Source: a virus | Virus record (IMG/VR): IMGVR_UViG_3300045988_132224 | Location: 1 to 45,180 of that record | Length of the DNA stretch: 45,180 nucleotides | Strand: one strand, 5' to 3' | Shown here: positions 1 to 45,180 of the stretch, piece after piece | Position numbering within the stretch: the stretch's first letter is position 1 | Layout: every line of letters starts with the position of its first letter | Notes under the pieces: generated by a model | Databases searched by the model: none | What the model was told of the DNA's origin: nothing | The model's input: only the letters and a program-made list of their open reading frames with translations | Translations under genes and position numbers: made by a program

Positions 1-119
1 ATTTTTTTTTAGTAGCGGATAACCAGTTGCTGTCCCGGCTTCAATGTCGGATCCGGACCCAAATCATTATTGATTTGGATTTCATAAATCACTTCGCGGA
101 TGTCTTGCCCGCTCCGATC
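1..119. repeat. Terminal direct repeat; bases 1-119 are identical to 45062-45180 (genome unit 45061 bp)
   Basis: Read directly: both copies run a-t(9)-agtagcggataaccagttgctgtcccggcttcaatgtcgg...cgctccgatc. Indicates a circular or circularly assembled genome, or terminal redundancy. Confidence 0.95.
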
Positions 120-344
120 CGCAACGGGGCCGACAATCTGCCATAGAGTTTCTCCTTGGTCAACAACATGGATAATGGCCGTATCCGCGGCAATGGTCTC
201 TGCTTTGGCCCATGGCGTCGTGCTGCCAATGTACAGCCCGACCCCGAAGGCGGCCACGATGGCCATCGCACTCCGGATCATCCGGAAGCGCGGCTTACGC
301 TTTTGCCTGGTCAGTCCATGTTCGTAAATCTTCATGATCTTCAT
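9..344 (-). CDS. Small membrane-anchored LysM-domain protein, YneA-like (putative cell-division inhibitor)
   Basis: ORF track gives 9..371. The SD GAAAGGAG lies 7 nt before the internal ATG at 344. The protein has a basic N-terminus, one hydrophobic helix (AMAIVAAFGVGLYIG), then a LysM-type motif VDQGETLWQIV...LKPGQQLVI. Confidence 0.7.
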   Translation of the reverse strand: MKIMKIYEHGLTRQKRKPRFRMIRSAMAIVAAFGVGLYIGSTTPWAKAETIAADTAIIHVVDQGETLWQIVGPVADRSGQDIREVIYEIQINNDLGPDPTLKPGQQLVIRY

Positions 345-651
345 TCGACTTTCTCCTTTCTTCGTATTCAAATTGGCTCATATTCGCCGACAGCTGGCTG
401 ATGAAGGTCCAGCACCGCTCCAGCTCTTTCTGGGTACGTGCCAGCTCATCTTGGAGCCGCCGCCATTCAAAGGGGCTGTGCGTCCAATCAGATGAGTCTA
501 TGCCTTCGAGTTCAAGGATATTTTTCATGCTGTACTTGACCCCAGGGAGCTTGAGCCGCTTCAGCAAGCCGTCCTGCTCCATTTTGGTGACGGCGGTACG
601 GCAAAGCCCCCAGCGTTCCATCAATTCAGTGATCGAAATAACCGGCTTCAT
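295..651 (-). CDS. Helix-turn-helix DNA-binding protein (excisionase/MerR-like HTH)
   Basis: SD AAAGGAGGG precedes the ATG at 651. N-terminal motif ITELMERWGLCRTAVTKMEQDGLL. The C-terminal half is charged and coiled-coil-like. Confidence 0.6.
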   Translation of the reverse strand: MKPVISITELMERWGLCRTAVTKMEQDGLLKRLKLPGVKYSMKNILELEGIDSSDWTHSPFEWRRLQDELARTQKELERCWTFISQLSANMSQFEYEERRKSNEDHEDLRTWTDQAKA

Positions 652-697
652 AGGGAACCCTCCTTTCAATCACATCTACATTTTCTATTCCCCGTCA

Positions 698-706
698 TGC
701 TATAAT
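698..706 (+). promoter_or_regulatory. Extended -10 promoter element TGcTATAAT for the plus-strand moron
   Basis: tgctataat read at 698-706, about 25 nt upstream of the GGGAGG SD and the GTG at 731. Confidence 0.5.
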
Positions 707-730
707 GAATCCAGAAGGGAGGTGTTTTTA

Positions 731-1291
731 GTGGATTGGTATTACCTTTTAATAATTCCTGCTTACAAGCTTGTCGTAAATGCCGTTAACTGGTGTCGTC
801 TCAATCGCCTTGAAAATCAATATTATCTATGGTTAAAAGATTATACTGACTTTGCACATCTGGCTGAAAAACGACAGCTGTTAAAAAAATTAATGAAAAC
901 AGCCAACGTAGCAGATGCTTACGTTAATCGCACCCAACCAATGGGGTTTGGGATAATTGCCAGCGGAAAATGTAATGTTTTTGAACAGTTTCCTTCAAAT
1001 GAATCGGATATTGTAAAAATTACGCTGTACAAAATCTCCGAAGCTCGTGGCGTGTTTAAGGCAAACTTTTGGGAAACATTTAATCCACTTTATTGGATCC
1101 AATTCGTTCTCTTCCTTCCTAAAAAGATGTTGACCTATTTAGGGACTAGCCCTGATTTTGTTATCACCAAACTATGCCAGTTGATATGGTGGATCGCCGG
1201 GGCTAGCGTTTCGGCTTTAAAGATAATGTATCCTGACTTTTTCCCGACAGTTCTTCCACAGCTTTTACATTCCATTGCTCAACTATTTTAA
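731..1291 (+). CDS. Hypothetical membrane protein (AT-rich moron, antisense to the early operon)
   Basis: This is the distal part of ORF 401..1291. GGGAGG lies 8 nt before the GTG at 731. The upstream part of the ORF overlaps the minus-strand HTH gene and is discounted. Both ends are hydrophobic, and the region is visibly AT-richer than its flanks. Confidence 0.55.
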   Translation: MDWYYLLIIPAYKLVVNAVNWCRLNRLENQYYLWLKDYTDFAHLAEKRQLLKKLMKTANVADAYVNRTQPMGFGIIASGKCNVFEQFPSNESDIVKITLYKISEARGVFKANFWETFNPLYWIQFVLFLPKKMLTYLGTSPDFVITKLCQLIWWIAGASVSALKIMYPDFFPTVLPQLLHSIAQLF

Positions 1292-1454
1292 ATTTCTTTA
1301 ATGGAATTTTTCCTTCCCTTAACATGGCCATGGCCAGTTCTGCATCCTCACGGGATGTATAGGTTTCTTCTGTTCGAATAAAATACTGAATCCCTGCCGG
1401 TTCATTTGATACTCTCTTGTTTCTTAACCAGGAGAGTATTTTTTTCATGATCAT
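1203..1454 (-). CDS. Hypothetical protein downstream of antirepressor 1
   Basis: ORF track; SD GGAGG lies 8 nt before the ATG at 1454. Its 3' end overlaps the convergent moron by 89 nt. Confidence 0.5.
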   Translation of the reverse strand: MIMKKILSWLRNKRVSNEPAGIQYFIRTEETYTSREDAELAMAMLREGKIPLKKFKIVEQWNVKAVEELSGKSQDTLSLKPKR

Positions 1455-1469
1455 CCATGCCGCCTCCTT

Positions 1470-2285
1470 TTAGTGCCCCGCTTCCTGGTCTTCCCGTTCA
1501 ATCATGGGAAGAACTCCATGCTTCTTGAGGAGCTGATACAGGAAGAGGCGTCCTTTCTGTGTCCATTCGGTCTGCATCTTACAGTCCGGACGGCCGTCGC
1601 TGTGCTTGAAGTCGAAGGGCTTGCTGTGGGTATAGCCCCGCGCCTGGTATTTCGCGTACAGGAACCATTGTGACCCCATCCGGTAAATGACCCGGAGTTC
1701 ATGGAGCTTCTGGTTCATCGCCTTGGCGCTCATCCCGTAATCTTTCGCAATGGCCGTGGTCGGCACGGTCCCTTTGCTGGAAAGGATGCGGTCGGTATAA
1801 TCGGCTTTCGGCTTCAGTTCACCGATGAGCTGTTTGGCACTGGCCGCTTCCAGTTCGGCACTCTTCCGGGCTTCCCGTTCGAGTTTCAGCTCCGTGGCCA
1901 GCCGGATCAGCGTGTCCGGATTCAACAGCACTTCTTCCACCTTTTCCGGTGTCAGGTAAGCCCCATGCCGGCGGATGGCCGGAAGAACTTCGTCGGCCAG
2001 GACTGCCTGGAACTTCTGAGCTACTTCGTTACTGGCCTTGAATCCCAGCCGGTACACCATGTTTTCCGGCAGGAAATCATTTTCGCCCACTTGTGGTCGA
2101 AAGCCGAAAGACTGTAAATATTCATTGACCCTTGCCCATCTAACAGATTCATACTTAACGCCGTTTTTTGTTTCCACCTTGGTAAAACCAAATCCTCTTG
2201 CTACATCTCCGGCATTCAAATAGGCCGTCCCCGTTTTCGGGTCCAGGTATCCGCGGACGTTGTTGATATTCAAAACTTCGTTCAT
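1470..2285 (-). CDS. Phage antirepressor (ORF6N/Bro-N-like N-terminus, KilA-C-like C-terminus)
   Basis: N-terminus ...AYLNAGDVARGFGF...VRWARVNEYL... and C-terminus ...TTAIAKDYGMSAKAMNQKLHEL...GYTHSK are typical of the Ant/KilAC family. SD AAAGGAGGAG. Confidence 0.75.
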   Translation of the reverse strand: MNEVLNINNVRGYLDPKTGTAYLNAGDVARGFGFTKVETKNGVKYESVRWARVNEYLQSFGFRPQVGENDFLPENMVYRLGFKASNEVAQKFQAVLADEVLPAIRRHGAYLTPEKVEEVLLNPDTLIRLATELKLEREARKSAELEAASAKQLIGELKPKADYTDRILSSKGTVPTTAIAKDYGMSAKAMNQKLHELRVIYRMGSQWFLYAKYQARGYTHSKPFDFKHSDGRPDCKMQTEWTQKGRLFLYQLLKKHGVLPMIEREDQEAGH

Positions 2286-2339
2286 ACGTGTCTCCTCCTT
2301 TACTCCATAAATTGTTCATGTCGCAAGCATTTTCCTATT

Positions 2340-2348
2340 TGCTATAAT
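2340..2348 (+). promoter_or_regulatory. Extended -10 promoter element TGcTATAAT for the second plus-strand moron
   Basis: tgctataat read at 2340-2348. It overlaps the first ATG of ORF 2347, so the true start is further downstream. Confidence 0.5.
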
Positions 2349-2964
2349 GTTTATACATAATGAAAGGATGGTGCTTATTTTGATTATCGATTCTATGACT
2401 ATAGCTTGTTATGGTGCTCTTGTTTCTACCATAGTGGCGGTTATCCAACTGTACACTTTTTTCAAATCAAGAGGATTCTTGTCACTTGATTTAGATCCTA
2501 TGCATGGTTCTTATTACATAAACAGTGACAATTGCCTACAAATTAATTACCAAGGAAAATACTTTTTAATTCTTTCTGTGAAATTAAGTAATAAGTCTTC
2601 TGTTCCTACAACAATTGATGGAATATATCTTTTAAATTCTAATAACAAAAAATTTTATTCATTCAAGGAAATAAAATTAGATCTACCGTTTTATCATGGA
2701 CATACTGTGCCTTTTAATGACAAGTTATTAACTTTTCCCTTAAGGCTGAATCAATATGATTCCATAAAAGGCACTCTAGTTTTCCCGTTGGATAATATCT
2801 ATCAATTAAAAAATGTCAGTCTCAACCAAGAACAAGGCATTACGGTTTATATCGAATCACCTAGAGGTATTTATCCCCATGAAATAACCGTACTTCCTTA
2901 CGTAACTTACATGGAGCATCATCTAAAACGGAATCTCCTTCAGCAATCAAAGAAATTGAAGTAA
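2347..2964 (+). CDS. Hypothetical N-terminally membrane-anchored protein (AT-rich moron); true start probably 2368-2380
   Basis: ORF track. TM helix ACYGALVSTIVAVIQLYTFF is followed by a beta-rich domain. The SD-like GAAAGGATGGTG precedes the TTG at 2380. Confidence 0.6.
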   Translation: MFIHNERMVLILIIDSMTIACYGALVSTIVAVIQLYTFFKSRGFLSLDLDPMHGSYYINSDNCLQINYQGKYFLILSVKLSNKSSVPTTIDGIYLLNSNNKKFYSFKEIKLDLPFYHGHTVPFNDKLLTFPLRLNQYDSIKGTLVFPLDNIYQLKNVSLNQEQGITVYIESPRGIYPHEITVLPYVTYMEHHLKRNLLQQSKKLK

Positions 2965-3061
2965 TTCCATTCAGTTCATCGAGTTCACTCATGTCCATGT
3001 CCTTTACTAGTTGAATAATTTTTTCTCTTCTACATTGTCGGAATTTTTCTTTCTTATTCAT
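2861..3061 (-). CDS. Hypothetical protein downstream of antirepressor 2
   Basis: ORF track; SD GGAGG precedes the ATG at 3061. Its 3' end overlaps the convergent moron by 104 nt. Confidence 0.45.
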   Translation of the reverse strand: MNKKEKFRQCRREKIIQLVKDMDMSELDELNGITSISLIAEGDSVLDDAPCKLRKEVRLFHGDKYL

Positions 3062-3074
3062 GCTACGCGCCTCC

Positions 3075-3878
3075 TTAGTGTCCCGCTTCTTGGTCGTCTT
3101 TTAGTAGTTCAAGAATGTGATGATTCCAGAGAAGTTGATACCCGCTGTGCCCGTTGCCGCGGGTATACGGAACATGCTCGCAGTACGGCTTTCCAATCGC
3201 GGTAGGCACCCAGTCAGTACCCACTTTTTCTTGCAAGCCTTTGCTATTCAGCATGGCGTTGACCCGTTGCGGGCTGGGATTCCCTTTACTGTTCAAGATG
3301 CCCAGTTCTTTGGCAATCATCGTCGGCGTCAGTGTCGACGGGTTAGTTTCTGCCGGGATGAACCGTTTCAGCGGGGTCATATCGACGCCGTAAGCCTTCC
3401 CGACCATCTGCATGGCTGCGGTCATGGCCATTGGCTTCTTGACGCCGAAGGTATCGGCAATCATAGCTGCCGTGTCGGCCGTATCCTTTACCGCTGTCTT
3501 AATCATCCGTGTCCGGTAATGCGGGTTCGGGGTGATCTTGGGGACGGCATATTTGCCGGTTTTTCGTATCGTCGGCAAGACGTCCGACGTGACCCAACGT
3601 TTGAATTGTTTAGCTGTCGGAAGCTTACTGGAGAGAACTAAACTATATAAGCCTGATTCATTGATGAGTGTGGCCTTGCTTTTGTAGTTGGAACCACTCC
3701 CCTGAATCAGGGTACTGGTTTTATCTTCGGGATCTATGTGATTCGCTACAGCATTTTCCGGTTTTGCATAGCCTAGTGCCATTGCCACATCTTTAGCGAC
3801 AAACCATGGATCACCGTCTATCGTTACTGTTCTTACCTGTCCAAATTCTGGACTTTTAAAAATCTGTAATTCGTTCAT
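3075..3878 (-). CDS. Bro-N family antirepressor
   Basis: Classic Bro-N motif FGQVRTVTIDGDPWFVAKDVAMALGY...INESGLYSLVLSSKLPTAKQFKRWVTSDVLP. The C-terminal tail DDQEAGH is shared with antirepressor 1. Confidence 0.8.
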   Translation of the reverse strand: MNELQIFKSPEFGQVRTVTIDGDPWFVAKDVAMALGYAKPENAVANHIDPEDKTSTLIQGSGSNYKSKATLINESGLYSLVLSSKLPTAKQFKRWVTSDVLPTIRKTGKYAVPKITPNPHYRTRMIKTAVKDTADTAAMIADTFGVKKPMAMTAAMQMVGKAYGVDMTPLKRFIPAETNPSTLTPTMIAKELGILNSKGNPSPQRVNAMLNSKGLQEKVGTDWVPTAIGKPYCEHVPYTRGNGHSGYQLLWNHHILELLKDDQEAGH

Positions 3879-3912
3879 TTCTTTTCACTCCTTCGCTAAC
3901 GCGCCCACATCA

Positions 3913-4128
3913 TTAATTACTTGTATTTCCGTCATTTCGTTTCAAAAAATTAAGGTCAATTCCTAAAATATCGGCCAATCTCGATAATACTTTCAAGCTC
4001 GGAGTGTACCGGCCTCTTTCCACATCTGCATAATATGCACGCGAAACACCGACCATCCCAGATAATTCCAATTGAGTTAATCCAGCCTTTTCACGAGCGG
4101 ACTTGAGCACATCTCCAATTTTATTCAC
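3913..4128 (-). CDS. Cro-like XRE-family HTH regulator
   Basis: GLTQLELSGMVGVSRAYYADVERGRYTPS HTH_3 motif. GTG start with SD GGAGGTGG. Transcribed divergently from the repressor. Confidence 0.8.
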   Translation of the reverse strand: MNKIGDVLKSAREKAGLTQLELSGMVGVSRAYYADVERGRYTPSLKVLSRLADILGIDLNFLKRNDGNTSN

Positions 4129-4285
4129 TATACCACCTCCCTTCTTTAATTACTTGTATTTCCGTCTTGCAAAGTAAGTGTACAGTATTTCCGTCATTTT
4201 GTCAATAGTATTTCCGTCATATTTATATTATAATGGTCTCAAAAGACGGAAAAACCGCACAAGGCAAAAATAAGGAGGGATTCTT
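4129..4285. promoter_or_regulatory. Divergent immunity (cro/cI) control region with repeated operator-like motif GTATTTCCGTC
   Basis: Direct copies lie at 4156-4166, 4185-4195 and 4208-4218, with an inverted half-site GACGGAAA at 4244-4251. TATAAT lies at 4229-4234 (+). Confidence 0.6.
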
Positions 4286-4903
4286 ATGAAAAGCATAGGT
4301 GAACGAATTAAAGAAGCGAGAAAATCGGCTGGATTGACACAATTAGAACTGGCTAAAAAAACAGAGCTTTCCCGCTCTTATATTGGCGATATAGAAAAAG
4401 ATAGGTATAACCCCAGTGTATCTACCCTGCAATTAATAGCTACAGCAACAAATACGCCATTGGAAGATTTACTTCCATCAACTAAGACGGTTTCCCCCGC
4501 AGGCCGGGGCGTCCGCATCCCAGTTCTTGGCCGCGTCGTGGCGGGCATCCCTATCGAAGCCGTGGAGGAAATCCTGGACTACGAAGAAATCACCCCGGAG
4601 CTTGCCGCGACTGGCGAATTTTTTGCATTAAAAATCCGCGGTCACTCGATGGAGCCGCGGATGATGGAAGGCGACGTCGTTATTGTCCGCCGGCAGGATG
4701 ACGTAGAGTCAGGAGATATCGCCATCGTTTTGGTCAATGGCAACGAGGCCACCGTGAAACGCGTGAAAAAGCAGGAAGACGGCATCACCCTGATTGCAAC
4801 GAACACGTCTGTATACGAACCGCATTACTACTCCAACAAGGAAATTGAAGAACTCCCGGTCCGTATCCTCGGCAGAGTCGTTGAGCTTCGGGGGAAGATG
4901 TAA
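4286..4903 (+). CDS. CI/LexA-like repressor (XRE HTH plus S24 autopeptidase domain)
   Basis: HTH GLTQLELAKKTELSRSYIGDIEKDRYNPS. Putative cleavage site VVAG. Ser in GHSMEP and Lys in ATVKRV form the S24 dyad. Confidence 0.9.
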   Translation: MKSIGERIKEARKSAGLTQLELAKKTELSRSYIGDIEKDRYNPSVSTLQLIATATNTPLEDLLPSTKTVSPAGRGVRIPVLGRVVAGIPIEAVEEILDYEEITPELAATGEFFALKIRGHSMEPRMMEGDVVIVRRQDDVESGDIAIVLVNGNEATVKRVKKQEDGITLIATNTSVYEPHYYSNKEIEELPVRILGRVVELRGKM

Positions 4904-4925
4904 TATAGGAAAGGATAATTTTATC

Positions 4926-5399
4926 ATGATATTAACTCAACATGAAGCAGACACATTGCGAGAAATAGAAAAATGTTTAGCCAGTCCAACTAGTGTCCGA
5001 CTTCCTCAACGACGAGAAACTAAATTGTATCCACTATGGTATCAATATAATGGCCGGAACAAGGATGATATGACCCTTTCGGCCTTCCGGGGCAATAAAA
5101 ACCCCAAAAAAGTCTCTTTCCGCTTATTATATTCTCAATGTATAATATTGGTAAGGATCGATACCCAGGATCCTACGCCACACACAAATCCAGATGGAAC
5201 AAGAATAGCACCGTTGGAGCCGCATATTCACATTTATAAAGAAGGCTATGGCGATAAATTTGCTTACCCCTTGCCAGAAGAATTTAGTCATACTAATGAT
5301 ATTATTGATTTGTTTATGGATTTCTTAGCATACTCACATGTTATCAACAGGGACCAAGTGCATCTTGTAGAACCGGAGGTGCTTTTTGATGGATACTAA
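4926..5399 (+). CDS. Hypothetical protein with His-rich motif (HTNPDG...PHIHIY), co-transcribed with the repressor
   Basis: This is the distal part of ORF 4794..5399. SD GGAAAGGA precedes the ATG at 4926. It starts 22 nt after the repressor stop with no terminator between them. Confidence 0.65.
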   Translation: MILTQHEADTLREIEKCLASPTSVRLPQRRETKLYPLWYQYNGRNKDDMTLSAFRGNKNPKKVSFRLLYSQCIILVRIDTQDPTPHTNPDGTRIAPLEPHIHIYKEGYGDKFAYPLPEEFSHTNDIIDLFMDFLAYSHVINRDQVHLVEPEVLFDGY

Positions 5400-6165
5400 T
5401 TTCGATTGGATTGCTGAATATTACCAATGGATAAAAAAGAATTTATCTGCCAGACGGTTAAAAAATGGATGGACAGAAATCGGCACACCGTTTATGGACC
5501 GTCATAATGATGGGCTGGTAATCTACGCTAAGAGGGATGGGGACAGCATCACTTTATCTGATGATGGATATATTATTAACGACTTGATTGCTGACGGCGT
5601 TTCCTTACGCGGTTCTAAGCGAGCCGCTTTTTTAAACGGTCTCCTTTTTTCTTATGGCGTCGAAAACCAAGACAATGAAATGGTGATGCGTACTACCCCA
5701 AAAAACTATGCTGTAAGTATGCATATGTTTATTCAAGCTATGCTTGCCGTAAATGATATGTTTATGTTAAACAATGCTACAATAAAAACCATTTTCTTGG
5801 ATGATGTCGCTAATTATTTTGACCAACAAGGCCTTATCTATACTCCAAACTTTTTGGCTAAAGGCAGTACAGGCCTGGAATTTAATTTCAACTTCCAGAT
5901 TGCTGGACGAACGTCAGAAATACTTATCAATTCATTTAATTCTATCAACCGAGGGAATCTTGCGGCGTTCCTATTTGATTGGCAGGATATACGTGATGAA
6001 CGACAGAAAAGGTCCCGTAAGAAAGTGAAAGGCTTAGCAATCATTAACGACGAAAAGGAAGTTGACAGAAAATATTTGGATGCATTGATCGCTAAAGGTA
6101 CAGACTATATTCTTTTTTCCGAACGATTGAAGCCTGAAAATCTCCAAAAATTAACGGCGGCCTAA
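5389..6165 (+). CDS. Hypothetical protein; from memory resembles DUF1828 (N) plus DUF1829 (C) family proteins
   Basis: SD GGAGGTG lies 7 nt before the ATG at 5389. It overlaps the upstream stop by 11 nt, suggesting translational coupling. Motif GWTEIGTPFMDRHNDGLVIYAKRDGDSITLSDDGY. Confidence 0.6.
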   Translation: MDTNFDWIAEYYQWIKKNLSARRLKNGWTEIGTPFMDRHNDGLVIYAKRDGDSITLSDDGYIINDLIADGVSLRGSKRAAFLNGLLFSYGVENQDNEMVMRTTPKNYAVSMHMFIQAMLAVNDMFMLNNATIKTIFLDDVANYFDQQGLIYTPNFLAKGSTGLEFNFNFQIAGRTSEILINSFNSINRGNLAAFLFDWQDIRDERQKRSRKKVKGLAIINDEKEVDRKYLDALIAKGTDYILFSERLKPENLQKLTAA

Positions 6166-6218
6166 CTCAATGCAAAACGAACGAATTTCTCAAATTTTAA
6201 CCTGATTCTGCAAGAAGT

Positions 6219-6294
6219 CTCCCGCCTCTATAGGTGGGAGTACGTTCACTTGTTTCAGAAATAAAAAAAGATCCTGAACATATTATTCAGGATC
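6219..6294. terminator. Two hairpins ending the repressor-cargo operon
   Basis: ctcccgcc/ggtgggag stem at 6219-6240. Perfect 9-bp stem gatcctgaa/ttcaggatc at 6270-6294, flanked by an A-run upstream. Confidence 0.45.
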
Positions 6295-6508
6295 TCAAAA
6301 ATAATATTGCAAAAAAATAAGCCACCCCCAGGGGCAAAGGAATTCTAAGCGTAATCGCCTACTCCCATTCGGGAACCCAGCCTTATCCTTCACAAGTTGA
6401 CTTTATAGTCATTATATCAAAAAAACGGGAAAATGCAACTATTTATTTTATGACACCTGTTCTTGACCAAACAAGATAAAAATAGAAAAAGTACCGGCAC
6501 CGTGCTGC

Positions 6509-6739
6509 GACGTCGTCATCGTCAAAAAGCAGCCAACCGTAGACTCTGGTGACATTGCCATCGTCCTCGTCAACGGCAACGACGCCACGGTCAAAGAGAT
6601 AAAAGAAAGCCCGGCCGGCATCACTCTCATCGGCCATAACGTCGCCGTATATACGCCCCACTTCTACTCCAACCATGACATAGAGTCTCTTCCCATCCAG
6701 ATAATCGGCAAAGTGGTGGAGATGCGGCGGAAGTTTTAG
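6509..6739 (+). pseudogene. 5'-truncated remnant of a second S24-type repressor (C-terminal 76 codons only, no start codon)
   Basis: It translates to DVVIVKKQPTVDSGDIAIVLVNGNDATVKEIKESPAGITLIGHNVAVYTPHFYSNHDIESLPIQIIGKVVEMRRKF*. This is collinear with the CI C-terminus DVVIVRRQDDVESGDIAIVLVNGNEATVKRV...VVELRGKM*. An in-frame TGA lies at 6464, and there is no ATG/GTG/TTG after it. Confidence 0.8.
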
Positions 6740-6749
6740 AAAGGAAGTA

Positions 6750-7520
6750 ATGAAAGATATGAGCCATCCTTTACCTAAATCCCATATACTTGTAAAACGC
6801 TATAGAAAATTTGCAAATTTTCTCAAAATGACGAGTAACAAAAATTTCCAGCGATTTATGTTGTGGATTCAACACTATATACAGCTGAAGTTTAATGAAA
6901 AAGAATTCAAATCAACCTTTTTACCAAAATATGAAGAAGGACAAATTATTTTTGTTGATTTCGGCTGCGGTATATCTCATGAATTTAGCTATCCTCATTA
7001 TGCAGTTGTTTTAAACTTGCATGATCGCAAGAAAAGCAACTTGCTTACTGTAGTACCTATGACATCAAAAAAGCCCAAACACAAAATATTAAAGCCATGG
7101 GAACATGAATTACAGTGTACAGTTCCTGATTTATTAGCTATGAAAGCCATGTCTGAATTTGACTTACAAAAACCTGAGTACAAGGATTTGCGAAATGATG
7201 TTATCCAGTTATTTTTACAAAATACCACTAAAGAGGAATTTGACAAAAGGCATCATGAGCTTATCGAAAGAGGCGTACAGGCTATATACAATAACAACTA
7301 TGACATTATGAGTTTTAGAGAAAAAATGAAGCAAGGGAGTATCGTTGAAACAAATCAAATCCGCACAATCAGTAAGTCCAGGATAATATTCCCAACGAAA
7401 AAATTACATCCACTTTATGATATTAAAGTTGATAAGCAAGACTTGTCTATCATTAAGTGGAAAATAATGAAAAATATTGTCATAGATATTATTGACAAAC
7501 CTGATGAAGAGCGTATATAA
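6750..7520 (+). CDS. Oversized MazF/PemK-fold toxin-like protein (N-terminal extension and ~95-aa insertion)
   Basis: GQIIFVDFGCGISHEFSYPHYAVVLN...LLTVVPMTSKK and GSIVETNQIRTISKSRI match the two conserved MazF/PemK/EndoA blocks (compare [25 protein letters not shown] and DSVILLEQIRTIDKQRL). Confidence 0.65.
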   Translation: MKDMSHPLPKSHILVKRYRKFANFLKMTSNKNFQRFMLWIQHYIQLKFNEKEFKSTFLPKYEEGQIIFVDFGCGISHEFSYPHYAVVLNLHDRKKSNLLTVVPMTSKKPKHKILKPWEHELQCTVPDLLAMKAMSEFDLQKPEYKDLRNDVIQLFLQNTTKEEFDKRHHELIERGVQAIYNNNYDIMSFREKMKQGSIVETNQIRTISKSRIIFPTKKLHPLYDIKVDKQDLSIIKWKIMKNIVIDIIDKPDEERI

Positions 7521-7590
7521 TGGAACTACAAATTGGGCTGTGAATCCCAAAAAATATTTTCCATTATTGTCTCCATTCGGAGGCAAAAAG

Positions 7591-7619
7591 AAAGGCGCTC
7601 TATGCAGAGCGCCTTTTTT
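7591..7619 (+). terminator. Rho-independent terminator after the MazF-like gene
   Basis: aaaggcgctc-tatgca-gagcgccttt stem-loop followed by a T-run. Confidence 0.8.
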
Positions 7620-7644
7620 GATTGCGTATTTGTCTATAAAAAAA

Positions 7645-7706
7645 TCCCGGTACCGTGCTGGAACACGATACCGGGATATGCCGCAGGTGCTGGAACACCT
7701 ACGGCG
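7645..7706. other. Two tandem hairpins with identical CTGGAA loops
   Basis: tcccggtaccgtg-CTGGAA-cacgataccggga at 7645-7676 (13-bp stem, 1 mismatch). ccgcaggtg-CTGGAA-cacctacgg at 7681-7704. The first is followed by a T-run on the minus strand, so it can act as a minus-strand terminator. Confidence 0.55.
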
Positions 7707-7794
7707 CTGTAAATCTACACACACGACTACGGGGGCTGATTTACGCTATCAGTATATCACATCAGCCTCCCTTTACGCAAAGGAGGTTATTTTT

Positions 7795-8874
7795 ATGACC
7801 GATTTAACCTATCACTTCTCTTTCAGAGAAAAGGATCGCGGCTGGCAGGTCATCTTATCGTACAAAGACCAGGCGGGACGCTGGAAGCAGAAGTCACGCC
7901 AGGGTCTGGCCACCAAAAAGGCTGCCAAAGCCGCCGGCGAAAAGCTCCTGGTCGACGTACTCGATGCAATGAAGAGCCAGCCAATTGCGCCGGAGCTCGT
8001 CGACATCTCCCTGGCAGAATTTGCAGAATACGTTTTCCGCAGCCGCAACCTGACGTATAACTCCGTCCTGGCCTATCGCTACGCGCTGAAGAATTACGGC
8101 CCGAAGCTTCTGGCCATGCCGGTCCGTAAAATCACCTATCTAGACATCCAGCAGGCGATGAGCGCCTGGCAATGTGCTGATGCCAGCTACCAGCTCTATG
8201 TAACCTGCCTCAAGATGGTCCTGTCCTACGCTGTCGAGCCCTACCATCTCCGGCAGGATAACCCAGCCATCCACTTGAAGCCCAGGAAGCTGAACCGCCG
8301 GCACAAGATCCGGGCGCTGACGCAGACCGAATTTGACCAGCTTATGGGAAGCATGGAGACCCGTCCGATGAAATACTATGCCATGTGTGCCATTGCTGGA
8401 TATACCGGAATGCGAGTAGGCGAAATTATGGCCCTCACTTGGGATGACGTAGATCTAAAAGAGCGACAGATTAGTGTTACCAAGCAATACGGCCGTATTG
8501 CCCATAAGAAGCGCGGGATCATGAACATCAAAAACAAGGCCGCCGGGCATCGTGTCATCCCCATTCCCGTCAAACTGCAGCAAATCCTATTGGCCTATCG
8601 CCGTTCCGAGCCGCGGCAAATAAATGGGCAGCTATTCCCGCATAGCCAGTTCTATAAATCACTAGATGGATACATAAAGAAGATTGTCCCTGATGCATCT
8701 ATCCATAGTTTACGTCACACCTATGCAACGATGCTGCTGGCCAATGGCACCGACATCAAGACCGTGGCAGCGCTCCTCGGCGACACGGTTACCACGGTTT
8801 TAAATGTCTACGTGGATTATACAGACGACATGAGACGGAAAGCCGCGCAGTCAATTGAAAAAATTTTTGCGTAG
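7795..8874 (+). CDS. int: Tyrosine integrase (lysogeny integrase)
   Basis: SD AAAGGAGG precedes the ATG at 7795, and the upstream part of ORF 7492 is discounted. Motifs AGYTGMRVGEI, HSLRHTYATML and LNVYVDY match the R...HxxR...Y pattern. It sits next to the repressor module and putative attP. Confidence 0.9.
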   Translation: MTDLTYHFSFREKDRGWQVILSYKDQAGRWKQKSRQGLATKKAAKAAGEKLLVDVLDAMKSQPIAPELVDISLAEFAEYVFRSRNLTYNSVLAYRYALKNYGPKLLAMPVRKITYLDIQQAMSAWQCADASYQLYVTCLKMVLSYAVEPYHLRQDNPAIHLKPRKLNRRHKIRALTQTEFDQLMGSMETRPMKYYAMCAIAGYTGMRVGEIMALTWDDVDLKERQISVTKQYGRIAHKKRGIMNIKNKAAGHRVIPIPVKLQQILLAYRRSEPRQINGQLFPHSQFYKSLDGYIKKIVPDASIHSLRHTYATMLLANGTDIKTVAALLGDTVTTVLNVYVDYTDDMRRKAAQSIEKIFA

Positions 8875-9095
8875 AAATTTTTGACGAATTTTTGCCGTTT
8901 TAAGTAAGAATGGCTTAACCATGCGGCCTAATAGGCAAAATAGATTCAATACCACATTATACTGTGATTTGCGCCTGTTTTGCAACCATTTCACGTAAAT
9001 TTAGAAAAATAGCGAGTTTTGGTATTTCTAGTATAAAATGATTCATTTATTTTTACGTAGTTTTATTTCTTTTTTTTGACGAATTTTTGACGACA
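8860..9095. promoter_or_regulatory. Putative attP region with arm-type direct repeats
   Basis: TTTTTGACGAATTTTTG(C/A)CG occurs at 8878-8897 and 9073-9092. A shorter AATTTTTGCG copy lies at about 8863-8872. The intervening sequence is AT-rich, and the region is immediately 3' of int. Confidence 0.45.
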
Positions 9096-9112
9096 GGCTG
9101 ATGTGATACAGA

Positions 9113-9150
9113 AAAGTGGCGTCCACTCGCAATGGAATGGGCGCCATTTT
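9113..9150 (-). terminator. Terminator of the peptide/HTH unit
   Basis: On the minus strand: atggcgccc...gggcgccac-type stem followed by TTTTC. Confidence 0.5.
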
Positions 9151-9153
9151 TCT

Positions 9154-9357
9154 TTATTTCCCTGGCTCTGGCCCGTAAAGTCGCTCCATTCCTGCACGGG
9201 TTACAAGCCAAATCCGCCCGGCTTTTCTGGCCTCTGTAGGCAAAAATTTTGGCTTTGCTTTAGCATATCCGCTACAAGCCTGCTGTACTGTGATTGGGGC
9301 TTTCCCCCATTTTTCAGCAGCTTCTGCTGCGGTCATGACTTCTTCTAAACAATTCAT
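9154..9357 (-). CDS. Small HTH DNA-binding protein (Xis-like or autoregulator-like)
   Basis: The ATG at 9357 overlaps the TGA of the upstream peptide (TGATG). Motif TAAEAAEKWGKAPITVQQAC...GRIWLVTRAGMERL. Confidence 0.6.
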   Translation of the reverse strand: MNCLEEVMTAAEAAEKWGKAPITVQQACSGYAKAKPKFLPTEARKAGRIWLVTRAGMERLYGPEPGK

Positions 9358-9434
9358 CAAAACGCCCCCAGTGCTTTTAATAATGCAATGATTGAGATGA
9401 CTAACGCTACTAAACTAATATATATTGATTTCAT
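9357..9434 (-). CDS. 25-aa hydrophobic peptide MKSIYISLVALVISIIALLKALGAF
   Basis: Hand translation; below the ORF-track cut-off. Its stop is coupled to the HTH gene start. Confidence 0.45.
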   Translation of the reverse strand: MKSIYISLVALVISIIALLKALGAF

Positions 9435-9502
9435 TTTATCAGATGTGATATACTAACCCTAAGCAGGAAGCCCGCCCCTCTAGGAGGGGCAAGCTCTTTA
9501 GC

Positions 9503-9589
9503 TTAACGGGAAAAACCTTGTAGCAGCAATATGATTGCAGTCACTAGCTGAATTATTGCTGTTATAAGGTTTATTTTTTCGGGTTTCAC
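9503..9589 (-). CDS. 28-aa hydrophobic peptide MKPEKINLITAIIQLVTAIILLLQGFSR
   Basis: Hand translation. GTG start lies 8 nt after SD GGAGG. Followed by the GC hairpin gcccctc-tag-gaggggc (9474-9490). Confidence 0.45.
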   Translation of the reverse strand: MKPEKINLITAIIQLVTAIILLLQGFSR

Positions 9590-9616
9590 ATCTTTCACCT
9601 CCTTCTCTATGAGTAT

Positions 9617-9659
9617 ATTATACCTTAATTCCGGCTATTTGTCAATGTTTAAACATTGA
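9617..9659 (-). promoter_or_regulatory. Perfect consensus promoter TTGACA-17-TATAAT overlapped by an 18-bp perfect palindrome
   Basis: On the minus strand, TTGACA lies at 9645-9640 and TATAAT at 9622-9617, with a 17-nt spacer. The palindrome TCAATGTTTAAACATTGA lies at 9642-9659. Confidence 0.7.
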
Positions 9660-9678
9660 ATTGGTGGGGAAAATATAC

Positions 9679-9711
9679 CCGCAACCCTATTATTTACGTA
9701 GGATTGCGGGA
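9679..9711 (-). terminator. Terminator ending the late/lysis operon
   Basis: cccgcaa...ttgcggg stem, followed on the minus strand by TATATTTTCC. Confidence 0.6.
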
Positions 9712-9717
9712 TTTTTA

Positions 9718-10002
9718 TTAGTTATTTTCCGCTGTTGTACTCTTGCTCAGCACAAATTTAATGGCCCAAATCGTGCCATTAATCAAGAGCGGCAAAACAA
9801 ATTTATCACGGATAGCATTCCAGCCAGTTTCGGACGCGGCATGCGCCTGTACCTGTGTCACAAACTTATCCGCTACGGATTCAAGCGCGGTCATCCCTTC
9901 AGTGCTCAAGCTTTCAATGATCTGCTGTTTCGCAGATTCTACTACATCGCTTGCATCCAGTGCTGACAACACGCCGTCACGTACTTCTGTCCATTTACTC
10001 AT
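9718..10002 (-). CDS. Hypothetical protein distal to the endolysin (C-terminal hydrophobic segment)
   Basis: ORF track; starts 3 nt after the amidase stop. Contains FVLPLLINGTIWAIKFVL. Confidence 0.55.
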   Translation of the reverse strand: MSKWTEVRDGVLSALDASDVVESAKQQIIESLSTEGMTALESVADKFVTQVQAHAASETGWNAIRDKFVLPLLINGTIWAIKFVLSKSTTAENN

Positions 10003-10004
10003 AG

Positions 10005-10562
10005 CTAATTCCCTCCTAAAATTTTCTGTTCGTAATCGGTAATTCCGCGAGCTACAGCGCGGGCCAAATCATCTTGATTATTTGCCAAAATCGCTTCATC
10101 GCCGGGGTTAGAAATAAAGGCAAGCTCAACTAGTACCGCCGGCATATCTGTATTGGTCAAAACATATAACCCATTAACACCAGGGGTTGCAATTTTTACG
10201 CCTCGATCATTGGTATCAAGGGCATCGACCAGCTGGTTCTGGATGCAGTCTGCAAGCATACTGCCGCGATAGCTTCCGGCGCAGGCCCATGTTTCAGTGC
10301 CGTTGGCCTCTTCTGCGTCGGCAGCATTGCAGTGGATGGACACGAAGATGTCGGCATCGCTGGAATTGGCGGCTTCACAGATTTCTTCTAAGCTATCGGA
10401 CTGAAGCAACGCTGTTTCGACGCCGGCCGCATTCAGGTAACTTTCCGCAGATTGACCGACTGCCAAAGCGACATCGCACTCACGAAGACCAGTTGCATCG
10501 TTTACGGCGCCCGGATCCGGTTTTCCGCCAGGTGCATGGCCTGGATTCAAAAATACTTTCAT
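10005..10562 (-). CDS. N-acetylmuramoyl-L-alanine amidase endolysin (Amidase_3 type)
   Basis: MKVFLNPGHAPGG...IFVSIHCNA...VLVELAFISN motifs. The ATG at 10562 overlaps the holin stop (ATGA). The upstream part of ORF 10005..10712 is discounted. Confidence 0.85.
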   Translation of the reverse strand: MKVFLNPGHAPGGKPDPGAVNDATGLRECDVALAVGQSAESYLNAAGVETALLQSDSLEEICEAANSSDADIFVSIHCNAADAEEANGTETWACAGSYRGSMLADCIQNQLVDALDTNDRGVKIATPGVNGLYVLTNTDMPAVLVELAFISNPGDEAILANNQDDLARAVARGITDYEQKILGGN

Positions 10563-10747
10563 TTTTTCTCTTCTCCTTTCGTCTGGGTGGCGGACTTTAC
10601 GGTGCCGCCGATGTAACCGAGAAGCCCTGAAGCAATGGACATACCCAGCTCGTTCAAGGCATAAAAAATCGCCAGAATCAAGGCCGTTACCAGCCCGATA
10701 ATGACGAGACAATCTGCGATATTCACTTTTTCAAACATTTCTACCAC
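10559..10747 (-). CDS. Holin (two TM segments, charged C-terminus)
   Basis: 62 aa, with CLVIIGLVTALILAIFYAL and SIASGLLGYIGG segments and a KGEEKK tail. Lies immediately upstream of the amidase. Confidence 0.7.
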   Translation of the reverse strand: MVEMFEKVNIADCLVIIGLVTALILAIFYALNELGMSIASGLLGYIGGTVKSATQTKGEEKK

Positions 10748-10758
10748 CTACATACGCA

Positions 10759-10971
10759 CTACATACGCGACAATACGGATGTCAGCACAGACGAAAAAAT
10801 GCCCACAACTGTGACACTTGTCCCGAGTGTCCAGCAAATGTCATGTTTGAGATCATCGATTCGATGATGGGCCGATTTGCCGGCTTCGACGGCTTGGACG
10901 ACCTCACGATTGAGATTCGTCAGCTGCCGTTCTATCCTATCCAAGCGAGTCATTAATTCAGTATCATTCAT
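10759..10971 (-). CDS. XhlA-like lysis-associated membrane protein
   Basis: N-terminal coiled coil (LDRIERQLTNLNREV) plus a C-terminal TM, positioned before the holin as in PBSX xhlA-xhlB-xlyA. Confidence 0.6.
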   Translation of the reverse strand: MNDTELMTRLDRIERQLTNLNREVVQAVEAGKSAHHRIDDLKHDICWTLGTSVTVVGIFSSVLTSVLSRM

Positions 10972-11059
10972 ATAATCCTCCTTTATTCAAATAACATTCG
11001 TCTATAATAGGCGGAGGTCTTGCTGTCTTCGTCATGGCATATGGTATCCTTTCAGAGAG

Positions 11060-12094
11060 GTGATACTATTGAAACTACCAAATGGATTCGGCACGGTCTA
11101 CAAAATGCAAGGGAATCGTCGCCGTCCTTACGTGGCAAAGAAGACAATACAAGGGAAACAAAAGCCTATCGGCTATTTTGAAACATTCGAGGAGGCCATG
11201 GCCTGTCTCGTCGAGTATAATCGCGACCCTGCCTTGCTGAGTCCGAGCAAGACAACTTTTGCCGAGGTCTACGCGCTTTGGAAGGCCCAGCACTTCCCGC
11301 GCCTCCGAAGTGATTCTGCGCGCATCAGCTACAAAAATTCGTATCGTCATTGCTCCCGCCTCCATCAAATGATTTTCGTGGACATCCGGCTCGGCCACCT
11401 CGACCATGTCATTGACGATGTGCGTCATGCAGGCTGCGGATACCCAACGCAGAAGAAAGTCCGCTCTCTGCTCGAGCAGCTTTACAAGTACGCAATACGA
11501 TATGACCTGGTCGTCAAAGATTATGCCCGATATCTCGATATTGACCGACCTCGTAAACTGCACAAGAAAAAGCCGTTTACCGTCCGTCAGCGCAACCGCT
11601 TGTGGCGTGGCGTTGATGATGTGCCCGAAGCACGTCATGTCCTCATGCTCATATACTCGGGATGCCGTGTCGGTGAGTACCGTCATATCCGGAAGACTGA
11701 CGTCAAGCTGCGCCGTCGCGTCATCGTGATCCGGCACAGCAAGACCGATGCCGGTGCGGGCAGGCTTATCCCCATCCCTCGCAAGCTCATGCCATGGTAC
11801 GAGGAGGCTATGCAGACTCCCGGACTCTACATCTGCGGACGCGCAGATGGCAGCCGTCACAGCTACGACTCTTTCCGCCGCGCTATCTTTGACCCTGTCA
11901 TGCACCACTTCGGCATGTCGCATACGCCGCATGAGTGCCGCCACACGCTTGCCAGTATGCTTGACTCTGCCGATGTCAACCGCACCGTCATCAAGCTCAT
12001 CCTCGGACACAGCCTCGAAGGTGTGACCGAACGTGTCTACACGCATAAGAGCATCCGCGAATTGCTGAGAGCCATCGACAAGGTCTGTACTTGA
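11060..12094 (+). CDS. Second tyrosine recombinase (Arm-type N-terminal DNA-binding domain); candidate tail-fibre invertase
   Basis: LPNGFGTVYKMQGNRRRPYVAKK arm-binding-like N-terminus. Catalytic-pattern motifs SGCRVGEY, HECRHTLAS, LGHS and ERVYTH. The likely start is the TTG at 11069. Confidence 0.85.
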   Translation: MILLKLPNGFGTVYKMQGNRRRPYVAKKTIQGKQKPIGYFETFEEAMACLVEYNRDPALLSPSKTTFAEVYALWKAQHFPRLRSDSARISYKNSYRHCSRLHQMIFVDIRLGHLDHVIDDVRHAGCGYPTQKKVRSLLEQLYKYAIRYDLVVKDYARYLDIDRPRKLHKKKPFTVRQRNRLWRGVDDVPEARHVLMLIYSGCRVGEYRHIRKTDVKLRRRVIVIRHSKTDAGAGRLIPIPRKLMPWYEEAMQTPGLYICGRADGSRHSYDSFRRAIFDPVMHHFGMSHTPHECRHTLASMLDSADVNRTVIKLILGHSLEGVTERVYTHKSIRELLRAIDKVCT

Positions 12095-12190
12095 CGTATG
12101 CTTAACCGATATATGCACTCGCGTGATATTCCTTGCCATGACTGCGCCGTCCTGTGCTTAACCTGTCATTACGATTTCGCACGATTTACA

Positions 12191-12231
12191 AGAGCCGCTA
12201 ACCCCTTACGCCACAAGGGCTTGGCGGCTCT
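12191..12231. terminator. Long hairpin between the convergent recombinase and zinc-ribbon genes
   Basis: agagccgc...gcggctct outer stem with an inner ccctt/aaggg stem. Confidence 0.5.
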
Positions 12232-12266
12232 TTGCGTCAGATGCAACGCACGATTCCCGCACGATT

Positions 12267-12449
12267 TTATTTGTCAGTGTCCGACTGACCAGAATCCCCG
12301 TCAGCCGTTGCCTTGCCTTCCTCGGCAGCTTTTTCGGTGTCATGCGTCTGCGTCCGGATATAATCCGCACATTTTTCATTTCGGCACCAGCCTTCAGCAT
12401 CCAATTTATGCCCGCAGAATGGGCAACGTTTTGCTCTTGCCATAATCAT
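12267..12449 (-). CDS. Small zinc-ribbon protein
   Basis: CPFCGHKLDAEGWCRNEKC motif. ATGA overlap with the upstream gene. Confidence 0.55.
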   Translation of the reverse strand: MIMARAKRCPFCGHKLDAEGWCRNEKCADYIRTQTHDTEKAAEEGKATADGDSGQSDTDK

Positions 12450-12859
12450 TCAGCTCCTTTCAATGCAGCTTCATACTCGGCCTTAACTTCTGCATACTCT
12501 GATTTCAGCTCGGCAATCAAAGACTCATCGCCAGCCAGCGTAGCAGTCGCAAGTGCATCTTTGAGCTCACTAATCTGCGACTCATAATCCGCCGCAATCG
12601 ACGCCTGCTTCTGCTCCGTCGTCACAATAATTGCCGGTGCATCAGTCGGCTTGCCATCCGCGCCGCGAATATAGCCCGTACCATTAGCGCCCGTGCCGCG
12701 ATTACCAACATAGTACGCATAATCATCATCCGATGTTTCGATGTATCCGTCATCGAGATACTTCTGCTTTTCTTCTGCTGTCGAAAAATGAATGCCGTCT
12801 GCAACGGTCGCAATGCGATTACCGTCAAAATCAAATTTGCATAAATACATAAAAATCAT
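12446..12859 (-). CDS. Tail-fibre-associated hypothetical protein (XkdW-position gene); start possibly 12850
   Basis: ORF track. Lies between the tail fibre and lysis genes, as XkdW/XkdX do in PBSX-like elements. Confidence 0.55.
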   Translation of the reverse strand: MIFMYLCKFDFDGNRIATVADGIHFSTAEEKQKYLDDGYIETSDDDYAYYVGNRGTGANGTGYIRGADGKPTDAPAIIVTTEQKQASIAADYESQISELKDALATATLAGDESLIAELKSEYAEVKAEYEAALKGAE

Positions 12860-12877
12860 CCTTTCTTAATTTAATTT

Positions 12878-12889
12878 ACAGTGGGGAAG
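12878..12889 (+). repeat. Crossover site S1: ACAGTGGGGAAG
   Basis: Read directly; one of four copies of this motif. Confidence 0.8.
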
Positions 12890-13079
12890 TAACCGCTATG
12901 GATGGGTGGCTTTTCCGGTGGCTTTCGCTCAGTTTCGTAAGCTTGTGACCAACCACCAAGGCGTGTCGTGGATGCAGTCACAGGCCCGAGAATCGGTCAC
13001 GCTTGCTGGGTTTACGTTAGACGTAGGGGATAATAATAAACAAGACTGCGATGCCCAATGGATCGCCATTGGGCAATAG
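12879..13079 (+). other. Silent tail-fibre tip cassette A (66 codons, no start codon)
   Basis: QWGSNRYGWVAFPVAFAQFRKLVTNHQGVSWMQSQARESVTLAGFTLDVGDNNKQDCDAQWIAIGQ*. Its stop directly abuts S2. Confidence 0.7.
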
Positions 13080-13091
13080 ACAGTGGGGAAA
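13080..13091 (+). repeat. Crossover site S2: ACAGTGGGGAAA
   Basis: Read directly. Confidence 0.8.
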
Positions 13092-13323
13092 TGCTAGTAT
13101 CAATGACGGTAGGACATACGGCGATTTCTTACTACCGATTTCGGTATCTGATGTTCTGGCCGTATTTGCCCTCGATTATGATAACAGCTCAACAAATGGG
13201 ACAACGATTGGCGATTACTATACAGTGACTTATAAGCCATCATTTTCGAATGGCTCGAGATTACGATTTGTAACTAAAGGGGTATCGATAGGCGGATTTT
13301 GCGTTTTTGTTATTTGCAAATAG
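13081..13323 (+). other. Silent tail-fibre tip cassette B (80 codons)
   Basis: QWGNASINDGRTYGDFLLPISVSDVLAVFALDYDNSSTNGTTIGDYYTVTYKPSFSNGSRLRFVTKGVSIGGFCVFVICK*. This is the distal part of ORF 13051..13323. Confidence 0.7.
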
Positions 13324-13489
13324 CGATATAAAATATCACATACTCATTACTTGTACCTAACCATTTATTGGTTTTCAAAGAATAGGTCTCTGGTCGCGTG
13401 GATAAGCCTTCGTGCATCCCGACGATAGCTATTAAATTCGCTGCTATCGGCAGGATAAGATTTTTATTTTCAGTGCTTCTTCCCCACTG
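13310..13489 (-). other. Silent tail-fibre tip cassette C (59 codons)
   Basis: QWGRSTENKNLILPIAANLIAIVGMHEGLSTRPETYSLKTNKWLGTSNEYVIFYIAICK*. It starts at S3 directly after the expressed gene's stop. Confidence 0.7.
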
Positions 13490-13490
13490 T
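13479..13490 (-). repeat. Crossover site S3: ACAGTGGGGAAG (minus strand)
   Basis: cttccccactgt on the plus strand, immediately 3' of the tail-fibre stop codon. Confidence 0.8.
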
Positions 13491-14297
13491 TTACTTGGTG
13501 ATGGCTAAATAAAAGCACGTCCCAGACGAAATGCTAGCATCGTTGACAATTTGGATATACCCATCATTACTGCCAGTTGCTGATATAAAATGGTTCGAGT
13601 CCTTATTATCCCAGATTGATATGACATATCGTAATATACTAGCTGATACTGGTAGATTAATGTGATTCTGGCTATTGACCACTCCCCACTGTATAATTAG
13701 GCCGCCGCAATTCGGGCCAAAGCAAATGTAGCCATTTTGGTCCATTAGCCCAGTGATGCCCAGTCGATGATTTGTAAACTTTTTCCCGTCCCAGGTTACG
13801 TCTGCCCCCGTTGCAAGATTTGCAATCATCGTACCCAGTCTTGCAAGGGTTGCCGCCGGCGCTTCTTTCCAATCACTAGCCCCGGTAGCAGCCTTAATTC
13901 TGTTGGCCAGTTCAGACACTTGATTTCTAAGTGTATCAGTATCTGAGGTTGGAACTAGTGTATCTTTTATAGTTGACGTCATAGAACTGTGCGCATCGGT
14001 AGCTTCATTATGGGATTTTACTACTTCTTCGCCATTAGCCAAAATAGCTTTACCAAGGTTTGCCGTAATTGTTTGTACATCATTATCATTGCAGTCATAT
14101 CCTTTTCCCACGATGAAATCAGCGATGGCTTTACACATGGAGCTGACCTGGAAGTAAAGCTTATTATGCAACCGGGACAACGCAATCCCGGGGATAACGC
14201 CGCTTTGCCGCTGGGTAGCGTTTGCATACTCGCTGTCATTGAATGTATGTTCTTTCGTATGATCTTCGTTAAAAATCTTGAAATTGGTAGATGCCAT
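13491..14297 (-). CDS. Tail fibre protein (currently expressed tip variant D)
   Basis: ORF track. It is the last structural gene after baseplate J and the DUF2612-like gene. The C-terminal 66 aa begin QWG at S4. Confidence 0.75.
   Translation of the reverse strand: MASTNFKIFNEDHTKEHTFNDSEYANATQRQSGVIPGIALSRLHNKLYFQVSSMCKAIADFIVGKGYDCNDNDVQTITANLGKAILANGEEVVKSHNEATDAHSSMTSTIKDTLVPTSDTDTLRNQVSELANRIKAATGASDWKEAPAATLARLGTMIANLATGADVTWDGKKFTNHRLGITGLMDQNGYICFGPNCGGLIIQWGVVNSQNHINLPVSASILRYVISIWDNKDSNHFISATGSNDGYIQIVNDASISSGTCFYLAITK
13681..13692 (-). repeat. Crossover site S4: ACAGTGGGGAGT (minus strand), inside the tail-fibre gene
   Basis: actccccactgt on the plus strand. It encodes I-Q-W-G, 66 codons before the stop. 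Confidence 0.8.
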
Positions 14298-14312
14298 ATA
14301 TATTCCCTCCTA

Positions 14313-14963
14313 TTATCCCCATCGGCCCGAATCATATCCGGACAATCTGGACGTATCAGTATCATAAGCAAATGACATTTCGTCGCCTTGTTCAATCCAA
14401 TTCCCTTTATCGTATCCAGCAATGACGTCGTTTCCGGTGTCGTATCCGAAAACATGGTCATTTGCAAAGTATGCGTTTACGAGGACTGACTGCGGCTTGG
14501 GGATAATGTCTCCATTACGAATCATTAGTTGAGTAATTTTATCAAGCCCATTGGATATAATCACCACATCAATGGTCATATCTTGATTATCTTCAATTAA
14601 GATTGGAGTACCAAATAATACCTTCCATGTTGTTGCCAGATCTTGAATGCCGCCTTTCCACATATTTTTTGATATTTTAGCCATTAGTAATGAGCGGAAA
14701 TTCGCATTATCTAATATAGGATTTAAATTAAATTCAGGTTGATATCCTAACATTCGTGATGCACCGATAATCTCACCGAGCACATCTTCCTGCACACCAT
14801 CAGCATAATCCAGGTCAAAGTCATCATCGAGTTCAACTCCTAATGAAAAAATCTCGTTGCTATGTGAAAGGAGTGCTCGTACCATGCTCATGTATTTGGG
14901 TTTATCTCGATGTTCGCCGGTGATGAGCTTCAAGTAGTTATCGACAAATTCCATACCTATCAC
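14313..14963 (-). CDS. Baseplate/tail-fibre base protein (DUF2612-like by memory)
   Basis: ORF track; position after baseplate J. Overlapping ATGA-type junction. Confidence 0.55.
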   Translation of the reverse strand: MIGMEFVDNYLKLITGEHRDKPKYMSMVRALLSHSNEIFSLGVELDDDFDLDYADGVQEDVLGEIIGASRMLGYQPEFNLNPILDNANFRSLLMAKISKNMWKGGIQDLATTWKVLFGTPILIEDNQDMTIDVVIISNGLDKITQLMIRNGDIIPKPQSVLVNAYFANDHVFGYDTGNDVIAGYDKGNWIEQGDEMSFAYDTDTSRLSGYDSGRWG

Positions 14964-16129
14964 CCCGCCTCTGTTATTACAATACTGCCAATAGACGCGG
15001 CTTCATTATATGCAATCGCTACATCCATAACTCCGGGCGTTTCACCCTCTTTATTAATAGTGATGCCAGAAAGCGAAAAATTTGGCAATGTAGCATTAGT
15101 GACAGCTGCTGACACTGCAGTCAGGATGCCAGTAATCGTAACGTTATAACCAATATCCAAAGAATTGATATATTTATCAATGTTGCTCTTAAGTGTAGCC
15201 GCCACGGATGAAGTGTAACTCTTGCCAGGTTTAAGCTGGACATTTATATTAATGGGCACATACGTTGGGCGCGAAAATCGGACGATTGTTTGCAATCCAT
15301 CACTGTTGATGTAAGTCGTTGCGATTTCCCCGAAGGTCCCACCCCCAGGCCCTTTTCTTAAATATATTTGCTTAGCGATTTCGGCATCCGTGCCTCCCTC
15401 GACAATAGCGGCAATGGAATGCCCAGGGATACCGTTAGTATCTGTTTCATTCGTGTCGTTGTCATAAACTTTATACCGTGTCACACCGACGACGCTGGCA
15501 AGGCCGGCAATAGTACTATCCAGCATGTTCTGGCTCGGGATGGCCACACTCAGCATCTGCCGATAGCGCAGTTGTTCATCTGTTTCCACGGGGCGCCCAG
15601 GGATGGCCGCGTCGTTGTTTGTAACGGCTGTCCATCCCTTTTGCGGGTTGACGATTTTATTGATGGTCCCGGCGGCGGCTTCGATGGCACCCAATGGCAC
15701 ACAGGTAGCCGTTACTTGTATCGTGCTATCAGGAAGCACGATGTTTTCCGGCAATGTCCATTGATTACCGGATTCGTCTTCTACGACGCCTGCAGCAATG
15801 GATGTGCCAGCCGTCCCCGTCAAAGTGACTTCACAAGTGCTGTGGCTGGCTTCTTTTCGCCGGATCCCGTTCAATTTCACGAGGGAATCCAACCCCGTCC
15901 CGACTGCAGTCTTCGGGCTGTGGTTGTTGTATACAATCTGCAGGAGTTGCATCGTATCATACGTTTTTAGCGCGAATACCGATATCATCTGATAGTCCTG
16001 ACTGTCATTTTCCAGGTAGATGTCCTGCCCGTAAATGCTTTTAAATTGCTCGACCAAGTCGTCCCGAATATCGGCATATGTAGGGATATGCAGTCCGGCG
16101 TCGTCTATATAAGGTGCAGTATATGCCAT
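14960..16129 (-). CDS. Baseplate J-like protein
   Basis: Size, position, and the N-terminus MAYTAPYIDDAGLHIPTYADIRDDLVEQFKSIYGQDIYLENDSQDY are typical of the gpJ/gp47 family. Confidence 0.75.
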   Translation of the reverse strand: MAYTAPYIDDAGLHIPTYADIRDDLVEQFKSIYGQDIYLENDSQDYQMISVFALKTYDTMQLLQIVYNNHSPKTAVGTGLDSLVKLNGIRRKEASHSTCEVTLTGTAGTSIAAGVVEDESGNQWTLPENIVLPDSTIQVTATCVPLGAIEAAAGTINKIVNPQKGWTAVTNNDAAIPGRPVETDEQLRYRQMLSVAIPSQNMLDSTIAGLASVVGVTRYKVYDNDTNETDTNGIPGHSIAAIVEGGTDAEIAKQIYLRKGPGGGTFGEIATTYINSDGLQTIVRFSRPTYVPININVQLKPGKSYTSSVAATLKSNIDKYINSLDIGYNVTITGILTAVSAAVTNATLPNFSLSGITINKEGETPGVMDVAIAYNEAASIGSIVITEAG

Positions 16130-16483
16130 TTAGTTCATCACCTCGTTTACTTCTAGTGTTCCATACTCGGTATTCACGGCGGCATAAATGGATAAAGACC
16201 GGGTTTCATTATTCCAATCCGTATTCCAGGCGAGGATACCCGTAACATGGGGTGTTTGGGATATGCGGTCTTGGATTTCCCGCTCTGCCGCCGCTTTGTC
16301 GCGCTGGGCGATGATTTGTTGCCACAGCGGTAAGCCATCTTCTAGGTCTTCCCACCACTCATACTTAAGCAGTTTGAGCCGCGTGGAAATTGCCTGTGCG
16401 ACGGCCTCTGCTCCGGATAAGTAACAGGTCCCATTGGCCCCGAAGGTATAGTCACCATTCGCGTCTAATTTTCGGTATATCAT
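16130..16483 (-). CDS. Baseplate wedge protein (gpW/gp25-like)
   Basis: 117 aa, lying between the gpV-like and gpJ-like genes. Confidence 0.6.
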   Translation of the reverse strand: MIYRKLDANGDYTFGANGTCYLSGAEAVAQAISTRLKLLKYEWWEDLEDGLPLWQQIIAQRDKAAAEREIQDRISQTPHVTGILAWNTDWNNETRSLSIYAAVNTEYGTLEVNEVMN

Positions 16484-17079
16484 CCGTTAACGCCTCCTGT
16501 GCTGCTACCGCCTGATTCTACACCGCTATGGGTATGTCCCATAAAAGGCACGCCATCGATGGTGGTGCCACCACTCTGAATGTGGATGGCATCTCCAGCA
16601 ATTTCGATGTAGGCACTCCCGGAGGCATTGCGCAGCATGGCCGAGCCAGAGGAAAACCCTCCGACGACATTCGGCTGACTTCTAAAGCCGACGATGGCGA
16701 AGCCATCGGACAAATCATGTCGTCTGTGGTCCGCCTGATTCTGTACGCCGCCGTTCTGCCACCAGGCATCCATGCAAGAGTCCCCGAAAACGACCAGGCA
16801 TTCATCCCCCGGGGCCACGGGTAGGGTCAGGCAGTACCCGCCACCGGAATACACGAAGAAAGGGACGTCTGGCAGTGTAGGAATATCCACCCATTCCAAG
16901 TCCCCTTCGTGGTTCAGCTGTTCGCGGATGGCCAGCTGAACAGTGCAAGTTTGGCGGCCATAGTCCACGGATTGTATAATTCCCGGGGCCGCCACCCGTA
17001 AGTCAATACTAGCCGCATCGAGCGTGCGCCTGGCTATTTCTATTTCATCCATGGTCCGTTCGTTCGAATGGATCATCAC
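16480..17079 (-). CDS. Baseplate assembly protein V / central spike (Mu gp45-like)
   Basis: PGDECLVVFGDSCMDAWW...RRHDLSDGFAIVGFR and the Gly-rich C-terminus are typical. Confidence 0.7.
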   Translation of the reverse strand: MMIHSNERTMDEIEIARRTLDAASIDLRVAAPGIIQSVDYGRQTCTVQLAIREQLNHEGDLEWVDIPTLPDVPFFVYSGGGYCLTLPVAPGDECLVVFGDSCMDAWWQNGGVQNQADHRRHDLSDGFAIVGFRSQPNVVGGFSSGSAMLRNASGSAYIEIAGDAIHIQSGGTTIDGVPFMGHTHSGVESGGSSTGGVNG

Positions 17080-17091
17080 GATTCCCCCTTC

Positions 17092-18177
17092 CTATCGGAT
17101 GGACTGGCCTTTTGTCTTTGTCGCTGTCAACAGTCCCTGGCGGCCATTACGGCCAAGGCCGACGATATCCGTAGTCCACGTGTTCCCCCAGGTATCTCCC
17201 TGGTGTGCGACCGAGGCCACCTGGTATTCGCCATCTTTATCAAATTGATATTGCTGAGGCAGTTGGTTGTTTTTGCCACTCATGCTGGCGTCCAGTTTGA
17301 TGGCCTGACGCTGAATAATTTCATTGTCGATTTTTACGAGCACGCCGATTTTCAGGCGTGGATCTAACAGCGTTTTTATGTGGATACCGTTATCGCTATA
17401 TACAGGGGTCCCGACCAGTCCTGTAAGCGGCGTCAGTACCAGGCAGCGGTCGACCGGGATTTCGTCGTCTACTTTCTTTACGGTTAGTTTCCCGGCATCA
17501 TCTGTCCAGAAGTTGGCGCCATTCCCGACGCACAGGTCGCGCAGGTATTTTGTCGGCGTACCAAAAAGCACTTTCCCACGTGGGAGGGACCCGTTTTCAA
17601 GGTCCTTGCTGATTTCCCCTACGCCCACGGTCTTTTCCGATTCATTGGCGATGGTCCAGATTACATCGCGTGGGCTGCTGCCGGCGGCAACTGTGGACCG
17701 GATGTGATTGACGTCAAAGACGGAGCTGCTTCGTAAGGCGACGATTTCCAGCTTATAGTCAACGCCGTTCTCCCGGTTCCGGTACGCTTGAACGATATCC
17801 CCGGTAAAGATTTCGCCATATTGCCCTTCGGCATACCCACCTTCGATGCTGATTTGAAAACCTTCGGTCAAAATATCACCCTCGGTAACAGCATTGAGGT
17901 TGTATACAGCGAGCGTACATAGCGTGGTATGCGCCGACTCCAGCTTCTGTTCCGTCCTAAAAACGCAGCGGAAAGCAGACACATCGACAGCTGTGTCATG
18001 TTCGGTATCTCTGACCTTATTTCCTTTGTCGTCCTTTTTGTACGCCGGCTTGAAAATCGTTATTTTCCACTTCCGCCCATATAGGCGGCCGCGGCGGGTA
18101 TTGGCATCGGTCTTCGTCGTGGTGCTATCCCCCGTCGAAGAGGTTGTGGTCACTGTGACCTGTTGATTGTCAGCCAT
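17092..18177 (-). CDS. Baseplate hub protein (gpD / Mu gp44-like)
   Basis: The ATG at 18177 overlaps the upstream stop. The upstream part of ORF 17092..18306 is discounted. Confidence 0.55.
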   Translation of the reverse strand: MADNQQVTVTTTSSTGDSTTTKTDANTRRGRLYGRKWKITIFKPAYKKDDKGNKVRDTEHDTAVDVSAFRCVFRTEQKLESAHTTLCTLAVYNLNAVTEGDILTEGFQISIEGGYAEGQYGEIFTGDIVQAYRNRENGVDYKLEIVALRSSSVFDVNHIRSTVAAGSSPRDVIWTIANESEKTVGVGEISKDLENGSLPRGKVLFGTPTKYLRDLCVGNGANFWTDDAGKLTVKKVDDEIPVDRCLVLTPLTGLVGTPVYSDNGIHIKTLLDPRLKIGVLVKIDNEIIQRQAIKLDASMSGKNNQLPQQYQFDKDGEYQVASVAHQGDTWGNTWTTDIVGLGRNGRQGLLTATKTKGQSIR

Positions 18178-18496
18178 TTGTATCACTCCAAACCAGATAC
18201 CAGTCGGCTGTAAGCGTTTCTGCCGACGGCCATTGTTCTTTGACTTGCGTCCTGGGCAGCACATAAGCACTCCCAATTCCCATGTAGGCGAATTGCTCCA
18301 GGACATTCTGTGCGGGGACCAAAGGTAAGGCGCTGACTAGCATATTGCCGCCGTTGTCGCTGATGTCTATGAGCCAATATTTAGCCAGCTCGTTGTACGT
18401 AATGCGAAACAGTAACGTGATGTTGGCCCCGTCTACAGGGATTGTCGAGGAGAAGGAGTAGTTCGGCACAGCTACTAACGGAATTGCTGAATACAT
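18170..18496 (-). CDS. Tail/baseplate hypothetical protein
   Basis: ORF track; operon context. Confidence 0.55.
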   Translation of the reverse strand: MYSAIPLVAVPNYSFSSTIPVDGANITLLFRITYNELAKYWLIDISDNGGNMLVSALPLVPAQNVLEQFAYMGIGSAYVLPRTQVKEQWPSAETLTADWYLVWSDTNG

Positions 18497-18499
18497 AAA

Positions 18500-19294
18500 T
18501 TACACCACTCCTATCTTCTCGGCTCCGGCCTTGGCTGCCGTTTTATTCACGCCGTCACCGGTCTGTACCGGAGTCTGGCCACCGCTCGTCTGGGAATTGG
18601 TGGCCGCCGCCCGTGCACTCGTTTGGGTTTCCGCAGCTTCGGCATAAAAGATTTCTTGCATGCGGATAGTGCACCGGAAGGCATTTAGCGTCTTTACATC
18701 GTCCGGAGCGTTTATCTCCGTGATGATCATATTGTCGTACTGTTCGAGGCGGGTATCGACATGAATCGGTACGCGCGATATAAGCATGGCTTCCAGGGTC
18801 CGCCAAGTCATCGCCGCTCGTCCATCGCCTAAAATAGCTGGCGGCAGTTTGCAAAGGCTGGACAAGTTCTTATACATCATGACGGTCTGCGCCGCTTGGT
18901 AAATCGCATTTAGCAGCGGGTTCATCGACGTATAGGTATGCGTTTCGGCGTCGGACATCATCACGTCAATGGTCAGCTCTGCCGGCTCGATGATAGCGTG
19001 GTCGGTCATCTGGACTCCTGTTTGTACCGGGTACTGTGTCAGTTTGACCCGGCGCACGTGTTCGGTCTGCATGATACCGTCAAAGTAGACGCCGCCAATT
19101 GGCCATTTAGGCGTCCGGAACAGGAATTCCTGCAGGCCGCCCATACCCGTTGTGAAGTCCAGAATCTTATAATGGCCGGTCAGCTTGGCTATCTGCCGCC
19201 CGAATTCCGTGATTTCAAACGGCTCATCGCCGCGAATAATATCTCGAAAATACAAGGCTCCGTCAACCGAAAGCCCTTTCCCTACGACACCCAT
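18500..19294 (-). CDS. Tail protein following the tape measure (function not assignable)
   Basis: ORF track; operon context. Confidence 0.55.
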   Translation of the reverse strand: MGVVGKGLSVDGALYFRDIIRGDEPFEITEFGRQIAKLTGHYKILDFTTGMGGLQEFLFRTPKWPIGGVYFDGIMQTEHVRRVKLTQYPVQTGVQMTDHAIIEPAELTIDVMMSDAETHTYTSMNPLLNAIYQAAQTVMMYKNLSSLCKLPPAILGDGRAAMTWRTLEAMLISRVPIHVDTRLEQYDNMIITEINAPDDVKTLNAFRCTIRMQEIFYAEAAETQTSARAAATNSQTSGGQTPVQTGDGVNKTAAKAGAEKIGVV

Positions 19295-19307
19295 AATGTC
19301 TCGCCTC

Positions 19308-22133
19308 CTACACTAGATTTTGCCCGCCCGTCAATACGCGGTTCTTGTAGATGTACTGCCCGCGCCGTTGCAGGGCATCAATGGACTGGTCGGCCACGGC
19401 CCTCCCGATTTCTGCAGGGCTGGCGTTTGTCTGGGCTACATTGACGTCGCCGACGCTGACGTGATAGGTATTGTACGTATTATTCGTTGCCCCATAGTTA
19501 GTGATGCCTCCCTGGGAGCCCATCATACCATTCATCACCACTGGATCCACATTGCCCATCAGGTGGTTTGCGCCCATGGCCATTCTGCGAGAGTAATGGC
19601 GCAGATGCCGCAGAGAGTTTCCTGCGCCGACGAGAGAATTGTAGACTCTAAACGTCCCCTCTCCTTCAGGCTTAATTGTAATATCATAGTGGCCTTTGCT
19701 GATTTCATGTGACACATCTGCGTCAAACTGGCTGGCGACTTTATACAATATCTGTTCAGCTTGAGCGCTGATTTCATCGGAGATATCCACCTTATACCCA
19801 TTTCCATGAGAGTATGTCCCAGATGCGTGTCCGGGTTCTGACCCGCCGGTGATGGTAAAGGTGATGCCAGCCTCTCTCGCCGCCGCATTCAGCGCGTCCA
19901 GAAATGCGACCATATATTCCTGAAAATGGTTCGTATCGGTCCCGGAACTTCCACCGGAGTCGTCGTCCCAGTCGGTATCGCCATGAGCCGAGGACCATTT
20001 ACGCAGGTTGCTCTTCCCGAAGTCGCCGCTCCGTTCACCGGATTCACCGCCTGAGCTATCAGAATCACTCGACGGGATATGCTGCATGCCGCCCTTTATC
20101 CCGGCTACATAGTTTTCATAGCCATCTTCGAAGTATCCCTCTCGCTTTAATTTCGAGGCATAATCTTCAGGAGAGGTGGCGCCCGCGATGTATGGTCCCC
20201 AGATTCGGTTGAAGTAATTAGCGAATTCATCAATGGAGTTAAATGACATATATTCGCCATCTGTTCCCTTTAGTCCGGCCAGGTTGTTGTTCTCTTTCGT
20301 CAATCGGCTGGTGAATCCGCCCGTTTCGTGATACCACTGCCCATAGATAAGTTCCGGAGCAACGCCTCGTTCGGCTCCTATTTGCTGTGCTAAAGCCCAG
20401 GCCTGTTTTGCTACGGGCCCGCCTCCGCCGCTGGACGAATGCAGTGCTGCATAGGCCCCTTCGAAGTCACCTTTCAGCAGCGCCTTTATTGCACGACCGA
20501 CCCGGCCGAGCTTGTCGAGAACTTGGTCGATGACATAACCAAATACTTTCCCGAATTCTTTGACCGCGTGTCCGAGGTCCCGCCAGAAGTTTTTAAAGGT
20601 TTCGCTCCGAGTCATCATCTTGAGGAACTGGGCTGTTTTTTTTATGACCCATGCCACGGCGCGAATCATGGCCGTAATAATTTTTACAACAAAGCGTATC
20701 GCATCACGAAAAGCATATACTGGCTCTGTATCATCCATGTCATGGAAAAATTCGACCATGACGGTTTTTACCAGAGTTGCAATGGCGTCTATGAGCTCAA
20801 GCTGTGCATTAACCAGTTCAGCAATGGCATCGGCAAAATCGCGGACCGTTTCGGACTGTGCCGCTTCCTCAAGCCAGCCGGCCAGTACCTCTATGCAATA
20901 GGAAATCGCGTCCACCAATCCTAAAAAGATATGGTATAAGGTGTCCATGACTTCTGTGAATCGCTCCCCGCTTTCGTTGTGCGAAAACGCGTCTTCCAGT
21001 GCACGGATATTACCGACAAGGAGGTCAAAGATGCCATTAGCCAGGCTGTACAAAGCTCTGCCCAGACGTTCAAAGGTCTGGCAAAACTCTTCAAAGGCCA
21101 CAGAATTACGGACTTCGTCGGCGACACTAAGAATCCACATTCCCAGGTCCGCCATGGCATCTGCGCCTTTCTTGACATACTCGACAAACGTGTCAAGGAT
21201 TGGTTCGGCTGCATCAGCAAATTCGATGATTTTCTCTTTGGCCATCTCGATGAAATAATGCAACTTTTCCCAGTATTTCCCGAGAAGCGCGTCCTTCCCC
21301 TCGAAATAGCCGAAATAATCGTCGAGAAGTAAGAGCAGTGTGCTGACTACCGTAATCATGCGCCCCGTAGGGGACATTTTGATTAGCGCGAAAAATGCGG
21401 TCACGGCTGCCGTTGCGATTTTGATGCCCCGTGGGAACGCCATCCACATATCGTAAATGTTCGTGGTGAGTTCCTTGATGAAGGTCGCAAAATGAAGGCC
21501 AATATTGATAATATAAACCAGCGCTCTGGCGGCCTTTTCCGTCCAGACGCTCATGTTCCGGATGAACATATCGTTAAAGGACCGGAACTTGGCCTGTGCT
21601 TCAGACAGCGGCCGGTTCAGGTACTTCAGCAGATAATACCCCACCCAGGTCATGGCATAAGACACTTCCTGCTTCAGTCGAGTGAATTCAAACATGAGGT
21701 CGCGGAAACTGCGCATTGTCTGCGCAAAATCTCCGCCTACTTTCATGTTCTTACCGTCTGCAATCAGCTTCTGATACCGCTCCATGAGCTCCGGCGTAAT
21801 GGCAATGTCGTTGATGGATTCCCCAAGTGCGTCTGTGGCTTTCTTCATTTCCCAGGCTGCATCCTTGCTGACCATCATATTCCGGGCCAGCTTTTCCATG
21901 GCCAAGTCCTGGTCGGCTACGTTTTTCATCAGCCCTCCGACTGCCGTCGTGATACCTGCCAATGAGGCCGTTACTACACCGGCGGCCGCTGTAAATTCAC
22001 GCCGCCAGCCACTGGTCGCAGATTCGATAGTCCGGGTTGTTGTGTTTATGGTATTGTTGAGCTCATTGAACCCCGGCCGGTCGATTTTGACGCCCAGGCC
22101 GACGAGATATTCCTGAATAAGATTTCCTGCCAT
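19308..22133 (-). CDS. Tail tape measure protein with embedded peptidoglycan-hydrolase domain(s)
   Basis: Long helical protein. The ATG at 22133 is preceded by GGGGAGGAA and overlaps the chaperone-extension stop (TAATG). It contains the glucosaminidase-like block PELIYGQWYHETGGFTSRLTKENNNLAGLKG. Confidence 0.85.
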   Translation of the reverse strand: MAGNLIQEYLVGLGVKIDRPGFNELNNTINTTTRTIESATSGWRREFTAAAGVVTASLAGITTAVGGLMKNVADQDLAMEKLARNMMVSKDAAWEMKKATDALGESINDIAITPELMERYQKLIADGKNMKVGGDFAQTMRSFRDLMFEFTRLKQEVSYAMTWVGYYLLKYLNRPLSEAQAKFRSFNDMFIRNMSVWTEKAARALVYIINIGLHFATFIKELTTNIYDMWMAFPRGIKIATAAVTAFFALIKMSPTGRMITVVSTLLLLLDDYFGYFEGKDALLGKYWEKLHYFIEMAKEKIIEFADAAEPILDTFVEYVKKGADAMADLGMWILSVADEVRNSVAFEEFCQTFERLGRALYSLANGIFDLLVGNIRALEDAFSHNESGERFTEVMDTLYHIFLGLVDAISYCIEVLAGWLEEAAQSETVRDFADAIAELVNAQLELIDAIATLVKTVMVEFFHDMDDTEPVYAFRDAIRFVVKIITAMIRAVAWVIKKTAQFLKMMTRSETFKNFWRDLGHAVKEFGKVFGYVIDQVLDKLGRVGRAIKALLKGDFEGAYAALHSSSGGGGPVAKQAWALAQQIGAERGVAPELIYGQWYHETGGFTSRLTKENNNLAGLKGTDGEYMSFNSIDEFANYFNRIWGPYIAGATSPEDYASKLKREGYFEDGYENYVAGIKGGMQHIPSSDSDSSGGESGERSGDFGKSNLRKWSSAHGDTDWDDDSGGSSGTDTNHFQEYMVAFLDALNAAAREAGITFTITGGSEPGHASGTYSHGNGYKVDISDEISAQAEQILYKVASQFDADVSHEISKGHYDITIKPEGEGTFRVYNSLVGAGNSLRHLRHYSRRMAMGANHLMGNVDPVVMNGMMGSQGGITNYGATNNTYNTYHVSVGDVNVAQTNASPAEIGRAVADQSIDALQRRGQYIYKNRVLTGGQNLV

Positions 22134-22755
22134 TAGTGTTCCTCCCCGGCCTGCCGGCTCTGCCACTCATCAAAGCGTCTCTGGTTTTCCTGCTTGACGA
22201 GCATCATTTCGTGGGCGTCCAACAAATCGGTCAATGTGTACGTGCCATCCCACAACTCGTGCTGTTGCCACATACCGGCGATAACCGGCGCGTACACCCA
22301 CCCGTTTACATTTTGATATTCGCAAGGGACAAACCGCTGAGGCTCTTGCGCAATTCCGACAAGCCGTTTGCGGCGAAAAAATCGCCAATGTTAAAGATCA
22401 GTACGTTGACCGCCAGCAGCAATACAAGCGGGGTATTATCCTGCATGTCATTCAGCCCCCAGGTGCCATTCTCGTTGAATACCGGACGGTCGCCGGCCGG
22501 CAACGTTTCGTATACTACCGACAGGCAATCCTTCAGGAGCTTGGTAAATTCCTGTTTCGTCATGCTGGTGCGATTCTGAGGCAGTGTGTCCGACAAATTG
22601 CCCGCATTTTCGCCGGGAATCTGGTTTTCCATGCCACCTGGAAGGACCTTCTGCATGAGGGTGAAAAGGATGTAACTGCCTGTGAAGGCGTCAAACTTTT
22701 TAATTTTGAACTTGCGGTCGAAGAGCTCAACCGTCTTTTCTTTTGCTCTCTCCAT
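22133..22755 (-). CDS. Tail assembly chaperone, -1 frameshifted long (GT-like) product
   Basis: The -1 frame is open from just upstream of the slip site to the TAA at 22135-22133. It reads ...NVNGWVYAPVIAGMWQQHELWDGTYTLTDLLDAHEMMLVKQENQRRFDEWQSRQAGEEH*. Confidence 0.65.
22306..22755 (-). CDS. Tail assembly chaperone (short, G-like product)
   Basis: ORF track; lies between the tube and tape measure genes. Confidence 0.75.
   Translation of the reverse strand: MERAKEKTVELFDRKFKIKKFDAFTGSYILFTLMQKVLPGGMENQIPGENAGNLSDTLPQNRTSMTKQEFTKLLKDCLSVVYETLPAGDRPVFNENGTWGLNDMQDNTPLVLLLAVNVLIFNIGDFFAANGLSELRKSLSGLSLANIKM
22375..22381 (-). promoter_or_regulatory. Slippery heptamer T-TTT-TTC for -1 programmed frameshifting
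   Basis: gaaaaaa on the plus strand. In zero frame it reads GA(T TTT TTC), matching the X XXY YYZ pattern. Confidence 0.65.
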
Positions 22756-22767
22756 AATAACCTCCTA

Positions 22768-23205
22768 TCAGACCGGCAAACGCTGCAGGTCTGCAAATAA
22801 AATGCTCCAGGACACACGCTGCCCCTGTGCCTGGAAGGGTTCATCCGGTTCTTTGACGAAAGCTCCGCCAGTGCCATAGTAAGTTTTGTTCATCTTCGGG
22901 GCCGTGATGGTCATGCTCATCTGCGCCCATTCATCGGTGGGCGCGCCGACGAGATAGTTGAACAGGCCCTGCAGCCAGTTATGAAGGCCCGATGTCTGCT
23001 GAGCGTTAATCGTGATATTCCCATTATTCCCGGCCATCTTGGACACCATGATATGGCCATCAGCAGCCACATCGTGTGCCGTGCGATCCGTAACCTTGGA
23101 GATAGTCATATCGCCGATGCCTTCGCCTTCGAGTGAGTACGACCCATACGACGGGTGGGAAATCGTCGCGGTAATATCCGTGAAACTATAAGTAGAATGT
23201 GCCAT
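22768..23205 (-). CDS. Tail tube protein
   Basis: 145 aa, directly after the sheath gene. DUF3277-like by memory. Confidence 0.65.
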   Translation of the reverse strand: MAHSTYSFTDITATISHPSYGSYSLEGEGIGDMTISKVTDRTAHDVAADGHIMVSKMAGNNGNITINAQQTSGLHNWLQGLFNYLVGAPTDEWAQMSMTITAPKMNKTYYGTGGAFVKEPDEPFQAQGQRVSWSILFADLQRLPV

Positions 23206-23216
23206 TTGGTTCCCTC

Positions 23217-24362
23217 CTATCTATTAACGTCCACCTGGATAGTAACGTGGTGGATGGCACCGGCCAGCTTCAAGCTGACGTAAATCGGCGGGGCTTTACG
23301 AGCGTCCCGGTCGGCCTGGGACTGTTCGTCGATAGGCTCGGACTGAATCATATAGCCACTCGGCAGGGTAGCCCCATAAGCCAGATTTAAAATATCATTT
23401 GATTTCCATACCCCCATCGCAATAAACCCGATGCGGTTCATGTCCTCACATACAACCTTGATGGCGTCTTTAATCCGGGTCATCCCTGCTTCGGTCTGAG
23501 CAATCTTGTTGTTCTGGTACAGCAGATCCATGACGGCCAGCTGCATGTCGTTTTTGTACTTGTCCAGATAAATAACCTCATCAAACCATGTACCATCCGC
23601 CATCGTGCCTTCTTCGAACACGTTGTAATAGCTGCCGCGGTTGATGTAAACGTTGCCATAATTACCTTTGATGGCGTTAACCTTGGCCGACGAGAACAGC
23701 GCAGAGGAGTTTTCTGTTTCGACGCCGACTTCCGTCTTATATGCCAATGTGAAGGCGCTGTTAATGGTTCCGGTCATGGCGCCCATAGCCCAGCCAATGA
23801 TGGCACAAACGGCGTCGTCGTTCTTCGAGCTGTACTGGCCAAAGCTGTGCCGGTAGCTCAGGTCCTTGAGCTTCTTGAAAATGCCGCCATCTTCTGTGTC
23901 CATGACTTTGGTGTCGTTCGTCGTGTACGCAAATACAGTGTCCGGAGATACCGATTCGACGTACTGCGCACACTCAAGGATTTGGTCGTTGGAAATGGCC
24001 CCGCAATAAATGCCGATGTACCACTCGCCGTCGTCTTCGCGACAAGCCTGCAACGTAGCCAGTGGCGTTTCCAAAGTGCTGTCGGTTTTCATGGCCTTGC
24101 CAATAGCGACCTTCGGCGGTGTCTTCGCCTGCCCAAAAATAAGAGCTGCTGCTTTATACAGCCGGTCGCTTGTAGTAAAGCCATCTTGCAACATTTCGGT
24201 CGTGTTTTCATAGGTTTTGATTCTGGCCGACCCAAAATCGACATTGTCGCCAACATCACCCATAAGTAATGCCAGGTTAAAGGCTTTCCGGACCGCCGAC
24301 CGGGCCGACAGGTTGACCATAATGTTCGCAACCGGGTCCAGCGGCAGTGTGTAATTTGCCAT
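23217..24362 (-). CDS. Tail sheath protein
   Basis: 381 aa, preceding the tube and chaperone genes. DUF3383-like by memory. Confidence 0.65.
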   Translation of the reverse strand: MANYTLPLDPVANIMVNLSARSAVRKAFNLALLMGDVGDNVDFGSARIKTYENTTEMLQDGFTTSDRLYKAAALIFGQAKTPPKVAIGKAMKTDSTLETPLATLQACREDDGEWYIGIYCGAISNDQILECAQYVESVSPDTVFAYTTNDTKVMDTEDGGIFKKLKDLSYRHSFGQYSSKNDDAVCAIIGWAMGAMTGTINSAFTLAYKTEVGVETENSSALFSSAKVNAIKGNYGNVYINRGSYYNVFEEGTMADGTWFDEVIYLDKYKNDMQLAVMDLLYQNNKIAQTEAGMTRIKDAIKVVCEDMNRIGFIAMGVWKSNDILNLAYGATLPSGYMIQSEPIDEQSQADRDARKAPPIYVSLKLAGAIHHVTIQVDVNR

Positions 24363-24377
24363 GGAAATTCCTCCTTA

Positions 24378-24908
24378 TCAATTATGTACTGAAGTATTGA
24401 CAGTAAGCGATTCGATGCGTCCGACGTCTTCGTCTGGCGCTTCGTACCACTCGTTAAAGTGCAGCGCAACATCGTACCGGTTCCACCACCGCCCCGCATA
24501 TAATTCTGGGACATAGCGGCATACCGGCATATCAGGAACCAGGAAGACGCCGCCTTGACTGAGCGTTCGGCGGACTTTCTCCGTAAAGACACCGTCTTTG
24601 ATTTGATTGGCTATGTCACAGGATTCAGGGCCGTATATCGTGCAGAGCAGTTCCCATACTCTCGTTCGCCCCCGTTTCCTAATAACCGTATCGTTCCCCG
24701 GTACGTAGATACTGTCGTTCTGCTTGCCATATTCGTCGTCCATTTCGGACAGATTGAGGAAGACGATATTATCGTCGAATCCCCAGTCCGGGCCGCCTTT
24801 GGCAGGGTATTTCCACCGGATATAGCGGTCTGGTTCCCCTGATACTTCATTTCCCACCATCTCATTGATGGCGTCCCAGAACAAATTCGTAAGATCACTA
24901 TATTTCAC
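24378..24908 (-). CDS. Neck/tail-completion protein (hypothetical)
   Basis: ORF track; overlapping junctions within the operon. Confidence 0.5.
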   Translation of the reverse strand: MKYSDLTNLFWDAINEMVGNEVSGEPDRYIRWKYPAKGGPDWGFDDNIVFLNLSEMDDEYGKQNDSIYVPGNDTVIRKRGRTRVWELLCTIYGPESCDIANQIKDGVFTEKVRRTLSQGGVFLVPDMPVCRYVPELYAGRWWNRYDVALHFNEWYEAPDEDVGRIESLTVNTSVHN

Positions 24909-25261
24909 GGGCTATCACCTGCCAGCGTGCCAATAGCTTTGTAATAGCCATTGCTCTGATAGTCGAACACCTGCAGTAGCTTGTATTTTTGACCTCGGAA
25001 CACGCATATATCGGACATCGAGTCCGTATCCGTTATATGGAATGGTACATCTGCATAGAAAGTCTTCATGCCATTCTGGCGGTCACCTTCCGGCAGCATT
25101 TCAAGGTCCTTTGAAGAGGACGGGGCTACAATGCCTTCGACTTCAATCGTTTCCGTCACCTGGGCCTGCACTCCCTTATACCAGGTGCTGCCGGTGTTCC
25201 GGATGATCGTGAAGGCATCACAAAAGTCCGGGTCATGTATCAGTTCCCTTACGTTTATCAT
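24905..25261 (-). CDS. Head-tail joining protein (hypothetical)
   Basis: ORF track; operon context. Confidence 0.5.
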   Translation of the reverse strand: MINVRELIHDPDFCDAFTIIRNTGSTWYKGVQAQVTETIEVEGIVAPSSSKDLEMLPEGDRQNGMKTFYADVPFHITDTDSMSDICVFRGQKYKLLQVFDYQSNGYYKAIGTLAGDSP

Positions 25262-25842
25262 GTTTTATCCCTCACTACATACGTTATTGCCTTGCGCATT
25301 TCGCCGGTATCAATCAGCGGTTGCGAGGACCCCTTCTTCTTAATGGTGTATGGGGCATTGGGTGGCCATCCATTGGCCGGATTCTCGAACCAGCCGCGGG
25401 CGGCTGATACAGCCACCATGCCTGCTTTGTTTAGATTGGCCTCACATTGTGCTGGTTTCCCCTCTAAGGCACTTTTGCTGGCCGCGCCTATAAGTTTACC
25501 AATGGCGTCTTTCTGGCTCGCTATGGCCGGTTCTAAGACGGGCCTGGGCGGGACGTGATACATGGGGCTCCCGTGCGAATGGATGTACAGCTCGTGAGCC
25601 TTGCTGTATTTCATACCAGAATCAAGGCCGTCCTGCATTTCCTTGCGCATGGACGCGCTGCGGACGCCATGAGACTGGATATAGAGCAACTCGGCATTGT
25701 TGATTTCGCCACTGTGTTCACGCGTTGAATTTTCTGCCGGGATGCCGACAAGGACTTCTTTATTGGTCAGCGCTTTTAGCTGCTTCCGCAACTCCTGCAG
25801 GTGGTTGAGCTTCTGTAGCGACACTTTCATTACCATACGCAC
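25258..25842 (-). CDS. Head-tail connector/head-closure protein (hypothetical)
   Basis: ORF track; operon context. Confidence 0.5.
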   Translation of the reverse strand: MRMVMKVSLQKLNHLQELRKQLKALTNKEVLVGIPAENSTREHSGEINNAELLYIQSHGVRSASMRKEMQDGLDSGMKYSKAHELYIHSHGSPMYHVPPRPVLEPAIASQKDAIGKLIGAASKSALEGKPAQCEANLNKAGMVAVSAARGWFENPANGWPPNAPYTIKKKGSSQPLIDTGEMRKAITYVVRDKT

Positions 25843-26324
25843 ATCCCTCCGGCGGATACCAGTCGAGCAATCGTGATGAACTGCTGGCCAAATGCGGTGT
25901 ACTTATAAGTACCCCAGCCATCAAAATCGCCCGCCATCATGCTGAAGTCGTAAGAAACGGACAGATCACCGGCACTTTTAGACGTTTGTACGCCCTTGGC
26001 CAGGCCGGCATTGATAATTTTCGACGTCGCATCCCCGGGGTCCGCCGCTGATTGCATATAGAGCGTCAGCCAGTGTGCGATAAACAACCCCATAGCCATT
26101 TCCCAGTAATCCCGATAGCGGTGATAGGATAACGCGGCATGGGCCAGCTTTACCCATCCAGAAACAACAACAGCCGGGATTACTCGATTCCCGGCCGTGT
26201 CTGTTTTGTTGAATTGGGGATATGCGGCATAAAACGTGTCTTCCGTGTATTCGGGGTTATCCCCACAACGGATATTGGATGCCGCCGTGATGATTCCCAT
26301 GACATCAAGCGTTGAGTAAATCAT
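25830..26324 (-). CDS. Head-tail adaptor (DUF4054-like by memory)
   Basis: ORF track; position after the capsid gene. Confidence 0.5.
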   Translation of the reverse strand: MIYSTLDVMGIITAASNIRCGDNPEYTEDTFYAAYPQFNKTDTAGNRVIPAVVVSGWVKLAHAALSYHRYRDYWEMAMGLFIAHWLTLYMQSAADPGDATSKIINAGLAKGVQTSKSAGDLSVSYDFSMMAGDFDGWGTYKYTAFGQQFITIARLVSAGGMCVW

Positions 26325-26345
26325 CGTATCGCCCCCTCCCCTGGG

Positions 26346-26591
26346 TTATTTTTTCGCCGTCTCGGTATCTTTGCCTGTGTCTTTTCCCGTCGCTTTTTTG
26401 CCGTCGTCCGGGTCATCTGCTACGTCGATAGTGCCGTCAGCTTTGCCCCACGCATACATCGGGTCTTTGGCAACCCAGTCCGGCAGCGTTTCGAATTTAT
26501 ACGGCTCTACTGTCAAGAGCTTGTCTGATTCGCCAGTTGGCGAAGGGTTCCTGAAGGCAATCTTTTTCTTGGATATTAAACGAATACTCAT
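26346..26591 (-). CDS. Hypothetical virion-module protein
   Basis: ORF track. Confidence 0.5.
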   Translation of the reverse strand: MSIRLISKKKIAFRNPSPTGESDKLLTVEPYKFETLPDWVAKDPMYAWGKADGTIDVADDPDDGKKATGKDTGKDTETAKK

Positions 26592-26602
26592 GGGGTTCCC
26601 TC

Positions 26603-27616
26603 CTAAATGCCATCCCGATAGATAAACGGTTCATAGTAATGGATTTTGACCTGGCCTACGTTCGACATATACAAGGAATCGTAGGAAGCGCCGATAACAT
26701 TCGGCTGGGTCATGACACGAGACAACGGAACCGGAACGTCCATGCCGACGAAGCGTTTTTCATTGACATAGGCCACCATGCGGTTGGTGCTACCTGTACC
26801 GCGGCCCGTGCAAAACCGACATTCCGCGATGACTAAATCGATGCCTTTGGCCTTTGCGATATTGTTATCCATCAAGTACTTCAGCAAGGATACCGGAGCC
26901 GTGGCGCCATTAGCTGTAAACGGCGTGCGGTTCAGATATGCAAAGTTTTCCGGATCAATCAAGATGTGATTCGGAATAGCCGAGTTATCGTACTGCGCGG
27001 CGGCCCAGCCAGCTACAATAGCGTCATCGATGTCATTCAGGATTTCCTGAGGAGTCTTGTTTTTCCAGGTCGTTTTACCAGATGCGCCAGTGGCAACCGC
27101 AGCCGCGGTAACATGGGCATCATTCATCAGACCGGTCGTTCCATAGGATTTCTGGCCGAGATACGTATTGATGTCCATATATTTGTCATAATCGAGGCGG
27201 ATACCATCATCATAGATTTGTTCAATAGACCGGCCGGTTACGGCTCCGCGGAGCTGGTCCTGGATTTTGATGCTCATGGACACTTCATAAGGCATAACCT
27301 TATACAGGTCTTTGCTCATATCGGCCTGGATACGTCTGATAGCGTTCTGGACGCCGCCGATACCATCGCGTTCGCCTCCGGTTACGCTATAGTCTACGTT
27401 CATGGCCGAGGTGGCTTCTACCCAGCCGCCACCGCTCTCGATGGTGATGTCGCGAGGATAGGTGGTGTTAGTCAGCGGCTCGCGCAGAGACGGGTCGATT
27501 TTTTCAAGCTCACTTTCCAAGAACGCCAGCCCGCTGGCAATGGCCGATGCGTCCATGGTAATGCGGTCGGACGCCCCCATCTGCGGAGCTGTCGCTAATT
27601 TATACTGCTTTCTCAT
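26603..27616 (-). CDS. Major capsid protein (DUF2184 / HK97-fold family by memory)
   Basis: 337 aa, following the scaffold and decoration-like genes. Position and size are typical. Confidence 0.7.
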   Translation of the reverse strand: MRKQYKLATAPQMGASDRITMDASAIASGLAFLESELEKIDPSLREPLTNTTYPRDITIESGGGWVEATSAMNVDYSVTGGERDGIGGVQNAIRRIQADMSKDLYKVMPYEVSMSIKIQDQLRGAVTGRSIEQIYDDGIRLDYDKYMDINTYLGQKSYGTTGLMNDAHVTAAAVATGASGKTTWKNKTPQEILNDIDDAIVAGWAAAQYDNSAIPNHILIDPENFAYLNRTPFTANGATAPVSLLKYLMDNNIAKAKGIDLVIAECRFCTGRGTGSTNRMVAYVNEKRFVGMDVPVPLSRVMTQPNVIGASYDSLYMSNVGQVKIHYYEPFIYRDGI

Positions 27617-27637
27617 GCTAATTCTCCTCCTTCTCGA

Positions 27638-28156
27638 TTACACGCCCTGGCGGGTCAAGATAGTAAGTTCGGCCACGTTGCGGGCGTCTGCGTCAGACGA
27701 CCATTTTACCCCAGTCAGTTCGATGCAGTTACCGGCTTCATTATCGGCCCCGAGGTCTCCGATTGCGGCTCCTGCCGGGCTGGTTCCGGATACAACTTTC
27801 GTGCGGACGTATACCGTGCCATTTACCTTCGGCGTTCCCCATGCGCAGAGTGCCGATACCCCGCCGCGCTGGAGCATGTCACATGGCTCCGAAGCCCGAT
27901 ATACGCCCCAATCCTGGTAGGGCCAAATAACGGCACTCTTTACTTTACGCATAGCGATGCCGGCAAAGGATTCTGCTTTGTCCGTTGCCGTCCAAGCATG
28001 GACCGTACCGTCGTCCCCCATGGCAACAGGAGCGCCAAATTTGATGTCTGCCGAGTCAGCAGCCACTGCACGTGTCCGAGATACTTCGTCGCCGTGTCGG
28101 GACGCCTGGCCGGGATAGCCATAGTTCATATTGATTCCAATCGTTGTGCCTGGCAT
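27638..28156 (-). CDS. Capsid-associated (decoration/cement-like) protein
   Basis: ORF track; lies between the scaffold/protease and the major capsid gene. Confidence 0.5.
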   Translation of the reverse strand: MPGTTIGINMNYGYPGQASRHGDEVSRTRAVAADSADIKFGAPVAMGDDGTVHAWTATDKAESFAGIAMRKVKSAVIWPYQDWGVYRASEPCDMLQRGGVSALCAWGTPKVNGTVYVRTKVVSGTSPAGAAIGDLGADNEAGNCIELTGVKWSSDADARNVAELTILTRQGV

Positions 28157-28158
28157 AA

Positions 28159-29400
28159 TTAGTTACCTCCTTTGTAGTGCGGGTTACGTTTGCGGCAGTT
28201 TTCGCCAAAATCCCGCGGGTCGCCCTGTTTATTAAGGGCCGAATCGTTTACTTTGCGGCGGCGGTTCAACGCGCCATAGCCACCCGTGAGGGGCTGTGTA
28301 CCGCCTCTGCGCAGTGCTTTACGGACAGCCCTGCTCATGGCGTCAGATACGCGGCGGCGCTGCGGGTTCGGCATCGTCGCCACAATCGGTTTGATGGACC
28401 GAATAATGCTCAAAGCAATCGCTCTGTCCTGGGCCTCACGGTTCTGTGGCGTGTCCTTCCCTTCCTCTTCTGCCGGCGTATCTTCGTCGGTTTCGATGTC
28501 TTCCGGCGGAACCGTAACGGATTCTTCGCCGTCGTCTTCGGTCGCATCGTTTTTCTGCTCCGGATCTAATTCCTCTTCCAGGGAATCCATAGCTTCAGTA
28601 CCCTTATCATCTTTGTCTTCCAGGTCGTCTTCATCGTCCGTTGGCTGCTCGCCTTGCTGGGAAGCCAATGCGGCAACGCGTTCATTTAACGCGTCAATGG
28701 CATCCTTGAGGTTATTGTCCCCTTTCTCATCTTTTTCATCATCGCCGCAGTTTTCGACGTCATTTACGACCTGGGCCGCTTCGCGGACTTCATCCGGATC
28801 GGCATCTTTTACGAAGGCCGCAAACATACGATGCAATACACTTTTCTTTCTGCTCATTGATTTTCCTCCTTTAGGTTTTGAGTCTTTAATGGACACATCG
28901 TGCCCTGCGCGGCCATTGGTTACGATGGCCACGTGATTGCCAATGATGTCGGCCTGATGATATGTACCGTCGTCGTTGGCGATATATTTGCAATCATAGC
29001 CACATGATATTTCGCGCTTCCCGGCCTCGACCTTAGCCGCCAGCGCTGCATCATAAATGACTATATCGCAAACCAGTTTGTCATTGTCCTCTCCGTTGCC
29101 GCGGCGGACATTCTGCACCACGCCTTTCACATAGGTGCTGTAGTTCGACGAATCAATCCCGACAGGTGGATGGTCGTCGGTCAGTGGCTTACCTTCAAAT
29201 GAGGCAATAGCCGAAGGCTTGAATACTTCCTCCGGGGTTCGGAACACCGTGACAATCGGCAAATCCGAATCAATCCCCAGCTCTTTCGGCAAATATTCCT
29301 GTGCTCCCGTCCGACAGATAGGTACCGTGTGGCATACCAGATACCCCTCCGGCGTCTTTGTCATATGCGGTGAAAACCGGGAACCATAAAATGCTTTCAA
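28159..29400 (-). CDS. Prohead protease/scaffolding protein (DUF2213-like) with acidic C-terminal region
   Basis: TTG start after AGGAG. The N-terminal domain ...GKPLTDDHP...ISCGYDC...GNHVAIV is followed by a Asp/Glu-rich linker. Confidence 0.6.
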   Translation of the reverse strand: MKAFYGSRFSPHMTKTPEGYLVCHTVPICRTGAQEYLPKELGIDSDLPIVTVFRTPEEVFKPSAIASFEGKPLTDDHPPVGIDSSNYSTYVKGVVQNVRRGNGEDNDKLVCDIVIYDAALAAKVEAGKREISCGYDCKYIANDDGTYHQADIIGNHVAIVTNGRAGHDVSIKDSKPKGGKSMSRKKSVLHRMFAAFVKDADPDEVREAAQVVNDVENCGDDEKDEKGDNNLKDAIDALNERVAALASQQGEQPTDDEDDLEDKDDKGTEAMDSLEEELDPEQKNDATEDDGEESVTVPPEDIETDEDTPAEEEGKDTPQNREAQDRAIALSIIRSIKPIVATMPNPQRRRVSDAMSRAVRKALRRGGTQPLTGGYGALNRRRKVNDSALNKQGDPRDFGENCRKRNPHYKGGN

Positions 29401-29426
29401 ATGGCACCATCTCCTGAAAATGGGTA

Positions 29427-29454
29427 TAAAAAAACCACCTCATAATGAGATGGT
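29427..29454 (-). terminator. Strong rho-independent terminator inside the head operon
   Basis: The minus-strand RNA folds as ACCAUCUC-AUUAU-GAGGUGGU followed by U7. Confidence 0.7.
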
Positions 29455-29467
29455 AAAAAATATCAAA

Positions 29468-29788
29468 TTATAATCCTGGAACACTATCTTCGATTCCTTT
29501 AGCCATTCTCATGGCCCGTTGCATCAAGCTGTTTTCGTTTAAATACTCCAATCCTCGTAGTGTCAATCGCGGACGTCCCTTGCTGACCATGAAGTGGCCT
29601 GCGCTGTCAACATCTATGGCAATCCCTTCAATTAATCCAGCCATTAACAACATGCGTAAAATAGATAACAGCCGTTGCTCCGTAATATGCAAGGTTGTCG
29701 GCGAAAGGTAACGCTCATCAAACTCTTCACTATCCATGCTGGTTTCCAGTATTTTCAAAATACGATAAATAATGCGGATGTTGTCCAT
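29468..29788 (-). CDS. YjcQ-like winged-helix protein (by memory)
   Basis: 106 aa with IIYRILKILE...GLIEGI...LTLRGLEYL. AT-rich island. Confidence 0.5.
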   Translation of the reverse strand: MDNIRIIYRILKILETSMDSEEFDERYLSPTTLHITEQRLLSILRMLLMAGLIEGIAIDVDSAGHFMVSKGRPRLTLRGLEYLNENSLMQRAMRMAKGIEDSVPGL

Positions 29789-29814
29789 GATAGTACTTCT
29801 CCCTTATTACATGG

Positions 29815-30009
29815 TCAGTAAATAGGCTTGCCTTCTTTATATGCCTCACGGGCTTCGTTTAGTGACATCGAATTGGCTCCGCCGCGATAATCTGGGTTCT
29901 CACTTTGGATGGCGTCATTGCACCATCCGCATAAGTCGCAAAAATCCATATCATTCCAGTGTTCAAATGCATATTTGCCACACACAGGGCATTTAACCGG
30001 TTCCTCCAT
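29815..30009 (-). CDS. Cysteine-rich CPCC-type small protein
   Basis: CPVCGKYAFEHWNDMDFCDLCGWC motif. Confidence 0.6.
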   Translation of the reverse strand: MEEPVKCPVCGKYAFEHWNDMDFCDLCGWCNDAIQSENPDYRGGANSMSLNEAREAYKEGKPIY

Positions 30010-30514
30010 GATGAATATCTGCCTTTCTTTGCTTTATGTAGTATTTAATGCCTTCCATCGGTTTAAAAAGAGTGCGGATGCCTTTATTTAAGTCCGCTTT
30101 TACAAAATCATTCTCTTTGCAGTCATATCGGATAATCTGATTATTTTTGTCAATATGGCCAAGAATATCACCACCAACAGGCATTTCAGCTAGTTTCACA
30201 GCTCTTTCAACGTATTGTTCCATTGTTAAACCCGGATATTCTTCTTGGTGTGTCCGGCCGTTTTTCCAATGATTCATGAGTTTTTGTTTATTTATAAAAC
30301 CACAGATTTTTAACTTATTAGCTCCTGTTGGGCTCGCCCTTACATTACCATTCTTTTTCGTATTTGTCGAGGGCGGTCCGCTGCCTTTGCCAAATTTCCC
30401 GTCTGGCCCTCTGGGATGCTTAGATTCATCCCACTCTTTATCTAAGGTCAGCCGGGCAAGGTGCAGCTTCGTGGCCATCAGTTTCAGGAGTAGCCTATTC
30501 TGTATACTTTTCAT
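29993..30514 (-). CDS. MuF-associated effector-like protein (putative BECR/RelE-fold RNase toxin domain)
   Basis: Starts 2 nt after the MuF stop. Has the linker motif ESKHPRGPDGKFG, then HWKNGRTHQEEYPGLTMEQYVERA...IIRYDCKENDFVKADLNKGIRTLFKP. Confidence 0.5.
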   Translation of the reverse strand: MKSIQNRLLLKLMATKLHLARLTLDKEWDESKHPRGPDGKFGKGSGPPSTNTKKNGNVRASPTGANKLKICGFINKQKLMNHWKNGRTHQEEYPGLTMEQYVERAVKLAEMPVGGDILGHIDKNNQIIRYDCKENDFVKADLNKGIRTLFKPMEGIKYYIKQRKADIHHGGTG

Positions 30515-30516
30515 AA

Positions 30517-31380
30517 CTACTGAATCCTTTCAAAATTGCGGCGGCTGATAGTCCGGATAGATCCATGACGGTAAATGCGTGCTGGCCAATTCACTAAATC
30601 CAGGTCAATGATTGGTTCTGGGTAACACCTGCAGTTCGGGCAGCACCCAGCATGGTAATACCCGAGTGAGTTGCGATAGGGTTTGCCGTTTTTCCCGATA
30701 GTCGGGAACAAGTCTTCTGGCGCCGGCGGGTCATCCCAGTTTACGATGACGCCGCTCATCATGCGGTGGCTGGTGCGCGTGCGCCCATCACCACCCATAC
30801 CACCTACAGGCCGCCAAATATACCAATGTATGCCAAAGTTCTGACAGCGGGCCTGGGTCAACTCTGTCTGGGTCATGGACGTCTGCGTCCTGGCGATGAG
30901 CTCAGCCCTGGCTCTGGTATGGGAAGGGAACATTGTCCGGATTTCCTCCGCAATATCCGAAGCCCTGCGCCCCTTCATCGCTTCGCATGAAGTATAAGCG
31001 GCCACATCGCTGGCAATATCAGTGGGAAGTGTCCGGATGAGAGCCGCATTTTCTGCCACTAAATCGCGCAATTTGCGCCCTGTCGGTCCTTGTAGCTCTT
31101 TCCGTAACAAATTATATAGCTCGCGACTTCGGCCGTTTCTGGCGGCCGCCTGGCGCCATGTGCGCCCCTGATCATCAAATAGGCCCGTGACCATTTTTAG
31201 GGCTGCTGCTTGGCAGACGCGCTGGAAGGTCTTAGTTTCAGCGATTTGTAGGAGCGTATTGCTTATCGCATTTGGGTCTGATGTGCGCCCGACGCGTCGG
31301 ATCATTTGCCTGGCCAATTCCATCAAGCTACGGCGGAAGGCCAGTTCAATTCTGCGTTTCGGTTCCCACAGGTGCTGCAT
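30517..31380 (-). CDS. Head morphogenesis protein (SPP1 gp7 / Mu F family)
   Basis: DGRTRTSHRMMSGVIVNWDDPP and YHAGCCPNCRC motifs. Lies after the portal gene. Confidence 0.8.
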   Translation of the reverse strand: MQHLWEPKRRIELAFRRSLMELARQMIRRVGRTSDPNAISNTLLQIAETKTFQRVCQAAALKMVTGLFDDQGRTWRQAAARNGRSRELYNLLRKELQGPTGRKLRDLVAENAALIRTLPTDIASDVAAYTSCEAMKGRRASDIAEEIRTMFPSHTRARAELIARTQTSMTQTELTQARCQNFGIHWYIWRPVGGMGGDGRTRTSHRMMSGVIVNWDDPPAPEDLFPTIGKNGKPYRNSLGYYHAGCCPNCRCYPEPIIDLDLVNWPARIYRHGSIRTISRRNFERIQ

Positions 31381-31398
31381 ACGGCCACGCCCTTTCTA

Positions 31399-32877
31399 TC
31401 ATTTATCCGAAGGGGATACGTTGGGAGCATCATATTCAGATTCGCTGTTTTTCGGCTCGCTTTGCCCTTCTGCGCCGCCAAATAGTCCAGCCATACCATC
31501 CATGCCTTCGTTCGGGTTTTGAATCGTATCGTCGGCATTTTCGATATCTTCATCGGTGATGTTCGACCACATGCCTGTAATCTCGCTCTGTTGGCGTAAC
31601 TCTTTCAGCGCCGTGCGCTGGGATATCATGCCAGCCTGGAATGCTTTCGTTACAGAGTCGGTGTTCTTGCTGGCCAGGTCAGACATCTCATTTTCGTCCG
31701 GGCGGCGTACAGCGTTGAAGTCGTAATCGAAGTCGTCGGGAACGGCGCCAAGTGTCGATGTCATGATGATAGGCAACAGCTTATCTAAAACCGGACGAAG
31801 TTCGGATTCCTGCTTTTCTTCGATAGTATCGTAGTAGTTCTGCATGTCCGACTCGCCCGTGGCATTCATGCCACTCGGCGACCGCCCAAAAAGTTTTGTC
31901 ACCGGTGTTTCTGCGGCACCAGCCACGTCCATCATAAACCGGTCGTAGGCATCCGCGATGCCCCCGAAGGTGTACTGGTGCGTTTCATAGCTGTCATTTT
32001 CGCCGAGCACCTGAATGCTGTTATTATTCATCATGGCATTCATGCCCTGAATCGTGTTGTACAAGTCCTGCTGGGCTTTCTGGCTGCCTGTGGCCAGCAC
32101 CTGGCTCAGTCCTTCCACCTTCATGACGCGTAAGTTGGCCATGAAGGTTAGCATAGCGATATTCCATGATACATTGTCGCGTTTCTTGAGTTCGTCGAAA
32201 ATGTGCTCGATTTCTGACGCGCCCCAGTAGTTTTCGGCCAGCTGCTCGATGTAAGGGAGCGGCCGTCCGATGAACCGTAATATTCGGCTGTGATGGACGC
32301 GCACGCCCCGCTCAATGCTATCGCTGGTCAGGGTATAGGTGTCGGGAAGGCCGAACTCCGGGTCGTCGATGTCGTCCACTAGCTTATCGTCTGGGGATAT
32401 ACCACTCCACCGGTCCAGCACGAGCAGCCCTTTATAATCGCCCGGCATGATTTCGTCCAGGTTCAGCGGCTGGTCCAGCTCATTTTCCTGCCCTTTGAGC
32501 ATGATGAGCGCCCCGGCCCCACCATAGAGACGGCCGAGTTTCAACCCGTCTAGGATACGTGCCGTCGTCCGTGTCTTGCGGTCGGTCTGCATGACCTTCC
32601 GTATGGCGTCAGGAGCTAACTGTGACAGGATTTTATAGCCGTTCTTGCACATGTCTTCCGGAATCGTGTCGATGATGCGCCGCACAATCCAGTGGGACCG
32701 ATACAGGCTGTTTATGGTCTGCCAGTCCCAGGTGAACCGCGTCAACGGATATTGCGTGGATTCCAGCACATTGGGCATGAATACCCCACTCCGCGTCAGC
32801 GGATTCTGGAATGCATCATTTGTCTGCCGCCGTATGGGTTTCTTTCGTCTTTTCCTTGTCATTCTCTCAGCCTCCAT
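31399..32877 (-). CDS. Portal protein
   Basis: 492 aa, between the large terminase and MuF genes. DUF1073-type by memory. Confidence 0.8.
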   Translation of the reverse strand: MEAERMTRKRRKKPIRRQTNDAFQNPLTRSGVFMPNVLESTQYPLTRFTWDWQTINSLYRSHWIVRRIIDTIPEDMCKNGYKILSQLAPDAIRKVMQTDRKTRTTARILDGLKLGRLYGGAGALIMLKGQENELDQPLNLDEIMPGDYKGLLVLDRWSGISPDDKLVDDIDDPEFGLPDTYTLTSDSIERGVRVHHSRILRFIGRPLPYIEQLAENYWGASEIEHIFDELKKRDNVSWNIAMLTFMANLRVMKVEGLSQVLATGSQKAQQDLYNTIQGMNAMMNNNSIQVLGENDSYETHQYTFGGIADAYDRFMMDVAGAAETPVTKLFGRSPSGMNATGESDMQNYYDTIEEKQESELRPVLDKLLPIIMTSTLGAVPDDFDYDFNAVRRPDENEMSDLASKNTDSVTKAFQAGMISQRTALKELRQQSEITGMWSNITDEDIENADDTIQNPNEGMDGMAGLFGGAEGQSEPKNSESEYDAPNVSPSDK

Positions 32878-34106
32878 TTGGCCACCATCGTCTTGCAGTA
32901 GTACCGAAGAGCATCCATGCTATGGTCACTCACCTTCAGCGGTTGCTCTTTCCCATTGGCCGCTGCTTTTTCATCCCATACATAGGTCTGGAACTCGGCC
33001 CATGTGTTAGTGCACTTACGGTTCAGCCTCAGCCGCCCCCGGCTAATCAACATGGCGGTTACTCGGATTCCATCGTTGACGCTGTTGTCCGCATCTTTTA
33101 CACGGAACCCCTTGCCCTGGCACACCAGCTTGAACGAAGCCGCTGACGGGTCGATGATGATAAAGTCAGGGTATTCGTCCCCAATGAAATTGACCAGGTC
33201 GTCGGCATACTGGGCATCCGTCTTCTGGCGCTGCATCGCCCGGCTGTCCCAGTAATACTCCCCATCTACCCAGATGGTTTCGCCATCGTCCAGGATGTCC
33301 AGGAACACCATAGGGTTCTTCGTCCCGTAGTCCACGGCGATGTATCGGCGGCAGCGGGACCGCATGGTCTTATTCAAATCGTCGTCGTTGTAAAGCATCG
33401 CATCGGACACCATATCGTAAATCAGCCCTTCGGCCAGAACCCACATGCCAAGGATCATGCGCTTATACCACATACCGGAGTAGGACCTTCTGATATTGGC
33501 CTTATACTCTGCCGGCAGGTTCGGGTTGTCGTCCAGCATGAAATGAATGTCTTTGACAACCCCATCTTGCAGCATCGATTCATTGGTGATGTATTCCTTG
33601 TACAGGTAATGCATTGGCGAGTCGGGGTTCGTTGTCCCATACAGCTTGGCACCTTTTACGCTCAGGCGGTTCAACAACTGCTTGAAGAAATGTTCCGGCA
33701 TTAGCGTCAGCTCGTCGCAATAGGCTCCGGCCAGCGTCTTGCCACGAATGAACTTTTCTGACCCCTCATCCTTCGCGCCGACTATTTTGATGCGCCGCGA
33801 GCGAGTGTCTCCTTTGGATTCCCAGAAGACGTCCAGCTCTCCGGACTGGCGATTGTATTTGTAGTGGTTGTCCCCCAGGGTATCGAATAGATCATTCAAG
33901 ACGTTGTCATATACAGTATCTTTGGACACGCCAGTCATCAGCAACAGTCCCGGTGGCCCAGTCATGATGTAGTTGATCCACTTCGGTATCATGCTAACGG
34001 TTTTCCCCGACCGGACGGAGCCTTCAAGAATAGTGATGAATGCATCGTCTGAAGGTGGCGTGCAGATGAACTCCAGGGCTTTACGTCCCCACTTTTGAAA
34101 TTCCAT
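32859..34106 (-). CDS. terL: Terminase large subunit (PBSX/XtmB-like)
   Basis: Walker A ILEGSVRSGKT, plus acidic nuclease-domain motifs near the C-terminus (IIIDPSA, VSDHSMDALRY). Confidence 0.9.
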   Translation of the reverse strand: MEFQKWGRKALEFICTPPSDDAFITILEGSVRSGKTVSMIPKWINYIMTGPPGLLLMTGVSKDTVYDNVLNDLFDTLGDNHYKYNRQSGELDVFWESKGDTRSRRIKIVGAKDEGSEKFIRGKTLAGAYCDELTLMPEHFFKQLLNRLSVKGAKLYGTTNPDSPMHYLYKEYITNESMLQDGVVKDIHFMLDDNPNLPAEYKANIRRSYSGMWYKRMILGMWVLAEGLIYDMVSDAMLYNDDDLNKTMRSRCRRYIAVDYGTKNPMVFLDILDDGETIWVDGEYYWDSRAMQRQKTDAQYADDLVNFIGDEYPDFIIIDPSAASFKLVCQGKGFRVKDADNSVNDGIRVTAMLISRGRLRLNRKCTNTWAEFQTYVWDEKAAANGKEQPLKVSDHSMDALRYYCKTMVAKWRLRE

Positions 34107-34588
34107 TATGTACCGTCACCTCCGTCTATACGCTCATATTCTTTAGATGCCGTCTGTATGGATTCAATCAATTGTTCCATGGCTGACTGATTTTCATGCA
34201 CGCCAGCAATGGTCCCCGATTGAGCTGCTTTTTCCTTGAGCTTTATTTCACGCGCTTTCATTCGCACATCGGCGGATTCGCCGAGTGTATCTAATAGAAG
34301 GCGCATCATCTGACTATTCCCCTTGCAGGCCGTTCGAATCAATGAGCCGAGGACGGCATCGCTCACCAACAGACTATCGTCCGTGATTTGTGCAGCCTTC
34401 ATGATTCCCGCTTTGAGGTCTTTAGGTAAATCGCTTAGGGGTAGAGAAATGGCCTCTTTCAGCATTAGCCGGAGAGCTTTCTTGCGCCGGCGCGCCTTTC
34501 CACTATTGAGCCCTCCTTTTCGGCCGTTTTCTCTAGCTTCGTTCTTGCTTCGTCGATTCGCCGGAACTAAATTTTCTTCGTTGGCCAT
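34106..34588 (-). CDS. terS: Terminase small subunit
   Basis: Basic N-terminus NGRKGGLNSGKARRRKK. Immediately upstream of terL, with an ATGA-type overlap. Confidence 0.7.
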   Translation of the reverse strand: MANEENLVPANRRSKNEARENGRKGGLNSGKARRRKKALRLMLKEAISLPLSDLPKDLKAGIMKAAQITDDSLLVSDAVLGSLIRTACKGNSQMMRLLLDTLGESADVRMKAREIKLKEKAAQSGTIAGVHENQSAMEQLIESIQTASKEYERIDGGDGT

Positions 34589-34691
34589 GTCACATACTCA
34601 CCACCATCCCTTTTGTGATATAAAAAAGGGACCCGCTGCCATGTCCCGTCCATCTCAGACACGTGCAACTAAGTCCCTATTCGTATGTATT

Positions 34692-34780
34692 TGGCGGAAA
34701 GTGTGGGATTCGAACCCACGGTGCGTTGCCGCATCACTAGTTTTCAAGACTAGCTCCTTAAACCACTCGGACACCTTTCC
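34692..34780 (-). tRNA. tRNA-Ser (anticodon UGA), CCA encoded
   Basis: Hand-folded: acceptor GGAAAGG/ACTTTCC, anticodon arm CTAGT-CTTGAAA-ACTAG, long variable arm, T-arm GTGGG-TTCGAAT-CCCAC. Confidence 0.85.
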
Positions 34781-34785
34781 ATGGC

Positions 34786-34861
34786 TGGCAGGAACGGAAG
34801 GACTCGAACCTTCAACAAATGGTTTTGGAGACCACTACTCTACCAGTTGAGCTACGTCCCT
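34786..34861 (-). tRNA. tRNA-Trp (anticodon CCA), CCA encoded
   Basis: Hand-folded: anticodon arm GTGGT-CTCCAAA-ACCAT, T-arm GAAGG-TTCGAGT-CCTTC. Confidence 0.85.
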
Positions 34862-34882
34862 ATGATATGCCCCAAAAGGGGA

Positions 34883-34956
34883 GGGCGGAGGCTGGACTCG
34901 AACCAGCGACAATGGGGCTTGCAAACCCTTGGCTCTACCAACTGAGCTACTCCGCC
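34883..34956 (-). tRNA. tRNA-like gene with irregular anticodon arm (UGC or GCA anticodon possible), no encoded CCA
   Basis: The acceptor (GGCGGAG/CTCCGCC), D-arm and T-arm (GCTGG-TTCGAGT-CCAGC) are perfect. The segment CAAGGGTTTGCAAGCCCCATTGTC is 1 nt too long and does not form a 5-bp stem with a 7-nt loop. Confidence 0.6.
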
Positions 34957-35190
34957 GTGCGGCGGCACAATGATTTATCATAGCGCCGCAGTCTAAAACA
35001 AGGAGGTGCATATCATGTGGTGACAGTGTGTGGGATGCGCAAGGGCAGCTGATGTACTGGTGCGTGACACGAGCCCCTCGCGTCATCCCCAACTCTCACG
35101 CTATTATCGTACCACGTCCGGCCAACTTTTTCCGTATTCAAATATTTTATTTTCTGCGCGTTTCTGTCGAAAAACGACACGAAAAAAAAG

Positions 35191-35721
35191 TTATCCACAA
35201 TTTTCATTATCCTTGTTACTGTCGATGAATACCAAGTGCGTCTGCATGGGAATGGATTCCTCGCCGAACATAGCTCCAGTCAGTCTCCGTAAGGCCTTGC
35301 GTGCCTCGTTCCGGCAGTATGTCACACTGGCACCCGCGAAGCTGGCTGTAGCCTCCCAGGACCAACCTTCAATGTATCGGGCATTAATGATGCGATAATC
35401 CACGGGGTTCGTCGCCTTCATCGCGTCCAAAGACCTTTCGAGTTTGCGTACCTTTGGCAGCATTTCCAGCAGATCATGATAGCTGTCTTCGAGCCGTTTT
35501 TCCAGGTCTTCCCGCCGAAAATATGCTCTCTCCTGCGGAGTATCTCCACTCCCACCTCCGCCTCCGGCAGTAGACATATCGGAGACTTTTGGAGCGGCTG
35601 AGAGTTTCAACATCTCTTTGTAGTCCTCGATTTCTGCTTCGATATTGGCCACGTATTGTTTAAATTCAGTGTATCGAGTCAAATATTCTTTTACCAGCAC
35701 AGTATAGTCGTTATGATACAT
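35191..35721 (-). CDS. Late-gene transcriptional activator (ArpU/RinA-like, sigma region-4-like HTH)
   Basis: Position upstream of terS. C-terminal motif YRIINARYIEGWSWEATASFAGASVTYCRNEARKALRRL. Confidence 0.65.
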   Translation of the reverse strand: MYHNDYTVLVKEYLTRYTEFKQYVANIEAEIEDYKEMLKLSAAPKVSDMSTAGGGGGSGDTPQERAYFRREDLEKRLEDSYHDLLEMLPKVRKLERSLDAMKATNPVDYRIINARYIEGWSWEATASFAGASVTYCRNEARKALRRLTGAMFGEESIPMQTHLVFIDSNKDNENCG

Positions 35722-35812
35722 AGCGCCCTCCTTTATAACGTGAGCAGCAGACAGGCCTTATCGGCCTGTCCGCTTTATAGGTTATCTATTCAAGTTTACG
35801 TCATTAGTGCTC

Positions 35813-36232
35813 TCACTTCCTCGCCCGTTTGGCCTTACGCCGGAGCTTCTGCAGCTCATCGTAATCGATCCAGCCGGTATCGCTGTACTTGTAGGACATG
35901 GCCACCCATCGAAGTTCCAGGTCTGGGTACTTATATGCGAATAGTTTTCGCTTGAGCTGGGCGTCTTCCATGCCATACCCCTTTACATCGATGACGATTT
36001 TATGCCCGTCGTCCAGGATTACGAGGAAGTCGGCAATGTAGTACATCGGCCGGTATTTCTTGCCGTATCGCTCGCAGGCCGGCTGTAGTTCATATTTTGG
36101 ATGGCACTCGATGTGGCAGATTTTTCCGTCCTCCTTCAGCCGTTTCAACCTGCAGTAATATTTCGCCTCCGTTCGACTATCGAAAGAGATGCCATCCACG
36201 ATGACTTTCTTGCTGTTTATCTTACTCGCCAT
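35813..36232 (-). CDS. DUF1064-like protein (putative nuclease/resolvase fold)
   Basis: The ATG at 36232 overlaps the upstream stop (TAATG). Motif IVDGISFDSRTEAKYY...YIADFLV...VIDVKG. Confidence 0.6.
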   Translation of the reverse strand: MASKINSKKVIVDGISFDSRTEAKYYCRLKRLKEDGKICHIECHPKYELQPACERYGKKYRPMYYIADFLVILDDGHKIVIDVKGYGMEDAQLKRKLFAYKYPDLELRWVAMSYKYSDTGWIDYDELQKLRRKAKRARK

Positions 36233-36465
36233 TAGCGCCCTCCCTTGTAGCGGTAGCCCTTCCTGGCCATTCGCTTGGCGTGTCGCACCCGGCTTTTTAC
36301 GGCGTGAGTCCGACAAAAACGCTGCCAGCCCCTTACGCCATAGTAGCGTTTCGCGCCACCTGGAATAATGCCCCATATGCTTTTACATATCGAGTTGAGT
36401 CGTTTAATGAGCGCTGCTGGTTCGACGCGCTCCCCATTCACTTTTACTTCAATCTTCATATCCAT
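36232..36465 (-). CDS. Hypothetical basic protein
   Basis: Distal part of ORF 36232..36525, starting at MDMKIEV after GAAAGG. Confidence 0.45.
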   Translation of the reverse strand: MDMKIEVKVNGERVEPAALIKRLNSICKSIWGIIPGGAKRYYGVRGWQRFCRTHAVKSRVRHAKRMARKGYRYKGGR

Positions 36466-36658
36466 GACCTGCCTTTCGTTTGAATCGCAATACCGGCGGA
36501 CAATGTTTGCCCCAATGATGCCCATTCAAATCCCGCTGGCCTTGTTTCGAGCTCCAGGGGAAATGCCGTTTCCGACGTTGTTCTTGATAATACTGTCTTT
36601 CTTCTTCGGTCATCTGCCGGCAATGTACCGGACCAGGTGTGTACCAATTATCTTCCAT
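36449..36658 (-). CDS. Hypothetical protein
   Basis: SD AGGAGAG lies 7 nt before the ATG at 36658. Confidence 0.45.
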   Translation of the reverse strand: MEDNWYTPGPVHCRQMTEEERQYYQEQRRKRHFPWSSKQGQRDLNGHHWGKHCPPVLRFKRKAGHGYED

Positions 36659-36673
36659 TATAAATCTCTCCTA

Positions 36674-36778
36674 TCATAAGCAATAAATGAGAGCAACTGC
36701 GAAGGCAATCCAGAACACTACGCAGTATCCCGCAATCAGCTTCCACATAATAACCTTCGTCCGATTGATTTCAATCAT
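36674..36778 (-). CDS. 34-aa single-TM peptide MIEINRTKVIMWKLIAGYCVVFWIAFAVALIYCL
   Basis: Hand translation. ATGA overlap with the stop of the upstream gene. Confidence 0.4.
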   Translation of the reverse strand: MIEINRTKVIMWKLIAGYCVVFWIAFAVALIYCL

Positions 36779-37296
36779 CCTCTCCCTCCTAACTTCCCCT
36801 GCTGCAATTCACGCTGTGGGACGACATGACCTTTCTGATCTTCTTCCCGCAGCCGTTTCAGCAGAGGCAATAATAAATTCACATAATCGTTCAGCGGTTC
36901 CTTCGTTTCGTTGTACTGGTCGATGTCTTTCCATCCATGGCCACCGATGATAGGCCGTATGACATAGCCATAGTTGTCATCCTTAACCAGCTCACAGCCA
37001 TTGGCACGAAGTGCACAAAGGATGGTTGCAAAATCACTGTCCAAAACAGCCGCCTGTAAAAGCAGCCAGGCCCATTGCCACCGGTCCGACGGATGGTATT
37101 TCTCGAAGTCGTCGGGATATTCCTCGACGGGCCAGTTTTCCGGCTTCCTGGCATTTTCCACATGCTGCACGATGTTTTCCACCAGGCCTTTGATGTCTGG
37201 ATCACGTTGCAGGAGCTGGGCATGAGGCGTTTCCATGGCTTCCAATACTTCACGGAACGCGGACCGGGCCCGGACAATCATTTCATTCCTTCCCAT
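36775..37296 (-). CDS. Hypothetical protein
   Basis: ORF track. Confidence 0.55.
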   Translation of the reverse strand: MGRNEMIVRARSAFREVLEAMETPHAQLLQRDPDIKGLVENIVQHVENARKPENWPVEEYPDDFEKYHPSDRWQWAWLLLQAAVLDSDFATILCALRANGCELVKDDNYGYVIRPIIGGHGWKDIDQYNETKEPLNDYVNLLLPLLKRLREEDQKGHVVPQRELQQGKLGGRG

Positions 37297-37305
37297 AGGC
37301 GCCTC

Positions 37306-37734
37306 CTAATCGTCGTCCAGCGGTTCAATCTGGACGTAGATGCCGGATAGAGATTGAGGAACATAGAACTTTTGGATACATTCCGACGCGACTTGAGCAT
37401 CATCCCGCCAGAAGCCCAGTGACGTCAGGACGTCCTTGAGCATCTTGACCAGGTTATCCGTATCGGGCTTGGTTGCCTTCCACGTTCCTTCCGGGTGCAG
37501 CTTCGTTGGCGGGTACATCCATTTCGTCGTCAATGCCACGGGCCCCATGATCGGCTGGGCTGGGCGGAACTTCGTAAAACTGGCCATGAACAGGGCCCGC
37601 GTTTCTTTGACGGCCGGCGGCTCATACGTATGTGGCTTGCCATCACGCCCGACGACGAGCTTTTTCATCTGATGCGTCGCCGACGGAATCCGCTGCATGG
37701 GTACGAAGAAATGAATCATGTTTTTATCTGTCAT
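37306..37734 (-). CDS. rusA: RusA-family Holliday junction resolvase
   Basis: KPDTDNLVKMLKDVLTSLGFWRDDAQV matches the RusA signature. Confidence 0.8.
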   Translation of the reverse strand: MTDKNMIHFFVPMQRIPSATHQMKKLVVGRDGKPHTYEPPAVKETRALFMASFTKFRPAQPIMGPVALTTKWMYPPTKLHPEGTWKATKPDTDNLVKMLKDVLTSLGFWRDDAQVASECIQKFYVPQSLSGIYVQIEPLDDD

Positions 37735-38011
37735 TATTCCCTACTCCTTTCCTTGTCTTCCAGTTTTTGAGCGTGGCGGCGTCTCCGCTGTCTACGCCCA
37801 ACAAATTGCACAAATAATTTGACGATGTGCCGCCATCATATCCCGTGTTGAATAAAATTAAGGAAGACACAACTTGTGAAAATGTTGTATGCCGTAAGCT
37901 ATGGAAGTTCAGGAAGTTTTCCATAATCCGCTCGGCCTTTTTGACATCGAAGCCATACGGCAAAATACGACGGCCAGCCGAATCTAAATATTCAATTTCT
38001 TGATTCATCAT
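37724..38011 (-). CDS. Hypothetical protein
   Basis: SD AAAGGAG precedes the ATG at 38011. The upstream part of ORF 37724..38059 is discounted. Confidence 0.5.
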   Translation of the reverse strand: MMNQEIEYLDSAGRRILPYGFDVKKAERIMENFLNFHSLRHTTFSQVVSSLILFNTGYDGGTSSNYLCNLLGVDSGDAATLKNWKTRKGVGNNDR

Positions 38012-38046
38012 TTTTTTTACTCCTTTCGTCGCCGCATGGTCCTGGT

Positions 38047-38275
38047 TCAGGGACCACAAATAGGAATAGGGACAAGGGGCACTTTCAGCCCCCTTGTTCC
38101 CCTATTTGTTGTCCCAAGGACCCACACGGATTTATGCATAAGGACAGGGACATTTATATATATATACGGATGTCTGTCCCTTTTGTCCCTATATTTATAC
38201 AGACACCTGTACCAATGTCCGCATAAATACACAATCACATACACCATGGACAATTGGGACAACTGTACAGATGTC
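38047..38275. repeat. Iteron-rich, AT-tract-containing putative replication origin
   Basis: At least 7 copies of GGGAC(A)/(T)GTCCC, a roughly 55-bp imperfect palindrome at 38056-38110, and an (AT)n tract at 38155-38166. Directly upstream of the primase-helicase gene. Confidence 0.5.
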
Positions 38276-40285
38276 TCAATCTTTTTTCACGACTTCACTA
38301 TTATTGACTTCCAGTTCAGGAAGTTCAGTAATATATCGACGAACCGTTTTTTCAGCAATGCCCATATATTCCGCTAAATCGCTAATCGTAACTTTTCCAT
38401 TGATGAGACAGGCATTATAAGCACTCTCAAGTTGTGCCATTTTTGCTTCTTTTCGCTTTCGTTGCGTTTCCCGTCCCTTCTGTCGTGGGTCTTTGTCGCA
38501 GTCTGGCGTGAGCTTGTCCAGCTCGCCGCTATCGTCGACGCGATGGATGGGGTACTCGAACCATATGTTTAATGGCTTGAAGGGTTCGAACTCGCGGAGC
38601 GTGCCTTCGATGCGCCAGGCCGTGCCAGGCAGGCCGACCTGGTCCGACGTGTTCAGCTGGATCATGTCCAGCAGGGCGTCGGCATCGCGGGCGAAGACGC
38701 CGGACCCGCTGGCCCGGTCCATGGACCGTTTGCTACCCTGGGCGCCCTTGCTGTGATGGTGACAGTAGATGACGGCGCAGTTCAACTCGGTGCAGACCTT
38801 GTCGAACTGGTTGCAGAAGTGGGCCATCTGGTCGGCGCTGTTTTCGTCGCCTGTGATGATCTTATAAATCGGGTCGATGATGATGGCCGTGTAGTTCTTC
38901 TTGGCTGCCCGGCGGATGAGCTTCGGCGCCAGCTTGTCCATAGGGATGGATTTGCCGCGCAGTTCCCAAATGTCGATATTGGCAATGTTGTTGGCCGGCC
39001 ATCCCAAGGCGTCGTATACGTCTTTAAAGCGGTGCAGACAACTCGGCCGGTCCAGTTCCAGGTTGACGTACAGGACGCGCCCCTGGGAGCAGTACCAGTT
39101 GAGCCACTTCCGGCCCTCGGCGATGGCGATGGCCATCTCGATGAGGGCGAAGGACTTGCCGGCTTTCGAAGGTCCTGCCAGCATCATCTTGTGTCCTTTC
39201 CGCAGCACGCCCTCAATAAGTGAAGGCGATAGCGGCGGCAGGTCGTTCCATACATCTTTCAGGCTTTCCGGCTCTGGAAGGTCGTCGTTGACGGCCTCGA
39301 TCCACTCGCGCCATTCCTGGAAAGTTTCCTTTCCCAGGTTGGTATCGATGAGAAACTGTTTCTTACCATCCCGCAGGACGCCAGGCATCCGGGACAACCG
39401 GGACGGGTTTCGGTTCTGCGTATCGATGGCCAAGCCGTTTTTGCGGCAGATGGCATAAAGGTAGTCAACGCGCTTCCGATATTCTTCATAGTTGCCGGCA
39501 TCGATGTGGACGATGGCATGCACGCTTTTCCCGCCGCTATAGACCAGGCAGGCAACTGGCAGTTCCAGCTGCCGGATGATTTCGTTCTGCTTCTCCAGTT
39601 CCATCGAATCGGATTCTACCAGGGCATAGCGGAAGTCCGTCACGTTTTCGTTGCGGACGCCTTTGCCGTCCAGCGGGTTGAACCGGATCCACGCGCCAGC
39701 TTTGGGATTATAGTCGCCCAGAACAGCACCCAAGTCCCCGTCACAAACTGTCAGCTCTTCGATGAGTTCACCTGCGGTGCGCCCATAGTTCCCTTTATTC
39801 GGCAGGAACTTCCCGTCTTTCTCCCAGGAACTCGTTACATAGCCGACATAGTCGGTACTATCAAACAGCGTCGACAGGTACTTGATGAGGTCTTTGACAG
39901 GGTCCCAGTTATCGCCGGGAGCTTCCAGTTCCCGGCCTTCAACCCAGTTTTTGTCTACAATGACCTGGTCGTCCCGTTCGGGAATCATGTCATCCCAGTC
40001 ATAGGCAATGTCGGGGCCGACTGATGAGGTCCAGCCGCCCCGCTTCGCCATGTCGACAATCGTAGCGCCGGTGACTAAAGACGTAGCGTTATTGTCAAAA
40101 GTGTTCCACTTCCGAATACATTCGCCGGGATGATACCGGCCGGCATCGCGAAGGCTCCAGGTGTCCCAGTCGGCGACGCTGTAGCCTTCGAGTTTTAATG
40201 CCATGCCTACATTTACCCACTCCTGATACGTGCAGAACGACGGGTCAATATAGTCCAGGAGGGGTATAAGATTGATATTTTCCAA
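38276..40285 (-). CDS. Primase/polymerase-like N-terminus fused to RecA/DnaB-like (AAA_25) helicase domain, with C-terminal HTH
   Basis: VYSGGKSVHAIVHIDA primase-like block. Walker A LAGPSKAGKSF and Walker B AIIIDPI. TTG start after AGGAGGG. Confidence 0.75.
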   Translation of the reverse strand: MENINLIPLLDYIDPSFCTYQEWVNVGMALKLEGYSVADWDTWSLRDAGRYHPGECIRKWNTFDNNATSLVTGATIVDMAKRGGWTSSVGPDIAYDWDDMIPERDDQVIVDKNWVEGRELEAPGDNWDPVKDLIKYLSTLFDSTDYVGYVTSSWEKDGKFLPNKGNYGRTAGELIEELTVCDGDLGAVLGDYNPKAGAWIRFNPLDGKGVRNENVTDFRYALVESDSMELEKQNEIIRQLELPVACLVYSGGKSVHAIVHIDAGNYEEYRKRVDYLYAICRKNGLAIDTQNRNPSRLSRMPGVLRDGKKQFLIDTNLGKETFQEWREWIEAVNDDLPEPESLKDVWNDLPPLSPSLIEGVLRKGHKMMLAGPSKAGKSFALIEMAIAIAEGRKWLNWYCSQGRVLYVNLELDRPSCLHRFKDVYDALGWPANNIANIDIWELRGKSIPMDKLAPKLIRRAAKKNYTAIIIDPIYKIITGDENSADQMAHFCNQFDKVCTELNCAVIYCHHHSKGAQGSKRSMDRASGSGVFARDADALLDMIQLNTSDQVGLPGTAWRIEGTLREFEPFKPLNIWFEYPIHRVDDSGELDKLTPDCDKDPRQKGRETQRKRKEAKMAQLESAYNACLINGKVTISDLAEYMGIAEKTVRRYITELPELEVNNSEVVKKD

Positions 40286-40300
40286 TATGCCCGCCCTCCT

Positions 40301-41893
40301 TTATTCTGGCTGGTACGTCGCCGGGATGATACCGGCCGGCATCCGCCAGCCAGCAGCGGCAATACGGCCGATGAGCTTAGACGCCGCTGCAAAGGACCAG
40401 GTGCCGACATGCCGGAAGCCGCGGGCCTCCAACAGCCGGATTTGCCGAGCCGTCGCAAGTCCCAGCTCCTTGCGCTTGATGAGCCGGTCCAGTAACAGCT
40501 TGGCCTTGCCGGCGTTTTCGATTTCATCGGGGAAGATACCGAACTTTTCCAGGGCTTTGAGTTGCTTGTCCGACGCCGGCATCATTTCCCAGCCAAAAGA
40601 AGGCACGTAATCTGCCAGGTCTTGTGCCTGGATGGACATTTCAAACTGCAGGGGATCTACCAGTTTCCGCTTGCGCTTCTTCATGGCTGCCAGCTTTTCG
40701 GTCAGGGCGGCTTCGCGATCGGCGACGACGTCTTCTGCCGCTTCCTTTTCCAGGACTTCCAGGTCTGCCGGCTCGCCGGACTCGTTGAGCTTTTCCGTCA
40801 TCTTCTTGGCCACGTCTTCCGTTTCGGCGATGAGGCAGGCCGGGCGGCACAGCTCATGCTTTTCCGTGTTCCAGAGGAAGTCGAGGAGCAGCACTTCTTT
40901 CTTGCCTGGGAAGAGCCGCGTGCCGCGTCCGACCATCTGACTGTACAGGCTGCGGCTCTTCGTAGCCCGCAGGACGATGACGCAGTCTACAGATGGGCAG
41001 TCCCAGCCTTCCGTCAGCAGCATCGAATTACAGAGGACGTTGTATTTACCGGCATCGAAGTCGGCCAGGACCTGCGCCCGGTCTTCGCTGTTGCCATTGA
41101 CTTCGGCGGCCCGGAAGCCGGCTTCATTCAGGATGTCACAGAATTTCTGGCTTGTCGCAACGAGCGGCAGGAAGACGACGGTCTTGCGGTCCTTGCAGTA
41201 GGTCTGCATTTCCCTGGCAATCTGGCCAAGATATGGGTCCAGTGCCGTCCCCAATTCACCGGCTTTATAGTCGCCGGCCGAAAAACCGACGCCGGAAATA
41301 TCGATCTGTAACGGGATCGTCTGGGCCACGATACGGCAGAGGTAGCCTTCTTTGATGGCCTGGACTAAACTGTATTCGTAGGCCAGGCTATCGTAATAGC
41401 TTCCCAGATTGCGCATATCGGCCCTGTCCGGCGTGGCCGTGACGCCTAAGACCTTGGCATCGGCGAAGTACTGCAAGACGCGCTGGTAGCTGTCTGAGAC
41501 GCTGTGATGGGCTTCGTCAATGATGATCGTGTCGAAGTAGTCCGCCGCAAATTGATGCAGCCGCTTTTCCCGCGTCAGTGTCTGGACACTGCCGACGACG
41601 ATGCGCCGCCAGGACCCGATGCAGGTCTGTTCGGCTTTTTCTACGGCGCTTTTCAGCCCCGTGGCTTTCTCAATCTTATCGCTGGCCTGCTCCAGCAGTT
41701 CGCCGCGATGGGCCATGATAAGGACCCGTTCGCCGACCCGGACCCGGTCTTCAGCAATTTTGGCGAAAACAATGGTCTTGCCGGTCCCTGTGGGAAGGAC
41801 CAGGAGTGTTTTGGTATGGCCGCTGTCCCATTCATGCAGGACGGCCTGTTCGGCCTCCTGCTGATAGGGACGCAGCGTGACGTCGCTGCTCAT
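40301..41893 (-). CDS. Superfamily-2 DEAD/DEAH helicase
   Basis: LPTGTGKT (motif I), IIIDEAHH (motif II), GVTATP (motif III), QMVGRGTR (motif VI). Confidence 0.85.
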   Translation of the reverse strand: MSSDVTLRPYQQEAEQAVLHEWDSGHTKTLLVLPTGTGKTIVFAKIAEDRVRVGERVLIMAHRGELLEQASDKIEKATGLKSAVEKAEQTCIGSWRRIVVGSVQTLTREKRLHQFAADYFDTIIIDEAHHSVSDSYQRVLQYFADAKVLGVTATPDRADMRNLGSYYDSLAYEYSLVQAIKEGYLCRIVAQTIPLQIDISGVGFSAGDYKAGELGTALDPYLGQIAREMQTYCKDRKTVVFLPLVATSQKFCDILNEAGFRAAEVNGNSEDRAQVLADFDAGKYNVLCNSMLLTEGWDCPSVDCVIVLRATKSRSLYSQMVGRGTRLFPGKKEVLLLDFLWNTEKHELCRPACLIAETEDVAKKMTEKLNESGEPADLEVLEKEAAEDVVADREAALTEKLAAMKKRKRKLVDPLQFEMSIQAQDLADYVPSFGWEMMPASDKQLKALEKFGIFPDEIENAGKAKLLLDRLIKRKELGLATARQIRLLEARGFRHVGTWSFAAASKLIGRIAAAGWRMPAGIIPATYQPE

Positions 41894-42376
41894 TTAGAAC
41901 GCCCCCTGTGTGTAAGTGGGACGCTGTGCCGGCTGACTCTGCGGCTGTGAAGCCTTAGGAGCTGCCGTCTTGTCGTAGAAGCGTTTCACATCGTTGTAGT
42001 CTTTCCCGTTGTATTTGCGGACGCTGACTTGCATACGGCCTGTGGCTCCGATGAGCTGATTCCAGGCAATTCGGAAATGGCCATCGCCACGCTGCATCAT
42101 ACCGACAGCGCAGGCGAAGTTCGTCAGCTGCCATTCGCTTTTAGAGTGCAGGAAGAGATTCTGGCGGATGCGCCCTTTCGTACCGTCCGGCGTCTGCACT
42201 TCATAAGTCAGCTTGGCCATCGGGCAAGGCGGCATCTTGTCGCTGCCGTCGAAGTGGGCCCGTTCAAAATCAACGATCGTAAAATCATAGTCACCGGGAG
42301 GGACGATTTGAAACGAGTCCTCCACTTCGGTGAATTCATCATCCCAACTAAATGCGCGTTCTTCTGTCATTGTCAT
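41894..42376 (-). CDS. DUF669-like protein (putative ssDNA-binding accessory)
   Basis: FSWDDEF...PPGDYDFTIVDFE motif. Lies adjacent to the Sak4-like ATPase. Confidence 0.6.
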   Translation of the reverse strand: MTMTEERAFSWDDEFTEVEDSFQIVPPGDYDFTIVDFERAHFDGSDKMPPCPMAKLTYEVQTPDGTKGRIRQNLFLHSKSEWQLTNFACAVGMMQRGDGHFRIAWNQLIGATGRMQVSVRKYNGKDYNDVKRFYDKTAAPKASQPQSQPAQRPTYTQGAF

Positions 42377-42394
42377 TACCTCCTAATCAAAACA

Positions 42395-43453
42395 TTAAAA
42401 CGGAACTTTCTTTAACTGATTGATGACCTGCAGCATCTGCGGAAAAGCCGCTACCAGGCATCCCATGACGAAGTCTTCCGGATAATCTGCAATCGGCATG
42501 TCTGCCGGGAAATAACCTTTGTACGCTACGGCCTGTTGAATATCCTGGGCTGTAACGTTATTGGCGGCCATGAGGTCCGACAGGGCCTGGGGAATGTCTT
42601 CTTTGTTCGCCTGGACGTCGGATTGTTCGGCTTCTGCTCGAACAGGTGGCTGCGGCGATTCTTTTGGCGGATCCGGTGCATTGGGAGCTGGTTCCGGTTC
42701 AGCAGGCGTTGGCTGCGGGGGCACTTGGTTCATGACCGGGATGCAGTTGGCGATTTCCTGGTAATCAAAGGGCAGTTCTTCGGCCAGGCCGTGCCGGTTC
42801 TTGGCATCCCAGCACGGGTTGTGTGCAGTGTACATGACCCGCTTGCCGCCGCTGACTTTCTTCTTGTTGTCCTTCGTCGTGATGACGACTTCCTTGTAAT
42901 TCACGAAGAGAACCATGTCCGCCCATTCTTTGGCCAGGGCGGCGCACTGGTTGCCGGCCTTTTGCCCCAGTTTCAGCTCATACCGATCGTAGGCCCCCGT
43001 TTCTTCTGGAAGCTCGAACTTGCGGATGATACTGTGAGCCGTCAGGACGACATTCATGCCGGCGTCGATTAGATCCGACAGGCTTTCTAAGAGCCGACCG
43101 AATTCTTCCTTGACGTAGGTGTAGCCCTTGCCATACCCAAAATCTTCAATGCCTACCTTCCCATTTGACTGGCAGATAGCTTCTTCACAGAGCCGTTCAG
43201 CCCAGTCCGCCGTATCGATGACCAGGGTGTGGTAGCCCATCGTATCGCCTTTAAGGTCTTTAATGTACTGCCTGAGCATCTGCCAGGACGTCGGCCTGGG
43301 CAGGCGGTCTACTTCAAGGTGCGACGTGCTGCCTTCGGTGTCGATGAATAGGGGCTTGGGGAACTGCGCAGCAAACGTTGATTTGCCGATACCTTCCGGG
43401 CCGTAGATGACGACTTTCTGGGGCTTTATGATTTTCCCTGAGATGATCTTCAT
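42395..43453 (-). CDS. Sak4-like RecA-fold ATPase (AAA_24)
   Basis: Walker A IYGPEGIGKST and TLVIDTADW block. The C-terminal half is Pro/Glu-rich. Confidence 0.7.
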   Translation of the reverse strand: MKIISGKIIKPQKVVIYGPEGIGKSTFAAQFPKPLFIDTEGSTSHLEVDRLPRPTSWQMLRQYIKDLKGDTMGYHTLVIDTADWAERLCEEAICQSNGKVGIEDFGYGKGYTYVKEEFGRLLESLSDLIDAGMNVVLTAHSIIRKFELPEETGAYDRYELKLGQKAGNQCAALAKEWADMVLFVNYKEVVITTKDNKKKVSGGKRVMYTAHNPCWDAKNRHGLAEELPFDYQEIANCIPVMNQVPPQPTPAEPEPAPNAPDPPKESPQPPVRAEAEQSDVQANKEDIPQALSDLMAANNVTAQDIQQAVAYKGYFPADMPIADYPEDFVMGCLVAAFPQMLQVINQLKKVPF

Positions 43454-43466
43454 GATTTACTCCTTT

Positions 43467-44798
43467 CTAAAACGTGCCGGGTGTCCATTTCGGCATTTCT
43501 GCTTTCGGTGCCGACTGCGGGACTTCTTGCGGGCAATCTTCTTTGATGTATCCATCTTCGATGATGATACTGCAGGTGTCGTCGGTCCCGACGCGGGTAG
43601 CGATGACCTGCAATCCTTCCCCTTCCAGCCATTTGCCGAAGGCGGCCAGCGTTTCCGGGTCCATCTGCTCTAACTTATCCATGAGGACAAAACCGCAGTC
43701 CGGGTTGAGTTTGCGGACGATGGCCGTAGCCACCTGCAGTTGTTCTGCGCCGCTCATGCAGTCCCACTTCTGACCGTTATACGTCAGCTCTCCATCCTGA
43801 ACCGACAGCCCTGGCAGGGGCATGTCTGCCGAATCCAACAGTTTCATCCGCTGTTCTTTCACGGATTCAATCTGCTGAGTCAGGTCGCCATATTGGCCGG
43901 CCAGCTCATCGGCTTCGGCCTGGACCCGGTTCTTTTCGGCATTCGCCCGGACCTTGGTATTGATGGCGTCAATGTTGGCGATATCCTGTTCCAGTTCGGC
44001 CGTGCTTTCATCCTGCCAGTTCGCTGAAGCCGTTTCAGCGCTGTTGATGTCAGCCGTGACGGCGGTACGTTCATTGATAAGCGCTTTCTTCTTGGCTGCC
44101 AGTTCATCCATTTTTTCATCAATCTCATCCAGTTCAACATCAATGCAGGTCTGCTGATCTTTTAAACTTTCCAGCATATCCCGCTTGCGCTGGTTGTCGG
44201 CATTCTTGGCCAGGATGGCCTGCTGACGCTTGATGAGGTCAGACGCGCTGACCGGTTCTGCCGGCGCATCGGGATACCAGACCAGTTCTTCCGCGTGTTT
44301 CTTCTTGCGGTCGGCAATACGGCCGACTTCCAAGCGCTGGTTATACAGCGACTTTTCCTGACGGTCTAAAACGGCCAGCTGGTCGCCGACGCCGATGATC
44401 TGCAACAGTGTTTCTGCCTTTTCATCGTTCCGGGCTTCCATGAATTTCGGAAGGTTCAGGGCCAGCTTTTCAATGAAGCTGTCTAAGAGCTGCTGGCCGG
44501 CTTTCTGCCCCGACGGGTCGATGACATGAAGTGCAGATGATTTGCCTTTGCGTTCCACTACCAGGCCGTTACTGAGTTCGATGTGGATAGACGGCGGAGC
44601 CGCACTGCCGATGCGCTGTGATTCGGACGGCTTGAGCTTGTTGCCGCCCAGTGCCCAGGCGATGGCATCCAATACAGAAGTCTTGCCCTGGCCATTCCGG
44701 CCGCCGATGACGGTCAACCCGTTTTCTGTCGGCGTCAGCGTAACGGCTTTGACGCGCTTCACATTTTCAATTTCCAGTTGTCTGATTTTTACTGACAT
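43467..44798 (-). CDS. SMC/RecF/SbcC-like coiled-coil ATPase
   Basis: Walker A GGRNGQGKTS at the N-terminus, a long coiled coil, and a Walker B-like FVLMDKLE at the C-terminus. The ATG at 44798 follows AAAGGA. Confidence 0.7.
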   Translation of the reverse strand: MSVKIRQLEIENVKRVKAVTLTPTENGLTVIGGRNGQGKTSVLDAIAWALGGNKLKPSESQRIGSAAPPSIHIELSNGLVVERKGKSSALHVIDPSGQKAGQQLLDSFIEKLALNLPKFMEARNDEKAETLLQIIGVGDQLAVLDRQEKSLYNQRLEVGRIADRKKKHAEELVWYPDAPAEPVSASDLIKRQQAILAKNADNQRKRDMLESLKDQQTCIDVELDEIDEKMDELAAKKKALINERTAVTADINSAETASANWQDESTAELEQDIANIDAINTKVRANAEKNRVQAEADELAGQYGDLTQQIESVKEQRMKLLDSADMPLPGLSVQDGELTYNGQKWDCMSGAEQLQVATAIVRKLNPDCGFVLMDKLEQMDPETLAAFGKWLEGEGLQVIATRVGTDDTCSIIIEDGYIKEDCPQEVPQSAPKAEMPKWTPGTF

Positions 44799-44829
44799 AT
44801 ATCTCATCCTTTCTATGGTATAATCACAC

Positions 44830-44985
44830 TCATGCGGTAATTATCATCACATTCTCTCTGATTTCCTTAAGAGTATCAGGGTTTATTGTCGCTGCAGAAC
44901 TATGCATTGCATCCTGTATTAAAAATAATGTCAGTTCTTCAAATGCATGGATAATTTTTTCTTTATTCTGATTTTGCAGTTCCAT
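44830..44985 (-). CDS. 51-aa hypothetical protein (first gene of the replication operon)
   Basis: Hand translation MELQNQNKEKIIHAFEELTLFLIQDAMHSSAATINPDTLKEIRENVMIITA*. SD GGAGG precedes the ATG at 44985. Confidence 0.45.
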   Translation of the reverse strand: MELQNQNKEKIIHAFEELTLFLIQDAMHSSAATINPDTLKEIRENVMIITA

Positions 44986-44999
44986 AAGTTACCTCCATC

Positions 45000-45071
45000 T
45001 GGTATAATAAACTTGAGTATTTTGGTATGTGGCTGTTGTCGGCGGTTGCCGGCAGCAGCCAATTTTTTTTT
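45000..45071 (+). ncRNA. Candidate ~55-nt small RNA: extended -10 promoter followed by an intrinsic terminator
   Basis: TGgTATAAT at 45000-45008. A 13-bp stem ggctgttgtcggc / gccggcagcagcc (perfect with two G-U pairs on the plus-strand RNA) lies at 45031-45060, followed by aa-T9. Confidence 0.35.
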
Positions 45072-45180
45072 AGTAGCGGATAACCAGTTGCTGTCCCGGC
45101 TTCAATGTCGGATCCGGACCCAAATCATTATTGATTTGGATTTCATAAATCACTTCGCGGATGTCTTGCCCGCTCCGATC
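45062..45180. repeat. Second copy of the terminal 119-bp repeat
   Basis: Identical to bases 1-119. Confidence 0.95.

Follow-up and report, generated by a model that had tools for sequence, protein, structure and literature searches.

A predicted colicin-D-like RNase toxin and its putative CPCC immunity partner behind the MuF gene of a temperate Negativicutes phage

Organization of the locus

The window, meaning the whole stretch of DNA that was analysed (45,180 nucleotides, IMG/VR record IMGVR_UViG_3300045988_132224), is a complete virus genome. It belongs to a phage of Negativicutes with a gut bacterium as host, probably one of the Selenomonadaceae such as Mitsuokella or Selenomonas, and the phage is temperate, with an integrase gene at 7492-8874 and encoded antirepressors. 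The region of interest lies in the head and packaging module, where the gene order is TerL, portal, MuF, toxin. A place in this module, close to the portal gene of a temperate phage, is also typical of MuF polymorphic toxins (Jamet 2017). It comprises the following features:

31399..32877, minus strand: 492-aa portal protein lacking a cargo extension (PF06381, 3.6e-126)
30517..31380, minus strand: short MuF head-morphogenesis protein (287 aa; PF04233, 2.6e-12; phrog_324, 3e-52)
29993-30514, minus strand: 173-aa toxin ORF, with its ATG 2 nt past the MuF TAG
30341..30514, minus strand: residues 1-58 of the 173-aa protein, its leader (predicted amphipathic helix at residues 2-22, linker motif, low-complexity spacer)
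29996..30340, minus strand: predicted toxin domain, residues 59-173 (colicin-D-like alpha+beta fold; homology to 8ey4_A)
29815..30009, minus strand: CPCC zinc-ribbon protein (64 aa), the putative cognate immunity protein (Cys_rich_CPCC, PF14206, 3.2e-16; 8ey4_I)
29468..29788, minus strand: YjcQ-family winged-helix protein (106 aa; PF09639, 2.2e-24)
29427..29454, minus strand: intrinsic-terminator-like hairpin with T7 (9-bp stem, 3-nt loop)
29401..29431, minus strand: junction TTTTATACCCATTTTCAGGAG, which includes the DUF2213 ribosome-binding site and is conserved in relatives
28159..29400, minus strand: DUF2213 scaffold/prohead-protease-like protein, the first gene past the hairpin (PF09979, 1.4e-51)

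The DUF2213 protein carries the label "head maturation protease" in PHROGs. The toxin and CPCC genes are each present in a single copy in the whole phage genome. The coordinates, ORF sizes and overlaps given in the initial annotation were all reproduced, among them the 2-nt distance between the MuF stop codon and the start of the 173-aa ORF. The AT-rich island described there is real as well, with a GC content of 0.38-0.45 over 29450-30350, compared to 0.52-0.58 on either side. For the cassette, the value is 0.40, against 0.54 for the flanks, and a cassette below its flanks in GC content is found in 35 of 37 related loci.

The toxin domain

The linker motif and the C-terminal block that had been pointed out earlier, ESKHPRGPDGKFG (residues 30-42) and HWKNGRTHQEE...GIRTLFKP, are both located in the 173-aa ORF. 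The protein is homologous to 8ey4_A (phmmer E 1.1e-5, 31% identity), the toxin chain in the crystal of a CDI toxin-immunity complex of E. coli O32:H37 (PDB 8EY4). A profile built from the toxin family also retrieves this chain from the PDB (4.1e-6) and retrieves no other, so that a link to colicin D at the sequence level was dropped. In an AlphaFold2 model of the domain (pLDDT 93.6), a pre-helix element leads into a helix, which is followed by four strands and one more helix at the C-terminus. In Foldseek comparisons the model superimposes on 8ey4_A with a TM score of 0.83-0.84 and an rmsd of 1.7-1.8. Ranks 2-6 among the PDB matches are all entries of the tRNase colicin D (1v74/1tfo/5znm/1tfk; TM 0.46-0.52, E 0.04-0.3, probability 0.5-0.9), so that colicin D is the sole fold neighbour apart from 8ey4, and a BFVD entry named "Colicin D" is matched with a probability of 0.98 and a TMt of 0.64.

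The conserved residues of the domain are N81, H82 and W83, H89 (followed by xxE92), Y101, R129 and Y130, N135, and T148-x-x-K151-P152. In 35 diverse sequences H82, H89, R129, K151 and P152 are invariant, and T148 is kept in at least 90%. The conserved histidines lie in the pre-helix element, and T148, K151 and P152 lie on strand 4 or at its end. H82, H89, T148, K151 and P152 are also kept in 8ey4_A and in gp35 of Streptococcus mitis phage SM1. The positions of the conserved His, Thr and Lys residues fit the published description of BECR and colicin-D-like domains, with the signatures Hxx[ED] and [TS]xxK (PMC3482391; also PMC5512222 and bioRxiv 10.64898/2026.08.28.747851).

Homology and predicted fold support residues 59-173 as a putative colicin-D-like (BECR-type) RNase toxin domain, with a link to colicin D by fold alone. 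The initial annotation had guessed a BECR-type RNase, and the guess is supported at this level. The PBECR and Ntox families that it had named were not recovered: at E<=1, no Pfam profile (PBECR, Colicin_D and Ntox included) matches the toxin, five of its homologues or the 8ey4_A segment. Membership of one of these named families is therefore not supported. No NCBIfam family matches the toxin domain, and there is no PADLOC match. The sole matching profile is phrog_15528, a "portal" profile that ends C-terminally in this domain. The toxin family comprises 1175 representative clusters, and in the best 150 of the 1175 the domain is C-terminal. In the literature searched, we found no relevant paper on PDB 8EY4 and no report of enzymatic activity for toxins of this type.

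The CPCC partner

The 64-aa ORF downstream, described before as a cysteine-rich CPCC protein overlapping the toxin gene, does belong to the Cys_rich_CPCC family, and its overlap with the toxin ORF is confirmed as 17 nt, with the CPCC ATG placed inside the His-Gly-Gly codons of the toxin. In most toxin-CPCC pairs the two genes overlap, and in 25 of them by exactly the same length. The protein matches the immunity chain of the 8EY4 crystal (8ey4_I, E 1.9e-13) and the immunity protein crystallized alone (8ey3_A, E 2.3e-13). Each of the two proteins is thus homologous to one chain of the complex, and their genes are adjacent. Our set of toxin loci numbers 52, and 49 of them include downstream DNA; in all 49, CPCC lies directly 3' of the toxin domain. 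Moreover, the sequence identities of toxin and CPCC co-vary (Mantel r 0.61, a value reached by 0 of 2000 permutations).

Either of the two small genes had originally been considered for the role of immunity protein. Because of the match to 8ey4_I and the invariable adjacency, the choice is resolved in favour of CPCC, which by homology and gene order would be the immunity partner of the toxin. For YjcQ, the suggestion did not survive: no more than 5 of the 52 toxin loci include the gene, which also occurs behind many different small ORFs. Our literature searches on CPCC in connection with immunity, and on PF14206, returned nothing relevant.

Carriers of the domain and exchange of the cassette

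In relatives, the toxin domain is found at the C-terminus of two portal families and of MuF, DUF2213 and NUDIX-portal proteins. The portal protein of close relatives (L031-L042) runs past about residue 478 into a KHPR linker and then into the toxin domain, and it is this same linker that precedes the domain in the free-standing protein. A fusion to a DUF2213 protein is present in L023, and true MuF fusions are present in P0087 and P0091. Here, toxin and MuF are not a single polypeptide, since the toxin is a separate ORF in a different frame. A fusion by way of a -1 frameshift was considered and rejected, as the toxin frame contains a stop 5 codons upstream and no slippery site was seen among the last MuF codons. 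The 173-aa protein is a free-standing variant of toxins that phages fuse to head proteins.

The leader of the free-standing form is predicted by AlphaFold2 to contain a helix at residues 2-23, and the pLDDT is low at residues 43-56. The linker motif is T23-L-D-x2-W-x-E-x-K-H-P-R-x3-G-K-F41 (30392-30448). Other ORFs that follow MuF genes start with the same leader and continue into different C-terminal domains. A word-filtered search with only the leader recovered close relatives alone.

The leader DNA is 93-98% identical to that of the related phage L030. The DNA identity between the two phages is at least 90% through MuF and the leader, falls to 50-62% over 30318-29895, and is high again beyond. 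To judge from this pattern of DNA identity, toxin domain and CPCC were swapped jointly, as a single segment bounded by the leader on one side and YjcQ on the other, while the backbone is otherwise about 90% identical. Some relatives (P0040, P0044, P0052) carry frameshifted toxin genes, so the cargo is dispensable.

YjcQ, the hairpin and transcription signals

The 106-aa protein had been called YjcQ-like, and rightly so: the PF09639 profile is matched at positions 1-94/95, and there is a weak match to 2hgc. YjcQ relatives are present in more than 460 viral loci of IMG/VR. An ORF of at least 250 aa is found within two ORFs upstream of YjcQ in 59 of the 65 loci with enough upstream DNA, and all 30 distinct long ORFs encode portal or MuF proteins. 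Besides its rare occurrence in toxin loci, YjcQ also trails unrelated cargo-immunity pairs. It is the constant third gene of portal/MuF cargo-immunity modules, and not a toxin-specific antidote. No relevant literature was found in searches on YjcQ proteins of the PF09639 family or on DUF2213.

The hairpin ACCATCTCA-TTA-TGAGGTGGT (29454-29434) has 9 pairs and a predicted stability of -10.7 kcal/mol, and is followed by T7. Nowhere else does the minus strand of the 45-kb phage contain a strong site of this terminator-like type, and the hairpin is conserved in three relatives (L029, L030 and L033). The junction TTTTATACCCATTTTCAGGAG occurs once in the window, against 0 expected by chance, and is shared with the same three phages. 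Junctions of the type T-run+ATACC(C)ATTTT.AGGAGG trail different hairpins in many phages. A hairpin with a T-run is present 3' of YjcQ in 38 of 59 distinct loci, compared to 0-7% after neighbouring genes. The initial annotation had the island end in its own strong terminator. A predicted terminator was indeed found, but it is not peculiar to the island: as far as sequence comparison goes, related phages generally have such a hairpin at YjcQ 3' ends and at the junctions between head genes.

The DUF2213 gene begins 33 nt past the T-run. A promoter scan, restricted to the sigma-70 type and hence blind to other promoters, found no promoter-like site between the T-run and the DUF2213 start. It also found none on the coding strand upstream of or inside the island, except for a 9/12 match in yjcQ.

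Discussion

The gene for the 173-aa protein and the CPCC gene that overlaps it probably (we estimate about 70%) encode a toxin and its immunity protein, a pairing of the polymorphic-toxin kind, which phages attach to proteins inside the head. The toxin would be an RNase that adopts the colicin-D-like BECR fold and needs no metal, with an active site composed of H82 and H89 in the pre-helix element and T148 and K151 on the last strand, and its target would probably be a tRNA. In the late phase, coupled translation (MuF stop, 2 nt, ATG, then the 17-nt overlap) would yield toxin and CPCC jointly, and CPCC would silence the RNase during virion assembly. The leader, with its amphipathic helix and the T-D-W-E-KHPR-G-F motif, may dock the free-standing protein inside the procapsid, and in sister phages the same linker would serve as the covalent tether of the domain to the portal. 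The protein would be ejected with the DNA in an unfolded state, be stripped of CPCC, and act in the newly infected cell, while cells that produce a matching CPCC would be protected. As the sigma-70 scan found no promoter from which CPCC might be expressed in a lysogen, protection of lysogens is unsupported. YjcQ and the hairpin would close the module in a way that is generic to such cargo modules, with regulation or the setting of a transcript boundary as candidate roles. With toxin and MuF as separate polypeptides, the proposed packaging is argued from analogy with the fused relatives and from the putative targeting role of the leader.

The closest known relatives suggest a place for the pair among the polymorphic toxins. 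Gp35 of phage SM1 is a MuF toxin (MuF3-type; Jamet et al. 2017, PMC5576092), whose C-terminus, together with the downstream ORF, is homologous to a MafB/MafI module (PMC5576092). The toxin described here is 36% identical to gp35 (3e-13), and CPCC is 42% identical to gp36 (3e-14). Both phages are temperate, and in both the position in the head module, immediately past the portal/MuF genes, is the same. In SM1, however, the domain is the MuF C-terminus, whereas here it is part of a separate 173-aa protein with a helix and KHPR leader, and the annotated stretch of SM1 contains no YjcQ gene. Both partners are also homologous to those of the CdiA-CT/CdiI system of E. coli O32:H37 (8EY4; 8EY3), which is delivered between Gram-negative cells by a type V filament (with a PT-VENN pre-toxin region), in contrast to the head operon of a Negativicutes phage. 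The domain is shared with other polymorphic-toxin families, namely CdiA (8EY4), SM1 gp35 and, per PMC5576092, MafB, and a small putative immunity ORF (CPCC) lies directly downstream in 49 of 49 loci.

The resemblance to colicin D and ImmD (1V74, 1TFO, 5ZNM) is more distant. The helix and four-stranded sheet predicted for our domain resemble the layout of colicin D, and the signature residues are of the same type (His in an N-terminal HxxE, [TS]xxK on the last strand; PMC3482391), but there is no detectable sequence similarity, the TM score is about 0.5, and ImmD is unrelated to the CPCC zinc ribbon. PBECR domains on MuF and portal carriers have been predicted to be RNases that are packaged and injected (Iyer et al. 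2017, PMC5512222). Our protein belongs to the same class of architecture, a predicted BECR RNase associated with portal/MuF carriers, but it is not matched by the PBECR models of Pfam, and neither CPCC nor YjcQ occurs as a partner in the text of PMC5512222.

For the free-standing form, other phages provide a comparison. The internal proteins (IPs) and Alt of T4 and Dar of P1 are free-standing proteins that are loaded into the head and ejected with the DNA. In T4, targeting relies on a short peptide at the N-terminus. The leader described here is unrelated to it in sequence, and its head-targeting function is presumptive.

The location of the pair could also be coincidental. The RNase might stay in the producer cell and act there late in infection, for example in host or phage RNA processing in the manner of T4 RegB, with CPCC as an inhibitor that sets the timing and with the place next to MuF as merely a convenient slot. 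The gene is an independent ORF that has a start codon of its own and an in-frame stop precluding fusion to MuF, which would suit such an enzyme, and roles in mRNA processing have been raised for phage BECR domains (PMC5512222). We nevertheless consider this unlikely. In many phages, portal, MuF and DUF2213 proteins carry the domain as a covalent fusion, the free-standing form retains the exact linker that joins it to the portal in sister phages, and a strictly coupled stoichiometric inhibitor is ill-suited to an enzyme that acts in the producer cell. Somewhat less probable still is a moron, i.e. a toxin-antitoxin or exclusion cassette that is expressed from the prophage for addiction or anti-phage defence and has the hairpin as its own terminator. 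An AT-rich, terminator-bounded island in a temperate phage looks the part, and the lower GC content of the cassette in nearly all related loci is the mark of a horizontally mobile unit. However, the sigma-70 scan finds no promoter-like site on the coding strand apart from the one in yjcQ, translation initiation is linked to MuF, which is a late gene, PADLOC does not recognize the genes, and the domain is part of structural proteins in relatives.

The domain might finally be catalytically dead and act as an RNA- or DNA-binding head accessory, as has been proposed for the MuF-C domain of phage Mu. An inactive BECR domain has been described in Mu gp30 (PMC5512222), and the literature searched reports no enzymatic activity for the toxin family. 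Yet, all of the 35 diverse sequences keep His82, His89, Arg129 and Lys151, at least 90% of them keep Thr148, the immunity partner is obligatory in 49 of 49 loci, and depositors call the CPCC homologue an immunity protein, so that we regard loss of catalysis as very improbable.

A broader reading is tentative and less likely than not. Phages of gut Bacillota may share a general modular system, in which a portable leader replaces fusion to portal or MuF, the toxin-immunity pair is swappable, and a constant YjcQ gene with a terminator regulates or delimits the module. YjcQ and the terminator might then decide whether transcripts extend into the scaffold and capsid genes, or govern the expression of immunity. 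The literature searched describes neither this leader nor a link of YjcQ to such modules.

Since toxin and CPCC both have homologues of solved structure, toxicity, neutralisation and the target of the toxin are directly testable. For Cys_rich_CPCC, a widespread family without an assigned function, a role would be gained, namely immunity against a colicin-D-like toxin. The conserved leader of the free-standing form is a candidate head-targeting signal. Finally, the recurrent module ending composed of YjcQ and a terminator-like hairpin, which had previously gone unnoticed, may set the transcription of head genes.

Head module and structure of the putative toxin

The virus genome is a complete record of 45,180 bp with terminal repeats, and encodes an integrase, antirepressors and an amidase. 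The phage is temperate, and its nearest protein relatives are found in Selenomonadaceae, e.g. Mitsuokella, Selenomonas and Schwartzia. The following features make up the head module, after which the capsid genes come next.

Features of the head module
32859-34106, minus strand: TerL
31399-32877, minus strand: portal
30517-31380, minus strand: MuF
29993-30514, minus strand: 173-aa ORF, after MuF
29815-30009, minus strand: CPCC protein, 64 aa
29468-29788, minus strand: YjcQ protein, 106 aa
29454-29427, minus strand: hairpin followed by T7
28159-29400, minus strand: DUF2213 scaffold/protease-like gene

Re-reading of the sequence bore out the initial annotation in all details, namely the 2-nt gap behind MuF, the 17-nt overlap with the CPCC gene, the motifs, the drop in GC content and the hairpin. 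The GC content of the cassette is below that of its flanks in 35 of 37 loci.

The 173-aa protein has no match in the Pfam, NCBIfam or PADLOC families. Its residues 81-162 match a single PDB chain, 8ey4_A (E 1.1e-5), the toxin of a [quoted passage not shown]. AlphaFold predicts residues 59-173 with high confidence (pLDDT 93.6), and the model superimposes on 8ey4_A with a TM score of 0.83. Apart from 8ey4_A, only the colicin D tRNase entries 1V74, 1TFO, 1TFK and 5ZNM rise above noise as structural neighbours (TM 0.46-0.52, probability 0.5-0.84), a ranking that does not change with the full-length model, and a viral-model match to an entry named "Colicin D" has a probability of 0.98. The domain consists of a short helix, a loop, a helix, four strands and a helix. 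N81-H82-W83, H89, Y101, R129-Y130, N135 and K151-P152 are invariant in the family, T148 is kept in at least 90% of sequences, and the conserved residues map to the pre-helix element and the last strand. The active site of colicin-like BECR RNases has been placed in just these elements (PMC5512222; PMC3482391; bioRxiv 10.64898/2026.08.28.747851), with the signature motifs "Hxx[ED]" and "[TS]xxK" (PMC3482391). In view of the structural neighbours and the location of the conserved residues, a colicin-D-like BECR fold is a reasonable assignment despite modest scores, and we infer that the domain is an RNase. The proposal of a BECR-type RNase domain is supported by homology and predicted fold, and narrowed to a colicin-D-like domain with a solved homologue.

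Three phage tRNA genes, Ser(tga), Trp(cca) and Cys(gca), are located just upstream of the terminase genes (34692-34956, minus strand). It is pure speculation that, if the cargo is a tRNase, these tRNAs might substitute for, or escape the fate of, cleaved host tRNAs.

The probable immunity partner

The CPCC protein matches 8ey4_I (E 1.9e-13), the second chain of the crystal that contains 8ey4_A, recorded as "Cys_rich_CPCC domain-containing protein", and also 8ey3_A. A single solved toxin-immunity complex therefore contains homologues of both gene products. Among 52 related loci drawn from genomes and viral contigs, the CPCC gene is directly 3' of the toxin domain in all 49 with downstream DNA present (the other 3 stop at the contig edge), and the overlap is exactly 17 nt in 25 pairs. 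The pairwise identities of the toxin domains rise and fall with those of the CPCC proteins (Mantel r 0.61, reached in 0 of 2000 permutations), which fits co-inheritance, with a contribution from shared ancestry. A literature search found no paper tying CPCC to immunity.

YjcQ had also been considered as a possible partner. Only 5 of the 52 toxin loci have it, and it is therefore not a specific partner of this toxin, whereas the locus counts and the 8ey4_I match identify CPCC as the predicted immunity protein. In a search started from YjcQ, relatives were encoded in more than 460 viral loci. A long ORF (at least 250 aa) is found within two ORFs upstream in 59 of the 65 loci with enough upstream DNA, and all 30 distinct long ORFs are portal (13), MuF (11) or MuF2 (6) proteins, most of them far exceeding plain portal or MuF length and 7 with a NUDIX domain. 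The small ORF between portal or MuF and YjcQ varies by phage, and can be acidic, zinc-ribbon-like or, in one case, HD-hydrolase-like. The latter is a 142-aa ORF (L078:4562-4990, just upstream of YjcQ) judged by eye from ..HPIRVA..LLHDTVED..; if true, it would fit immunity against a nucleotide-synthesising toxin.

In two related loci (L002:6079-6537; L043:1138-1596, protein P0043), a single ORF of 152 aa spans both the toxin domain and CPCC, and in several close relatives the toxin gene is frameshifted and truncated (proteins P0040, P0044, P0052). Evidently, the cargo can thus decay without loss of the phage. In the viral contig L050, two toxin-domain/CPCC pairs (4550-5111 and 6181-6741) with short stand-alone toxin ORFs are separated by about 1 kb, an arrangement that resembles orphan toxin-immunity arrays in CDI and Rhs loci.

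Carriers, leader and cassette exchange

Among 1.84 billion representative proteins, 1175 clusters contain the toxin domain, 347 of them at E up to 1e-10, and in the best 150 of the 1175 matches it forms the C-terminal end. Longer proteins that carry it include portals from the Pfam families PF06381 and PF04860, portal-NUDIX proteins and MuF, and, in one locus, DUF2213. Portals of 787-1162 aa with NUDIX between the portal and toxin domains occur in the Faecalibacterium loci L014, L021 and L022 and among the proteins P0063, P0082 and P0177; these are polyvalent head cargo proteins. In the closest relatives (L031-L042), which share TerL, portal, MuF, DUF2213 and capsid genes with our phage, the portal carries the toxin domain as a C-terminal fusion, and CPCC and MuF come next, in that order.

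In our phage, L030 and L033, the toxin domain is instead part of a separate ORF behind MuF. Joining to MuF by frameshift is ruled out by a stop in the toxin frame 5 codons upstream. The first 58 residues form a leader, which combines a helix predicted at residues 2-22 with the motif T-L-D-x2-W-x-E-x-K-H-P-R-x3-G-K-F, which serves as the portal-toxin linker in portal fusions. The same leader starts other small post-MuF ORFs with unrelated C-terminal domains (L034, L035, L060), and a portal in L055 has this linker too, with another domain of 70 aa behind it and then an acidic ORF of 73 aa and YjcQ. The leader may be a docking or tethering module for head cargo. A second conserved linker motif, NW[RV]T[IM]NG..V.L..G..., stands beside or replaces the KHPR...G.F motif in post-MuF cargo ORFs (L034:7545-7742, L039:7630-8140, L060:5264-5821) and one toxin carrier (P0054).

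DNA-level alignment with L030 shows 90-98% identity across MuF and the leader, an abrupt drop to 50-62% from about 30318 to about 29895, where the toxin domain and the larger part of CPCC are encoded, and recovery in yjcQ (77-82%), the hairpin (about 90%) and DUF2213 (77-100%). The toxin domain shares 72-74% identity with the portal-fused versions of L031 and L034, but only 54% with those of L029, L030 and L033, which have the same backbone. CPCC is nearest to that of L034/L035 (73-75%), with 61% identity to L031 and to L029, L030 and L033. The dip and these affinities show that toxin domain and antidote were swapped in as one unit.

The predicted terminator

The hairpin with its T7 run is real, as the initial annotation had it, but the predicted terminator is not specific to the island. 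Of 59 distinct loci, 38 have a hairpin and T-run after the YjcQ stop, compared with 0/21, 0/37, 1/27 and 2/30 for neighbouring genes; this recurrence argues that the terminator-like element is real, conserved in position, and part of a general "cargo - immunity - YjcQ - hairpin - scaffold" architecture. The stems vary in sequence, but behind many of them stands TTTT[GAT]ATACC(C)ATTTT.AGGAGG, ahead of the next start codon. In L071-L149, phages with differing portal/MuF types, a similar junction stands behind quite different stems, and might be a boundary sequence that these phages share for regulation or recombination.

Nowhere else on the coding strand of this phage is there a strong terminator-like site, and a promoter scan found no promoter-like site in the 33 nt before the DUF2213 start. 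As judged from sequence, the capsid genes would therefore have to depend on read-through, or on a promoter type invisible to the scan. The hairpin's 5' arm, ACCATCTC, has a second complement in the DUF2213 ribosome-binding region, GAGATGGT, and in the minimum-energy fold of the junction (29401-29454), as in that of L029, this pairing forms in place of the terminator hairpin. In L030 and L033, the downstream GAGGTGGT is likewise complementary to the 5' arm, and the minimum-energy folds retain the hairpin. The alternative pairing may be due to chance or represent a translational switch.

Relation to known MuF toxins

In the Streptococcus phage SM1, the gp35 C-terminus is homologous to our toxin domain and gp36 to CPCC. 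According to Jamet et al., gp35 is the seed of the MuF3 toxins, and its C-terminus and the downstream ORF are homologous to a MafB/MafI module of Neisseria meningitidis NM3001 (PMC5576092). In phage phiSS12, the gene after a MuF-toxin gene is annotated as CPCC. Members of the family are therefore already represented among CDI, Maf and MuF systems, a distribution that is the hallmark of polymorphic toxin domains.

Overall, the initial observation is confirmed and its interpretation supported, with YjcQ and the terminator now assigned as generic module parts. The toxin-CPCC pair itself belongs to a known kind; what sets it apart is the free-standing, leader-bearing form and the ending of the module with YjcQ and a predicted terminator.
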